Shown here in pieces: positions 1-64,000 of a DNA stretch of 64,000 nucleotides (position 1 is the first letter of the stretch; every line of letters starts with the position of its first letter). The translations under genes and the position numbers were made by a program. Below the pieces are notes generated by a model. That model did no database searches, was not told the origin of the DNA, and saw nothing but the letters and a program-made list of their open reading frames with translations. Source of the stretch: Mobula hypostoma (lineage: Eukaryota); NCBI RefSeq assembly GCF_963921235.1, contig NC_086108.1, positions 37,572,001 through 37,636,000 of the forward strand, in the 5' to 3' direction.

Positions 1-1763
1 CTAAACTCCAAGGAATACAGTCCAAGAGCAGACAAACGTTCCTCATATGTTAACCCTCTCATTCCTAGAATCATTCTCATGAATCTTCTCTGTACCCTCT
101 CCAACATCAGCACATCCTTTCTTAAATAAGGAGACCAAAACTGCCCACAGTACTCCAAGTGAGGTCTCACCAGCAGCTTATAGAGCCTCAACATCACATC
201 CCTGCTCCTATACTCTATTCCTCTAGAAATGAATGCCAACATTGCATTCGCCTTCTTCACTACTAACTCAACCTGGAGGTTAACTTTAAGGGAATCCTGT
301 ACGAGGACTCCCAAGTCCCGTTGCATCTCAGAACTTTGAATTCTTTCCCCATTTAAATAATAGTCTGCCCATTTATTTTTTCTGCCAAAGTGCATAACCA
401 TACACTTTCCAACATTGTACTTCATTTGCCACTTCTCTGCCCATTCTTCCAATCGATCCAAGTCTCTCTGCAGACTCTCCGTTTCCTCAGCAATACCGGC
501 CCCTCCACCTATCTTCATATCGTCAGCAAACTTAGCCACAAAGCCATCTATTCCATAATCCAGATCGTTGATGTACAATGTAAAAAGAAGCGGCCCCAAC
601 ACTGATCCCTGTGGAACACCACTGGTAACCGGCAGCCAACCAGAATAGGATCCCTTTATTCCCACTCTCTGTTTCCTGCCAATCAGCCAACGCTCTATCC
701 ACGTATGTAACTTTCCCATATTTCCATGGGCTCTTATCTTGTTAAGTAGCCTCATGTGTGGCACCTTGTCAAAGGCCTTCTGAAAATCCAAATATACAAC
801 ATCCACTGCATCTCCCTTGTCTAACCTACTGGTAATTTCCTCAAAAAATTGTAATACGTTTGTCAGGCAGGATTTTCCTTTAAGGGATCCATGCTGAGTT
901 CTGCCTATCTTGTCATATGCCTCCAGGTACTCTGTAACCTCATCCCTGACAATCGACTCCAACAACTTCCCAACCACCGACGTCAAGCTAAAAGGTCTAT
1001 AATTTCCTTTTTGCTTCCTTGCCCCCTTCTTAAATAGCGGAGTGACATTTGCAATCTTCCAGTCTTCCGGAACCATGCCAGAATCTATCGACTTTTGAAA
1101 GATCTTCGCTAATGCCTCTGCAATCTCCACAGCTACTTCCTTCAGAACACGAGGGTGCATTCCATCTGGTCCAGGAGATTTATCGACCTTTAGCCTATTC
1201 AGCTTCCTGAGTACTTTCTCTGTCGTAATTGTGACTGCGCAGACTTCTCTTCCCTGTCACCCTTGAGTGTCCGGTATCCTGCTGTCTTCCTCAGTGAAGA
1301 CTGATGCAAAATACTTGTTCAGTTCCTCTGCCATCTCCTCATCTCCATTACAATTTCTCCAGTATCATTTTCTATCAGTCCTATATCTACTCTCACCTGT
1401 CTTTTACTCTTTATATACTTGAAAAAGCTTTTAGTATCCTCTTTGATATTATTTGCTAGTTTCCTTTCATAGTTAATCTTTTCTCTCTTAATGACCTTCT
1501 TGGTTTCCTTTTGTAAGGTTTTAAAAACTTCCCAATCCTCTGTCTTCCCACTAATTTTTGCTTCCTTGTATGCCCTCTCCTTTGCTTTAACTTTGGCTTT
1601 GACTTCTCTTGTCAACCACGGTTGCATCCTTTTTCCACTCGAAAATTTCTTCTTTTTTGGAATATACCTGTCTTGCACATTCCTCATTTTTCGCATAAAC
1701 TCCAGCCACTGCTGCTCTGCCGTCTTTCCCACCAGTGTCTCTTTCCAGTCAACTTTGGCCAGT
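1..1763 (-). mobile_element. CR1-clade LINE, ORF2 fragment (inter-domain region and RT), running off the window start
   Basis: Minus-strand ORF 1319-1780 (QPWLTREVK...NIKEDTKSFFKYIKSKR) is typical CR1 ORF2; RT motifs (SCLTN, YLDFQKAFDKVPH, KFADD) read on the minus strand at ~500-900. Confidence 0.9.
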
Positions 1764-1764
1764 A

Positions 1765-2166
1765 CATCATGAAGTATCATGAAGAGGAGAATCAGACAAC
1801 GGAGACCACGGACTGCTGAGCAGCTGAAGTCTTATATCAAGCGAGAATGGACAAAATTTCCAATTGCAAATCTACTACAATTAGTATGAGTTCCAAAATG
1901 ATTAAAAAGTGTTATTAAAAGGAAAGGTGATGTAACACAATGGTAAACATGCCTCTGTCCCAACTTTTGTTGAGTGTGTTGCAGCCATCAAATTCTAAAT
2001 TTGTTTATGTTTACAAAATACAATTAAGTTGGTCAGTAAAACTATTGAAAATCTTTTCTTTGTACTTTTGTCCGTTAAATAAAGGTTCACGTGAATTAAA
2101 ATATCACAGATTTTTGTTTTTATTGCATTTTGGAAAATATCCCAACTTTTCTGGAAATGGGGTTTG
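1765..2166 (+). mobile_element. Tc1-family transposon 3' fragment (transposase C-terminus and right TIR)
   Basis: Reads IMKRRIRQRRPRTAEQLKSYIKREW...SVIKRKGDVTQW*; ends CCCAACTTTTCTGGAAATGGGGTTTG followed by TA. Confidence 0.8.
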
Positions 2167-2194
2167 TACATGAGGGATGCAAAATATTAGCTAC

Positions 2195-4747
2195 AAAGAC
2201 CCTAAAGGGAGTTATATACAGGCCTTTGTACAGTAGCCAGCACATGGGATATAAATTAAAACTGGAAATAGAAAAGGCATGTAATAAGGGTAATGTTACG
2301 ATAGTGATGAAGGATATTAATATGCGTGTAGATTGGGAAAATCAGGTGGGGTTGGATCACAAGAGATGGAATTTGTAGAATGCCTTTGAGATGGCTTTTT
2401 AGAGCAGCTGGTGACTGAGCCCGCTAGCATAAAGGGAATCCTTGATTGGGTGTGGTGTAATTAACCAGATTTGATTAGGGAGCTTAAGGTAAATGAACCC
2501 TTGGAAGAAAGTGACCATAAAATAATAGAATGCACTCTGCTGTTTGATAGAGAGAAGATGAAGTCAGATGTATCAGTAAAGGGAATTACAGAGGCATGAG
2601 AGAAGAGTAGGCCAAAGTTGATTGGAAGGGAAAGCTAGCAGGAATGATGGTAGAACAGCAATGTTCTGCAGGCAATTCAGAAGGTGAAGAATAGATACAT
2701 CCCAAAGATGAAGACATATTCTAAAGGGAGGATGAGGCAACCATGCATAACAAGGGAAGTCAAAGACAGCATAAAAGCAAAAAAGAGGGTATATAATATA
2801 GCAAAATGTAGTGGTAATCTAGAGGATTGGGAAGCCTTTAAAAACTAACAGATGACAATTAAAAAGCATAAGGAGAGAAAAGATGAAACATGAAGGTAAG
2901 CTAGCCAACAATATCAAAGAGGATTTCAAAAAGTTTTTTCAGATATATAAATTGTAAAGGCGAAGCAACAATGGATATTGAATTGTTGGAAAATGACATG
3001 GAGAAGTAGCAATGGGGGAAAAAGAAATGGCAGATAAACTTTTAAAATATTTTGCATCAATCTTCACTATGGAAGACATGAGTAGTATGCCAGAAATTCA
3101 AGAGTATCAGGGGGCAGAAGTGAGTGTAATTGCTATTACCAAGGAGAAGGAGATTGGAAGTTGAAAGGTTTGAGGGTAAGTAAGTCACCTGGACCAGATG
3201 GACTACACCTCAGTGTTCTGAAAGAGGTAACTGAAGAGATTGTGGAGGCTCTAGTAATGATCTTTCAAGAATCACTGGATTCTGGAATAGTTCTTGAGGA
3301 ATGGAAATTTACAACTATCACTTCACTTTTGAAGAAGGGAGAGAGGCAGACAAAAGGAAATATTAAAGGAAAATTAGGTGACTTCAGTAGTTGGGAAGAT
3401 GTTGGATTCCATTATTAAAGATGAGGTTTCAGGGTACTTAAATGCACATGATAAAGTAGGCCAAAGTCAGAAGGTTTTCCTAAAGGGAAAATCTTGCCTG
3501 ACAAATCTGTTGGAATTCTTTGAAGAAATATCAGACAGGATAGACAAAGGAGAGTCAGAGGATATTGTTTACTTGGATTTTCAGAAGACTTTGACAAGGT
3601 GACGGGCATGAGGCTGTTTAATAGGATAAGAGCCCATGGTGTTACAGGAAAGATACTAGCACGGATAAAAGATTGGCTGACTGGCAGGAGGCAAAGAGTG
3701 GGATAAAAGGGGGTCTTTACTGGTTAACTGTCTGTGACTACTGTTGTTCTTTGATGGTTGGTATTGAGTTTGCTTCTTTTCATCTAATATATGTTAATGA
3801 TTTGAATGACAGAATTAACGGCTTTGTAGAAAAATTTTCAGATGATATGAATATAGGTTGAGGGGCAATTAGTGCTGAGAAAGCAGGGTGTCTGCAGTAG
3901 GTCTTGCACAGAAAAGGAGAATGGGCAGTGAAGTGGCAGATGGAATATAGTGTAAGGAACTGTATGCTCATGCATTTCCATTGAAGAAATGAAGGTGCAA
4001 ACTAATCTCTAAATGTGGAGCAAGTTCAAAAATCAGATGCACACAGTGGCTTAGTAGTCCTTGTGCAAGATTCCCTGCAGGTTGAGGAGGTGTTAAGGAA
4101 GGCAAATGCAATGTTAGTATTCATTTCGAGTGGACTAGAATACAAGAGCAAGAATGTGATGCTGAGGCTTTATAAGGCATTGGTCAGACCCCAGTTGGAG
4201 TATTGTGAGCAGTTTTGTACCACTTATCTAAGAAAAGATGCACTGGCATTGGAGAAGGTCTAGAAGAGGTTCATGAGAATGATTTTAAGTATGAAAGGAT
4301 TAATGTGTGATGAGCATTTGTTGGCTCTTGGCCTGTATTCACTAGAGTTTAGAAGAATGAGAGGGGATCTCATTGAAACCTATTGAATATTGAAAGGCCT
4401 ATACAGAGTGGATGTGGAGAGAATGTTTCCTATAGTGGGTGAGTGTAGGACAAGAGGACATAGCCTCAGAATTGAGGGTAGCCCATTCAGAACAAAGTTG
4501 AGAAGGAATTTCTTTAGCCAGAGGATAGTGAAACTGTGAAATTCATTCCCATGGACAGCAGTGGAGGCCAAGTCATTGAGTATATTTATAGTGGAGGTTG
4601 CTAGGTTCTGATTAGTTATGGCATGGATGGTTGCAGTGAGAATGCAGGAGAATGGGTTTAGAAGGATGATAAATCTGCAATGATGGAATGGCGAAGCAGA
4701 CTTGATGGGCCAAGTGTCCTAATTCTGAGCTATGTTTTATGGTTTTA
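2195..4747 (+). mobile_element. CR1-clade LINE ORF2 (endonuclease, RT) and 3' UTR, degenerate
   Basis: Fragments GVIYRP, KSPGPDGLH, FLKGKSCLTNLLEFFEE, YLDFQK, YVNDL..KFSDD, LYKALVRPQLEYC; many stops and frameshifts. Confidence 0.9.
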
Positions 4748-5035
4748 CAAGCTACTAATATATAACATACAATATACTAATATACAAAATAAATCCAGCA
4801 AGGAATTCAGGAGATACATTTATATCCAGAGAGTAATAAATATGTGCAACTTGATGCCACTTGAAGTAGTTGTAGAAAAGAATGAAGATGTGATTAAAGA
4901 GAAGCTTAGATACGAATAAAAAAAATTCAGAAAGGAGTGGATGAACAATAGTGAAAGGGCCCACACAATGAATTGTACAACAAGTTTGATCTTGATCTAT
5001 GTAAGATAACCCAATAGTTAGCCAAAAAGCCTTAC

Positions 5036-5342
5036 CATAATCTGTCATTGAAAGGCCTAAATGCTTCATTCGAGTCTTTACTAGTTCAGCCAGCTCTTGT
5101 CTCTCTGACCTTTTGCATAATGTCATGCGCTGGCGATTAATCCTGTCTGTTATTTTGTTGGAGTGTTTTGGTGCTTTCCTACTCAGCCGCCTTGCCCACT
5201 GCATGCTTTTACGCCTTAGTAAAGGATGATCTGATTGGTCACTGGATGTGGAGTTCCGGTGATAGTGGTTAGTGCGATAACCCATGTGCTCTTTGGTATC
5301 TTTTGTATCTTCCCAGTCCTCGATGCTGATGGATACTTGCGA
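5036..5342 (-). CDS. KCNT2: Internal coding exon of potassium channel subfamily T member 2 (Slick/Slo2.1), distal C-terminal region
   Basis: Translation [19 protein letters not shown]...[36 protein letters not shown]...[20 protein letters not shown] matches the KCNT2 C-terminus as I recall it ([22 protein letters not shown]; KCNT1 has KSLQW and QELSEL). Acceptor ttctttcag| at 5343-5344, donor G|GTAAGG at 5034-5035; 307 nt, phase 0 to 1, open frame. Confidence 0.92.
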
Positions 5343-5742
5343 CTGAAAGAAAATCAATATTTTAAGGAATAAACTTTGAGGCAAGTAATATAAAACATAC
5401 ATCACTCTGCTCTGAAATTTTAATATACGTACATTAATTTGTATATTTGGACACCCAAACTCCAGCCTAAAAAGCCATACACAAATATTAGGCTTATGAT
5501 TACATTGTTAAGCATGGGCCTACAAGTATACAACTAAATTTGAACCTGTACATCTAAACTCATTTATACAGTACATCCTAGCACTACTATGCATGTATGC
5601 ATCTAAACTTAACACTGCATATATCAGAATTAGGTTTAATATTACAGGCATATGTTGTGAAATTTGTTAATGTAGTGGCAGCTGTACAATGTAATACATG
5701 ATATAGAAAAAACAAGTAAATCAATTACGGTAAGTATATATA

Positions 5743-7390
5743 CAGTGCCTATAAAAAGTATTCATCCCTCCTTGGAAGTTTTCAAGCTTTATTGATTTTC
5801 AATATTAAATCACAGTGGATTTAATTTGGCTTTTTGTCACTGATCAACAGAAAAAGATACTTTCATGTCAAACTGAAAAAAAGATCACGACAAAGTGATC
5901 TAAATTACGTTTGTAATTACAAACATAAAACACAAAAAAATTGATTGCAATAAGTATTCACCTCCTTTAATATGACACACCAAATCATCAGTGGTACAGC
6001 CAATTGGTTTTAGAAGTCACATAATTAGTTAAATGAAGATCTGCTTTTGGAGACCTGTGTGCATCAAGGTGTTTCAATTGACTGTAGTAAAAATACACCT
6101 GTACCTGGAAGGTCCAGCTGCTGGTGAGTCAGTATCCTGGCAAAAACTACACCATGAAGACAAAAGAAAACTCCAAGCAACTCTGTGAAAAGGTTATTGA
6201 AAACACAAGTCAGGAGATGGATAAAAGAAAATTTCCCCAAGTCACTGAATATCCCTTGGGGTACAGTTAAGTCAGTCATCAAGAAATGGAAAGAATGTGG
6301 CACAGCTGTAAATCTGCCTCGAGCAGGCCATTCTCAAAAACTGAGTGATTGTGCAAGAAGGGGACTAGGGAGGGAGGCCACCAAGAGACCTATGACAGCT
6401 CTGAAGGAGTTACAAGCTTCAGTGTCTGAGATGGAAGAGACTGTGTACACAAAACCTCTTGCCTGGGTGCTTCACCGGTCGCAGCTTTATGGGAGAGTGG
6501 CAAAGAGAAAGCCACTGTTGAAAAAAAACTCACATGAAATCTTAGCTAGAGTTTGCCAGAAGGCATGTGGGAGACTCTGAAGTCAGTTGGAAGAAGGTTC
6601 TATGGTCTAACGAAACCAAAATTGAGCTTTTTGGTCATCAGACTAAATGCTATGTTTGGCATAAGCCAAACACTACACATCATCAAAAACACACCATTCC
6701 TACTGTGAAGCGTGGCGGTGGCTGCATCATATTGTGGGGATGCTTCACTGCAGCAGGCCCTGGAAGGCTTGTGAAGGGACAGGATAAAATGAATACAGCA
6801 AAACACAGGGAAATCCTGGAGGAAAACCTGATGCAGTCTGCAAGAGAACTGTGATTTGGGAGAAGATTTGCTTTCCAGCAAGACCATAACCCAAAGCTGA
6901 AAGCCAAAGCTACACAGGAATGGCTTATAAACAACAAAGTTAATGTCCAGGAGTGGCCAAGTCAGAGTCCAGACCTCAATCCAATTGAGAATTTGTGGCT
7001 GGACTTGAAAAGGGCTGTTCACTGACAATTCCTATGCAATCTGACAGAGCTTGAGCAGTTTTGTAAAGACGAATGGGGAAAAATTGCAGTGTCCAATTGC
7101 AAGCTGATGGAGACCTATCCACACAGACTCAAAGCTCCTATTGCTGCCAAAGGGACATTTATTAAATACTGACTTGAAGGGGGTGAATACTTATGCAATC
7201 AATTATTTTGTGTTTTATATCTGTAATTAATTTAGATCACTTTGTAGAGATCTGTTTTCACTTTGACACGAAGGAGTATTTTTCTGTTGATCGGTGTCAA
7301 AAAAGCCAAATTGAATCCACTATGATTCAATGTTGTCAAACAATAGAACATGAAAAATTCCAAGGGGGTAAATACTTTTTATAGGCACCG
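5743..7390 (+). mobile_element. Full-length Tc1 (IR/DR type, Passport-like) DNA transposon
   Basis: TA|CAGTGCCTATAAAAAGTATTCA ... AATACTTTTTATAGGCACCG; ~220-bp inverted repeats with inner direct repeats (AAGTATTCACC ~5952, GGTGAATACTT ~7182). Confidence 0.93.
6154..7172 (+). pseudogene. Tc1 DD34E transposase pseudogene
   Basis: MKTKE...NLPRAG...LYGRVAKRKPLL...WKKVLWSNETKIELFG...FQQDHNPK...[15 protein letters not shown]...KY*; frameshifts, an in-frame stop, and first catalytic D changed to N. Confidence 0.92.
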
Positions 7391-7437
7391 ATTGCATATT
7401 AAATAGTTACATTGAAAGTAGTGCAAAAACAGATGTA

Positions 7438-8062
7438 TGAGGGATGATTGCTAAGTTTGTGGCCTAAGGTAGAAGGAGTCAATTTTAGAAAACCTAGCAC
7501 ATTTATTTTTCCTACATTCACACACTTAGTCCAGCGGTCGTGGAGCATACGGATCCCTTCTTTGTAGAAGTTGGTGTCTTGGACCTCCAGAAAGTGGTCC
7601 ACAGCAAGGGTGATTGATACATTTGTGGCCTAAGGTAGAAGGAGATGAGTTATGAACTTCAAACTTTCTGCATTTTCACTCAAAAGAGTTGAACTGCATG
7701 TGCATGTAACAAGAGCTGTATAACCCTTCTCCTTCTACCTTAGGCCACAAACTTATCACTCCTGTTGTGGACCATCTGGAGATCCAAGACACTTTTGTTA
7801 TATGCACGTGCAGTTCAACTCTTTGAGTGAAAATGCAGAAAGTTTGAAGTTAATAACTTATCTCCTTCTACATTAAGCCATGAACTTATCAATCACTCCT
7901 GCTGTGGACCAGTTCTACAAAAAAGGGATCCGTATGCTCCACGACCGCTGGACTAAGTGTGTAGATTTTGGAGGGGAGGGATTATGTTGAAAAATAAATG
8001 TGCTAGGTTTTCTAACACTGATTCCTTCTACCTTAGGCCATGAACTTACCAATCACCCCTCA
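7438..8062. mobile_element. Palindromic mariner-derived MITE
   Basis: Flanked by TA; termini TGAGGGATGATTGCTAAGTTTGTGGCCTAAGG and CCTTAGGCCATGAACTTACCAATCACCCCTCA; both arms carry the mariner C-terminus FYK(E/K)GIRMLHDRWTKCV. Confidence 0.85.
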
Positions 8063-8515
8063 TAATAAAAGTGAGATAGTGTTCGTGGGTTCAATTTAGG
8101 AATCATATGGCAGAGGGGAAGACACTTTTCCTGAATCGCTGAGTGTGCCTTCAGGCTTCTGTCCCTCCTTCCTGATGGTAACAAGGAGAAAAGGGCATGT
8201 CCTGGGTGATGGGGGTCCTTATTGATGGACACTGCCTTTCTAACCACTTCTTGAAGATGTCTTGGATACTCTGGAGGCCAGTACCCAAGATGAAGCTCAC
8301 TAATTTTACAACTTTCTGTAGCTTCTTTTGATCTTGTGTAGTAGTTTCTCTGCTGCCCCCCACCCCCCCATACCAGGCGGTGATGCAGCCTTTTCGGATG
8401 CCCTCCTCAGTATATCTGTAGAAGTTTTTGAATGATTTAGTTGACAAACCAGATATCCTCAAACTCCTAATGAAATATACCCTCTATCTTACCTTTTTTA
8501 TGGCTGCATCGATGT

Positions 8516-8890
8516 AAGATCATAAGAGCATAAGACATAGGAGCAGAATTAGGCCATTCAGCCCATTGAGCCTGCTCCACCATTCCATCATGGCTGATCC
8601 AGATCCCACTCAACCCCGTACACCTGCCTCTCACCATATCCTTTGATGCCTTGGCCAATCAGGAAACAATCAACTTCCGCCTTAAATATACGTACGGACG
8701 TGGCCTCCACCACAGTTTGTGGCAGAACATTCCACTGATTTAATACTCTCTGGCTAAAAAAATTTCTCCTTACCTCTGTTCTAAAGGATTGCCCCTCAAT
8801 TTTAAGGCTGCACCCTCTAGTTCTGGATACCTGCACCATAGGAAACATCTTCTCCACATCTACCGTATCTAGTCCTTAACATTTGGTAGT
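8516..8890 (-). mobile_element. CR1 LINE 3' fragment nested in Rex1
   Basis: ORF 8588-8857 (SRTRGCSLKI..FRTEVRRNFFSQRVLNQWN) and a (CATAAGA)-type 3' tail. Confidence 0.85.
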
Positions 8891-10339
8891 AGGTCATGTT
8901 GGATATGTTGGGACCAGGTTAGATCCTCAGAGATCTTGATCATCCAGGAACTTGCTCACGCTGTCCACTTCTGATCCCTCTATGAGGACTTGATTTTGTA
9001 TTCCCTTGTCCTACCCTTTCTAAAGTCCACAATCAGCTCTTTGGTCTTACTGATATTGACTGCAAGGTTGTTGCCGTTACACTACACATATGCACTTAAG
9101 CTTGGTTGTACATGTATACTCCCTATATCTGGCTTGCATTTACACACTCAGACTCCAGCTTTACTGGATGTGGACCTCACTTAGGTTCACCTGACCCTGG
9201 GAATGTTTATGCAACCATTATAACCTCTAGTCTAAAATATCTCTGGAATGTAGAAAGGTAACCAAGTAATATTGTAAAATACAAAGATATTTTGCAGATT
9301 TAAATGAAATTTATCAGGTGTAATGTAAACAAAATGATATTTATCCTATTCACCATTTTTTGATGAGAAAGGTCATAAGCTCCTCCATCAAAATATATTC
9401 TTAAACGTGCATTAGAAAATAACTGTGATGCGCTTACCAAAGAGGAAATTATACCCTAACTTTAGAAATGATGTATTTCCATTTCCTGAACTTTACTATA
9501 ATGATTATTTTTACAGTAATTTAACTGCTTGATATAGCAGATTGATACTGGCAATTGTTGGAATTCATGCTGATCTGGTTCAAAATCAAATCACTAATGT
9601 TTAATGTAATGGAACCACTTATGGATATTGTAAGTTAAAGTCCAAACTCTAATCATTATCTTTGATGTAACATGCCTTTAGAAATCAATGACAACTTGAG
9701 ACATTAGATCTTAATTTAAGCGTAGACAAAAATAAACTTACTGTTTCAAATATGTTTTACAATAAATGTCTATTCAACACTTTGTACTTTATTATTCATT
9801 AGTCAGTCAAGCTATTTATTACATATGTCATTTTTGACGCACTACATGGCAACTTCAAAAAGTAATAACAATATGGTAAATAGAGGCTCATATCATATTT
9901 ATCTTCCATTTCTTATCATATTTGGACAATTTTATTTTCACAAAAATATCTTTGTTAACTGAGTAGAACTAAGATCTTTCATAGTTCTACTCACTTAACG
10001 GCATGTTACATTTTATTGAGCTTTTCTGTGAATTTCATTCATTCATGTAAAACTAAGAACATACTGACATACGATTTATCACATCTATATTTTCAATTAA
10101 ATGTAAATATACTAAAACCAATAAAATCAATTCTGTTAGTGTCAAAATCTGGTTAAATATATGCCTAGCATTACATCAGTTTTATAACTGTTCCAAATAT
10201 ACTTATTCTTATCATCTTTCCAACAAATGTTGTGTGGGATCATTTTTTGAATGCAACTGATTGATTTGATTGGCCATTAATTTCTGAAAAAGTAATCTTC
10301 AGCAACATTGATAAATCAAATATTTTGTTCTTATTAATC

Positions 10340-10690
10340 AAATGATGAGAGGTATAGATAGAGAGGACAGCCAATGTCTTTTTCCCAGGGTGGCAATTTT
10401 GTAATTTTAAGATGATACGAGGAGAGGATAGGGGAGATTCAGAGCTAGGGTTTTTTTTATATAAACACAGAGAGTCTGAAAAACACTGCCGGGGGTGGTG
10501 GTAGAGTTTGATGCTATAGGGACATTAAAGAGACTTTTAGATAGGCACATGGATGAAAGAAAAATGGAGAGTTATGTGGGAGAGAAATCTTACTGTAGAT
10601 TGATCTTCCTGTAGGTTAAAAGGTTGGCACAACATCATGGGCCAAAGAGCTTGTACTATGTAGCTTGTACTGTTCTATTTTCTATGTTCA
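10340..10690 (+). mobile_element. CR1 LINE 3' end fragment
   Basis: ORF2 C-terminal remnants and CR1 3' UTR (ggcacaacatcatgggcc...tgttctat tail). Confidence 0.7.
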
Positions 10691-11949
10691 AATTATTTTG
10701 TAAATTTTTTAAATGAAATACATAATTGACTTTTCCATGAAGGATACAGTTGTTCATCAAACTGCCTCTGTTGTGCACAATACCCTCTGACAAAAGGGAC
10801 CATGGCAAGATCGTGAAAATTGGGAACCAGTTCCACACCTCAGGCATGTCCTTTTGGCAAAGGTTGACTTAAATAACAAAACTCAGCTCTACCTTCAATA
10901 CACCAGGATAGATTTTGAAGAAAACCATATTTGAAGCTCATGAAATCAGAACCTGCATGCATCTGAGACCTAGATCATAGGACCAGGCCACTTGAAAAAT
11001 ATAACAATATATTATCTACAAAATTCTCCAAATATGCTCCAAATCAAAATTTGCATTCTTTACAAGTTGCTTGAAATTCCAGCATCTGCAGATTTCCTCG
11101 TATTTGCATTCTTTCCCAGGCCACCATTTCCAGCAGTGAAGCATTTGTTATACAAAGTCAGCTATATTGTTTGCATGCCCAACATCAGAGTCTCAAAGCT
11201 GACAATTTATTTCAAGTCCTGTCACAGTGTAGAACAAAAACATTGCAACATGATCATTTATTTCAACTGCCACACTTGAAAGTAATTCAATGATTCTGAG
11301 GCACACATGGTTGTGAGATGTGTAGTGTAAATGCAAGGCTTCTCTCTGTATCCTTTGTCATAGTTTATAGCTTAGATCTCTTATGTTTGATGAGCTTTCT
11401 CTGTAGTGCAATCTTCCAGTACCATGCTCAAGTGACCAATTTTCATGTCAAAATATAGTTGAATCCATGTCTGATTCTGCTCCCTCCCATCACATTTCCA
11501 TGCAAGCTACTGAAAGCACTTAACAACAAATTTCTTCTGTTTTTTCCCTTAGTGCACAGGAAGCAGAAGATAATTATCCTTCACCTTTGGTCTTCACGTA
11601 ATCTGTTATAGACAGCGTACTGCAACTCTGGTTTATAAGACTCAAATCATGTACAGTATATTTATCCTCAAAATCATCAACTCTTCATCATCACCATCAG
11701 TATCAGTTGTTCTCCATGTAAATAAATATTATCTATTTATAAGCTCCGTATTAAAAATAAACAGTCATAGCGAACATGTAATTAAATGTTCTATTGTAAC
11801 ACCATTATACATCTAACTCATGTCCTGAAATCCAGAGAATTAATTTTAGATAACATCTCTTGGTTAAAGGAAACAAGAAACTGAGAAAAAAAATATGGCA
11901 CAGCAAATATTATGGTTATTTTCATGAAAGAATCTCTTGAAGGATTTCA

Positions 11950-14545
11950 GAGAGAAATACCTGGTCAGGTGTTGAGAGACTGTGCAGCCCAGCAACAGAG
12001 GTCTTAATGGACTTCTTTAATATTTCTTTGGAACAATGCACTGTCCCTGCAGCCTTCAAAGGCAACCACTATCATTCCAATGTCCAAGAAAGCAAAGGTA
12101 ACAGGGCTAATGGATTACTGCCCAGTGGCACTGACTTCAACAATCATCAAGTGCTTTGAGCAGCTTTTAATGGATTGTATAAAATCCCCTCTTCCACCTA
12201 CATTGGACCCTTTCCAGTTTGCCTGCCACTCAAACCGGTCCACTAATGATGTCATATTGTCAGCCCTCCACTTTGACCTGTCCTTCCTAGAAATCAATGT
12301 CTTATACGCCAGGATGTTGTTCATCAATTTCACTCATATTTTAATACAGTCATTCCTCAGAGGCAGGTGGGTAAATTGTAATCACTGGGACTCAACACCT
12401 CTTTCTGTAACTAGATCTTGGACTTCTTGACAGAAAGACCCCCATTCAGTCTGAATTGTCAGCAACACCTCAAGCTCGATCACACTGATCACTGGTGCAC
12501 CCCAGGGCTGTGTGCTCAGCCCACTTCTGTTCACACTGCACTGCCAGATCCAGCTCAAACTGTACCATCAAGTTTGCTGATGATTATACGGTAGTTGGTC
12601 TCATCATTAGCAAAGCCTCTAAACCTCCTCTTTGTGTGATGACTCATCATTAACAACGATGAGTTGGCATACAATGAAGAGATATAGAAGCTTGTCAAAT
12701 GATCAAAGAACAACTACTTGAGGCTACGTCCACACTAGACCGGATAATTTTGAAAACGCCGGTTTCGAGTAAAATCAGCAGGCGTCCACACCGCGTTTTT
12801 CAAAATATCTCGGTCCACATTAGAATGGATACTTGGGCAAATCTCCTCCAACTGGGCATGCACGGGACACACAGAAAACAAGCGAAGAGGAAACGGTATA
12901 CTTGGTGTGTGTTTGCCCAGTTACAGACTAGAAAAACTTTAAAGGAATTGCTGTTGGCTCTCGCGCAGGAGGACTTAAAACTAAACAAACGAACACTGGA
13001 GCGTATGGAGGCAACCGACAGGGAGTTCACGGACAGTATGACCCGGCTGACGACGAACATTGAAAAACTGACTAATTCTGTTGCATTAATAAAACACCTT
13101 GTTAAATGGATAAAACATGTCTGCATCAGTGTTATCTTGTATTGCCATACAACATTACATTAGGCTGTTACACATCTATTGTCAGAGAAGTACTTGCATA
13201 AATAGGTAAACCACCTTCATACAAGCAAGGACAGAAAACAAGGCAAAGTGAGTATACATATTTATTCAGTAAGCTATGGGTCAAAGGATTTGGTGAGTAC
13301 ATTTCTAAATCTTCTGGCTTCAGTCTCGTTGCCGTCTGTTCTGAAATTGTTGGGTTGTGTGGGGGGTTGCGTTCAAGAAAACAACGAAATCCGCACTGTC
13401 GCAATCTGTTCTGGCACATCATGACAGCGTTTTAAAATAGTCAAAAAAGCTTACTTTACAATTTAACTCTCACAGCGTTCACACCGACTGCGCGTTATAA
13501 CAGCCGTCCGGCAGTGCTTGCGCAGTACCAAGCAGAAGCAGAATAAGCATTACTGTTGTGGTGTTGTCATGACAGTGTTTTTAAATATCTCTGTTTACCC
13601 TGTCTTCACTACAATGTGCAACAATCGTTTTCAAATTTACACACTCTAGAGAGTGTTTTAGAAAAGCTCCATTTTCGGGGGATGAAAACGATTTCAATGC
13701 GGAGAGAGGGTCAAAACAAAGAGAAAAAGCTTCATTTTCAAAATTATCTGGCATAGTGTGGACGTAGCCTGGGTCTCAATGTGGACTTCAGGAAGGCACA
13801 GGTCAACCACTCTCTATATTGCATATCGATAGCTGCCATGGAGGGAGTGAAGAGCACAAAGTTCCTTGGTGTACATGTAACAGACGATCTAACCTGGACC
13901 CACACCTTCTCACTAGTCAAAAAGACAGGGCAGCGCCTACATTTTCTGGGGAAATTGAGGCTTGCAAGTCTTCCCCACCCCCATTCTAGCAGCTTTCTAC
14001 AGGAGCACCATCTAGTGTCCTGTCTGGCTGCATCATTGTGTGGTATGGAAGCTGTAAGGCATCAGACATTATGACGCTACAGATTACAGCTGAGAGGATC
14101 ATGAGGGTTTCCCATTCCCCCTATTTGAGACATTTACTGGGAGCATTGTATATGAAGAGTCCAAAGCATTGTTGAGGATTTCTTACCACCTATCTCACAA
14201 CCTCTTTGACCCACCAGCAAAAGGAAGGAGGTAGAGAAGCATCAGGACTAGGACTACCAGATAGGGTAACAGCTTCTTCCCTCAGGTTGTGAGACTAATG
14301 AATACCCTCTCACCACTGAAGTCTCATCACTAGGTCAACGAGCTGTTTACTGTTTACCTGTGCTGTGCACTACATGCATTTTGAATTAGTTTTTATTAAT
14401 TTATTTACAGTAATATTTTGATTTATGTGCTGTGTGATACATGGTTTGTGGGTGTACCATGGTCTGGAGGAACCTTGCTTCATTGGGTTGTACGTATGTA
14501 CAGTCAGATAACAATAAAGTTGAACATGAGCTTGACTTGAACTTG
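11950..14545 (+). mobile_element. Rex1/Babar LINE RT and 3' UTR, split by a Harbinger insertion
   Basis: DYCPVALTSTIIKCFEQL, LDPFQFA, GAPQGCVLSP, KFADD, KFLGVHVTDDLTW; tail aataaagttgaac...ttgaacttgaa. Confidence 0.88.
12722..13769 (+). mobile_element. Non-autonomous PIF/Harbinger DNA transposon
   Basis: TIRs GGCTACGTCCACACTA / TAGTGTGGACGTAGCC; flanks TGA/TGG (3-bp TSD with one mismatch); same family as 55027-55748. Confidence 0.85.
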
Positions 14546-14629
14546 AATTATCTTTTGCTGATGGTTCAAAAAAGAGGTACAAGATGACAAGGTACAAAGG
14601 TACAAGATGAACTGCAAGTAAGATGCTGG

Positions 14630-16420
14630 CACATACAAATGGATACAAGATTGGCTTGGTGGTAAGGAGGATTGTTTGGCAGATTAGCGGACTGTGACCA
14701 GTGCTGCACTATAGGGATTGGTGCTGGGACCTCTGATGGTTGTCATAATTCAGATGAGAATGTAGGCGGCATGATTGGGAAGTTTGCAGGTGACGTCAAA
14801 ATTGGTGGTGAGATTCAAAGTTCAAAGGTCATTTTATTATCAAAGTAGGTATACAGTATGCAACTGAGATTTGTCTTTTTGCAGGTAGACACAAAATACC
14901 ATAGAACCCATTTAAAGAAAAACCCCACACAAACAAGACCATCAAACGTGTAAAAAAAAGCAAATCATGTTAACAACAAAAAGTGAACAAATAACACATG
15001 GAACATTAAACATCACACTGCAGATTCCTTAAAAGTGAGTCCATAGCCACGAGCTGCCAAAGCAAATGAAGCCGGTCCAGGAGCACCAAGTCGGTCAGTT
15101 CAGCACTGTGCTGATGGCAGCAGGCCACATCCACAGATCCAGTTCCGCGCTGAAGCACCTCAATCAATTCACTAAAGTGCTCTGGACATTAAACAGCAAA
15201 CCACAGCCGAAAGTGAGTCCACATCGAAGAGCTACTGAGGCAATCACACCTTACAGCATGGGACCGGAGACTCCTGCACCTTGCGCTGGCAGTAGTGAGA
15301 GGGAGACCGGTCAAACGCAGGCAGACAGCACTGAACATCCACTCATTTTCCGCTGCCATCCTCACCCATTTTAATCTTGCTTAATGCTTCAGTCAGTGCA
15401 GAGTAATGGAACCGACCACAGATCTGCATTCTGTTATTAGCGATCGATGCAGTCACCCCTGGGAATGGGTGTCATTGCACTCCATGTCAAATCCCCAGGA
15501 ATTTGCAGCAGCAGAGGGATTCTACTTATTTTAACTTAACTACTAAATACACACATATATACTTACTGTAATTCAGTTTCTTTTCTACATTTATCATGTA
15601 TCACATTGTACTGATGCTGCAAAGTTATATGCCGGTGATATTAAACCTGATACTGAAGTGCCAGGTCGTTTAGTTGGCCAAAAGATTCATTCTTAAAAGG
15701 GAAATTACAGGTTGCAATCGATCACAGTTCAAAAAAAGAAGTATATCTAGAAGGAGGAGAATATGCAGTAGTCTTCTAAGCTGTCTGCAAGATGCCACCA
15801 TTGGTCACTGGCGCCATCTTGCCAGAAGTCCGAACAGTTAGGTGTAACATAAAGGAGATTGTCTAAGATTACAGCAGGATATAAATCAACTGTAAATTTG
15901 ACAAAGGATTGGCAAATGGAATTTAACTCAGACAAGTGGGGTGTGTTGTTGAACAGAGGGACCAAATGGTATATGGTCCCTTCAGAAAAGGTGAGCAGAG
16001 GTAGACATAGGTAGTGAAGAGAACACTTGGCATGCTTCCCTTTATCAGCCAAAGAACTGAATTGGGATATCGTGTTACAGTTGTACAAAATGTTGCTTAG
16101 GCCCTCCTTGGAATATTGTGTTCAAATCTGTCTTCTGTTGCAAAGGAAGGACATGATTAAGCTGTAGTATTTAGAGAAAAGCATCACAAAGACAATTCTC
16201 GGAATGGAAGGTTTGAGCTATCTGGACAGACTGAGGATTTTATGGTGAATTTTTCCACACAGAGCAGTTAGCATCTGGAATGAGTTGACATCTAGAAGAT
16301 ACTTGCATGAATAGGACATGAAGTGGAAATGAAATTAATGGAGACAAGTAGGATTAGTACAGATAGGCAAACTGGTCAGCACAGATGCTGTGAACCAATG
16401 TTTCTCTGCTGTATAACTGT
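14630..16420 (+). mobile_element. Degenerate CR1 RT/3' fragment with a Rex1-related insertion (~14815-15830, minus strand)
   Basis: CR1 remnants (VLGPL, IGKFA, LRPSLEYCVQ) on both sides of an insert with a ttcaaagttcaaag tail. Confidence 0.65.
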
Positions 16421-17514
16421 GAAATCTGACCTCTCTCTCTCTTTCCCTTTCTCCCTGAACTTACCACTGAGTTCAGTGGCAGTTCAGGACCATCCTGAGT
16501 GAGTGTAGCTTTAATCTGCTCAGCCTGTTCATTGGACTCGGATGCCTAGATGGAAAATGCAAGTGGTTTACGCTTTCCTCTGCAATTTTAATAAATGTCT
16601 TTGTTTGGCTTTCAGCTGATGTAAATTTTTAATGCTTTCTTTCTTCAATAAAGTTTAATTCTAATTATTCAAATCAAAATGAATGCTTTTTAAAGATCGC
16701 TAATCTGCATGCAAGATTTGGCAGAACCTTGTGATCCATTGTCAGAGGCTAATTTGCTCCCCATGGATTCTTCTGCATCATGGGACCACTGTGGGAGTGG
16801 CCTTGATTTTGCTTGAACCATTGTGACCACATCAGGTCAAAATGCTCATGAAATATGCATGGGAGGGAAACTTAAGATGAAGACAGGCTGAGCATGATCC
16901 AGCAATAATAGATTTAACAAGGTGAAAATGCATGTTTTATTTTACACCATAGACTTTGTTGTAAGAATAACTTTGAGCATTTGACTGGCAACACATTCCT
17001 TCATAGTGAATTTTACTGAATGAAAAGCAAGAATATAATTTTATTGTTAAATTGCATTATCAAGCACTTCAAATGCATTTTATACATCAGGTTGTATACA
17101 TGATAGCACCCCAACACTGGAATGAATGCTCAGCAATAATTGAGTAATTTGGATCCTTTCAACATTTAATTCAGTCTGTGACCTTTCCTCCCTCTCCCTC
17201 TTCCAGGTTCAGTCTCATACTTGTTCCTTCTAAACCTCCATATTCTTAGTTATATTAATCATTAAATTCTATCCACTGTCTTAGCTGTCCAATCACAAAG
17301 GAATATTTACACAAGACAGGCTGCTCTTAGCTTTGGTGCACCCATTTCCTTCCGCATGTACATTCTGTTAGCTTCCAGTGCAGTTGTCTATAAGGTGACC
17401 ACTGGATTTCTCTCCTGAAGGTGCAGCTATGGCCAAGAAAGACCTACTTCTAGATGTACATTGAGCTCTTGTCATTCAATGGTCCAAGTGGGAGGTCTTA
17501 GAATGCAAAATATC

Positions 17515-17880
17515 AATTCAGAATCAGAAACAGATTTAATATCACTGGCATATGTCATGAAATTTGTTAACTTTGCGGCTGCAGTACAATACAATACAAG
17601 ATAAATATTGAAAGAAAACTGAATTACAGTAAGTATATATATTTATACTAAATAGTTAAATTGAAATAAGAAGTGCAAAAACAGAAATTCTAAAAAAGTA
17701 GTGAGGTAGTGCTCATGGGTTCAATGTTCATTTAGAAATCAGAGGGCAGAGGGAAAGGAGCTGTTCCGTTACCTCCTTCCTGATGGTAACAATGGAAGAA
17801 AGCATGTCCTGGGGTTGGGGTCCTTAATAATGGACGCCTCCTTTCTGAGGCACTTCTCCTTGAAGATGTCTTGAATACTA
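17515..17880 (-). mobile_element. Rex1/Babar 3' fragment
   Basis: cagaatcagaa tail; close similarity to 5623-5740 and 8065-8280. Confidence 0.75.
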
Positions 17881-18294
17881 CTTCATGGATTCTGCTTCAC
17901 ATGGTAAAGAGCTTTACTGACCAATTACTAGGTTTAATTAGGCTGAAGAAACTGCATGAATCTGCAACACACCTAACTCTGGTGTGCGTGTGTGTGTGTG
18001 TTTTAACTAAGGATTTCAATTAGTGTAATCAGCTGATATGTAGGATGAAGAAATAGCTGCAGTATGAGCACAGGAACCCAAGAGATTTGTTACATTGATA
18101 AATTATTCAAAACCTTTTGGTTTCGTGGTCACAGGTTGCACTTCAGTTTCAAAATAAAGTTTCTACATCTATTGTAGTTCCAAAAGCTTCTGAAGTTACT
18201 AATTTGCTTCTGGTGGAGGTTCTGTCACATGCAAGAGAAGGATTTCCAGAATTTAGACCCATTGGCCGAGGAGAAGCATGGATAACTTTAAAAG

Positions 18295-19580
18295 GAATTG
18301 GAATTGGTTTATTATTGTTGCATGTACCAAAATACATGAAACATTTAGTTCTGCATGCCATCTGAATTATTAATATTATCAATATTAATATATTGAGATA
18401 GTACAAGGGAAGGACAATAACCTAATGCAGAATATGTTACAGTTATAAAGTGCACTGCAGGTAGACAACAAGATACGAGGATAATGGTGAAGTAGACTGC
18501 GAGGTCAAGAGTTCATCTTAACATACAAGAGGCCCATTCGAGAGTCTTATAACAGTGAAATAGAAGCTGCTATTGCAACCCAGTGGTGGCACCCCCATGC
18601 CTCTTCTGCCTTTATCTACCTTTTTGGTTGAGATCACAGGGTTGGAAGGTAGTCAAAGCAGTCTATACATGCCATTTCATTGCATTGTGAATATGGTATA
18701 TGCTGTGCTGTGATAGTGCAAGGAGTGAATTTTCAGTAAGGTTAAAGTAATACCAATCTAATGGGTTGTTTTATCCTGTAAGGTGTCAACCATGCTGTAG
18801 CAACACACATCCAAGCAGGTAGAAAGTATTGCATCCCAATTTGTACCTGGTAGCCATTGGAAAAGCTTCAAGGTGAGATGAAATGAGTCCCACAGGGTAC
18901 CCAGTTTCTGACCTGCTCTTGTAACCTTGGCATAGGTTTGGTTGATCCACTTGAGTCTCTGGTAAATGGTGACCTCCAAGATGTTGGTCTCAGAGATGGC
19001 AATGCCACTGAATGTCACAAAATGGATAGACAGGTTTTTCTTTTGCTATTGGAGATGATCATTCCCTGGTACATCTGTGGCAGCATTGCTACTTGTTCTT
19101 TATCGGCCATACTTGAATTTTATCAAGTATTGTTGTATGCATACATGAACTACTTAAGTTGATAAGTAATTGTGACTGAATTTAAAAGCAAACATTGCTA
19201 CTTATAACTTGATGACTGAAAGAATTTTAATGATGAAGTTGCTGAAGCTTGCTTGATCTGGGCAATTGTCCTGAGGAAATACTGCAATGATATGTGGACT
19301 TGGGATGATTGACTTCCAATTTCCTTGTCTGCAGAATAACTTCAAGTACTGAAGTATTTTCAACTTAATTTCCATAACTTCAGTGTTATCAGAGCTCATG
19401 GATACTATATTCAGTCAAATGATTCTCGGATGTCATTGAAGGTTACTCCTGGAATTCAGCTCTTTGGCCAACAATGACACCAGGAACAAAGTGGTTCAGG
19501 AAAAGCATACACTGAACTCTGGTGAGCAGTCATGATAAGTTAGAACTGCATAAGAGCAATGTCAATAACACTACTTGTTA
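18295..19580 (-). mobile_element. Old LINE remnants: a 3' end with (CCAATT)n tail and an L2/Crack-like RT fragment
   Basis: ORF 18758-19018 (ILEVTIYQRLKW...TRAGQKLG...DTLQDK) resembles L2/Crack-clade RT thumb; VFPQD resembles GVPQG. Confidence 0.55.
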
Positions 19581-20658
19581 TCGGACAAAGGAGTTTGCAG
19601 AATCCTCTCAATAAACGATGGAGGTACGAGTATCCTCCCTCCTGAATCTGTTTGCACTCTTCTGATTCTATCTGATCAGAAGACTATTCTGAAATCTTAG
19701 AGGTCTAGACAGACAAAAAAAAATACATCAGGATGCTCGAGAAGCACCACCAGCTGAAGGACAGAATGACTCTAAGGGTTTTCAGACCTTGATAAATTTA
19801 GGCCCCTTTATATTCAAAGAGGTCTCCAATCTTGATTTGTCTACCATTTTGCAGTGGATACCAACATGATGAAGCTTATAGCCATAAAAATGTAAATCCT
19901 GGAAAATATTCTTAGATGTCTCAAACCAATCTACTGATTACATTTTAAAGTGTGACTTTACAGCAGATTGGCAACTATCACAGAGTCATCTGACTTCAAG
20001 AAAACATGCTGCTAACATTAATGCAGAAGTAGAGTAGTCCATGCTAAGGACCTCAGAGAACCATATTGGTTTCTAAATGTAGCCTTGAAAATTCCTACAA
20101 GGTTAGGATAATTAATTTCAACTGATGATGAAGGGTTTTCAATATCCATCTGTGTTACAGGATGGATGATCTTACTTATTCCTGAAAATTAATAGGGTTC
20201 ATGACATTAATTGTCTGATAGCGACGTATTTATGAATTATAAATTACTTAAGCAAGGATTTGTAACCAAATCTTGTGCTAATGATCAGAAAGTTTAAATA
20301 TGTTGCATTCCCGGCCTGCTGTTCAGGCAGAGCTGACCCAGCTCAAGTGTTCAAGTCTGTAAATGTATATCCCTTTTACATGGCAAACCTCAAAGTTCTC
20401 CATAATGTTATATAATTCCAAAAAAAAATTAATTCAGAATAGATGCACCTTATCAACAATGGTAGTTTTAAGAAGATTTTTTAAAGATAAATTGGTGCAT
20501 CCACAACTATTTTTTTTTATCTTCAAAATCTCAAAAATCCTCTTTTAAATGCACAAATTAAACCACCTCCTCGTATGTATTCCTACAGAACACAAATGTA
20601 ATTAATGCTTTACACTTTTAATTAGGCTTATTATCTAAAATTACCATTATTTTAAGGT

Positions 20659-20851
20659 AAGGTTCCCGAGTTCGAATCCAAGTCCACGCTTTTCATTCCT
20701 GCTGGGTTGAGTGTTGAGCTAGCCACTCGCCCTCGTAAAATAATACGAGGGTCGAGTCAGGAACGTTCATAATGTGACCTGGTTAATCCTGACACCACAT
20801 GCCAGACAAGAATGGCTGAATGTCTGGTATGATACGCTTAAAGAAAGATAA
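20659..20851 (+). mobile_element. 5'-truncated tRNA-derived SINE
   Basis: Pol III B-box GAGTTCGAATCC at ~20668; A-rich tail; 10-bp TSD ATTTTAAGGT at 20649-20658 and 20852-20861. Confidence 0.7.
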
Positions 20852-21679
20852 ATTTTAAGGTCATTCTTAATGTATTAGTTCTATGCTCACTACATAAATC
20901 AATAATCCTAACCTTAGTAGACATTCAGATACACCGATTAGCTTATTATTTATGGAAGAGCTTAATGGCCCAAAAATTTAGTCACGTAGTACAACTTTTA
21001 TTTGCAATTCTGAAAGAGCAAAATTGATCACCAAGTAGGATCATCATTTCCATAAGCAAAGTACATGATGTGAAATTTAATCATTGGCTCTGTGCACAAA
21101 CACATCTGTGCACAGAAACCATTAGGGTCAAAGCATTGCTATTAATTTGCATGTAATGCACATTTAGTGTCGTCAGTGCTCCATAATAAAATGCAGATAT
21201 GTGATGAAGTAACAATACAAACTTAAATGGAAAACCATGCCTGCATAAGAGGGAAACGGCTTGGCTAACCGCCTGGAAAAATGGTAATATTTACCTGATT
21301 TTTCTTGAGAAATTTTACCATTAAATATTACGGAACCTTTTCTAATGAATAACATGCCACTAGCATTCCAGGAAAAACCTTTTGATTTCTATTAGGGTTG
21401 GGAAGGACTGTTCAGTGTAGTGCCTGACTGATTCTCTCTTCTCCTATCACTAATGTTACAATGTTTAAACATCCATCACAGAAGGAATGTGCCTGTCTCT
21501 GAGTCCATTCCTCCACTCCAGGAGAAAGTCTTAACAGCTGCCATCTTGAAGAGTATGTTGGTGCATATTGTGTGCCCCCAGAAACTGGGCTCAATAATTA
21601 TGTATGAAGGTAATATGGGCTCCGAGTTCACACCACCTCCACCCATGGCTCTTTGTTATGTTTAGTAACTCCAGAAACT

Positions 21680-21969
21680 GCAACTCAGTTTTATCTCTGG
21701 CTGCTGTTTCCATCCACACAGTGATTTCAATTGTACTTTTAAATGTGAGTTGTGTTTCAGTTAGGAGCTGTTTTTGAATGCTTTCTTGCAAGATTCCATA
21801 CCTTCCATTTCTTTAGTGTGGCGCTTGCTTATGACATGGTGACATAATGACATATGACATTCACATACTTTTACATATAACCCAGTAAATAATTATTTAA
21901 ACAAAGAATGCCTAATCAAACAATATATTTACAATAATACTGAAATATTAAATACACTCTACTCTTCAC
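21680..21969 (-). mobile_element. Gypsy LTR-retrotransposon remnant (gag fragment and LTR-like piece)
   Basis: QESIQKQLLTETQLTFKSTIEITVWMETAARD is typical of fish Gypsy gag; the adjacent segment begins TG on the minus strand at 21969. Confidence 0.6.
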
Positions 21970-23692
21970 ATATCAGATGATAAAATACACCCACCCATGG
22001 TCTAAGAAGAGAGCAGCATTTAACCTGTTTTTATTAGAAAAAGACTGCCATTTAATGTTGCTAAAATGATTGCCAGGCAACCCATTATGTTAGGTTCTGG
22101 GCCACAGTTTTACCTCCCTTGTACTTAGGTGATAAACAAAAAGCCTTAATCAGAATATACATGCACAGTAGCTTAATCGCTGAGACTAGCAGCGAGGGAA
22201 ATAATGAATCTAGACTTCCAGACTGCAATGTGGTTCTCAGCAAAACATCTTCAGCTGGGCACTAATGTTGTTTCAGAGTAATTTTGTTTAGTGAATTATT
22301 GTACATCATGAAATCTGTTATGCATAACAACCAGCTGGCATTGCTAATTGAAATTTTTTTTATTGAAGCATGCTATTCTTGAGACTGAAATTGTATTTGG
22401 AGTATAACTAAAATCATGCATTTAGAGAAGATTATTCCTCATATTAAGGAAGGTGGTAAAGCAAGTCATAGCTAACCACTTGAGGTAACTTTGGGCAGAG
22501 CCAGTTAAGAGAAATGGTCTGTTTGGAACAAATAAATTATACAGAAATGTTATGCTGTAATGGTAAAACTATCTTTGTTCTGGGTCTATTCAGGCCCCAG
22601 ACTGGCTATAACTAGATTGAGGCCCACCATTGGTCAAGGTCAACCACCGTTGTTGCATCCCAGCTGTCTATCTGATACATAAGCCAGGGCAGTACGATAT
22701 GGAGAGCAAGATGTTGCCCAAGTATCAAGCTCCCACTTTCCACGAGCTGATGAATCCAAAAGGAATGGCAGAGACTGATACAGCATAGAATCAGCGGCAT
22801 TGTAGGAGTTGCTAGTCAGCATGGAAGTCAACATAGGCCTGCCTCAGGCAACGTTAGCTGAACTAATACATAAAATAAAGCCTTCTGTGGTCTAAAATGG
22901 GTAAAGTTGGCAAATCTCAGTCAGAAGAGATGACAATCTAAAAATACTTGCCATTTTTACCGCTTGTCTCATCCAATAATTTGTTGCCCTGCTATCTGTT
23001 ATTGTATAATTAACTATAATAGATTGTCTGTCTGCTCAATAAAGTTGTAGCCAATATTCATCTACAGATGTTTGCAGGTAATTCATTTTAAAATCTAATG
23101 TAACAAAGCACAATTTCACTCTGTATTTCCATACCTATTAGAATTTCTAGCCCAATTATTCTTGTTAACAGTATTGTCAGACAGTAAGAATTAGTTATCA
23201 TCTTGAGTTACTTGTTAATACATCCAATACTCTTGGCATAAACACCAGTGTTATTTGATCTTAGTAACAAAAATATTTCAGCAATTTGTTCTTCTGATTT
23301 ACATCAGCCTTGTATACAGGCCCAGCAGGATTTGAAAATTACTGAATCGTTTTTAAGCTAAAGAGAAAATATACTATATAAGCTGATCACTGAGTACTCT
23401 CTATACTGAATAAACATTTTGTTTTTGCAAATGCATTGGTCCTTCCATGACTTAATCTTCTTTTGCTAGCTTGAACTAACCTTCATGGCTTGTCTGCTTC
23501 TGTTAAAGTTAATTACCCTTCTGGCACACCGTCCAATATGTGGATGTTGTTGGTCAAACCAGATGTTTGCGGTCATATAAAGCCAGGTGTAACAACATAG
23601 AGATAGGACAAATCACAGTGTGAAAAGATATTTTACCCATCTGAATGATTTGCTCCACATTGGTATTCTCATCCCAGGAAATGTGAGAAGTG

Positions 23693-26600
23693 GAGTCATA
23701 AAAAAGTACAGCACAGAAACAGGCCCTTCGGCCCATCTAGACCATGCCAAACCAATTAAGCTGCCTACTCCATTGACCTGCACCTGGAACTTAGCCCTCC
23801 ATACCCTTACCATCCATGTACCTATCCAAACTTCTCTTAAATGTTGAAATTGAGCTCGAATGAACCAATTGCACTGGCAGCTCATTACACACTCTCACAA
23901 CACTCTGACAAAGAAGTTTCCCTCATGTACCCCCTAAACTTTTCACCTTTCACCCTTAATCCATGATCCTTAGTTGTAGTCCTATGCAACCTCAGTGGAA
24001 AAAGCCTCCATATATTTACCCTATCTATAGCACTCATAATTTTGTACACTTCTATCAAATTTCCCCTCAGTTTTCTATGTTCCAAGGTACAAGTCATAAC
24101 CTATTCAATCTTTCCTTATAACTCAGGTCCTCCAGACCCCGCAACATCCCTGTAAATTTTCTTCGTACTCTTTTAACCATATTTACATCTTTCTTGGAGG
24201 CAGCTGACCAAAAATGCAGACAGTACTCTAAATTAAGCCTCACCAACATCATACACAACTTCAACATAACATCTCATCTCCTGTACTCAATACTTTAATT
24301 TCGGAAGGCCGATGTGCCATAAGCTTTCTTTCTGATCCTTGCTACCGATGACACCGCTCTCAATGAATATGTACCTATATTTCCAGATCCCTTTGATCTG
24401 CAGCAATCCTCAGTGCTCTACTACTCATTACGTAAGACCTACCCAGCTTGGTCCTACCAAAGTGCAACACCTCACACTTGTCTGCATTAAATTTCATCTG
24501 CCATTTTTCAGCCGATTTTTCCAGATGGCCCAGATCCTGCTACAATTTCTGATGGTCCTCCTCACTGTCCATTACACCCCAATTTTGGTGTCCTCCACAA
24601 ACTTGCTGATCTAATTAACCACATTATCATCCAGATCATTGATGTTGATGACTAACAACAAAAAACCCAGCACCTATTCCTGTGGCACTCCACTTGTTAC
24701 AGGCTTCCAGTGAGAGAGTCAACTATCTACTACCATGCTCTGGCTTCTCCCACAAAGTCAATGTCTAATCTAATTTATTACCTCATCTTGAATGCCAAGA
24801 GACAGAACCTTCCTGATCAACCTCCCATGTGGGACCTTGTCAAATGCCTTACTAAAGTCCATGTAGACAACATCCTTTGCTTTGCCTTCATCAACTTTCC
24901 TGGTAACTTCCTTGAAGAACTCTATAAGATTAGTTAGATGTGACCTACCATGCACAACGCCATGTTGACTATCTCAAATCTGTCCCTGTCTACCCAAATT
25001 CTCATATATTCAGTCTCTTAGAATACCTTCCAATAGCTTTCCCACGACTGATGTCAGGCTCACCAGCCTATAATTCCTGGTTTACTTTACAGCCTTTCTT
25101 AAACAGCGGAACATCAGCTACACACCAGTCCTTTGGTACCTTACCTGACACTAAGGATGATTTAAATATCTCTGCTAGGGCCCCTACAGATTCTGCACTT
25201 ACCTCCCACAGGGTCTGAGGGAACACTCTGGAGACTTAACGACTTTAATTTGCCTCAAGACAGCAAAAACCTCCTCCTCTGTAATCTGTATAGGGCTTGT
25301 GACCTTATTGCTGCTTTGTCTCACTTATATAGACTCTGTGTCCATCTCCTGGATAAATACAGACGCAAAAATTGCTATTCCTTTGCTAGCTTGACCTAGC
25401 CTTCATGGCTTGTCTGCTTCTGTTAAAGTTAATTACACTTCTGGCACACTGTCTACTGTGCGGATGCAGTTGGTCAAACCAGATGCTTGCAGTCATAAAC
25501 AGCCAGTTGTAACAACGTAGCGACAGGACAAATAACAGTGTGTAAAAGATATTTTACCTGTCTAAATTACATCCTCTACATTGGTATTCTCATCTCAATA
25601 CCTGTGAGAGGTAGAGTCATAGAAAAGTACAACAGAGAAATAGACCCTTTGGCCCATCTAAAGCCTTAACATTCTGAATCTTCCAGAGGACCAATTTTGT
25701 AACCTGAAATCATTTTGCTCTATATGTAGAATCCCTTAGGATTCTCTTTCATCTTGTCTGCCTGAGCAAACTCATGCCTTATTTTAGCCCTCCTGATTTT
25801 TTTCTTAAGGGTTCGCTTGTATTTCTTATATTCCATAAGTACCTCATTTGTTCCTACCTGCCTACACCTGTTATGCCCCTCCTTTTTTTCCTAACCATGG
25901 CCTCAATATCTTTGAAATCCATGAATCCCTAAAACTGTTATCTTTACCCTTTATTCTGACAGGCACATACAAGTTTTGGACTCTCAAAATTTCACTTTTG
26001 AATGCCTCCTATTGACCAACTACACCTTTACCAGAAAACAGCCTATCCCAATCCACACCTGCTAGATTCCTTCTGATAACATCAAATTCGGCCTTTTTCC
26101 CCATGTAGAATCTCAACCATGGATCAACCCCATGTCTTCCCACATTTACTTTGAAACTAGTGCATTATGACAACTAGATGCAAAGTGTTCCCCTACACAA
26201 ACTTCTGTTACCTGCCCTGTCTCTTTCCCTAAAAGCAGATCAAGTATTGCACACTGTCTCATTGGGACTTCAATGTACTGATTATGAAAACTTTCCTGAA
26301 CAAAATCTATCCTATCTGAAGTGTCCTAGGAAAAATCGGAATAACAGAAACAATGAATCAGCTGTAGGGGTCTCTGCGCTCAGCGAATCGCACACTTTCT
26401 TTCTCTCACTGGTGCAGGAGAGCTTGTTGCTGATTTTTGTGTTGGAGAACTTGGAAAAAAATGATGCAGCAGACTTTAACACTGTAAATCAGCGAATTGG
26501 TTTGGTCATGTCTCTCCTCTTGCTGACTGACAGCTCTGTCTCTTTATTAGGGGGAGAGAGAGAGCCTGTGGTATGTCAAATTATCAACTGAACAATTAGT

Positions 26601-29480
26601 TTTTGTTGTACTGAAGATCATGGTCTTTCTTGGAGGCTTTGCTATTGCTTGCTTGATGGGTGGAAGCTGCTGATGCTACTTTTGTTAAAGTAAGTGAGGG
26701 AGGGGAAGGTTCAATGCTTTTCTGCTGCTCGTGCAAGTGACGGGGGGAGTGGGGCGCTTTAGTGTTCTAACGTTTTTACTGTCACTCATTCTGTGGGGCT
26801 CTCTTCTGTTTTCATGGATGTCTGCAAAAAAACAAGAATTTCAGGTTGTATATTGTATACATTGGAGGTAGAGCAGAATGATGATGGCACTAAATGGCAA
26901 CTCCTTTCCTTGCATCTTCAGAAACAGCTCTATTTCCATCTTTAATATCTTTATTTTTCTCTTTCAGCATATTTTTGAAGACCCTGACCTGGAGTTACAT
27001 ACTGACTACGTTTTTTTGCGGGATAGGGACCCGCTCTCACAGTTTCATAACTGGCCGCTGTTGTTCGGCACGCCAAGGGCTCAGCCTAAGTGTCTGGCTC
27101 AGCTTTGGAGGCCTAGGATCTCAGGGCTCTGGAGACAGGCGGATTGAAGGTCGGTGTCACGGCAGGAGACCCGTGTGTCCTTGGGGGAGGTGGAATATCT
27201 ACGGCTGTGTGGCCAGATCTTTGCGCACAGCTTGAAAAAAAAAGTGACGCAACAGATTTTTAACATTGCAAACCTGTGAGTAGTTTGTTATGTCTCCCCT
27301 CTGGCTGTGAAAGTGGAGACATCTCTTTCTTTGTTAGGGAAACAGGGAGCCTGTGGTATGTCGAATACTGGGTGAAACACGAAGTCTTTGGGGTAACTTC
27401 AAGTCTGTGTCTTTGCTGTTGCTTTGCTCACGCTTGAGTGCTTGGTGGCAGGTGTCAATGCTTTTTTTGCCAGTGGGGGGAAGGGGGATTGTTGCTTGCT
27501 GCTGCTTACATGCAGGAGGGAGGGGAGTTGGGGGGTACTTTGGGGTTCTAACATTTAACTGTCGTTCACTCTTTGGAGAACTCCTCTGTTTTCATGGATG
27601 ATTGCGAAGAAAAAGGATTTCAGGACATATATTGTATACATTCTGACATTAAATGTACCTTTGAAACCTTTGAAACCTTTGAAACACTCTCTGATATCAA
27701 ATAGACCTATTGGACTACTGAACTATCTAGTCTTTTTATGGTATAGGAGTCTCAGTCAATATGTGCAAAGTTAAAATCACAGACTATTATAAACTTATAT
27801 TTCTTGTAAAAGTCTGCGAACAACCTACAAATTTGTTCCTCTACATCTCATGGACCGTTGGGTGGTCGATAATACAGCTCCATTAATGTGGTCATAGCTT
27901 TCTTATCCCTCAGTTCCACCCATAAAGCCTCACTAGACGAGTCTGAACTGTCTGAGCAATGCTGTGACATTTTCCGTGACTACTAAAACCATTTCTCCCC
28001 CTTTAATCTCTCCCACTCCGTTGTGTCTAAAACAACAGAAGCCGAGAATATTGAGCTGCCAGTCCTGCCTCCCCTACAGTTAAGTCACACTAATGACTAC
28101 AGTATCATAATTCCACGTGTTGGTTCATGCTCTGAGCACATCTATCTTTCCTATAACACCTCATGCATTGAAATATGCGCAGTTCAGAACATTAGTCACT
28201 CCATGCTCAACCTTTTGATTCCTGACTTTGTCTGACATCTTAACAACGTCTATCTCCACTCTGGCACTCTGATTCCCATCTCCCTGCAACTCTATTTTAA
28301 ACACCCCGCCCCCCCCCCCACACCCTTGTGCAGTACTAGCAAATCTTCCTGCTAGGATATTAGTCCTCCTTCAGTTCAGCAGCAAACCATCTCTTCTATA
28401 CAGGTCACATCTTCCCTGGAAGAGAGCCCAAGGATCCAAAAATCTTATGCCCTCCCTCCTGCACCAACTCCTTTGCCATGTGTTAAACTGTATGATCTTC
28501 CTATTTATGGTCTCACTAGCACATGGCATAGGTAGCAATCCTGAGATAACAATGCTGGAAGCTCTGTCCTTTAACTTAGCACTTACCTCCCTGAACTAAC
28601 TTTGCAGAACCTCATCACTTCTCCTTCTTATGCCATTGGTACCTACATGGACCACGATCTCTGGCTGATCACCCTCCCATTTAAGAATGCTGAGGTCTTG
28701 ATCTGAGATGTCCTGGAGCCAGGTGCCTGGACGGCAACATACGATCCAAAAATTTAATTCTCACCCACAGAAGCTCCTTTCAGTTCTCCTAACTAATGAA
28801 TCCCCTGTCATGACCGCTCACTTCTTCTCCCCACTTCACTTCTGAGTCACAGAGTCAGACTCAGTGCCAGAGACTATGATTTTCATCAGCTAGCTCATCT
28901 CCACCAACAGAATCCAAAGTGGTATATTAGTTGTTGAGGGGAAATGGTCACAGGGGTACTCTGCACTGGCTGTTTAACCCTTTTCATCTGGTTTGCTGTG
29001 TCCTGCTCCGCAGGTGTAATTAGTTCTCTAAACTTCCAATCTATCACCCCCTCAGCCTCCTGAATGATCTGGAGTTCATCCAGTTCCAACTCCGACTCCT
29101 TTTCGCAGAGCATTAGAAGCTGTACTTGCAGGTGTAGTCATTAGGGACACTGGAACATTCTGCAAGAGGAACATATAACATTCCTGCCTGGCACCCCTAC
29201 TGTTCTAACTGTGCAAATATAAAGAAGGAAAAGAATAAATAAACTGGAGGAAAAAAATCTATTTACAGCTTTTTCACCTTCTCTCACACAAGCCTTGCCA
29301 CTCTGAAGCCTCAAGTAACCACTCTAATGCTGCCCACTCCAACAATGGCCGCTCCACTTGACCCTGCCTTATTTTAATTCTTTCATGCCAATCAATCCCA
29401 AATGCTGATTGGCTGCTGCTCAAAACGCCAAACTGCCATGAATCATTGCTGTTTGGACTCAAATTGGCAAACCAGAATCA
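23693..29480 (-). mobile_element. Near full-length CR1 LINE (ORF1 with SGNH esterase, ORF2 EN-RT), degenerate and interrupted
   Basis: ORF1: ELELDELQIIQEAEGVID (28895-29113) and QPEIVVHVGTN (~28630-28670); RT: LTNLIEFF...YMDFSKAFDKVPHGRL (24770-24955); 3' tail at 23693. Confidence 0.85.
26320..27720 (+). mobile_element. Nested non-autonomous LINE-related elements with Rex1-like 3' tails, inside the CR1
   Basis: Two related units (ctctgttttcatggatg...attgtatacatt), one inserted into the other; tail (ttgaaacct)n; related to 37500-37830. Confidence 0.55.
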
Positions 29481-29654
29481 GCTACATTTTCTCTTGTTCC
29501 AGTCACTGCTTGGCCACTGTACAAGTCATTCTCATTTAAGGGACAATTCTAGCAATCTCACAGTTCTAGTTGTTCCAATATTTCTAATAGTTTGTTGTAT
29601 GAGTTTCTGTTGCAATATGTGAGTAAGAGGTACTGAGACACTTTCGATATTCAC

Positions 29655-30515
29655 TCCAGTTTCTGGTTTAAGATAGCACCGGTGAAACACAGTGATGACT
29701 TACTGGCAGCTAACAAAACTACTAACTTTTCTAAAAAAACGATCACTGTAGTTTTCCTTTTGGACATGAGCTTTTGAACTGTCTTTTCAACCCAGCATTT
29801 TTGCAGCATAAACTGAAGTTTCAAAGGTACAGGATAGTTGCTGCATGGCGTGTACAGATCACATTGAGGTGCTGGAGCCCAAACTGAGAGCAAATAATAA
29901 GCCTGTGTATGGCCATTGCTGGAGCAGACTTGGAGCTGATTCAAAGTAGTCGATCTGAGACGAGGCAGAGTCAAGGTGGTGCAGCCTGGGTCTGAGAGCG
30001 AGGAATGAGCTGATGTTTGACCCATTTAAGTGTTGGGCCAGATTGGAAAGGTCAGGTACAGGCCGAATTCAGGCAGTGAGGCCTGGGTTCAGGAGTGAAG
30101 AATGTGCCAAGGTTTCGCCAATTTAAGTACCAGGCCAGATTGAAAAATTCAATGTGTCGGGGCTGGAGGTGAGGCATGGGCTGTTGTTTAGCTCACTGAT
30201 CAGTGAGGTTTACTCATCTCTGCACTGAACTGATCCTGTGGCCTGTAACTAACAAGCTCCTGGACCAGCTGCAGTGGTAGCCGGTTTCATGGCTGTAACT
30301 CACGCTTGTGAACATTATTTCTGAATATTACCTGCTTACCTTTTGTTGCTTTGCACAATTTGTCCTTTTTTTTTGCAAGTTGGGTGTTTGCTGGTCTTCT
30401 TTTTAATGGGTTCTCTGGGGTTTCTTTGTTTTGTGGCTGTCTGCAAGCAGATGAATCTCGAAGTTGTATATAGTATATATACTTAGATAACAAATGTACT
30501 TTGAACTTTGAACCC
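29655..30515 (+). mobile_element. Non-autonomous Rex1-related element
   Basis: 3' end aaatgtactttgaactttgaac shared with Rex1 3' UTRs elsewhere in the window. Confidence 0.5.
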
Positions 30516-32627
30516 ATATAATGGACAAAGCATATAAGATGAGAATATTGCTCATCCTTTGCTGCTCTTGCAAAATTAGTGATGCACTTTCTAAAATGTG
30601 TCCAGGGTGCTATTAGGTGGCAATGAAATGTTGAGGAAACAATGAGGTATTTTCAAGTTAGGATAAGGAATGAATTTTCAAACTGTGTATCCCTTTGAGA
30701 CCTCTGCTCTTATCCTAGGTAGGAGATGACACAAGTTTTGTAGGTGCTGCTGAAGTTGTTGCAGTTTATTTTGTACTGCTGTCAGGAAAAGAGAAGTTTA
30801 TGATGATGCATAATATGCCACTACAGTATTTTTGCTTGTCCCACTCACCATCTATAAAAGAAATACCAGCTTCATGAGTGTTGTTGCAGCTGCATTCTTC
30901 CAGGCATAGAGCATAAGATAGAAAGGAGCTGCATTTCTATGCGACTTGTAAGATCTTAGGCCACCTCAGGGTATTTACAGGTAACCAAGTACTTTCCAAT
31001 ATAGTCACTATTATAATAGAGGCAACAAAGTATTCCAAATACTGTAATACAGAAACTATGGTGATAAATTTCTGAACAGTAAGCTCTGACAAATGGTGAT
31101 GAAAGAAATAACTAGCTTTACCTTAGGTAAGATAAAACATTGGCAGAGAAGGACAGAAAGTGACATTCTCTTTCTCAGAATGCATCACATACATGCAAGT
31201 GTTTTGTGGAATAACAACATCTACAATGTAGTACTTTCTTTTGAGCTGATCTAGGTGAGGTTTTTCGATCCTTGGGAAATGGACTTAAAACTCAGCCTTT
31301 TAACTAAGAATCAAAGTGCTATTGCCAAGGCAACTCCGACTGTTTTCTGAAGAGTATACCTTTGCCTTCATTTTGAGAGGAGAAGATGTAGTTTGATTGA
31401 ATTGATCTTTTAAGCCAATTATTTTCAAGAGTCACCTCCATAATAAAAGGTAACTGTCATAGTGTTCTTTTCAACTGCTTGTCAAATCTTGCTCTGTTCT
31501 CTTTTCTTACAGTTAATGGTTGTAGGGAAAGGTTTTCAACAATCAATGAACATTTCAGACTAGGCACAAATAAAACATTTTACTTTCAACAAGGATTTTA
31601 TAAAAGAAAATCTGTTAAAATGAAAAGACTGAAGAAAGCAACAATTTTAGGAAAAAAACCTTTCAATACAGCAATTGTACTTCTTCAAGGGTGGTCTTAG
31701 CTAATGCAAGATGAAAAACACCACATGGATTGCCCCTTAAAGAAGATAGATGATCAAACAAAGGAAAAATAAATTGCAAATCTGCCTCTATCCAGAACTC
31801 TGATTTTGAAACCTTTTCCAACCTCTCTCAAAAACTACGTTCCTTATACACCTTTGAATTCAGCAAGCACGGGTCAATTTTATTTTTAACTATAACAATC
31901 TGAATTGAAACAGATTTGTTCATGCTCGTTTCCCTGAGTACTTCAGATATAAACATCAAAGACATCTTTGTGCTGAAGTTTCCTATATCAAAGAAGGAGA
32001 AAGCAAAGCCCTTCCATTAAAAAAGGTGCTTACCACCAGTTTGAGGTAATCAGTATCAAAAGTGAAGTCTAAATAACTACGTTGTCAAATGCATTACCTG
32101 GGTTGCATTACCTTCTGACATGCAAAAACTTTATCTAATGAAAACAACACACAAAAAACTCATCTGTGATCATTGGAGGAACAATCAGATCTATTCAAAA
32201 CCATTACTGCCATGGTTAATACAAATGACTGGTAATGAAAGGCAGTTGTCAATAATCATTGTTCTCATTATATGAGGATTAAAATTAAATATGTTGAATG
32301 AATCAAATCTGACAGCTTTCCACATTTAGCAAATCCAGAAAGCCTATAATTAGGAATCACAAGAGAAAGTTAGAGAAAAAATGAGCAAGAAAAGAAAGTT
32401 GACTCTTGAAGGTAAATAACTGATGGACAACTGTTGACAGACAGAATGGATTAGATGTGACTTGTGTTCATGAAGAGTGTGGAGCAGAACAAGCAACCAG
32501 TAACTGCACACAAAGCAGTTTTAAATTAAGGTCCAAGGGTTGATACCTGGCTTCACCAAAAAAGTGCCTTTAATCTGTATATTAAGGTGTTTACCATATC
32601 CATGTAATCCATGTGAGAATACTGAGA

Positions 32628-32731
32628 ACAATATCTATCACCCATCCTGAAACTAATTGGACAATATCTATCACCCATCCTGAAACTAATTGGACAATAT
32701 CTATCACCCATCCTGAAACTAATTGGACAAT
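32628..32731. repeat. 33-bp perfect tandem repeat, ~3.2 copies
   Basis: Unit ACAATATCTATCACCCATCCTGAAACTAATTGG starts at 32628, 32661 and 32694. Confidence 0.97.
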
Positions 32732-33829
32732 GATTGACACTTCTTCACTCGGTGGATATTTGAGAACAGACTGGCATTATAACGACACAGATATGGGCAG
32801 CCAACTACAGCAAAATCAATAGATTCACTACCTAGAATGAGAGCAGTGAACTTTGTCTGCTGACAAATATCATCTCAGGTTCAGCTTCAGGAAGCATTCA
32901 TTTGATCAGCACCATGCAGTTGCTGACAGTTTGCAGTGTTAGAAAGTCGCCAACATAAAAGAATTACTCAGCTATCTGACACAATGAAGTGCCTGCTTTC
33001 ACGGGTAAACTGTCATTCAGTCTGCTTTTTTAATTAATACCGGAATCCTTCTAGGCTGCATTCAAAACTTGCTTGTTTCTTAATTTCAGTGTATAAGCAC
33101 TAGACATTAACAATGTAAAGATGTTCAGGCTGCTGCCAAGTAAGAGATGAACCTTAGAAAAACAGCTTTAAAAAATGATAAATCTAAGTATTTAAATTTA
33201 GCTGCCTGAAAATTGTGTTAAATGTGTGTCATCATTTCTGTGAATGCCAAATCTGCAGTCATTAAAAGATTCCCAAAACTCAAACATCCTGGCTTTAAAA
33301 AAATCACTACTTTAGTTTTCTTCTATCTTGAAGCAACAGAATGCAACTGCGGCACTCAAAGAGAGCATCAGCTGCTTACAGAACTCGCAGCTGCCCCTTC
33401 ATTAGCACAGGGTTACCATGGTGATGAGGGGAAAGGAGGGGAAATGGATATAAGGATGGCTATTTTATAGATAAAACTAGACTCTGTTGAGGCTCCCTTG
33501 TTATGGACAGGCCAGTGGTGTCTATGCTATGATTTGACCACAGGCATGCTAGTACGAATCACAAAACGGAGCAGTGTGATGCAGAAAAGAAAGAAAGTTG
33601 CTGAACCTACCACAGCTTAGTTAGCATTGTCCACTCCAGCATGGGTCCTAAAAGCTAATGCGCTTAAAGAGTCCAATTTCTAAGACACTATCTCTTTAAA
33701 TTTAGCTATTGCAAGAAAGTAGAAAGAATAGTGTGCACCATTTATACAAGTCTGATATCACTTCTGAGTTCAATGAATCCTCTGAGTGATCCAAAAATAA
33801 TTCTCAATTCAACTTTAAAATTAAATATA

Positions 33830-36800
33830 CACCCTCAGTCGCCATTTTATTAGTTAATTCCTATACCTCATAAAGTGAATGCTTGTTGTCTTCTGCTGCT
33901 GTAGCCTATCCACTTCAAGGTTTGACATGTTGTGCGTTCAGAGATATTCTTCTGCACACCACTGTTGTAATGCATGGTTATCTGAGTTACTGTTGATCCT
34001 GTCAGCTTGCTCTGCAGTGCCCAGAGAGCTGCCTTGTGGAGATCAGAGATGGGGGTGTCCAGAGTACCAGTGATGGGACGTGGGGTCATGAATGACTGGA
34101 TCTTGATTCAGCCAAGAATCAAGGAAGACTGAAGCATCAAGGTGAATGCGGATGGGGTCAGCAATCATTCCCAATGGAGGCCACCGTGTGACCAGGCGAG
34201 AGTTCTGAGTCACAGAAAGACTGTTCGATGTTCTGAGATTTGTGTGATTGTACTGTATTTCTATTGGTCTCTTTCAGTTTTTCCGCTTTTCTTTCCTGTG
34301 GCCGATTGGCGTGTGGGTAATCTGTTGGTTCTTTGTGTGTGAGGGGGGTAGGGTTTTTTTGATGCTGCACCCGCTGTTCTTTTTTGCCAGTGGGGGGGGG
34401 GTCGGGATTGTAATTGTCGCTGTTTTTTTTCTGCGGGGTAGGGGTTGGGAATGTGTTGCTATTGTTACTATCTTTTTTTCTGTGAGTGAGGGAGTCCGGG
34501 TTGTATTGACACTGTTTCTTTTCTGCAGGTAGGGGGTGGGGGATTCTGGGGACTGCAAGGTTTGTTTCTTTTTTTTCTGTGTGTACAGATACAACCCTGA
34601 GATTCTTTTCCCTGTGGGCATGCTTAGCAAATCTAAAGAACAGTAACTGCAAACAGAATCAAAGAACAACAAACTGTGGAAATGCAAATATAAATAAACA
34701 GCAATAAAAATGAGAATGAAACAACAAGATAAAGAGTTCTTAAATAGAATGTGTAATTATCCCCCTTTGTTCAAGAGCCTGATGGTTGAGGGGTAGTGAC
34801 TTAACTTGAACCTGGTTGTGTGAGTCCTGAGGTACTTGTACCTTTTACCTGATAGCAGCAGTGAGAAAAGAGCAAGGCCTGGGTGGTGAGGATCTTTGGT
34901 AATGGATGCTGCTTTTCTGCGGCAACATTTCATGTAGATGTGCTCAATAGTTGGGAGGGCCTTACCCGTGATGTACTGGGCCAAACCCACTAACTTTTTA
35001 AAGATTTTCCGCTCAAAGGCATCAGTGTTTCTGTACCAGGCCATATGTAGCTGCTCAGCATGCTTTCCACCTCACTTCTAAAGACATTTGCCAAGGTTTT
35101 TATTGACATCCCAAATCTCCGCAGACTCTTCAGGAAGTAGAGGTGCTGTCGTGTTTTCTTTGCAATTATTTTTATATGATGGGTCCAGGACAGGTCCTCT
35201 GAGATAGTGACAACCAGGAATTTAATGCTACTGACCTTTTCCACCTCCAATGAGTTCTGGCTCAGGATCCTTTGGTTTCCCTCTCCTGAAGTCTACAATC
35301 AGTTCCTTGGTCTGACTGACAGTGAATGAGAGAATGTTGTTATTACACCACTCAGGCAAATTTTCAGTCTCTCTCCTCTATGCTGATTCATCACCACCTT
35401 TGACACGGCCCACAACAGTGGTGTCATCAGCAAACTGGTGTTGAAGCTGTACTTAGCCACACAGTCATAGGTTTAAAGCAAGTAGAGGAGCGGGCTAAGC
35501 ACACATCCCTGTCATGCTCCTGTGCTGATAGAGATTGTGGAGAAGATGTTTTGGCTATCTTAACTGACTGGGGTCTGCAAGTGAAGAAATCCAGGATCCA
35601 ATTGCACAAGGTGGCATTAAGGTTTAGGTCTTGGAATTTATTGATTAATTTTGAGGGGACGGTGGTATTAAATGCAGAGTTGTACTTGATAAAGAATGCC
35701 CTGATGTATGCATCCTTGCTGTCCAGGGTTGTGTGAAGACAAATGAGATGGCATCCAGTTGCTTCAGTAGGCAAATTGGAGTGGATCCAAATCACCACTC
35801 AGACAGGAGCTGATGTGCTTCAACACCAGCCTCTCAAACACATCATCACTGCGGATGTAAGTGCCACTGGGCAATAGACATTGAGACAGATTACCGCGCT
35901 CTTCTTGGGGACTGGTATGATTGAAACCTACTTGAAGCAGATGGGTACCACACCCTGCAGGAGGGAGAGGTTGAAAACATCTGTGAACACACCAGCCAGT
36001 GGTTCAGCACAGTTCTTCAGTACTCGGCCAGGTACTCCGTCTGGACCAGATGCTTTCCTTCGATTCACTGCCTTGAAGACAGCCCGCACATCATTTTCAG
36101 ATACTGAGATCAAAGGTTCATTTGGAGACGTGGGGTATGCAGCGGTCAAAGTAAGCACAGAAGGCATTGAGTTCATCTGGAAGTGCAGCTCTGCCATCTC
36201 CTACATGACAAGATTTAACTTTGTCGGAGGTTATGGCATTCAAACCCTGCCACAGCCACCGAGCATCCCTCATTGATTCCAGTGTAGTCCAGAGTCTCCA
36301 CTTCACTACTGAGATGGCTTTCCGGAGATCATACCTGAACCTCTTGTAGCATTCTTGATCTCCAGATTTGAATATCTCCGATCTGGCTCTCAGCAAGTTC
36401 TGGATTTCATGATTCATCCAAGGCTTCTGATTAGTGTTAACCTTGAATGATTTAGTGGAGACCCACTAATCCAGAGCTGATTTGATAAAGTCTGCTACTA
36501 CCCTGGTATAGTGATTCAGATCCTCAGATGAGCTCTTGAACACAGCCAAGTTCGTTATCTCAAGGCAATCCTGTAACCATTCCTCTGCCTCCCGCAACCG
36601 CCTCTTAGTTGTCTTGATCTCTGGAGCCTTGCTTTTTAGGTTCTATTTGTATGCAGGTAGCAGGAGTTTAGTCAAATGGTCCAATTTGTCAAAGTGCTGT
36701 CTCTGCAAGGAGTGATCGGCATTTGTTATCATAGTGTAGCAGTAGTGAATGTGCTGGGACCTCTGGGCTACAGGTTATATTTTGGTGATAACTGGGCAGG

Positions 36801-38135
36801 GTTTTCTTCAAATAGGCCTGGTTAAAGTCACAGACTATAATGTGAAATGTATTGGGATGGGCTGTTTCTTGCTTTCAGACGATATTGTGCTGTTTTGCGA
36901 GTGCTTGCTTATAATCGGCCGCTGGTGGTATATAAAAGCGGTCAGGATCACGGATGAGAACTCCCCAGGCAAGCACAATAGTTTGCATTTAATCGTCAGG
37001 TGTTCTAAGTCAAGGGAACAAGAAGTCCACGTAACCCCAACATCTGTACACCAATTAGAATTGACTAAAAAGCACACACCACCACCTTCTTCCTTTCCAG
37101 AGTTTGTAGTTTGATCCATTCTGAAAATTGTAAAACCTTCCAGTCATCAGGCATTATCAATGTTAACTAAGTTTCAATGCAACAAACAAGTGAGATCTGC
37201 TTCATCTGCTTCTGATACAGCAGCCTTGTCCTGAGATCACCACTCTCACTTTCCAATGACTGCATGTTCACCAACAAGATGCTGGGTAGAGGAAGTCTCA
37301 TCCCCCTGTGCTTCAGCCTGGTTTGAATTCTGCCTCTCCTGCCACGTTTCTGGCCATGGCGTTGACCCTTAAAGGAACCACACTTAACTGCTCTGCATTT
37401 AACCGTTAATCATGAGATCGGAAGATGGTTGATGTAATATTGTAGTCCGTTGTTAAGAGGCAATTTACATGCTGCAGTTTGCAATGAAAGTAATTCAAAG
37501 GAAGGGCATATATGTCGAATACTGGGTGAACGTGTAGTCTTTGGAGTACTGCAAGTCTGTGTTTTTTCCATTGCTTTTGCTGCACACTTGAGTGCTCAGT
37601 GTCGGGTGCAGATGCTTTTTTTTGCCGGTGGGGGGAGGCGGGATCATTACTTGCTGCCACATACGTGTGGAAGAGAGGGGAGCTGTGGGGGTCTTTGGTG
37701 TTCTAACATTTAACTGTCATTCATCCTTTGGGGCACTCCTCTGTTTTCGTGGATGGTTGCGAAGAAAAAGCATTTCAAGATGTATATTGTATACGTTTCT
37801 ATGACATTAAATTGGACCTTTAAAACCTTTGATTTAAGAGGAAAACTAGTACAATTTTCTGCAGCCGGCAGAGAGTTGCCATTGTAAACCAGGCCATCTT
37901 GGAATTCCCAGGAGATCAGCAGTTTCTGAGATACTCAAACCACTCACTCTGGCACCGACAATCATTCCACGGTCAGTGACTTAGATCATATCTCTTCCCC
38001 ATTTTGATGTTTGGTCTGAACAACAACTGAACCAGTTGAGTATGTCTGTGTGCTTTTCAAGTTGCTGCCACACAGCTGACTGATTAGATATTTGCATTAA
38101 CGAGCAGGTGTACCTAATAAAGTGGCCACTGAGTG
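33830..38135 (-). mobile_element. Tc1 deletion derivative split by ~3.9 kb of nested LINE sequence
   Basis: TA-flanked TIRs CACCCTCAGTCGCCATTTTATTAG / CTAATAAAGTGGCCACTGAGTG; HTH remnants DRGMIVGAR..LSISETADLLG (~37910-38000) and ISERTTCQTLKWIGYSSRR (~33890-33960). Confidence 0.8.
34590..37410 (-). mobile_element. Near full-length Rex1/Babar LINE (APE endonuclease and RT), degenerate
   Basis: GGGVCFLVNSNWC, RKASGPDGVPGRVLK, YNSAFNTTVP, HHPGLALFSLL. Confidence 0.9.
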
Positions 38136-39684
38136 TATATAAATTTGTAATTTCACCAAGCAAACTCTTTCTATAACAACTGATAACACTGAGGGTGGAA
38201 GATAATGAAAGCATGTAATCCTGTAGATGCATCCTTTGCTTGAATTTCTTCAATAGATAATATCTTAGAATAAGTAGTGAATAGAAATAGAAGATATGCA
38301 CATAAAGTGAACCTTAGTATATTCTCATGAGAAAATAAATATTTCAACAATCACATATTCATGTATTCACTGCATTGTCACACATCCAAGTTTTGTGATT
38401 GGCTGCATGCAGAATTAAAATACTAAGTTTTCTTTCCTCTTTCATTTGATTGCTTCACGTTTGGATTTTAAGATAGTTTGCACCTTTGCTTTCAACCAGT
38501 CAAGATAGCTAAGATTGCTGCTAGTATAGAAATGAACACTCTCCACAAACTATGCTATTAGCATAAACAATCACTGAGGATTGGTACTGAAAGTGGGTAT
38601 GTGCTATGTTAATCCGTAAAGGCTTAATGTGTTTGACATTCTGCTGCTTCTATTAACTGAGGTGTTAAACCATAATAGTATCATGAATTAATATAGCTCT
38701 GTTGATATAGAAAAACAATCCAGCTTGCTCCACAAAGGCATAATAAAAAAATGGAACTGAAAAGCAGACTATTGGGTTGGCCAGAAAACCGGCAGAGCAG
38801 CAGGTGGTATAGTGCGAGGATAATGGCTAACTTATTTAACTGATGGAATATAACTAGCACTATTCCACAAGTTTCCATGGTAGGATCTCAAATATTCACC
38901 GTTTTAACAGTCAGGATTATAGTATAGAAGGTAGCATAGGGCTGGTGGCACAAGGTGGTATAGACAGAAGCATAATTTTACAAAGAAAGCTAACAGAATA
39001 AACAATGGTATTCATCTTTAAAAATATACACACAAAGACTGAAAATCAACCGATGTGCAAAAGGCAGAAATTGTACAAATAGAAGTAAATAAATAAATTA
39101 ATTAATGATTCTGAGAGCATGAATTCTTGAAAGTGAGTCCATAGGTTTTATTCAGTGATCAGATTAGCATTGTGGTGAGTGAAGTTAACCATTCTAGTTC
39201 AGGAGACTGATGGTTGAAGGATAATAACTGTTCCTGAACCTGGTGATATAGGACCTAAGGCTCATGTAACTTCTTCCCAAATTAGCAGTGAGAAGAGAGC
39301 ATGACCTGGGCAGTGGGGGTCCTTGATAATGGATGTCTCTTTCATGTCACAGTGCTCCTTGTAGATATGCTTAATGGTGGTAAAGACTTTTCCTGTGATG
39401 AACTAGGCTGTATCGACCGTTTTTGTAGGCTTTTCCATACTTGGGCATTGGTGTTTCCATACTGGGTCATGATGCAACTACTTAGGATAGTGTCCACTGT
39501 GTTTCTATAGAAATTTGTCAAAGTTTTCGATGACATTCTGAATCTGTGCAAACTTCTAAGAGAGTAGAGGTAGTGCTGTGCCTCCTTTGGACAGATCCTC
39601 TGATAAACTGTAATAATGCTCAGGAATTTACGGTTACTGACCTTTTCCACCTCTGATTCCCTGATGAGCACTGGCTCATGGATC

Positions 39685-39850
39685 AACCGACAAAGCTGGA
39701 AGAACTCAGCGCTCCAGGCAGCATCTATGGAAAAAAGTACATTCGATGCTTTGGGACGAGACCCTTTGTCAGTGCTGATGAAGAGTCTGGGCCTGAAATA
39801 TCAACTTTACTCTTCCATAGATGCTGCCTAGCCTGCTGAGTTCCTCCAGC

Positions 39851-39907
<57 letters not shown>

Positions 39908-39946
39908 CTTGGATTTCCAGCATCAGCAGATTTCCTTTTGTTTGTG
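39685..39946. mobile_element. Penelope-derived fold-back insert with degenerate hammerhead cores
   Basis: 15-bp TSD ACTGGCTCATGGATC (39670-39684 and 39947-39961); palindrome centred at ~39773. Confidence 0.8.
39853..39905. repeat. (TG)n microsatellite
   Basis: About 26 uninterrupted TG units. Confidence 0.97.
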
Positions 39947-40549
39947 ACTGGCTCATGGATCCCCAATTTCTTCCTCCTGTGGTCAATAATTAGCTCTTTG
40001 GTTTTGCTGACGATCAGTGAGAGGTTGTTGTTGTGGCACCACTCAATTAGATTTTCAATCTCCCTCCTGTATGCTGATCCCACCACCTTTGATACTGCCA
40101 ACAACAGTGGTGTCAAACTTAAATCAACTTAAATCAAAGCCTCAAAGTGTACAAGGAAGAGGACAGGGTTGAAAGTGGATGATGTGGCAACTCTTGTAGT
40201 TGTATATAAATTCTATGGTGAAATAGAATGGATTCAATCAAGGAAATTACAAAACAGACAGTGAAAAAGAGGCTTTAGAGGAGGCCAATGTGATTGATGC
40301 TGTCATAAACAAGGAGGTAGAAAACTGTAGCACATTCCCTGAGAGACAATACAATTCGTGACTTGAATAGTTTCACTCAATTTCTGCAAAACAAGTAAAA
40401 CCACATGGAAAGTAGGGATTTTTTATGAATGGGGGACACTGACATCAACAGCATTGTTGTTGACATTGTTCAAGTTCTTTGTTATATAGTCTGGAATGAG
40501 CCAGAATCCTGGAAATTCAGTTTAAAGTTCAAAGTAACTTTATCTACTT

Positions 40550-40695
40550 TATTTGCATTTATTTAGGGATACAGAGCAGAACAATCACTTTCCACCCAAC
40601 AAGTCACACTGCCCAGCAACCTACTGATTTAACAGCAGCCACATCACAGGACAATTTATAATGACCAATTAACCCACTAACCGGTACATATTTGA
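40550..40695 (-). mobile_element. V-SINE/HE1-like SINE 3' fragment
   Basis: accaattaacccactaaccggtac and tttatttag tail resemble elasmobranch V-SINEs. Confidence 0.5.
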
Positions 40696-40699
40696 ATCA

Positions 40700-43150
40700 A
40701 GTGAGAAATACTGTATATTAAAAAAAAGTGAGGTAGTGTCCAAGGTCCATTTAGGAATCGGATGGCAGAGGGGAAGAAGCTGTCCCTGAATCGCTGAGTG
40801 TGTGCCTTCAGGCTTCTGTACCTCCTACCTGATGGTAACAGTGAGAAAAGGGCATGTCCTAGGTGCTGGAGGTCCCTAATAATGGACGCTACCTTTCTGA
40901 ATCACTGCTCCCTGAAGATGTCCTGGGTACTTTGTAGGCTAGTACCCAAGATGGAGCTGATGAGATTTACAACCCTCTGCACCTTCTTTCGGTCCTGTGC
41001 AGTAGCAACCCTGCCCCCCCCCCCCCCCGCCATACTAGACAGTGATGCAGCCTGTCAGAATGCTCTTCACAGTATAACCATGGAAGTTTCTGAGTGCATT
41101 TGTTGACATCCCAAATCTCTTCAAGCTCCTAATGAAGTATAGCTGCTGTTTTGCCTTCTTTATAACTGCATCGATGCGACGGGCCCATGTTAGATCCTCA
41201 GAGATCTTGACACCCAGGAACTTGAAACTGCTCACTCTCTCCACTTCTGATCCCTCTATGAGGATCGGTATGTGTTCCTTCATCTTACCCTTCCTGAAGT
41301 CCACTATCAGCTCTTTTGTCTTACTGACGTTGAGCGCCAAGTTGTTGCTGCAGCACCACTCCACTAGTTGGCATATCTCACTCCCGTACGCCCTCTCGTC
41401 ACCACCTGAGATTCTACCAACAATGGCTGTATCATCAGCAAACTTATAGCTGGTATTTGAGCTATGCCTAGCCACACAATCATGTCTATATAGAGACTAG
41501 AGCTGTGGGCTAAACACATACCCCTGCGGTGCACCAGTGTTGATCATCAGCAAGGAGGGGATATTATCACCAATCCACACAGATTTTGGTCTTCTGGTTA
41601 GGAAGTTGAGGATCCAATTACAGAGAGAGGTACAGAAGCCCAGGTTCTGCAACTTCTCAATCAGGATTGTGGGAATAATGGCATTAAATGCTGAGCTATA
41701 GTCGATGAACAGCATCCTGACATAGGTGTTTGTGCTGTCCAGGTGGTCTAAAGCTATGTGAAGAGCCATTGAGATTGTGTTTGCCGTTGACCTATCGTGG
41801 CAATAGGCAAACTGCAATGGGTCCAGGTCCTTGCTGAGGCAGGAGTTCGGTCTAGTCATAACCAACCTCTCAAAGCATTTCATCACTGTCGATGTGAGTG
41901 CTACCGGGTGATAGTCATTAAGGCAGCCCACATTATTCTTCTTTGGCACTGGTATAATTGTTGCCTTTTTGAATCAAGTGGGAACTTCTGCCCGTAGCAG
42001 TGAGAGGTTGAAAATGTCCTTGAATACTCCCATTAATTAGGTGGCACAGGTTTGCAGAGCCTTACCAAGTACTCCCTTGGGACCTTCTGCCTTGCGAGTG
42101 TTCACTCTCTTTAACGACAGTCTAACATCGGCACTGAGACAGAGATCACAGGGTCATCGGGTGCAGCAGGGATCTCCACAGCTGTAGTTGTATTCTCTCT
42201 TTGAAAGTGGGGCTAGAAAGCATTGAGTTCATCTGGTAGTGAAGCATCACTGCCATTCATGCTATTGGGTTTCGCTTTGTCAGAAGTAGTGTCTTGCAAA
42301 CCCTGCAAGAGTTGCCATGCATCTGATGTCGCCTCCTACCTCATTTGAAATTGTCTCTTCACCCTTGAAATAGCCCTCCATAAATCATACCTGGTTTTCT
42401 GGTATAGGCCTGGGACGCCAGACTTGAATGCCACAGATCTTGCCTTCAGCAGACAACATACCTCCTGGTTCATTCACGGCTTTTGGTTTGGGAATGTACA
42501 GTAAGTCTTTGTAGGCACACACTCATCCACAGAAGTTCTAATGAAGTCGGTAACAATTGCAATATACTCATCCAAGTTCAAAGATAAATTCCTGAATGTA
42601 GTCCAGTCTACCAATTCAAAGCAGTCCTGTAGGCGCTCCTGTGCTTCCCTTGTCCAAACCTTCTTGCTCCTCACTACTGGCGCTGCAGTCTTCAGTCTCT
42701 GCCTATACTCAGGGAGTGGAAGTACAGCCAGGAGATCAGACTTTCCGAAGTGAGGGCGTGGAATAGCACGGTAGGAATTCTTGATGGTGGTGTAACAGTG
42801 GTCCAGAGTGTTGTTTCCTCTAGTATTATAAGTGATCTGTTGATGGTAATTGTTTAGTGATTTTTTTTCAAACTGGCCTGGTTAAAATCTCCCAAAACAA
42901 TGGTGAAGGTATTAGGATATGTTGTTTCGTGCATGTTGATCCCATTGCTCAGATCATCTAAAACCTGGTCGAATTGGCCTGAGATGGAATATATACCGCT
43001 ACCAAAATGACCCCGGAGAACTCCCGTAGGTAATAAGGATGGCACCTAACTGCTAGATGTTCCAGGTCTGGTGAGCAGAATTGGGACAGCACTGATATAT
43101 TTGTGCACCAAGAAGAGTTGATCACGAGGCATACTCTACCACCTCTGATT
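40700..43150 (-). mobile_element. Rex1/Babar LINE (EN-RT), long and relatively well preserved
   Basis: [63 protein letters not shown]. Confidence 0.92.
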
Positions 43151-43365
43151 TTGAGAGACTCTGTAGATCTCTACTGTGTACCATACACAAGCTTCCCATT
43201 TATTTTCTTGCAGGCACACACAGGAAAATGAAAAAATACAAAAGAATCCATGAAATCCACAGAAAAGCCACATACTACAAAGACCAACTAATATCCAATG
43301 TGCAAAAGAGGACAAATTGCACAAATAATGAAAATAGTGAACAAGTATTACTGAAATACATTAGC

Positions 43366-43612
43366 TACAGAGACCCCAAAAGTGAGTTCACAGGCTGCAT
43401 ATTCCCCGAGAGTGAGTCCACGGGGTACAGAGACCCCGAGAGTGAGTCCACGGAGTACAGAGACCCCGAGAGTGAGTCCACGGGGTACAGAGACCCCGAG
43501 AGTGAGTCCACAGGGTACAGAGACCACGAGAGTGAGTCCACAGGGTACAGAGACCCCGAGAGTGAGTCCACAGGGTACGGAGACCCCGAGAGTGAGTCCA
43601 CAGGGTACAGAG
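43366..43612. repeat. 30-bp minisatellite, ~8 copies, inside a Rex1 3' UTR fragment
   Basis: Unit TACAGAGACCCCGAGAGTGAGTCCAC(G/A)GGG. Confidence 0.95.
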
Positions 43613-43869
43613 GCAGTTCAGTTCTGAGATGAGTGAAGCCGGTCCAGGAGTCCAATGGCTGCAAGGCAACCACTGTCCCCAATCCTGGCTGTTGAAGTTT
43701 TAATTAGTTTTCGCACAATAATGTGTGTGCCTAGTGTTAACTAGAATCTGACACAAGTTGATAGCAGACAAGCAGGATTTTCTTGCTGAAGAACAAACTC
43801 TCCTACAGCATTCCAGGTGTGTATTGGAGTTGGTGGAAATGTGGATTGGATAGGCTCACCTCTTTGTGG

Positions 43870-44445
43870 CATTATAATTTATCCCATTGACTTGCTCAGG
43901 CACCTCACCCTTTCTGAGGACATTCTACCCAACCATCAAGAGCTTTGACCAGCTATATCACCACCTGCAGTGGGAATTCAAAGGCATCTGACCACAAGGC
44001 CATACAATAGATTGTGAGGACTGCTGAGAGAATCATCAAGCTCTCTCCCCAATCTGCCCATCCAGGACACACTGTACACCAGAAGCAGTGTGTTTGCTGA
44101 GTCCTCAGCATTGCCAAGGACCTCTTGCCTCCATTCCACAATCTCTTTACCCTCCTACCATCGGGCACAAGGTACCAAGGCTATGAGATTTCTAAGTACA
44201 GTGTTACCCAGTACACATTATTTATGACAGCACCAGTGGCAGTAAAACTGTTGTGTATTTACTATACTATATGCAGTATATGCAATTTTTGTCAACATGT
44301 ACATCTACAGAATGCTTTTTTATCTGTTAAAATTATTGTGTTAATATTATTTTATGTGCTGCATGTGATATATGTACTGTGTTTCCCGCCTTGGTCATTT
44401 AGCTGTATACACATTTACAGTTAAATGACAATAAGCTATGTCTTT
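43870..44445 (+). mobile_element. Rex1/Babar 3' fragment
   Basis: FHNLFTLLPSGTRY; 3' UTR ending gacaataag. Confidence 0.7.
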
Positions 44446-47439
44446 TTAATTTTCACATTAAAAGAAATTCTAAGAAAAAGTTTAGTCAGGAAGAAGCTTG
44501 TGAAATTTACTTAGTCACAGCAAGGGTGCTTTGCTGTCTGTTTATGCAGAACAGAAATAATGAATTACAACTGAAGCCATTCACCAACACTTGTTGGAAA
44601 ATGTGGATTTGGCAAGTGCCCACTCCACCTTGTGGAAACCTGTAGCTGTAAACGGAATGAAGGATAGGTCCAAATGGAGCCAAGCTCAAACTACACCTGG
44701 TGAGAGCCAATTACCTCAATAACATGCATGTTGAAACATAACCTGCAATCTATGGGTCCAAAATTTTAATGGGTACAGACTCTGAAAAAGGACCTGAGAT
44801 ATATCAAATTCTGCAGCTCTCTCTGTCACAGTACATTTGGAATATCTCCAAAAGAACCAGCAATTTCTTGATACATTTTAATGTCCAATTGCTGCTGGAT
44901 TACCAACTACAATTTTACAAAACTTTAAGATTATTCTTGCAATAGCCATCAGCATTTTTTCGTAGATGTTATGGTGACATTTCATTCTTCTGATGATTCT
45001 GGGTCATGCCTTTGCATTATAATAAGGTTTGATGACTGGTAGAGGTTATTTGTCTTTTATGCATTTTATAGCAAATACATAAACATTGCATGGTGCTTCT
45101 TGCCAATGTTATTCTGTATTAACTGCCACCAATGTGACAAGTGATGTTGCTTCTGTAGGTCAAAAAAATCATTTGTATGGTAAGAGCGTTTGATTTGCAT
45201 AGACCTTATTTGCATGTGATTGGATGGCTTAAATTTACACTAACGTTGTGATGAAACCCAGCAGAGCAGAAAATAGGGTTTGATCAGTTGGTTGCTAATG
45301 AAACAGAGTTGACAATACAAACTATGTAAAATGTGTTCCCATCCAGAGGCTAATAATAATGGTGTAATTATCTATGCCGAGGCAATCAAATTTATATCTA
45401 CAAATTACATTAGAAAATCTATTCTCAAAAATCCAAAACCTATGAAAGACTTTAGAGAACGTTAAACCCCTTTATGGTTACAGGCACAATTTGGCTTTTG
45501 TCTGTGACACAAGTGAAATAATAAGTGAGTACTAAGAGATTTCCAGCTCACAATTTACAACAGACCATAAACGCATTCCTTGTAAATAGAGTTTTACAAT
45601 TGAGCTACAAAGTGCTTTAAAGGCTAGGTCATAATTTACTTGCTTTCTAAAAAAATGCATTCCTCTAAATTGATGTGACAAATCGGAATACTGGCAGAAT
45701 ACTTGAAGACTAGGAACATGAAATTTCTCTTGCCTATTTGAGTCGATGTAATAATCACTGAATATAAATAGACTTACACCCTAGGTAAAACAGCAAACAG
45801 AATAAGGCAAGTGAATCAACATTCTTTACCAGTTACTCTGTATGATCAGGTCTGCACTGAAGCACTTTGATTGCTTCACTTTGAAGACCAGACATAACAG
45901 CAGAGGTCAACTGTGTAGCCTATGTTACCAATCCTTGCTTGATACATTCTTGGAGATTTGAAAATCCAATTTACAATCAGATGGCAACAGTTGCATGAGT
46001 TTTCATGTATTAGGTCTGATATAAAGCACCTGACTGATTTTTAGTGAGATTATTAACAACTTATAAATCACAGATAAGAACTTATAATAATATGATAGTA
46101 ATAATAAAAAAACTTCTATGGTGTTTCTGCACCATTGGCTGGAAGAATAACACACCAAATAAAATCCAATTATTTATCTTTGGTTTGTGTGCCATTTAAA
46201 ATTTTACACATAATTCTTCCAAATAACATGTCAACCTAATACAATGGATTTATTTTTGACTCTACAAAATAAACTGGGGAAAATTGAATCCTAGCTTTGG
46301 GGAAGATAGGTTCAGACCTCAGGATGAAGCTTCAAAACTGCTGGAATCTAAGAATAAACGTTTAACAGATGCATGTCAGAATTGACATGAACATGCTCAG
46401 TCTTTCACTAGGTCCTGGCTGATGTTTTACCCCTGTCCCTCTCCCATTTCCTTCTGCCTCGATTTTATGTTTTGGATTGGTTTTCCTTGTGGCTTTTAGA
46501 GATTCCTGTGACGTTCATCAACCCAATGATATTGGGTTGAATTTTCTGTGGTACTTGTGAATGCTGTTCAAATACTCATGAACAACATGGCACCAGCAAA
46601 CAATGATTCCTCGGGCAACATCTTCCAGATAGTCAATCATTTCAGCTTTTCTAATATTCTACTTATTCTTTTCATCTTAATTCTGTTTTTGAAGCTGTTG
46701 GGAGTCTGTGACTTAGTCCGTAGTTCAACTGAGTGAGCTAGCACTCTGCTGTCCCCAAAAAAACTCCAGGAGAGAAATGCGAACACAAGCTACCATGAGG
46801 AGAAACTCAGGGGCAAGATGAGGGGCCTTTACTGACTACATTTCTTGCCAATTAAAGCTTCGAAGTAGATTGAAACATCAAGGCAAATGTGGTAGAAAGC
46901 GAATGGTTCTCGGACAGTCCGCTGGTTCATGTCACTTTCCTCAGACAGGCTGCTGGTCTGAGTCGCTGCCGTCGGCGGGACCACTGGGTCCCAATGCTCT
47001 CGGAGATGTTATCGAAATTCTGAAATTTGTGGATTGGACTGTAGTTCAAACTAACTGTAGAAGTAAGTCATATTGACCTCTTGCAGTTTTATGTTCTTTT
47101 TCTACGTTCTCGCTCATTCTTTCTTGTTGTGCATGATCCGATAGTTTTTGTGTGAGGGATGATGTGGGTGTTTGAGGTTTGCAAGTTTTTCTTTCTTTTT
47201 CTTTTCATGCAGGGGGGTATTGATGTCTTTCTTTCAACTACTTATATGGTTTTCTGTATTTTATGGCTATCTAGAGAAGACAAGTTTCTGAGTTGTATTC
47301 TGCATTCACACTTTGATAATAAAATGAACACTTGAACCTTTAAACCTTTGTTGAGTATAAAAGTCCTGAACTCCCTCACTGCTAATGCTGATTTCTCACT
47401 ACAGTCCAATGTCAAACATTTCCAAGCTTGTGAAATACT

Positions 47440-50400
47440 GAACCAAAAGAGAGGGAGGAGGGGAGTACTCTAAGATAGGCTAAAACAAAGGGGCATGAAA
47501 CTTCCTCTACCCAGCATCTTGTTAGCAAATGTACAATCTTTGGAGAACAAGTACCTAAGGGTATGATTGCTATTTTGGAGGGAAATGAACAATTGCTGCG
47601 TTCTCTGCTTCAGGGAGACATAGCTCATTCTGGACAGACTGGATACACTTGTTAGACCTGAAGTCTTCTCGATACACAGGTTTGACCAAAAAATTGGGGT
47701 CTGTGTTTCATGATAAACTCTTCATGGTGCTCAGATTGCAGTGGCTTTGTCACACTCCTGTTCGCCCAACCAGGAACACCAAATGATTGACTACTGTCCA
47801 TTTTACTTACCAAGAGAGTTCTCCTCCGTGATCCTGACCACAGTTTACATACCACAAAAGGCCAATGTTAAACAGGTACTTGACGTATTGAGTACTGTCA
47901 CTGACAAACAAGAAACTGCCTACACTGATGTCTTTCAAATCATTGTCAGGGACTTCAATCAAACTTGTTTGCTTGATTGAAGAAACTTCTGTCCATTTAT
48001 CATCAGCATATCACCTGCAGCACCAGGGGCCTCTATACACTTGACCACTGCTATATTACAATTAGAAATGCCTGATGTTCCATGCCTAGGCCACATTTCA
48101 GGTAATCTGATCACTTGACTGACCTCCTCCTACCTGTATTCTGGCAGAGACTAAATAGCAAGGCTCCAGAGATAAGCACAACAAAGAGGTTGTGCTTATC
48201 TGAAGCAAGACTATGGGACTGAACTGAGTAAATTGGGTCATGTTCAAGGACTCATCAAAGGATCTGAACCAATACACCACAGTTTTCACAGCCTATATAA
48301 AAGCAGTCATAGAAGAGTGTGGCCCGGCAATATCATTCAAAGTCTTCCCCAACCAGAAGCACTGGATGAACCATAACATCCACAATCTGCTGAGGGACAG
48401 ATTAGTGGCATTCAGGTCTGGTGACCAAGCAGAATACAAGAGGTTCAGGTGAAATCTCCAGAAACCCTTCTCATGGGTCAAGTGGCAATTCCAGACCAAA
48501 CTTGAATCCAGAAGGATGCTCAACAGCCCTGGCTGGTTTTGAATGCTATCTATCGCCTACTACAAAAGGACAAAAGCTGACAACAAGGCTTTGATCCCAG
48601 ATGAGCTCAATGTCTTTTATGCCCTCTCTGACCATCAAAACATGGAAGCACCTTCATGAATTCCCACAGCCCCTGATGGGTGTGAGCCCATGGAAAGCTA
48701 CTGGCTCAGACAAGGTACCAGGCCGAGTGCTAAAGACCTGTGCTGATCAACTGGCTGGAGTGTTTACTGATAGCTTTAACCTCTCACTTCAGCAGTCTAC
48801 CTGCTTGAAGCAGGCTTCAATTGTACCTGTGCTAATAAGAACATGGTAACCTGCGTCAATGGCTATAGTCCAATAGCACTTACATCCACTGTGGTGAAGT
48901 GCTTTCAGAGGTTGGTAAAAGAAGCCTATCAACTCCTGCCTGAAAAGCATCTTGAAGCCACTCCAATTTCCCTACCATCACAACAGGTCTACAGCAGGTA
49001 CCATTTCATTGGCTCTTCACTCAAGCCTGGAACATCTAGACAGTGAAGATCCGTCCATCAGGATGTTTTTCATTGACTACAGCTTGGCAGTCAATACTAT
49101 CATCCCCTTGAAACTAATCAATAAGATTCAACACCTTGGCCTCAATAACCCCTTGTGCAATTGGACCCTTGGTTTCCTCACTTGCAGACCCTAGTCACTT
49201 CAAATTGGCAAAAACATCTCCTCCAGAATCTCCATCAGTACAGGTGCATCAGAAGGCTGCTTGCTTAATTCGCCGCTCTACTGATCCTAATCTTAAGACT
49301 ATGAGGCTAAGCACAGCTCTAATGCCATATTTAAATCTGCTGATGACTTCATTGTCATTTGCTGAATCAAAGGTGGTGACAAATCAGCACGTAGGAGGAA
49401 GATTGATAATCCGGTTAGGTGGTACTACAGCGCCAACATCTTACTCAATGTCAGCAAGACTAAGGAGCTGATTATTGATTTTAGAAGGAGGAAGCCATAG
49501 GTCCATGCGTCAGATATCATAGAAGGATCAGAGGTGGAGAGAGCCAGCAGTTTTAAATTTTCCTGTGTTATCATTTCAGAGGATCTGTCCAAACTTTCTT
49601 AGAAGTTTGTGAAGATTCAGCATGACATCTAAAACTTTGACAAACTTCTATAGATGCGTGGTAGAGCATATATTGACTGGTTGTATCATGGCCTGGTATA
49701 GAAATACCAATGCCCATGAATGGAAAAGTCAACGAAAGGTAGTGGAATGCACACAAAATGCTGGAAGAACCCAGCGGGCCGAGCAGCATCTATGGAAAAA
49801 GGTAGAGTCAGCATTTCTGACCAAAACCCTTCGACAGGACTTCCTGTCTGCCCATCGCCGCTCTCTGGTGCTGCTCCCACCCTCCTTTTTCTTTCTTCTA
49901 AGGCCTTCTGTCTTATTTACCAATCAACTTCCCAGCTCTTTACTTCATCCCTCCCCCTCAAGGTTTCACCAATCACCTGGTGTTTCCTTCTCCCCTTTCC
50001 TTACCTTTTAAATCTACTCCTCAGCTATTTTCTTCAGTCCTGCTGAAGGGTTTCGGCTTGAAAAGACGACTGTACTTTTTTCCATAGATGCTGCCTGGCC
50101 TGCTGAGCTCTTGCAGCATTTTGTGTGTGTTGCTCTGATTTCCAGCATCTGCAAATTTTCTCGTTTGTGGAAAGGTGGTGGATATGACCCAGTATGTCAC
50201 AGGTAAAGCTCTCCTTACCATATATCTACACATATTGCTGTTGCAGGAAAGTGGCATCCTTGAGCAAGGACTACCACCATCCTGGCCATGCTCTCTTCTT
50301 GCTGCTGCCATCAGGAAGAAGGTACTGGAAGTTCAGGACCCACGCCACCAGGTTCAGGAACAGTTATTACCCTTCAACCATCAGACTCTTGAACCAAAGG

Positions 50401-50670
50401 GGATAATTTCACTTAACTTCACTCGTCTCATCACTTTTCACCTTGTGTATCAATATTTATTACTTATTTACTTACTATTAATATTATTGTTTTTTTTGTA
50501 CTTGCACAGGTTGTTGTTTTTCCTTCCTGTTTTGGGTAATCTTTCAATGATTCTATTCTGTTTCTTGCATTTACTGTGAATGCCCACAAGAAAATGAATC
50601 TCAGGATTTCTATATGGTGACATACATGTACTTTGACAATAAATTTATTTTGACCTTTGAACTTCAAACC
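47440..50670 (+). mobile_element. Near full-length Rex1/Babar LINE, degenerate
   Basis: [68 protein letters not shown]; tail ctttgaac. Confidence 0.9.
49747..50169. mobile_element. Penelope-derived insert with inverted terminal arms
   Basis: 13-bp TSD GAAAGGT(A/G)GTGGA (49734-49746 and 50170-50182); 49747-49840 is an inverted copy of ~50040-50130. Confidence 0.8.
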
Positions 50671-53099
50671 TCTGCCAGATCAGTGATTCTGTTTATTTCA
50701 AAGAACAGCTCATTTATGATTTATTAATAAATGTAGTTCAGTGTTTCCAGTGCTATGAAAATTTTGAATGTTTTATTTTTTTTTCCTTTTTTTGATAGCA
50801 TTGTTAGTTTATAATAATTAACTTATTAGTTTATAAGTGCTCTTGAATGCCACACATATGCTCAAAAATTCAAACTCTTTGATGGTTCGTTCATCCAGAG
50901 GCATGTGTTGATTGTCTGTCTAAATATTTCTGTTACTAGGCTTTTGCAGCGCAGATCACATCACTTGAAGAAGAAGTGTTTTGGACCCATACAGTCTAAC
51001 TGTGGATCCAGCAGGCAGGGAGTTGCAAGAACAGTTGATTCTCAATGCCCCGAGTGGAAAATATGTCCACAATTCAGTCGATAAAGGCAATACTTGTAAT
51101 GAACATGAACCCATAATTTTGAACATTCCTGGCAGAGGAGACAAATGGCTCCTGTCAGCATCCAACCTGTTAAACCATTTGGAATCTACTATTATGTATC
51201 TCTGTATCTAAGGAAAGATATATTTGGCTTGGAATCAGTATAACCAATATCTCTCATCCCAGTAAGTAATTTGTGATTCCATACTGCACAACTTCAAGGC
51301 AAATAAATGTCTCTTCAGCAATGGAACTAAAAGCTGTGCTCCATGACATTCCACTTCCACTTCAAAATTCTGCACAATTATGGCAAACTTCTTACTTTGT
51401 TACACCAAGACCATTGTGATTATCATTGGCACCACAACAGCATTCAGCTGAATACAACACCAAGTCTTAGGTGAACAAGAGTTGATCATTATGCAGGAGA
51501 TCTTGGGAGAGAGTAGGGTGTACACTCTTTGGTGCAGGATGATGCTTGGCCAATTATTTCTATCTATGGACATTGCTCTAGGCATAAAACCCCCTTGAAT
51601 TTTGACAGCTTCAGCAGCTTAGACATCCATTTAATCCATTTACAGGATGCCACAGCTGCAGTATGTGCCATTGTAACTCACTAAACAATCTGCAGTAGCG
51701 ATTTCCAATAAACTGAACTACAGCACAGTAAATGCATGAAGTACATGGAGAAAACATCCCTTCCAAGTTTATTTTCCAAAAGTTAAACTATTTTCATTAT
51801 TAACCCTTCTTGTTCTAGGATTAAAATGCTATAACTTCACTTGGTCTCGGAATAGGTTTATTATTGTCACGTAAACTGCGGTACAGTGAAAAGCATGTCA
51901 AGCATACTATTCATACAGGTCAAATCTGTGGATTAAGTAGTAGAAGGTAAAACAACAACAGAATACAGAATAAAGAACAACAGCTACAAAAAAAAGTGCA
52001 GTGCAGTGGGCCAATAAGCTGCAAAATCATAACAAATTGAACTTTGAGGTCAAGAGCCCATTTACTATATTAGAGAACCATTCAGTAGTCTTATAACATC
52101 AGTGTTGAGGCCGTCCTTGAGTCTGATGGTATGTTCTTTCAAGACTTTTGTATCTTCTGCCAGGTGGGAAGGGGAGAAGAGGGAATATTGAGGGTGGGTG
52201 AAGTTTTCGATTATGTCGCTGCTTTACTCAGGCAGCATACGGACACATTTTATGGAGAATAGGCTGGTTTCTGTGATGTGCTGAGCTGTGTCCATAACTC
52301 TCTGCAGTTTCTTGCAGTCACAGACAGAGAAGTGACTATACAAAACTATGATGTATCTAGATACTATGTATGTAGGAGTATTTGTAATAGTATACTGCTA
52401 GCTTCTTCACAACGTTGGGTCCAGCAGCTGAAGCAATGGTCCAGAACCATTATTCAGGGCAAAAGGGAATAGAGAAGAAATGACAACCTCTACACAATAA
52501 TGCCAACATCAAATCAAATGAATGAAAAGAAACTGAATCAGAATTTCAAAAAATCCATATATTGAAATACTTAGTGCTATTTAAGGTTAGTTTAAAAAAT
52601 GCTTTTAAGATTATCTTGTCGGTATCAATGACTGAAACAAGAGTACCATGAGCACTAACTATACAGTGATATTTCAGTGTGTATTGACAACACTGCCACT
52701 CAATGATTTGAAGATGAGACAGAATTTATGACAGGGTTCCACTTCGGCTGGAAGTAGTACTGTAACTAAATGCTGTCTAATGTCAATCTTAGTAACTTGC
52801 AATGGCACAGTCACCAAACATGATTGACAGGTGGATTATCCAATTATCTTCACTCTAACATAGAAATAGAGCTAGAATATATTAGTTTCAGATCATGTGA
52901 GCCATAATATAGCTAATCATTACCTTATTATAAATATAGTCTGTGGAACAAACACAGAAGGTATTTGGATAATACTGGCTTTTGATCGTATTTACTAAAT
53001 GAGAGGGGTAGAAAGATACACATAACAGTCTTTACTTCTGAAATATGCAACCAGTAGAACTGAATTTTAGAAAATATTTTCAATGCACCCATGTTCCTG

Positions 53100-53526
53100 T
53101 TCTAAATTTCTATAGATGTATGATGGAGAGCACTCTGACTGGTTCTAGCACAGCCTGGTATGGGGACTCCAATTCTCAGGATTGAAGAGGCTGCAGAGGG
53201 TGTATACAGAGCCAGCTGCATCAGGAAATACCATTCCCACTGTCAAGGACATATCCAAGAGGCAGTGCTTCAGGAAGACTGCATCCATCAGCAAGAACTC
53301 TCCCCATCCAGGATATGCCCTGTTCTCATTGCTGCCATCAGGGAAGAGGTACAGGGACCTGAAGACCCACATTCAACAATTTAGAAAAAAACTTTCCCTC
53401 AGGTCTTGGCCTGAAACATTGACTGTTTACTCTTTTCTATAGGTGATGCCTGGCCTGCTGAGTTCCTCCTGCATTTCATGTGTATTACTCAGATTTCCAA
53501 CATCAGTAGATTTTCTCTTGTTTGTG
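53100..53526 (+). mobile_element. Rex1 fragment followed by a Penelope-type 3' fragment
   Basis: HPGYALFSLLPSGKRY, then ggtcttggcctgaaacattgac...gattttctcttgtttgtg. Confidence 0.7.
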
Positions 53527-53650
53527 ATATTAAATCTGATTTTGATTCTATATCACATTTTCAGAGCATATTATCATAACACTGTTCAACTCGGCTGATT
53601 TAATCCCTTCATAGCTGATAGCCCTTTCCAAACATCACCTATTTAATACC

Positions 53651-53915
53651 GCAAACACGAGGAAACCTGCAGATGCTGGAAATTCAAGCAACACACGAAA
53701 AATGCTGGTGGAATGCAGCAGGCCAGGCAGCATCCATAGGAAGAGGTACAGTTGATGTTTTGAGCCAAGACCCTTCGTCAGGACTAACTGAAAGAAGAGA
53801 TAGTAAGAGATTTGAAAGTGGGAGGGGGAGGGGGCGATCCAAAATGATAGGAGAAGACAGGAGGGGGAGGGATGGAGCTAAGAGCTGGAAAGTTGATTGG
53901 CAAAAGGGACACCAG
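53651..53915 (-). mobile_element. Penelope-like element terminal (pLTR) fragment
   Basis: Same sequence family as 62624-63334. Confidence 0.8.
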
Positions 53916-55026
53916 CCTGAATACTGTTTTCCATCATTTCTCATTGTTCACTAATTATAATTGTACCCACATTGAAGATTCAGGTAATAAGTTTTGGAAT
54001 TCCTGTCCAAAATCTCTCTTTCTAGCTTTAAGTTGCTTCTTAAAACCTACCTCTCTGATTAACAACTGGTCACATATTTTCTTAAGTGGATTCATGTTAA
54101 ATTGTGTTTAATGAAACTTGTAAAACATGTCTGGAAGATAACTAACATTTAAAAGCTAAATAGATGCAGGTTGTTGTGTAATGTGCCAGAATAGATACCA
54201 AAGCTAGCTGGCTTTACTTTGAGTAAACACACTCCACTCACTTATACTTTAGATATTTAGAACTTTCTCTTAAAGTATTGGGTACCAAGGATTTGTTTAG
54301 TCCTTTTCAAAACTAAGAGTTCAGAGCTGTAACAATAGGTGCTTGTATTTATCAAGCTGGATTTGATATTTTACACATCAGGTCAACAAACTGTGCATAT
54401 TGGAACTGCCATCCTGGAGGCAAGGAAATTTGATAGAGTTGATAGACTGGATCTCCTGCTTCGCACTGAGCTGTCTGGATCTTCTTTCAAAGTAAAAACA
54501 AAATACGATGGAAACAATTAAGAGGCAAGACCCAGGTAATGTAGTTGCAATACCCAGTGCTTAAGAATACCTTTCACAAGTGATGTGGCCTGTCTGGGAT
54601 GATGGGCTGTCAAGGCCATCAGTGGGGTTGATGGTCTATGACTCACCTAGACACTCACACTCAAAACCCAATAAAATGAAACTATTAAAAATACAATTAT
54701 CAAAAAATGATTAATTGTTCAAAAATTGAAGGAACTAAAAAACACTAATTTAAAGCAAAAACATTTAAATTTGTGATGGATATTCACTTCTTGATTATTT
54801 GCTGATCTCACTTTCTAAACACAGTAGCTACCACTTGTAAGATCACAAACAGATGTAAGTAAACTTCCAACTATTATTGATTTGTATAGTTTATGGTTGT
54901 AAAATGGGAGTCAGTCTTCAGTTCATAAAATGTAAATGAAAGCAGTAGTCAGCCTCAGGTTAAAATACAGATTTAAAAACAAGCTCTATTTATAGCACAG
55001 ATGCTCTGCTCTTCTGTGAGAAATAA

Positions 55027-55748
55027 GGCTACGTCCACACTAGACCGGATAAATTGGTAACCGAAGCTTTTTCTCTTTGTTTTGACCCTCTTTCCATGCT
55101 GAAATGGTGTTTCCCTCCCTCGAAAATGGAGCTTTCCTAAAACACTCTCCAGTGTGTTTAAATCTGAAAACGCCAGTCGGGCGTTGTAGTGTGTACAGGG
55201 TAACCGGAGGTTTTAAAAAAACCTCTCGCCCCTTTCATCGGTGAAGAGACTACGCTATAGGAAATGTTTCCAGGGTGACCCCTCTGTGGGAGTGGGGAGG
55301 ATGTTGGTGGGGCCACCTGGGGGCTCTGTGTGTCCGTATGTGCAGCTATTGTAGTGGCTATGAGGCTGGTATTGTGTCAGTTTTACAATGTTTGTCATCA
55401 GCCGGGTCACACTGTTCGTGAACTCCTTGTCGGTTGCCTCCATATGCTCCAGTATTTGTTTTTTCAGTTTTAAGTCCTCCTGCGCGAGAGCCAACAGCAG
55501 TCTGTTATTTGGCAATTTCCTTTTAAGTTTTTCTGGTCTGTAACTGGACAAACACGCACCAAGTATACCGTTTCCTCTTTGCTTATTTTCTGTAGATGTG
55601 TCCTGCACATGCCCAGTAGGAGGCGATTTGCCCAAATACCCGTTTTAATGTGGATGGAGGTATTTTCAAAAACGCCTGGTGTGGACACCTATTGTTTTTA
55701 CGTGAATCCGGCGTTTTCAAAATTATCCAGCCTAGTGTGGATGTAGCC
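55027..55748 (-). mobile_element. Non-autonomous PIF/Harbinger DNA transposon
   Basis: TAA|GGCTACGTCCACACTAG ... CTAGTGTGGATGTAGCC|TAA: TIRs and a TAA TSD. Confidence 0.9.
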
Positions 55749-56085
55749 TAAGATGCAGTTCCTAACAGCTGATTTACCGCAGCTCAAGGATACAGTATAA
55801 GACAATGGGCTGTTTAATTTGGCTTGTTTCAAATGGATAAGTGGACTATAAGTTGCTCAGTTCAAGGAAGCTTGCAGACCAGATGGAACCAAATACTTAG
55901 CATATCAAATAACTGATCTATTAATGTTGGGAGTTTTAGGTGCTCAGAAAAGTTAGTTTTACAGTAGTAGCTGAGATCTATTGTATGTATCCAAGATGCT
56001 TTTAGACCATTTGTGTATATCGGAGGAAATATCATACATATGTGAAGTCATCCAAATAGAAGAAAGGGTACAGAATTGTAGAGAG

Positions 56086-56392
56086 TGTCAGGCCTACCCA
56101 GGAAGGTGCCTCGTAGTCACGACCTAGCTAACAAGAGTCACTTGCCACTCATTTCCAACACATCACCTGCAGCCAAATTAAATCCCGCTTTCATTCATAA
56201 CCCTTGTTCACTTATGTCAACCAGCCAGCCTCAACTTCTTGGTTCTAGCCTTCAGTTACCTTGTAATGTTAAGTATCAGTTCTCTTTTGTTTTGTGGTCC
56301 CTTGTGGCTTGATATTTTATTATTAAAGAGATTGCTCATTGCTAATTATTTCCACTGCTCTGTGTTTCAAACTTCCTCCACATTTCCTAACA
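56086..56392 (+). mobile_element. Solo LTR (307 bp), probably from an LTR retrotransposon
   Basis: GAGAG|TGTCAGG ... CCTAACA|GAGAG: TG..CA termini, 7-bp imperfect inverted repeat, 5-bp TSD, ATTAAA at ~56323. Confidence 0.8.
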
Positions 56393-57062
56393 GAGAGAAG
56401 TCCAGGCATATTAGGAACATCTAGAACCATGAGGTGAATTAGAATCCATTCCTCTGGTTTTGATTTCTGCAATGAAGGATTTGTTTGTCTGCAGCTTGTG
56501 GGTGTGCTTTATAGTTTATAGGAATTGTACCCGTGTTTAGGCAATCCTTTATCTTTTGTGCTTGTGAAATGGTTTGTTATTTAGAAATAGTTTGTAATTT
56601 GGAAATGTTTAAGATGGAAATACTCAATTTTAAATGTGTTTTAAGAATGTTTTGTGGATTTAAAGGCGTGTCACTGAAAATAAACAAACTATTTTTAAAC
56701 TACTTTGTTGGCTGGAAGAATCTCCCCCTTGGTAGGGATAGGGGACCAACTGCTCGAATAGTGGGTATTGTCAGCTGAACTCACCATGGAGAAAAACCAG
56801 AGAAGTGAACTAGTCTTTGAAGATTAGGTAGTTACAGTATAATCTCCCTTCAGTTAGAACACTTGTGAGTATTTAGATCCAATAAGTTTAAGGTCTTTGT
56901 TTGAGTTTCGAACTTTGCGATCAGCAAAGTCAATACCATCACAGTAGGCACTTGTTGGTTAGGTTATACCAACAGTATTATTTTAGAAATAATTATTATT
57001 TGTCAGTAGTCCAATTTGGAGAGCTCTCAACCAGTGCTATGCTCCCCACCTAATACTATAAA

Positions 57063-58242
57063 ATGGTCAACATCCTGTTTTCCAGCAGTTGCTCAGGCAA
57101 ATATTAGTCGATATTATAAAAGTGTTAATAATAAAGCAGAAATATGATATAATACCCAGCTCTCAAATTGAATGTGAATATTTTTTACTTCAAGTCCGAG
57201 ACTGGAATGATAAAGGGATAAAACATAGAGTAGGATTTAGATTAGACAAACCATGCCCCACCGTATCACTTTCTGGAATCGGATCATCACAAATTGTACC
57301 AGTTTCAAACAATGTTGCAATAATTCGTGCCTGGAGACAACAAATTGGTCCTTTTTAGCAAAAAACCAAGCACCTGCTTGGAGACTATATGCTTGTGTGA
57401 TAGAAGCTGGTGATCAATATCTTAATCATGATGCATAGGGATACCATGTATTCCTTCCAGGCACACGAGGTAGTGCCCACGCCATTAAATCCTAGAGGTA
57501 CGAAAAAAGCTACAGAACAGATGCTTGGGAACATGCACTAGAATTAAGGATTGACTATAGCCAGTAAAAGAAGAAGATGGGGACAGGTTCCTGTATAGGG
57601 AGCTACTGCAGTTTCCCCAGGACAAATTTCTCATCCAGGTTTTGGAACTTTGACTATTCAAAGTTTGCAGGCAGAATGTACTGCACTTCCAGGTGATGCT
57701 GAAGGAAATCTGAAGTGGCTACATCAGAATGCTGGGAGGTTACAGGCCTTCTAGTCCAGTCATACTCCCCAACATACTCAGCAATTCTTATTAATGTTAT
57801 TTTCCATAGCCTTGGTACCCACCTCCACATGAATGTGGAAATCCGTGCCAGATACAGACATGGATTTATAAACAAAAAAATGGTGGGATGAATGCAGAGG
57901 CCTTAGAACTGTGTTGAGTAGAGAGTCAAAAGCCAGGGCTTAATAACATCTTAGAGGATGGGAGAAAAATTGGCAGGAGCAGACTGGGACCTAGTTCACT
58001 CTCTAGTGTTACCCCTTCATCCTGGTGATACCCTCTACATCATGTAGGGAATGGCCCTCAATCAACACCCTATACATGAACGATTTCAGGTTTTTGAAGA
58101 GACCCTGCGCACCCGCATGGTGGGAGCAGGTTTACAGCTCATTTCCACACAACGGCAACAAAATGCCAACATACAGTTCTCCCCTTTCCCTTTAAAGAAG
58201 GGGTTCCAACCTTTTTTTAATGCCCTGGACCCCTATCATTAA
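57063..58242 (+). pseudogene. gag: Foamy-type Gag remnant (capsid/central domain)
   Basis: From 57653: TIQSLQAECTALPGDAEGNLKWLHQNAGRLQAF*SSHTP aligns ungapped to PFV [39 protein letters not shown]. From 57958: MGEKLAGADWDLVHSLVLPLHPGD vs PFV LGMMLSGQNYQLVSGIIRGYLPGQ. PFV sequences recalled, not searched. Confidence 0.72.
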
Positions 58243-58444
58243 CCAACCCCCAAGACTGGAACCCTTGCTTTAAAGGGTCAGTAAACAAGTTCTCAAACCA
58301 ACCCTGTTCCTTGCGTCGATCACATTCGCAACATTCTCCTACACCAGTCCCTTAGCAGGAAAGACTTAATCAACAAACCAAAACAGTTCACTGGAGAATG
58401 CCTGCCTTAGGAAGAGATATTCACCCACAAACAAGATGGCTACT

Positions 58445-61400
58445 ATTGGCTGATTTAATTCAACCCAACCCCATTCTCCTGCATTCTCTGCACAACCTTT
58501 GATGTCCTGATTAATCAAGAACCTATCAATCTCCACCTTAAATATACCCGATGACTTGGCCAGTACAACCAATTATGACAAAGAATTCCACAGATTCACC
58601 ACCTTCTCTCTAAAGACTCTTTTCCTCATCTCTGTTCTAAATAGATAACCCTCAACTTTGAGTCTATTTCCTCTGGTCTTTAACACCCCTACTGTAAGAA
58701 ACATCCTGCCCACACCCACTCTATCCACACCCTTTAATATTTGATAGGTTTCAATGAGATCCCCCCCATTCTTCTAAACTCTAGACAGACCCAGAGCCAA
58801 ATGCTCTACAAAATTTAACCCTTTCATTCCTGGGATCATTCTCGTGAACTTCCTCTGGACTCTCTCTGATGTCAGCACATCCTTTCTTAAATAAGGGGCC
58901 TAAAACAGCTCACAATACTCCCAAGTGTGGTCTGACCAATGCCTTACAAAGCCTCAGCATTACATTCTTGCTTCTGTATTTTTGTCCTCTCAAAATGAAT
59001 GCTAACATTGCATTTGTCGTCTTTACCACTAACTCAACCTGCAAGTTAACCTTTAGGAAATCCTGCATGAGGACTCACAAGTTCCTTTGTACCTCTGTAT
59101 TTTGAATTTTCTCTCTGTTTATAAAATAGTCTATGCCTTTTTTCATTCTACCAAAGTGCATGACCATACACTGTCTAAGTCCTTCTGCAGACACCCTGCT
59201 TCCTCAACATTACATACCTTTCCACCTATCGTTGTATCATCCACAAACCTGGACACAAAGGCAAAAATTCCTTCATCCAAATCATTGACATAAAACACGA
59301 AAAGCAGCAGTCCCAACACCAACCCCTGTGGTACACCACTAGTTACCGGTAGCCACTCAGAATATTTTTCCCAAGCTCAAGAGTTTTCCTGTTTTCTTAA
59401 GCTAGACAGATAGATAACTCCAGCACTGTTGAAGGTGGTTTTATTATTCACCAACACATTACAGTACGCAAGGGGCTGTTGTAAAAGGACAGTATTTCTC
59501 AGTGCTCCAGTGAAAAGCAGATTCAAATATTGATTGAAATTCCTTCGACTTCTAACGTGTTTCTAACTACTAAATGATTATGCACATATGATATAAAATG
59601 GCCACCCTGATGATGGAAGCTAAATGCTTAACAATGCAATAATGAGTAATCATCAGCAGCAGTGAAGCTCTAGTAATTAGAGATATGAAAAAAAAACACA
59701 TCAGATAATACATAACAGGCTCATTTATTCCCACTCTTTGCCTCCTGCCAATCTTCAATCCATTTTAGTACCTTTCCCAAAATACCATGGGCTCTTATTT
59801 TGTTAAGCACTCTCATCTGGCGCACCTCAGGGGTGTGGGCTTAGCCCACTGCTCTATTCTCTGTATACACATGATCGTATGGCTAGGCATAGCTCGAATA
59901 CCATCTACAAATTTGCTGACGATACAACAATTGTTGGTAGAATCTCAGGTGGTGACGAGAGGGCATACAGGAGAGAGATATGCGAACTAGTGGAGTGGTG
60001 CTGCAGCAACAACTTGGCACTCAGCGTCAGTAAGACGAAAGAGCTGATTATGGACTTCAGGAAGGGTAAGATGAAGGAACACAAACCAATCCTCATAGAG
60101 GTATCAGAAGTGGAGAGAGTGAGCAGCTTCAAGTTCCTGGGTGTCAAGATCTCTGAGAATCTAACCTGGTCCCAATACATTGATGTAATCATAAAGAAGT
60201 CAAGACATCAGCTATTCTTTATTTGGAGTTTGAAGCGATTTGGCATGTCAGCAAATACACTCAAAAACTTCTATAGTTGCACCGTGCAGAGTATTCTGAC
60301 AGGCTACATCACTGTCTGGTATGGAGGGGCTACTGAACAGGACCGAAAGAAGCTGCAGAAGTTTGTAAATCTAGTCAGCTCCATCTTGGGCACTAGCCTC
60401 CAAGGTACCCAGGACATCTTTAGGGAGCGGTGTCTCAGAAAGGCAGCAACCATTATTAAAGACCTTCAGCACCCCAGGGCATGCCCTTTTCTCACTGTTA
60501 CCATCAGGTAGGAAATACAGAAGCCTGAAGGCACACGCTCAGCGATTCAGGAACAGCTTCTTCCCCTCTGCCATCCGATTCCTAAATGGACTTTGAAGCT
60601 TTGGCCACTACTTCACTTTTTAAAAAAAATACAGTATTTCTGTTTTTGCACATTTTTTAATAAGCTATTCAATATATGTAATTGATTATTTATTATGTTT
60701 TTTTTCTCTCTCTGCTAGATTATGTATTGCATTGAACTGCTGCTGCTAAGTTAACAAATTTCACGTCACATGCCAGTGATAATAAACCTGATTCTGATTC
60801 CGATCTGTGGCACCTTATCAAAGGCCTTCTGAGAATCCAAATAAACAACCTCCATTGACTCTCCATTGCTTATCCTGTCTGTTATTTCGTCAAAGAATTC
60901 CAACAGATTTGTCAGGCAAGATTTCCGCTTTAGAAAACCATGCTGACTTTGACCTATTTTATCACATGCCTCCAAGTACCCTGAAATCTTATCCTCCGTA
61001 ATAGACTCCAACATCTTTCCAACCACTGAAGTCAGACTAACTGGCCTGCAATTTCCTTTCTTCGGTCTCCCTCCCTTCTTAAAGATTGGAGTAACATTTG
61101 CAATTTTCCAGGCTTCAGATTCTTGAAAGATCATTACTAATACCTTCACAATCTCTTCAGTTACCTCTTTCAATACCCTGGACTGTAGTCCATGTGACTT
61201 ATCTACAGTACTTTCAGACTTTTCAGCTACCCAAGCACCTTTTCCTTAGTAATAGCAGCTCCATGCACTTTTGTCCCAGCAATTCTGCATTTCTGACATT
61301 CTGCTAGTGTCTTTCACAGTGAAGACCTACACAAAACATTTATTATGTTCCTCGGTCATTTCATTGTCCTCCATTACTACCTCTCCCGTGACATTTTCCA

Positions 61401-61860
61401 GCAGTCCGATATCCACTCTCATCTCTGTTACTCCTTATATCTCTGAAAAATCTTCTTGTATCCTCTTTTAGATAAATTATGAATTTACCTTCATATTTCG
61501 TCTTTTCTTTCTTTATGGTTTTTTTAGTTGCCTCAGTTGATTTTTTTAAAGCTTCTCAATCCTCAACATTTGCACAAATATTTGCTATATTTTATACTCC
61601 CTCTTTCTTTTCATGATGTCTTTGACTTCCCTTGTCAGCCAGCTACCCACAAGGATTCGACATCTTCTGATCCTATGTCACCTCTAGGGATTTGATTTCA
61701 GTCTTACCAATAGAGCCACCCCACCCGCTCTGCCATGCTGCCTGACCTTTAAATACAATGCATCTCCTTTGCTGTTAAGCTCCCAACTATGATCTTCTTT
61801 CAACCACGACATCATACCTGCCAATTTCTAATTGCTCTACAATATCATCTACCTTATTTC
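58445..61860 (-). mobile_element. CR1 LINE inserted into the provirus, itself interrupted
   Basis: ORF 60766-61173 (WKIANVTPIFKKG...RPVSLTS...SCLTNLLEFF...KAFDKVP); 3' end at ~58445. Confidence 0.9.
59817..60801 (+). mobile_element. 5'-truncated Rex1/Babar LINE nested in the CR1
   Basis: ORF 59879-60511 (YKFADDTTIVG...KFLGVKISENLTW); tail aataaacctgattctgattc. Confidence 0.92.
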
Positions 61861-62480
61861 AGTAGCACCAAGTACATGTGGCAAATTGATTATTTTGGCC
61901 AGTTTCTGGCATCCCAAGGCAACTTGCCTTATCTGAAAAATAATAGATATATTCTTGTGATAATTGGTCTTTATACGGGATATACATAGTTAATCTCCAT
62001 GACTTCTTGTAGCGAGATCACAACCTTCACAACACTTCAAAGCTCCATATTCCCATATGCTAGCACCCCTGTCCAGGTGACCCAGTGACATGCTGACCAG
62101 GGCTCTTCCTTCAGTGGTAAAGGCATTCAAGCCATGTGTAAGATGAAAAGGCATACAAGTAGAGTACAACACTCCACTCCAACTGCAATCAAGTGGCATG
62201 ATGGGGCAAAGCAATCAAGAGATTATATAAGGCCTGACAAAACTACTCTACTCCAGAAGCAAAGTTACCCCTGAGGTGCAACCGTCAGTAAACAAAGTGC
62301 CAATTCCGTAACATATAATGTTCACCTAAATCTAGCCCTGATTGCTAACTCAGGCCAACCATTGCCTACATCCAATATAATTCTCCTCAGGGAATTTCCA
62401 TCCCAGATTACCCTTGTTATCAATGATAGGACTGTGGTAATTGACAGCAGGAGGAGAAACAAGTCCATGCAAAACTATAA
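61861..62480 (+). pseudogene. pol: Foamy-type integrase remnant (catalytic core and C-terminal domain)
   Basis: WQIDYFGQF..SQG...YILVIIGLYTGYT*L; HADQGSSF; after a frameshift GIQVEYNTP...QSSGMMGQSNQEII*GLTKLL; CTD PSQITLVINDRTVVID. D (62095) to the E position (62204, now GGG) keeps the D-35-E spacing. Confidence 0.88.
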
Positions 62481-62654
62481 TCCAAAGATAACATCAAACC
62501 TGCCCCAGCAGGATTTTGGGTCCACCACGGAACACTTACATCTCAACGGAAAGGGGGTGGGGCGAGGTGTATTGAAATGATAAAACACATGTTTAAATCT
62601 GAAAAGCAATGAAAGAATTCCTGCAAGCCAGGCAGCATCTCTAGGAAGAGGTAC

Positions 62655-62690
62655 AGTTGACGTTTCAGGCCGAGACCCTTCGTCAGGACT
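62655..62690 (-). ncRNA. Minimal hammerhead ribozyme, antisense copy
   Basis: Minus strand AGTC-CTGACGA-A-GGGTCTCGGCCT-GAAA-CGTC^AACT; one stem I mismatch. Confidence 0.7.
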
Positions 62691-63198
62691 AACTGAAGGA
62701 AGAGTTAGTAAGAGATTTGAAAGTGGGAGGGGGAGGGGGAGATCCAAAATGATAGGAGAAGACAGGAGGGGGAGGGATGGAGACAAGAGCTGGACAGGTG
62801 ATAGGCAAAAGGGATATGAGAGGATCATGGGACAGGAGGCCCAGGGGGAAGGAAAAGGGGGAGGGGGGGGAAACCCAGAGGATAGACAAGGGGTATAGTC
62901 AGAGGGACAGAGGATGAAAAAGGAGAGAGAGAGAAAGAATGTGTGTATATAAATAAATAACGGATGGGGTACGAGGGGGAGGTGGGGTATTAGCGGAAGT
63001 TAGAGAAGTCAATGTTCATGCCATCAGGTTGGAGGCTACCCAGACGGAATATAAGGTGTTGTTCCTCCAACCTGAGTGTGGCTTCATCTTTACAGTAGAG
63101 GAGGCCATGGATAGACATATCAGAATGGGAATGGGATGTGGAATTAAACTGCCCTCCCCCTCCCACTTTCAAATCTCTTACTAGCTCTTCCTTCAGTT

Positions 63199-63234
63199 AG
63201 TCCTGATGAAGGGTCTCGGCCCGAAACGTCGACT
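63199..63234 (+). ncRNA. Minimal type I hammerhead ribozyme (Penelope pLTR type)
   Basis: AGTC-CTGATGA-A-GGGTCTCGGCCC-GAAA-CGTC^GACT: stem I AGTC/GACT, intact core, stem II GGG/CCC, palindromic ACGT stem III, GUC cleavage triplet. Confidence 0.85.
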
Positions 63235-63874
63235 GTACCTCTTCCTAGCGATGCTGCCTGGCCTGCTGCGTTCACCAACAACTTTGATGTGTGTTGCTTG
63301 AATTTGCAGCATCTGCAGAATTCCTGGTGTTTGCGAAAGAATTCCTGTTCACATACATTGCCCACAGATAATACATTCAAAATGGGCAGTTTTCTGAGCA
63401 AGACAGACTCAACCTCCAGGAAGCAATGTTGCTCTTACTATCAATATTTTTGCTTATAATGATGTTGTTTAGTGCTGACTTACTTACCATTTGCTCTTTC
63501 ACAAAGTCACATTTACTATGGAAATTGTCTCATCTGACACAGATAACCCAAAAACTTAATGACTCAGAAATTATTAAATTCAGGGGATCCGTGAGCATGA
63601 TGATTCTAATTTAAATATCACTAAATGGCCCTTATCTCTTGGTCATTTGTGAACGAATATTACTGGATCCTTAGTCCTTGCCTCTGGCAAAGTGATTGTC
63701 CACTTCATTCACTCTGAACACATTGCAGAGAAAGGAACGTAGATGCATGGGAAGGCAAAGAATCACTTATGGAAATGATTAATAACATCCCAACAAAACT
63801 GAAAGATTCCAGCACACAAATTCTGGTACTGAGATTCCAGCCCTGACCCAGTATAGCTATACCGATCAGTTATA

Positions 63875-64000
63875 CTAGATAGGGTGTTATGTAATAAACC
63901 AGAGGCGATTAGGGAGCTTAAGGTAAAGGAACCCTTAGGAGCCAGTGATCACAATATGATCGAGTTCAACTTGAAATTTGATAGGGAGGAAGTAAAATCT
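63875..64000 (+). mobile_element. CR1 endonuclease fragment, running off the window end
   Basis: ILDRVLCNKPEAIRELKVKEPLGASDHNMIEF (SDH motif). Confidence 0.85.

Follow-up and report, generated by a model that had tools for sequence, protein, structure and literature searches.

We identified the remnant of an endogenous retrovirus (ERV) on the plus strand of a 64-kb window, by which we mean the whole stretch of DNA analyzed, and the entire locus is very probably a foamy-like provirus that became endogenous and is now defunct. Homology was established for two fragments, a Gag capsid block and an integrase core, together with their order, strand, and decay. The gag block comes first and the integrase follows, both are broken by stop codons and frame changes, and the segments assigned to the provirus are single-copy within the 64-kb window. 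The present-day locus encodes no functional protein. A previous sequence-only reading had described a foamy-type Gag remnant here, and the proviral remnant extends beyond what was described.

Foamy-like ERVs are already known across vertebrates, and this locus adds a further member. Because RT is absent from the locus, the standard RT-based classification is inapplicable. We file the locus as a foamy-like ERV remnant and assign it to no named genus, because membership rests on the absent RT and the strict mammalian motifs are altered here.

A foamy-type Gag central domain

The capsid block lies at 57892-58134 (+) and corresponds to the C-terminal half of the foamy Gag central capsid-like domain (CtD-CEN). 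For Pfam queries, frames were translated singly, with X at stop codons. The trimmed piece 57874-58161 matched Gag_FV_central (PF20672) with an E-value of 1.1e-5 over profile positions 90-161 of 173, aligning 71 residues to 72 profile positions; its score of 25.6 bits falls below the curated cut-off of 30 bits for this family. The untrimmed 533-codon frame also matched PF20672 (E 2.3e-4). Among the three untrimmed plus-strand frames of 56900-58500, this was the one that matched Pfam, with Gag_FV_central as the sole family, and none of the three frames on the opposite strand of 55700-58400 matched any Pfam family.

In the PDB, the PFV Gag central domain structures 5M1G and 5M1H were the best two of six matches for 57874-58161 (E 0.083 and 0.19). 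The alignment to them is ungapped over 57892-58068, with 14 of 59 residues identical (24%). Four stops interrupt the block (57904, 57919, 57952, and 58045), and the 96-codon piece as a whole holds five. Judged from the sequence, we regard this Gag central domain as homologous to PFV CtD-CEN. The foamy-type identity proposed by the sequence-only reading is supported by the PF20672 match, by the top rank of the PFV structures in the PDB, and by a PFV-like integrase located downstream on the same strand. The profile comparison that it recommended yielded a significant match to Gag_FV_central, although below the curated cut-off. It had also named a better match to a Gypsy/Arc-type capsid as evidence to the contrary; at E<=10, neither Pfam nor the PDB listed a capsid family or chain of Gypsy/Arc/Ty3 or orthoretroviral type, in searches where HMMER filters drop most weak matches.

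The same reading had recognized two gap-free blocks of PFV similarity, which occupy different frames. The second (57958-58134) holds in substance, with the corrections that the similarity begins upstream at 57892 and does not stay entirely free of gaps up to its end; used alone, it misses 5M1G and 5M1H in the PDB, and the upstream 22 codons are required. The first (57653-57798) found no significant Pfam or foamy PDB match. It falls within 57653-57838 (+), a candidate for NtD-CEN, the N-terminal half of the capsid-like central domain, which is proposed mainly from its position just upstream of CtD-CEN and gave the same negative result in both databases. This candidate contains stops at 57752 and 57830. 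By eye only, TP (57764-57769) and LVP (57812-57820) resemble PFV residues 335-353 and 359-369, with a TP-to-P distance four residues shorter.

Positions of the assembly motifs

In PFV Gag, the PGQA motif occupies residues 431-434 and the YxxLGL motif residues 464-469, and position 464 is only Y or F in mammalian foamy viruses (PMC5102385). The locus reads PGDT at the PGQA position (58021-58032, +), in register and with P-G aligned to P-G in 5M1G/5M1H, which agrees with the earlier placement of PGD at 58021. At the YxxLGL position it reads MVGAGL (58117-58134, +), in which the Tyr and the first Leu are absent and only the final GL is retained. The distance from the P of the first motif to the last L of the second is 37 here versus 38 in PFV (431 to 469, PMC5102385); this spacing, together with the single-position gap that follows from the Pfam ranges, indicates that MVGAGL occupies the assembly motif. 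The same two observations bear out the suggestion that GAGL (58123-58134) is the end of that motif. The last residue that Pfam aligns, M at residue 82, pairs with profile position 161, which would map to Y464 if the profile contains no indels relative to PFV.

Each motif retains two of its four defining residues, and both are positional homologues rather than an intact PGQA or YxxLGL. Of the residues at the PFV domain interface (V394, I398, L410, M413, and L414; PMC5102385), which also anchor the PFV residue numbering of the 5M1G/5M1H alignment, L414 is identical, L410 is conservatively replaced by Met, and the positions of V394, I398, and M413 differ. The departures in the motifs may represent decay or true divergence, which are indistinguishable from one copy.

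The upstream part of gag

A stop-free frame of 98 codons at 57062-57355 (+) is a candidate for the Gag N-terminal domain by position alone. It returned no match in Pfam or the PDB at E<=10, and its best value in Atlas (0.77) is uninformative. Its length is not evidence, because 66 ORFs of at least 98 codons exist in the six frames of the window. Translation from the ATG at 57063 would run in a different frame from this ORF and reach a stop after 14 codons. EYFLLQVRDW (57176-57205) and IGPF (57344-57355), from which a weaker N-terminal similarity to PFV had been drawn, do occur at the places given; the similarity itself found no counterpart among Pfam or PDB matches. The Gag_spuma N-terminal Env-binding domain with its CTRS likewise had no match in Pfam or the PDB. 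Single-sequence AF2 models reached pLDDT values of 42.6 and 42.7 (the latter for the N-terminal ORF) and were too poor to use; no fold search with these low-confidence models reached E<=0.001 or Z>=5, a result that is uninformative either way.

The interval of 57063-58242 originally assigned to the Gag remnant does contain the Gag block, but its end falls within an inserted repeat of 70 bp and its starting ATG is out of the ORF frame.

An integrase remnant downstream of gag

A second proviral fragment, missed by the sequence-only reading, lies on the strand of gag, a short distance downstream of a 3.2-kb LINE insertion. It is an integrase catalytic-core remnant in two frames at 61873-62293 (+), recognized by the rve profile and by integrase cores in the PDB. 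The rve profile matched one of the three plus-strand frames, with an E-value of 3.4e-4 on the untrimmed 900-codon frame and 6.8e-6 after trimming, where the score of 26.7 compares with a curated cut-off of 32.6. All three PDB matches of the first frame were integrase cores (2x78, 3dlr, and 2x6n; E 0.11-0.13), which we take to be PFV integrase entries. For the next frame, integrases were two of the five PDB matches (3dlr and 3l2q, "PFV integrase"; E 0.15 and 0.41), outranked by two unrelated rhodanese-domain chains (E 0.015). Asp-containing motifs are seen at WQIDY (61879) and HADQG (62089), and in the PDB alignment of the next frame a non-acidic residue occupies the third catalytic position. 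The rve evidence is independent of the gag evidence, and we read the gag block and the integrase core, from their sequences, as parts of the same provirus.

Two further integrase pieces had been suspected, an N-terminal one at 58336-58461, ahead of the LINE, and a C-terminal domain at about 62422; both were rejected after finding no match in Pfam or the PDB.

Alternative origins of the two fragments

An unlikely alternative, which nevertheless survives best among those considered, is that the locus derives from a related non-foamy LTR element, such as a lokiretrovirus, another class III ERV, or a member of a Gypsy-derived lineage, with a capsid that scores on the foamy profile. The rve profile is generic, and the remnant also weakly picks up the IS481 and IS3 models. 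PFV as the top PDB integrase is a soft test, because the PDB holds few non-orthoretroviral integrases. RT, moreover, is missing from the locus, capsid folds are common to retroviruses (PMC5102385), and integrase domains have been repeatedly swapped between lineages (PMC7947760). The capsid evidence nevertheless argues for the foamy lineage. Besides the lack of Gypsy/Arc/Ty3 or orthoretroviral capsid matches at E<=10 noted above, the PFV central domain matches orthoretroviral CA weakly even by structure (PMC5102385), and an ungapped match at 24% identity to it therefore points to foamy viruses. Lokiretroviruses are defined by a MuLV/Ty3-like CA, a CGIN1-related integrase, and a fusion-protein-like Env, and their Gag is accordingly MuLV/Ty3-like (PMC7947760).

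Chance similarity in repeat-rich intergenic DNA would be consistent with the weak PDB E-values, with the 67 Pfam queries that were run, and with the chance matches that occurred at E 0.015. We consider it very unlikely, since, after correction for all 67 queries, the best E-value of 1.1e-5 still stands at about 7e-4, the foamy family had been predicted beforehand from the letters, and a second, independent retroviral domain was found in the expected order and on the expected strand. Least credible of all is a host gene co-opted from a foamy gag, for which there is a precedent reported in geckos (PMC6669660, bioRxiv 2020.12.18.423569) and which could account for the single copy in the window and the 98-codon stop-free stretch, but multiple stops and frame changes run through the capsid blocks, the ATG belongs to a different frame from that ORF, and ORFs of such length are common in the window (66).

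We therefore retain the dead foamy-like provirus as the preferred reading. Standing against it, both Pfam scores are under their curated cut-offs (25.6 versus 30 and 26.7 versus 32.6 bits), and no single PDB E-value is significant (0.083-0.41). Word-based homologue searches found no significant hit among 103, 2739, and 24 candidates. A search of 1.84 billion representatives produced a sole match, to a repeat-like protein of 3074 aa over 30 residues outside the capsid block, which looked unrelated and was not used.

Probable internal deletion and later insertions

After the capsid block, the locus has been reshaped by insertions and, in all likelihood, by a large loss. A 70-bp inverted-repeat insertion at 58198-58267 is flanked by an 8-bp target duplication (58190-58197 and 58268-58275), and its terminal 18-mers are complementary at 12 of 18 positions; presumably it is a hAT-type MITE. 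It is followed by a single-copy remnant at 58276-58466 (+) that likely crosses an internal deletion junction and has no meaningful Pfam or PDB match. A later LINE insertion of about 3.2 kb, which we assume to be CR1-like, then occupies 58467-61641 on the minus strand, with copies elsewhere in the window. Nested inside it, at about 59817-60803 (+), is another LINE recognized by the RVT_1 profile. The RVT_1 matches of these two LINEs (E 4.6e-8 and 2.2e-10) belong to the inserts and are not a proviral RT, and the Pfam profile search found no retroviral RT between gag and the integrase.

By arithmetic, once the inserts are subtracted, about 490 bases remain from the end of the capsid block (58134) to the integrase motif located at 61879. 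This length is too short to accommodate the remainder of gag together with protease, RT, and RNase H, and we infer an internal deletion of some kilobases; for comparison, PFV gag alone measures 1,947 nt (PMC5210030). The capsid-integrase spacing thus fits the earlier guess that the Gag C-terminus is deleted. The accompanying remark that a Cys-His zinc knuckle is lacking was accurate for the retained plus frames, with neither CX2CX4HX4C nor CxxC in any of the three plus frames of 57001-58470, but it carries no weight, as the region appears lost. Similarly, G+R makes up only 6.6-11.5% in the three frames of 58276-58460, giving no indication of GR boxes or the chromatin-binding sequence in a segment from which that region was likely lost.

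Downstream of the integrase, a further insertion at 62624-63334 is flanked by a 13-bp target duplication (62611-62623 and 63335-63347), has other copies in the window, and contains an internal inverted repeat. We assume that it is Penelope-like. Repeats of the same family with paired inverted copies are located at 62624-63334, 49741-50169, 53402-53909, and 39692-39947; Penelope-like repeats with paired inverted copies are typical of ray genomes.

These features suggest the following history. An ancestral foamy-like virus would have entered the germ line by integration, and its Gag may have assembled the capsid in the manner of PFV, through a two-bundle central domain, an alpha5-alpha6 dimer face, and a PG/GL surface patch, as the PFV mechanism is described in PMC5102385. 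A later internal deletion would have removed the Gag C-terminus, protease, and RT-RNase H, and the provirus would have undergone, after integration, point decay and four insertions, namely the MITE, the two LINEs, and one further insert.

Proviral ends and env

No LTR-like repeat was shared between 55750-57063 and 61641-64000, and the 3' end of the provirus would lie past the window. A Lys-type PBS pattern matched twice in the window, both times far away from the locus, versus 1.33 matches expected. The single-copy 1.3 kb upstream of gag (55750-57062) could hold a 5' LTR and leader, and no primer site or partner repeat was found for it. Foamy_virus_ENV (PF03408) had no match after pol within the window. 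A hydrophobic stretch of 19 codons at 63429-63485 (+), at the putative position of a foamy Env leader, has a Kyte-Doolittle value of 2.59; a value of 2.5 is attained in 8 of the 119 windows that served as background, which puts the stretch roughly at the 5% level. The sequence that follows the last insert, 63348-63870 (+), is single-copy and represents a possible env start without profile support.

Comparison with known foamy elements

The locus shares with PFV the ungapped CtD-CEN helices (5M1G/5M1H; PF20672), the PG and the terminal GL, and the order of gag then integrase (3L2Q and 3DLR for the latter). It differs in being a pseudogene, in the positions of Tyr464, Leu467, Gln433, and Ala434, and in having no GR boxes, protease, or RT. 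If 57063 is the right start, about 357 codons separate it from the end of the capsid block, compared with residue 469 in PFV.

Compared by their descriptions, the coelacanth element CoeEFV and the amphibian, reptile, and bird EFVs (ERV-Spuma) resemble the locus as endogenous foamy elements with a recognizable foamy Gag and a compact gag, whereas they possess LTRs, a PBS, pol, and env with Pfam support of their own, none of which was found here. A Gag_spuma domain is reported in the amphibian EFVs (bioRxiv 2020.12.18.423569). The gag of CoeEFV measures 1,413 nt versus 3.3-3.4 kb for AcERV-type elements of teleosts (PMC5210030). The foamy-like ERVs of fish and sharks (AciFLERV, DrFV, CmiFLERV, and ERV-Spuma.0-Sca) are likewise foamy-related; they occur in aquatic vertebrates and are described as having no Cys-His boxes, but the AcERV-type gag is long and the teleost genes are given as having no match to known domains (PMC5210030). 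The ghostshark is reported with pol only (PMC5512871), and the catshark with an ERV-Spuma of three ORFs, the account stating no conserved Gag domain in catshark or jawless-fish genomes (PMC10699275).

The contrast between our match and these shark and fish reports may reflect tools, because earlier domain searches in fish and sharks may predate PF20672. In the portions of the literature available, we found no account of a ray or shark with a Gag central domain of PFV type, and the supplements of PMC10699275, PMC5512871, and PMC6001957 could hold the family.

A tentative proposal, which we hold to be possible but still doubtful, is that the host is cartilaginous, either a ray or a shark, and that the locus belongs to a cartilaginous-fish ERV family with a compact PFV-type Gag, a recognizable central domain, and a PFV-like integrase, nearer to the coelacanth/tetrapod lineage than to the long-gag FLERVs of teleosts. 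If so, either the foamy capsid architecture dates to the root of jawed vertebrates or a cross-class jump is recorded here. Foamy viruses are the main model for the deep history of retroviruses, and Gag is described as their fastest-evolving core gene (PMC5210030). Foamy-like ERVs have been reported from mammals, reptiles, birds, amphibians, coelacanth, teleosts, and cartilaginous fish (PMC6669660, PMC6955096); those of cartilaginous fish are known from pol, with gag reported as undetected or without a known domain (PMC10699275, PMC5512871). With a cartilaginous host, the locus would bear directly on how old the foamy capsid is and on the antiquity of individual motif residues (PG and GL are retained, Tyr is not). 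Because the foamy integrases of fish and of tetrapods plus coelacanth form separate groups (Wang and Han, PMC7947760), the integrase remnant makes the question of lineage testable. If the host is instead an amphibian, a coelacanth-like fish, or a teleost with a described family, the locus would be merely another decayed copy.

Genomic setting

The window has a GC content of about 40% and is dominated by repeats. The mixture of repeats resembles that of a ray or another elasmobranch, which the host may therefore be; none of ten repeat ORFs had an exact counterpart in the protein collection. Of its ORFs, 14 were scanned and five had Pfam matches, to LINE RT, Tc1-type transposase, and the LINE-associated ALKBH8_N; no host gene was recognized among the 14, and no tRNA genes or Rfam families were found in the window. 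A tandem array with a 30-bp period at 43336-43665 is open on both strands (178 codons on the plus strand) and has no Pfam match. Just upstream of the single-copy region that precedes gag, 55027-55749 is an element of about 720 bp, presumably of Harbinger type, that ends in inverted repeats of 17 bp and has TAA on either side, and it is related to 12721-13770. A remnant of a Tc1/Sleeping Beauty-type transposase is located at 6158-6854 (+; PF01498, E 1.6e-8).

Follow-up and report, generated by a model that had tools for sequence, protein, structure and literature searches.

The window, a 64,000-nt stretch of the Mobula hypostoma genome, carries a decayed provirus that begins at position 54772 and ends ~3.4 kb outside the window. 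Paired LTRs, a 4-bp duplication, and remnants of a spumavirus Gag and of env are present. Its parts are given below, with positions past the window end in the coordinates of locus L050.

54768..54771, no strand: left 4-bp target-site duplication, repeated directly after the 3' LTR at L050 4358-4361
54772..56943, + strand: 5' LTR, in pieces (~54772-55027, 55758-56097, and 56423-56943) separated by inserted repeats
56944..56961, + strand: primer-binding site (PBS) position, decayed, with 7/18 matches to the tRNA-Lys(CTT) 3' end
56962..58432, + strand: leader and gag remnant, with a Pfam Gag_FV_central match at ~57907-58116 (E 2.3e-4, below cut-off)
58447..61860, no strand: LINE-type fragments replacing the gag end, protease, RT, RNase H, and integrase N-terminal domain
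61865..62305, + strand: integrase catalytic core, with D 61888, D 62095, and Gly 62204, and stops at 61987, 62086, and 62228
62306..62516, + strand: remnant of the integrase linker and SH3-type C-terminal domain, with copy-specific gaps and a solid match at about 62407-62484
62517..62622, + strand: integrase end and start of the env region, colinear with sister copies
62623..63350, no strand: younger repeat within env, 92-95% identical to its other copies
63353..63822, + strand: env 5' remnant, with DNA homology to copies that match Pfam Foamy_virus_ENV
63823..64000, no strand: further insertion; the provirus resumes past the window end

Beyond the window lie more env pieces (L050 3095-3276 and 3457-4047) and a truncated 3' LTR (L050 4055-4357). 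In uninterrupted copies the LTR is ~1.13 kb long with TG...CA ends. The window copy has no RT; everything between 58432 and 61865 is missing under the LINE fragments, whose class was judged from RT-like ORFs and self-matches and which we take to be CR1/L2. The env piece in the window itself gave no Pfam env match. Other repeats were seen in the window. One with a coiled-coil-like ORF sits in the 5' LTR (55026-55749) and has another copy at 12721-13770 (83% identity); our guess is that it is of DNA-transposon origin. Positions 6158-7031 hold fragments that, going by their motifs, are presumably of Tc1/mariner-type transposase, and 43355-43629 is a tandem array with a 30-nt unit, open in several frames.

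The segment at 61861-62480 had been read from the letters as a foamy-type integrase with a lost catalytic Glu, and a sequence check found every listed motif at its claimed position. WQIDY is present, with the first catalytic Asp codon at 61888-61890. YTGYT is followed by an in-frame TAG stop (61987-61989), HADQGSSF holds the second Asp (62095-62097), GLTKLL is present, and PSQITLVINDRTVVID starts at 62398. The Gly codon (GGG, 62204-62206) of QSSGMMGQSN aligns to the PFV E221 column, as had been read, giving the window a D/D/G triad. The proposed frameshift is real, and the frame of the core breaks between about 62140 and 62147. The damage was nonetheless understated: there are two more in-frame stops (62086-62088 and 62228-62230) and three gaps of ~37, ~135, and ~42 nt against sister copies (10 copies compared), and the window copy has no HHCC N-terminal domain, since family homology begins at 61865 with other repeats upstream.

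Profile and structure searches agree on the identity of the segment. The first half of the window integrase matches Pfam rve with E 1.1e-5 and 26 bits, under the curated cut-off (32.6). In a frameshift-aware comparison with a foamy Pol profile, the window stretch scores 182 against a maximum of 47 in 20 shuffles. PFV integrase was the best PDB match of the integrase, with weak E values for single-sequence searches of two core pieces (0.075 and 0.0016); a PDB search with the C-terminal piece and one RT frame gave nothing relevant. The C-terminal piece (62398-62484) scores 53 versus a maximum of 37 in 100 shuffles, is identical to PFV at 13/29 residues, and is not in frame with the end of the core. 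By itself it has no Pfam SH3_11 match; 2/3 sister copies do (E about 3e-4, below cut-off). The claimed C-terminal domain is thus real as a piece, and its first three residues cross a gap: 'PSQ' sits left of a ~19-nt gap versus copy L013, and the other two of the three aligned copies have no clean block there. Because of this gap, the PS match to PFV is probably a coincidence, and the solid part is probably limited to ITLVINDRTVVID.

The segment lacks the features of an active retroviral integrase, having a D/D/G triad, three stops, a frame break, and no N-terminal domain. It is a pseudogenised integrase core of a decayed provirus. The lost Glu, which had been singled out as informative, turned out to be specific to individual copies. 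The Glu column was examined in 34 copies; 32 have a residue there, and in 19/32 it is Glu. The others have V, Q, G, D, K, M, or R, spread over all forms of the family (described below). Pairwise distances by codon position are 0.26/0.24/0.28 in 33 copies, with L026 omitted as a duplicate. Glu loss is neutral decay after insertion and does not point to domestication or modification of the enzyme.

Searched at the DNA level, the host's own genome (3.48 Gb) yielded 73 matches among 40 scored candidates, with 68-77% identity for the main ones. The layout was read from 20 copies with 10 kb upstream, and downstream from the same 20 plus the window copy. The common layout is LTR-PBS(Lys)-gag-pol(PR, RT, RNase H, IN)-env-LTR. 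LTR pairs were found in seven copies, and three of the four copies having both outer ends, the window copy included, show a 4-bp duplication (the exception is L011/L031). The PBS matches the 3' end of host tRNA-Lys(CTT) at 9-14/18 positions in 21 copies, compared to 7/18 in the window. The spumavirus Gag central domain (Gag_FV_central, PF20672) is over cut-off at three loci, and Foamy_virus_ENV (PF03408) is over cut-off in L035 (E 1.3e-8, SU part). The SU part of env is colinear with foamy gp130 (E 0.0016), the TM half has no match to foamy Env, and PF03408 is absent from L048 and from the window frames. A weak RNase H match lies between RT and IN. The env region is ~2.1 kb in compared copies, with an estimated ~1.4 kb of common sequence between the presumed env end and the LTR. 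Two other candidates, a Ginger-type transposon bounded by TIRs and an element lacking env, were dropped once env and 3' LTRs appeared downstream. Two genome-wide profile searches returned nothing and are uninformative: the one for Foamy_virus_ENV had a stricter filter, and the one for Spuma_A9PTase (PF03539) dealt with heavily decayed copies and matched no control.

An LTR query gave 3,446 first-look candidates versus 200-360 for internal queries, all unscored, and the best identities among scored LTR and internal matches are 78-79%. This suggests hundreds of proviruses and many solo LTRs, with no young copy among the scored matches. Several individual loci stood out. L056 (G000:C45:65524600-65534599) is a second RT-bearing copy, located ~8 kb upstream of L022. 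In L098 a mere ~430 nt separate the integrase from the 3' LTR, so env is missing. L012 and L026 (G000:C21, 43.98 and 44.75 Mb, opposite strands) have a near-identical integrase part, which reflects either gene conversion or an inverted segmental duplication. The genome also has at least 150 rve matches (150/150 scored), mostly in long open frames, of which three fetched group with Gypsy, and at least 150 MLVIN_C matches (150/150 scored) from class I ERVs, several repeated on small contigs.

A family profile built from 13 stop-masked pieces scores PFV integrase at 63 bits, HIV-1 at 37, and a deltaretroviral integrase at 33. In a profile search of 1.84 billion proteins, the best single-stretch match was a foamy-like protein, P0020 (89.6 bits). 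The same search gave feline foamy virus 56.3 bits, level with many Gypsy-type integrases (53-65 bits), and its two top rows were multi-integrase Gypsy proteins. Scores alone are therefore not decisive, and trees were used. In the IN tree, seven family rows join P0020 (100/96) and then the foamy viruses (98/85). The frames of the sister copies were picked with a foamy profile containing P0020, a possible pull that is escaped by a tree of the window sequence alone, in which frames were read without any reference; here the window groups with foamy viruses (97/95). In the RT tree, six sister copies group with foamy viruses and P0020 at 100/100 over 250 columns. From the first IN tree 16 references were removed for size or long branches, with five more removed from the window-alone tree, and P0005 and P0317 were left out of the RT tree for short RT coverage.

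These trees bear on two other origins. One is that the segment comes from a Gypsy/Ty3 LTR-retrotransposon integrase or a Ginger/Gin-type transposase, as the level bit scores and the top two search rows would allow. Neither IN nor RT groups with Ty3/Gypsy (Metaviridae), an AU test of the window piece rejects the Gypsy placement narrowly (p 0.042), the best single-stretch match is foamy-like, and the family has LTRs, spumavirus Gag, the weak RNase H between RT and IN, and a foamy Env match. We consider this origin hardly credible. The other would make it a lokiretrovirus or class I/II ERV, for which the top named match in a word-indexed search, the Latimeria protein P0004, can be cited. Loki-like proteins and class I sequences (proteins with MLVIN_C, and loci from the host's own genome) fall on other supported branches in both IN and RT trees, where P0004, P0005, P0069, and P0182 were labelled Loki-like from domain layout and not by a database. 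The AU test again rejects narrowly (class I plus Loki-like, p 0.043). Lokiretrovirus RT is described as sister to all other retroviruses and its Env as like Mononegavirales F, in the accessible part of PMC7947760; the RT studied here nests with foamy viruses and its Env SU matches the foamy profile, as compared with uncurated lokiretrovirus references. Gag also matches a foamy profile, and PFV integrase outscores HIV-1 and deltaretroviral integrase by the margins given above. This origin is very improbable, if slightly less so than the Gypsy one.

The refuting outcome that the sequence-only reading had named, best matches and tree placement among Gypsy or class I/II integrases, was not seen, and its foamy-type identification is upheld. 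Sequence comparison supports a foamy-like (spumaretroviral) ERV family that is neither Gypsy nor class I. Its view that this segment is the best one for phylogeny did not hold, as the segment offers 119 stop-ridden columns and a branch of 1.29, against 100/100 over 250 columns for sister RT. RT is a better marker than IN, and RT-bearing sister copies are better than the window segment. The integrase phylogeny of Wang and Han separates fish from tetrapod foamy viruses, and the text accessible to us urges caution for RH and IN (PMC7947760). No class II reference, and no teleost, coelacanth, or shark foamy-like reference, is in any of our trees, and no foamy-like protein of the latter three groups was among the proteins retrieved.

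Two database proteins are of separate interest. P0020 (Logan contig of 10,956 nt) is a stop-free protein of 1,687 aa whose single frame runs through a Gag-like N-terminus, protease, RT, RNase H, IN, and SH3_11, and it is 34% identical to feline foamy Pol. If real, it represents a foamy-like virus in which Gag and Pol are fused, and it may be young or exogenous. It had no relative among viral contigs, and its N-terminus gave only Atlas leads below 0.9. P0311 (Logan contig of 10,295 nt) is a 1,156-aa Pol with an A9 protease, and its RNase H-IN part shares 50% identity with feline foamy Pol. It is sister to mammalian foamy viruses in the IN tree and not resolved among them in the RT tree.

Copies of the family occur in three forms. 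Form A has no pol deletion (L097, L109, L064, L059, and L061/62). Form B comprises 11 copies without ~1.5 kb from the leader through gag; its junction could be measured in 10 of them, and 25 of the 40 scored matches span it. Form C comprises nine copies that keep gag and lack ~640 nt covering most of the protease and the RT N-terminus, as well as ~205 nt carrying the RT catalytic motifs (palm). The RT-palm junction is at an identical position in 30/30 loci fetched, six of which are re-hits. It has a ~9-nt overlap and is out of frame in 23/30. The counts give no abundances for A, B, and C, since every query is biased towards its own form and scoring was limited to 40 candidates. In L097 (about 3826-3852, oriented), the B deletion stops, and the first C deletion starts, at points no more than ~25 nt apart near the protease active site, so that the stretches missing from B and from C are almost complementary. 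L030 (G000:C12:128603700-128613699) has the B gag deletion and C-type states at 4/5 pol diagnostic columns and is possibly a recombinant between two defective forms.

Elements without RT catalytic motifs or Gag cannot copy themselves. With the same junctions recurring in copies that each have their own flanks, B and C would have spread in trans, and the junction overlaps point to template switching, an established retroviral behaviour. The same pattern might instead come from duplication of host DNA, or from gene conversion, once the copies had integrated. Duplication is seen in at least one pair, L012 and L026, which have the integrase part in common (100/99); L073/L074 may be another. A DNA tree of 38 rows, excluding rows under 600 nt, is star-like with tips of about 0.12-0.16 and internal branches near zero, and neither B nor C is a clade in it (seven changes each), as host duplication would permit. 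Against this, the 30 junction loci are scattered over many contigs, the flanks of different copies are unlike one another, the C copies L016 and L018 each have their own, different 4-bp duplication, and deleted copies are as divergent from each other as from undeleted ones. We regard duplication by the host as improbable and helper-driven reverse transcription as the better account of the shared deletions.

The window copy lacks the region bearing the C deletions, and its form was read from diagnostic columns. C is set apart from A and B by 6-7 separating columns versus at most 2 in permutations. The window has the C state at 10/12 diagnostic columns (null mean 1.25, maximum 5) and at 5/6 under a stricter threshold, an assignment made from 12 weak columns of which two disagree. 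On these columns it most likely belongs to the RT-less form C and was probably non-autonomous at integration. It could also descend from the undeleted, integration-competent form A within the same foamy-like family and have decayed later. Like form A it retains gag, it has the A/B state at the two disagreeing columns, and it has no supported sister in the DNA tree. The 10 C-state columns speak against this, as does the position of the window outside the one short branch (98/93) of that tree, which holds all five A rows and 8/11 B rows. Descent from form A is unlikely on balance, though it is a more serious contender than the other alternatives weighed here.

LTR pairs in seven copies have K2P distances of 0.18-0.28 (median 0.23), and the window pair has 0.27 over 267 sites, all from local alignments with CpG included. 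These correspond to ~50 Myr at a mammalian rate of 2.2e-9, ~230 Myr at 0.5e-9, the rate assumed for catshark in the accessible text of PMC10699275, and >500 Myr at 2.2e-10, the rate assumed in that of PMC4422223. For the age of the family, only 'old' is safe. Contigs from other sequencing runs bear on age without a rate. Those of runs X5 and X9 recover the host/LTR junction at 54772 and cross it, showing 7 and 14 differences in ~440-460 nt. For the X5, X9, X10, and X11 contigs of the integrase region, divergence is ~2-7%, far below that of paralogues, and three of them span the LINE/integrase junction. Because junction-spanning contigs occur in differently labelled organisms, both the insertion and the large deletion predate their split. 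Judging by tip length, the insertion would have about four times the age of the deepest split among them. No RNA data set was listed as carrying the sequence, which says nothing about its expression.

Taken together, the segment is very probably a pseudogenised integrase in a fixed, neutrally decaying foamy-like provirus, with B and C as helper-spread forms and the window copy probably derived from C. The family integrated by a DDE integrase, as the 4-bp duplications show, and amplified in one old burst. B and C probably arose when reverse transcription switched templates at short repeats, keeping LTRs, PBS, and presumably packaging signals, and would have been copied and integrated by enzymes acting in trans, from form A or a circulating virus. 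The window copy would then descend from C, with the middle of its pol later giving way to LINE insertions and the remainder, catalytic Glu included, decaying after integration.

The segment itself is ordinary pseudogene decay, and its importance lies in the family. As far as the accessible part of PMC5512871 describes it, the co-divergence of foamy viruses with their hosts is least clear in cartilaginous fishes, for which the present family provides gag, pol, and env together with LTRs. An insertion shared across species permits a rate-free minimum age, and identical deletions at dozens of independent insertions make helper-dependent spread of foamy-like ERVs, formerly a hypothesis, countable. 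A wider history can be proposed tentatively, at somewhat less than even odds. A spumaretrovirus with mammalian-type Gag and Env would have entered the germ line of a ray ancestor >100 Myr ago and, in a single burst, left proviruses by the hundred and LTRs by the thousand, a large share of them from helper-carried, gag-less or RT-less genomes resembling defective-interfering ones; it would be closer to the tetrapod/coelacanth clade than teleost elements are. If true, a chondrichthyan foamy lineage would be datable via orthologous insertions and would hold direct fossil evidence of foamy trans-complementation.

Strict Spumaretrovirinae have a family A9 aspartic protease, tas/bel between env and the 3' LTR, and an internal promoter; their Pol comes from its own spliced mRNA, and reverse transcription precedes release. 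The family resembles mammalian foamy viruses (PFV/SFV, FFV, BFV, and EFV) in RT and IN grouping, the Gag central domain, Env SU, the SH3-type IN C-terminus, and long LTRs. It differs by its separate long branch, sister to the tetrapod clade in the present trees, by an env of ~2.1 kb versus a 982-position Pfam model, and by being purely endogenous and decayed. P0020, the best single-stretch match, is sister to the family in the IN tree (100/96) and shares RT, RNase H, IN, and SH3_11. It differs in having ~25-40% identity to the family, a sister relation that is weak in RT (83/67), and an N-terminal 540 aa unlike the family's gag. A tRNA-Lys PBS is another shared trait, reported for most mammalian foamy viruses in the accessible part of PMC5512871.

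Foamy-like ERVs are also described from other chondrichthyan hosts, and comparison with them is by published description as far as it was accessible. For CmiFLERV of the elephant shark only pol was detected, and the relation of shark elements is given as unclear (PMC5512871). ERV-Spuma.0-Sca of the catshark has no Gag conserved domain and an oldest LTR date of ~36 Myr, and the catshark elements grouped with cichlid and killifish elements; the accessible text describes a screen of 12 chondrichthyans, including Amblyraja, Leucoraja, and Pristis, and has no Mobula entry (PMC10699275). Unlike these, the present family has Gag and Env that match mammalian-foamy profiles and LTR pairs at 0.18-0.28. 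Judged from its listings, the literature searched, which covered few subscription journals and no broad ERV surveys, has no report of a foamy-like ERV from rays and none of shared-deletion foamy lineages. In fish foamy-like ERVs, trans complementation is only hypothesised from copy number and age in what was accessible of PMC5512871. The closest parallel is in macaque SERV-K/MER11 and HERV-K type 1, where many proviruses carry identical internal deletions that the accessible part of PMC11379458 explains by co-packaging with competent genomes. Those elements are betaretrovirus-like and young, whereas the present family, alike in having many proviruses with common deletions, is foamy-like and old.
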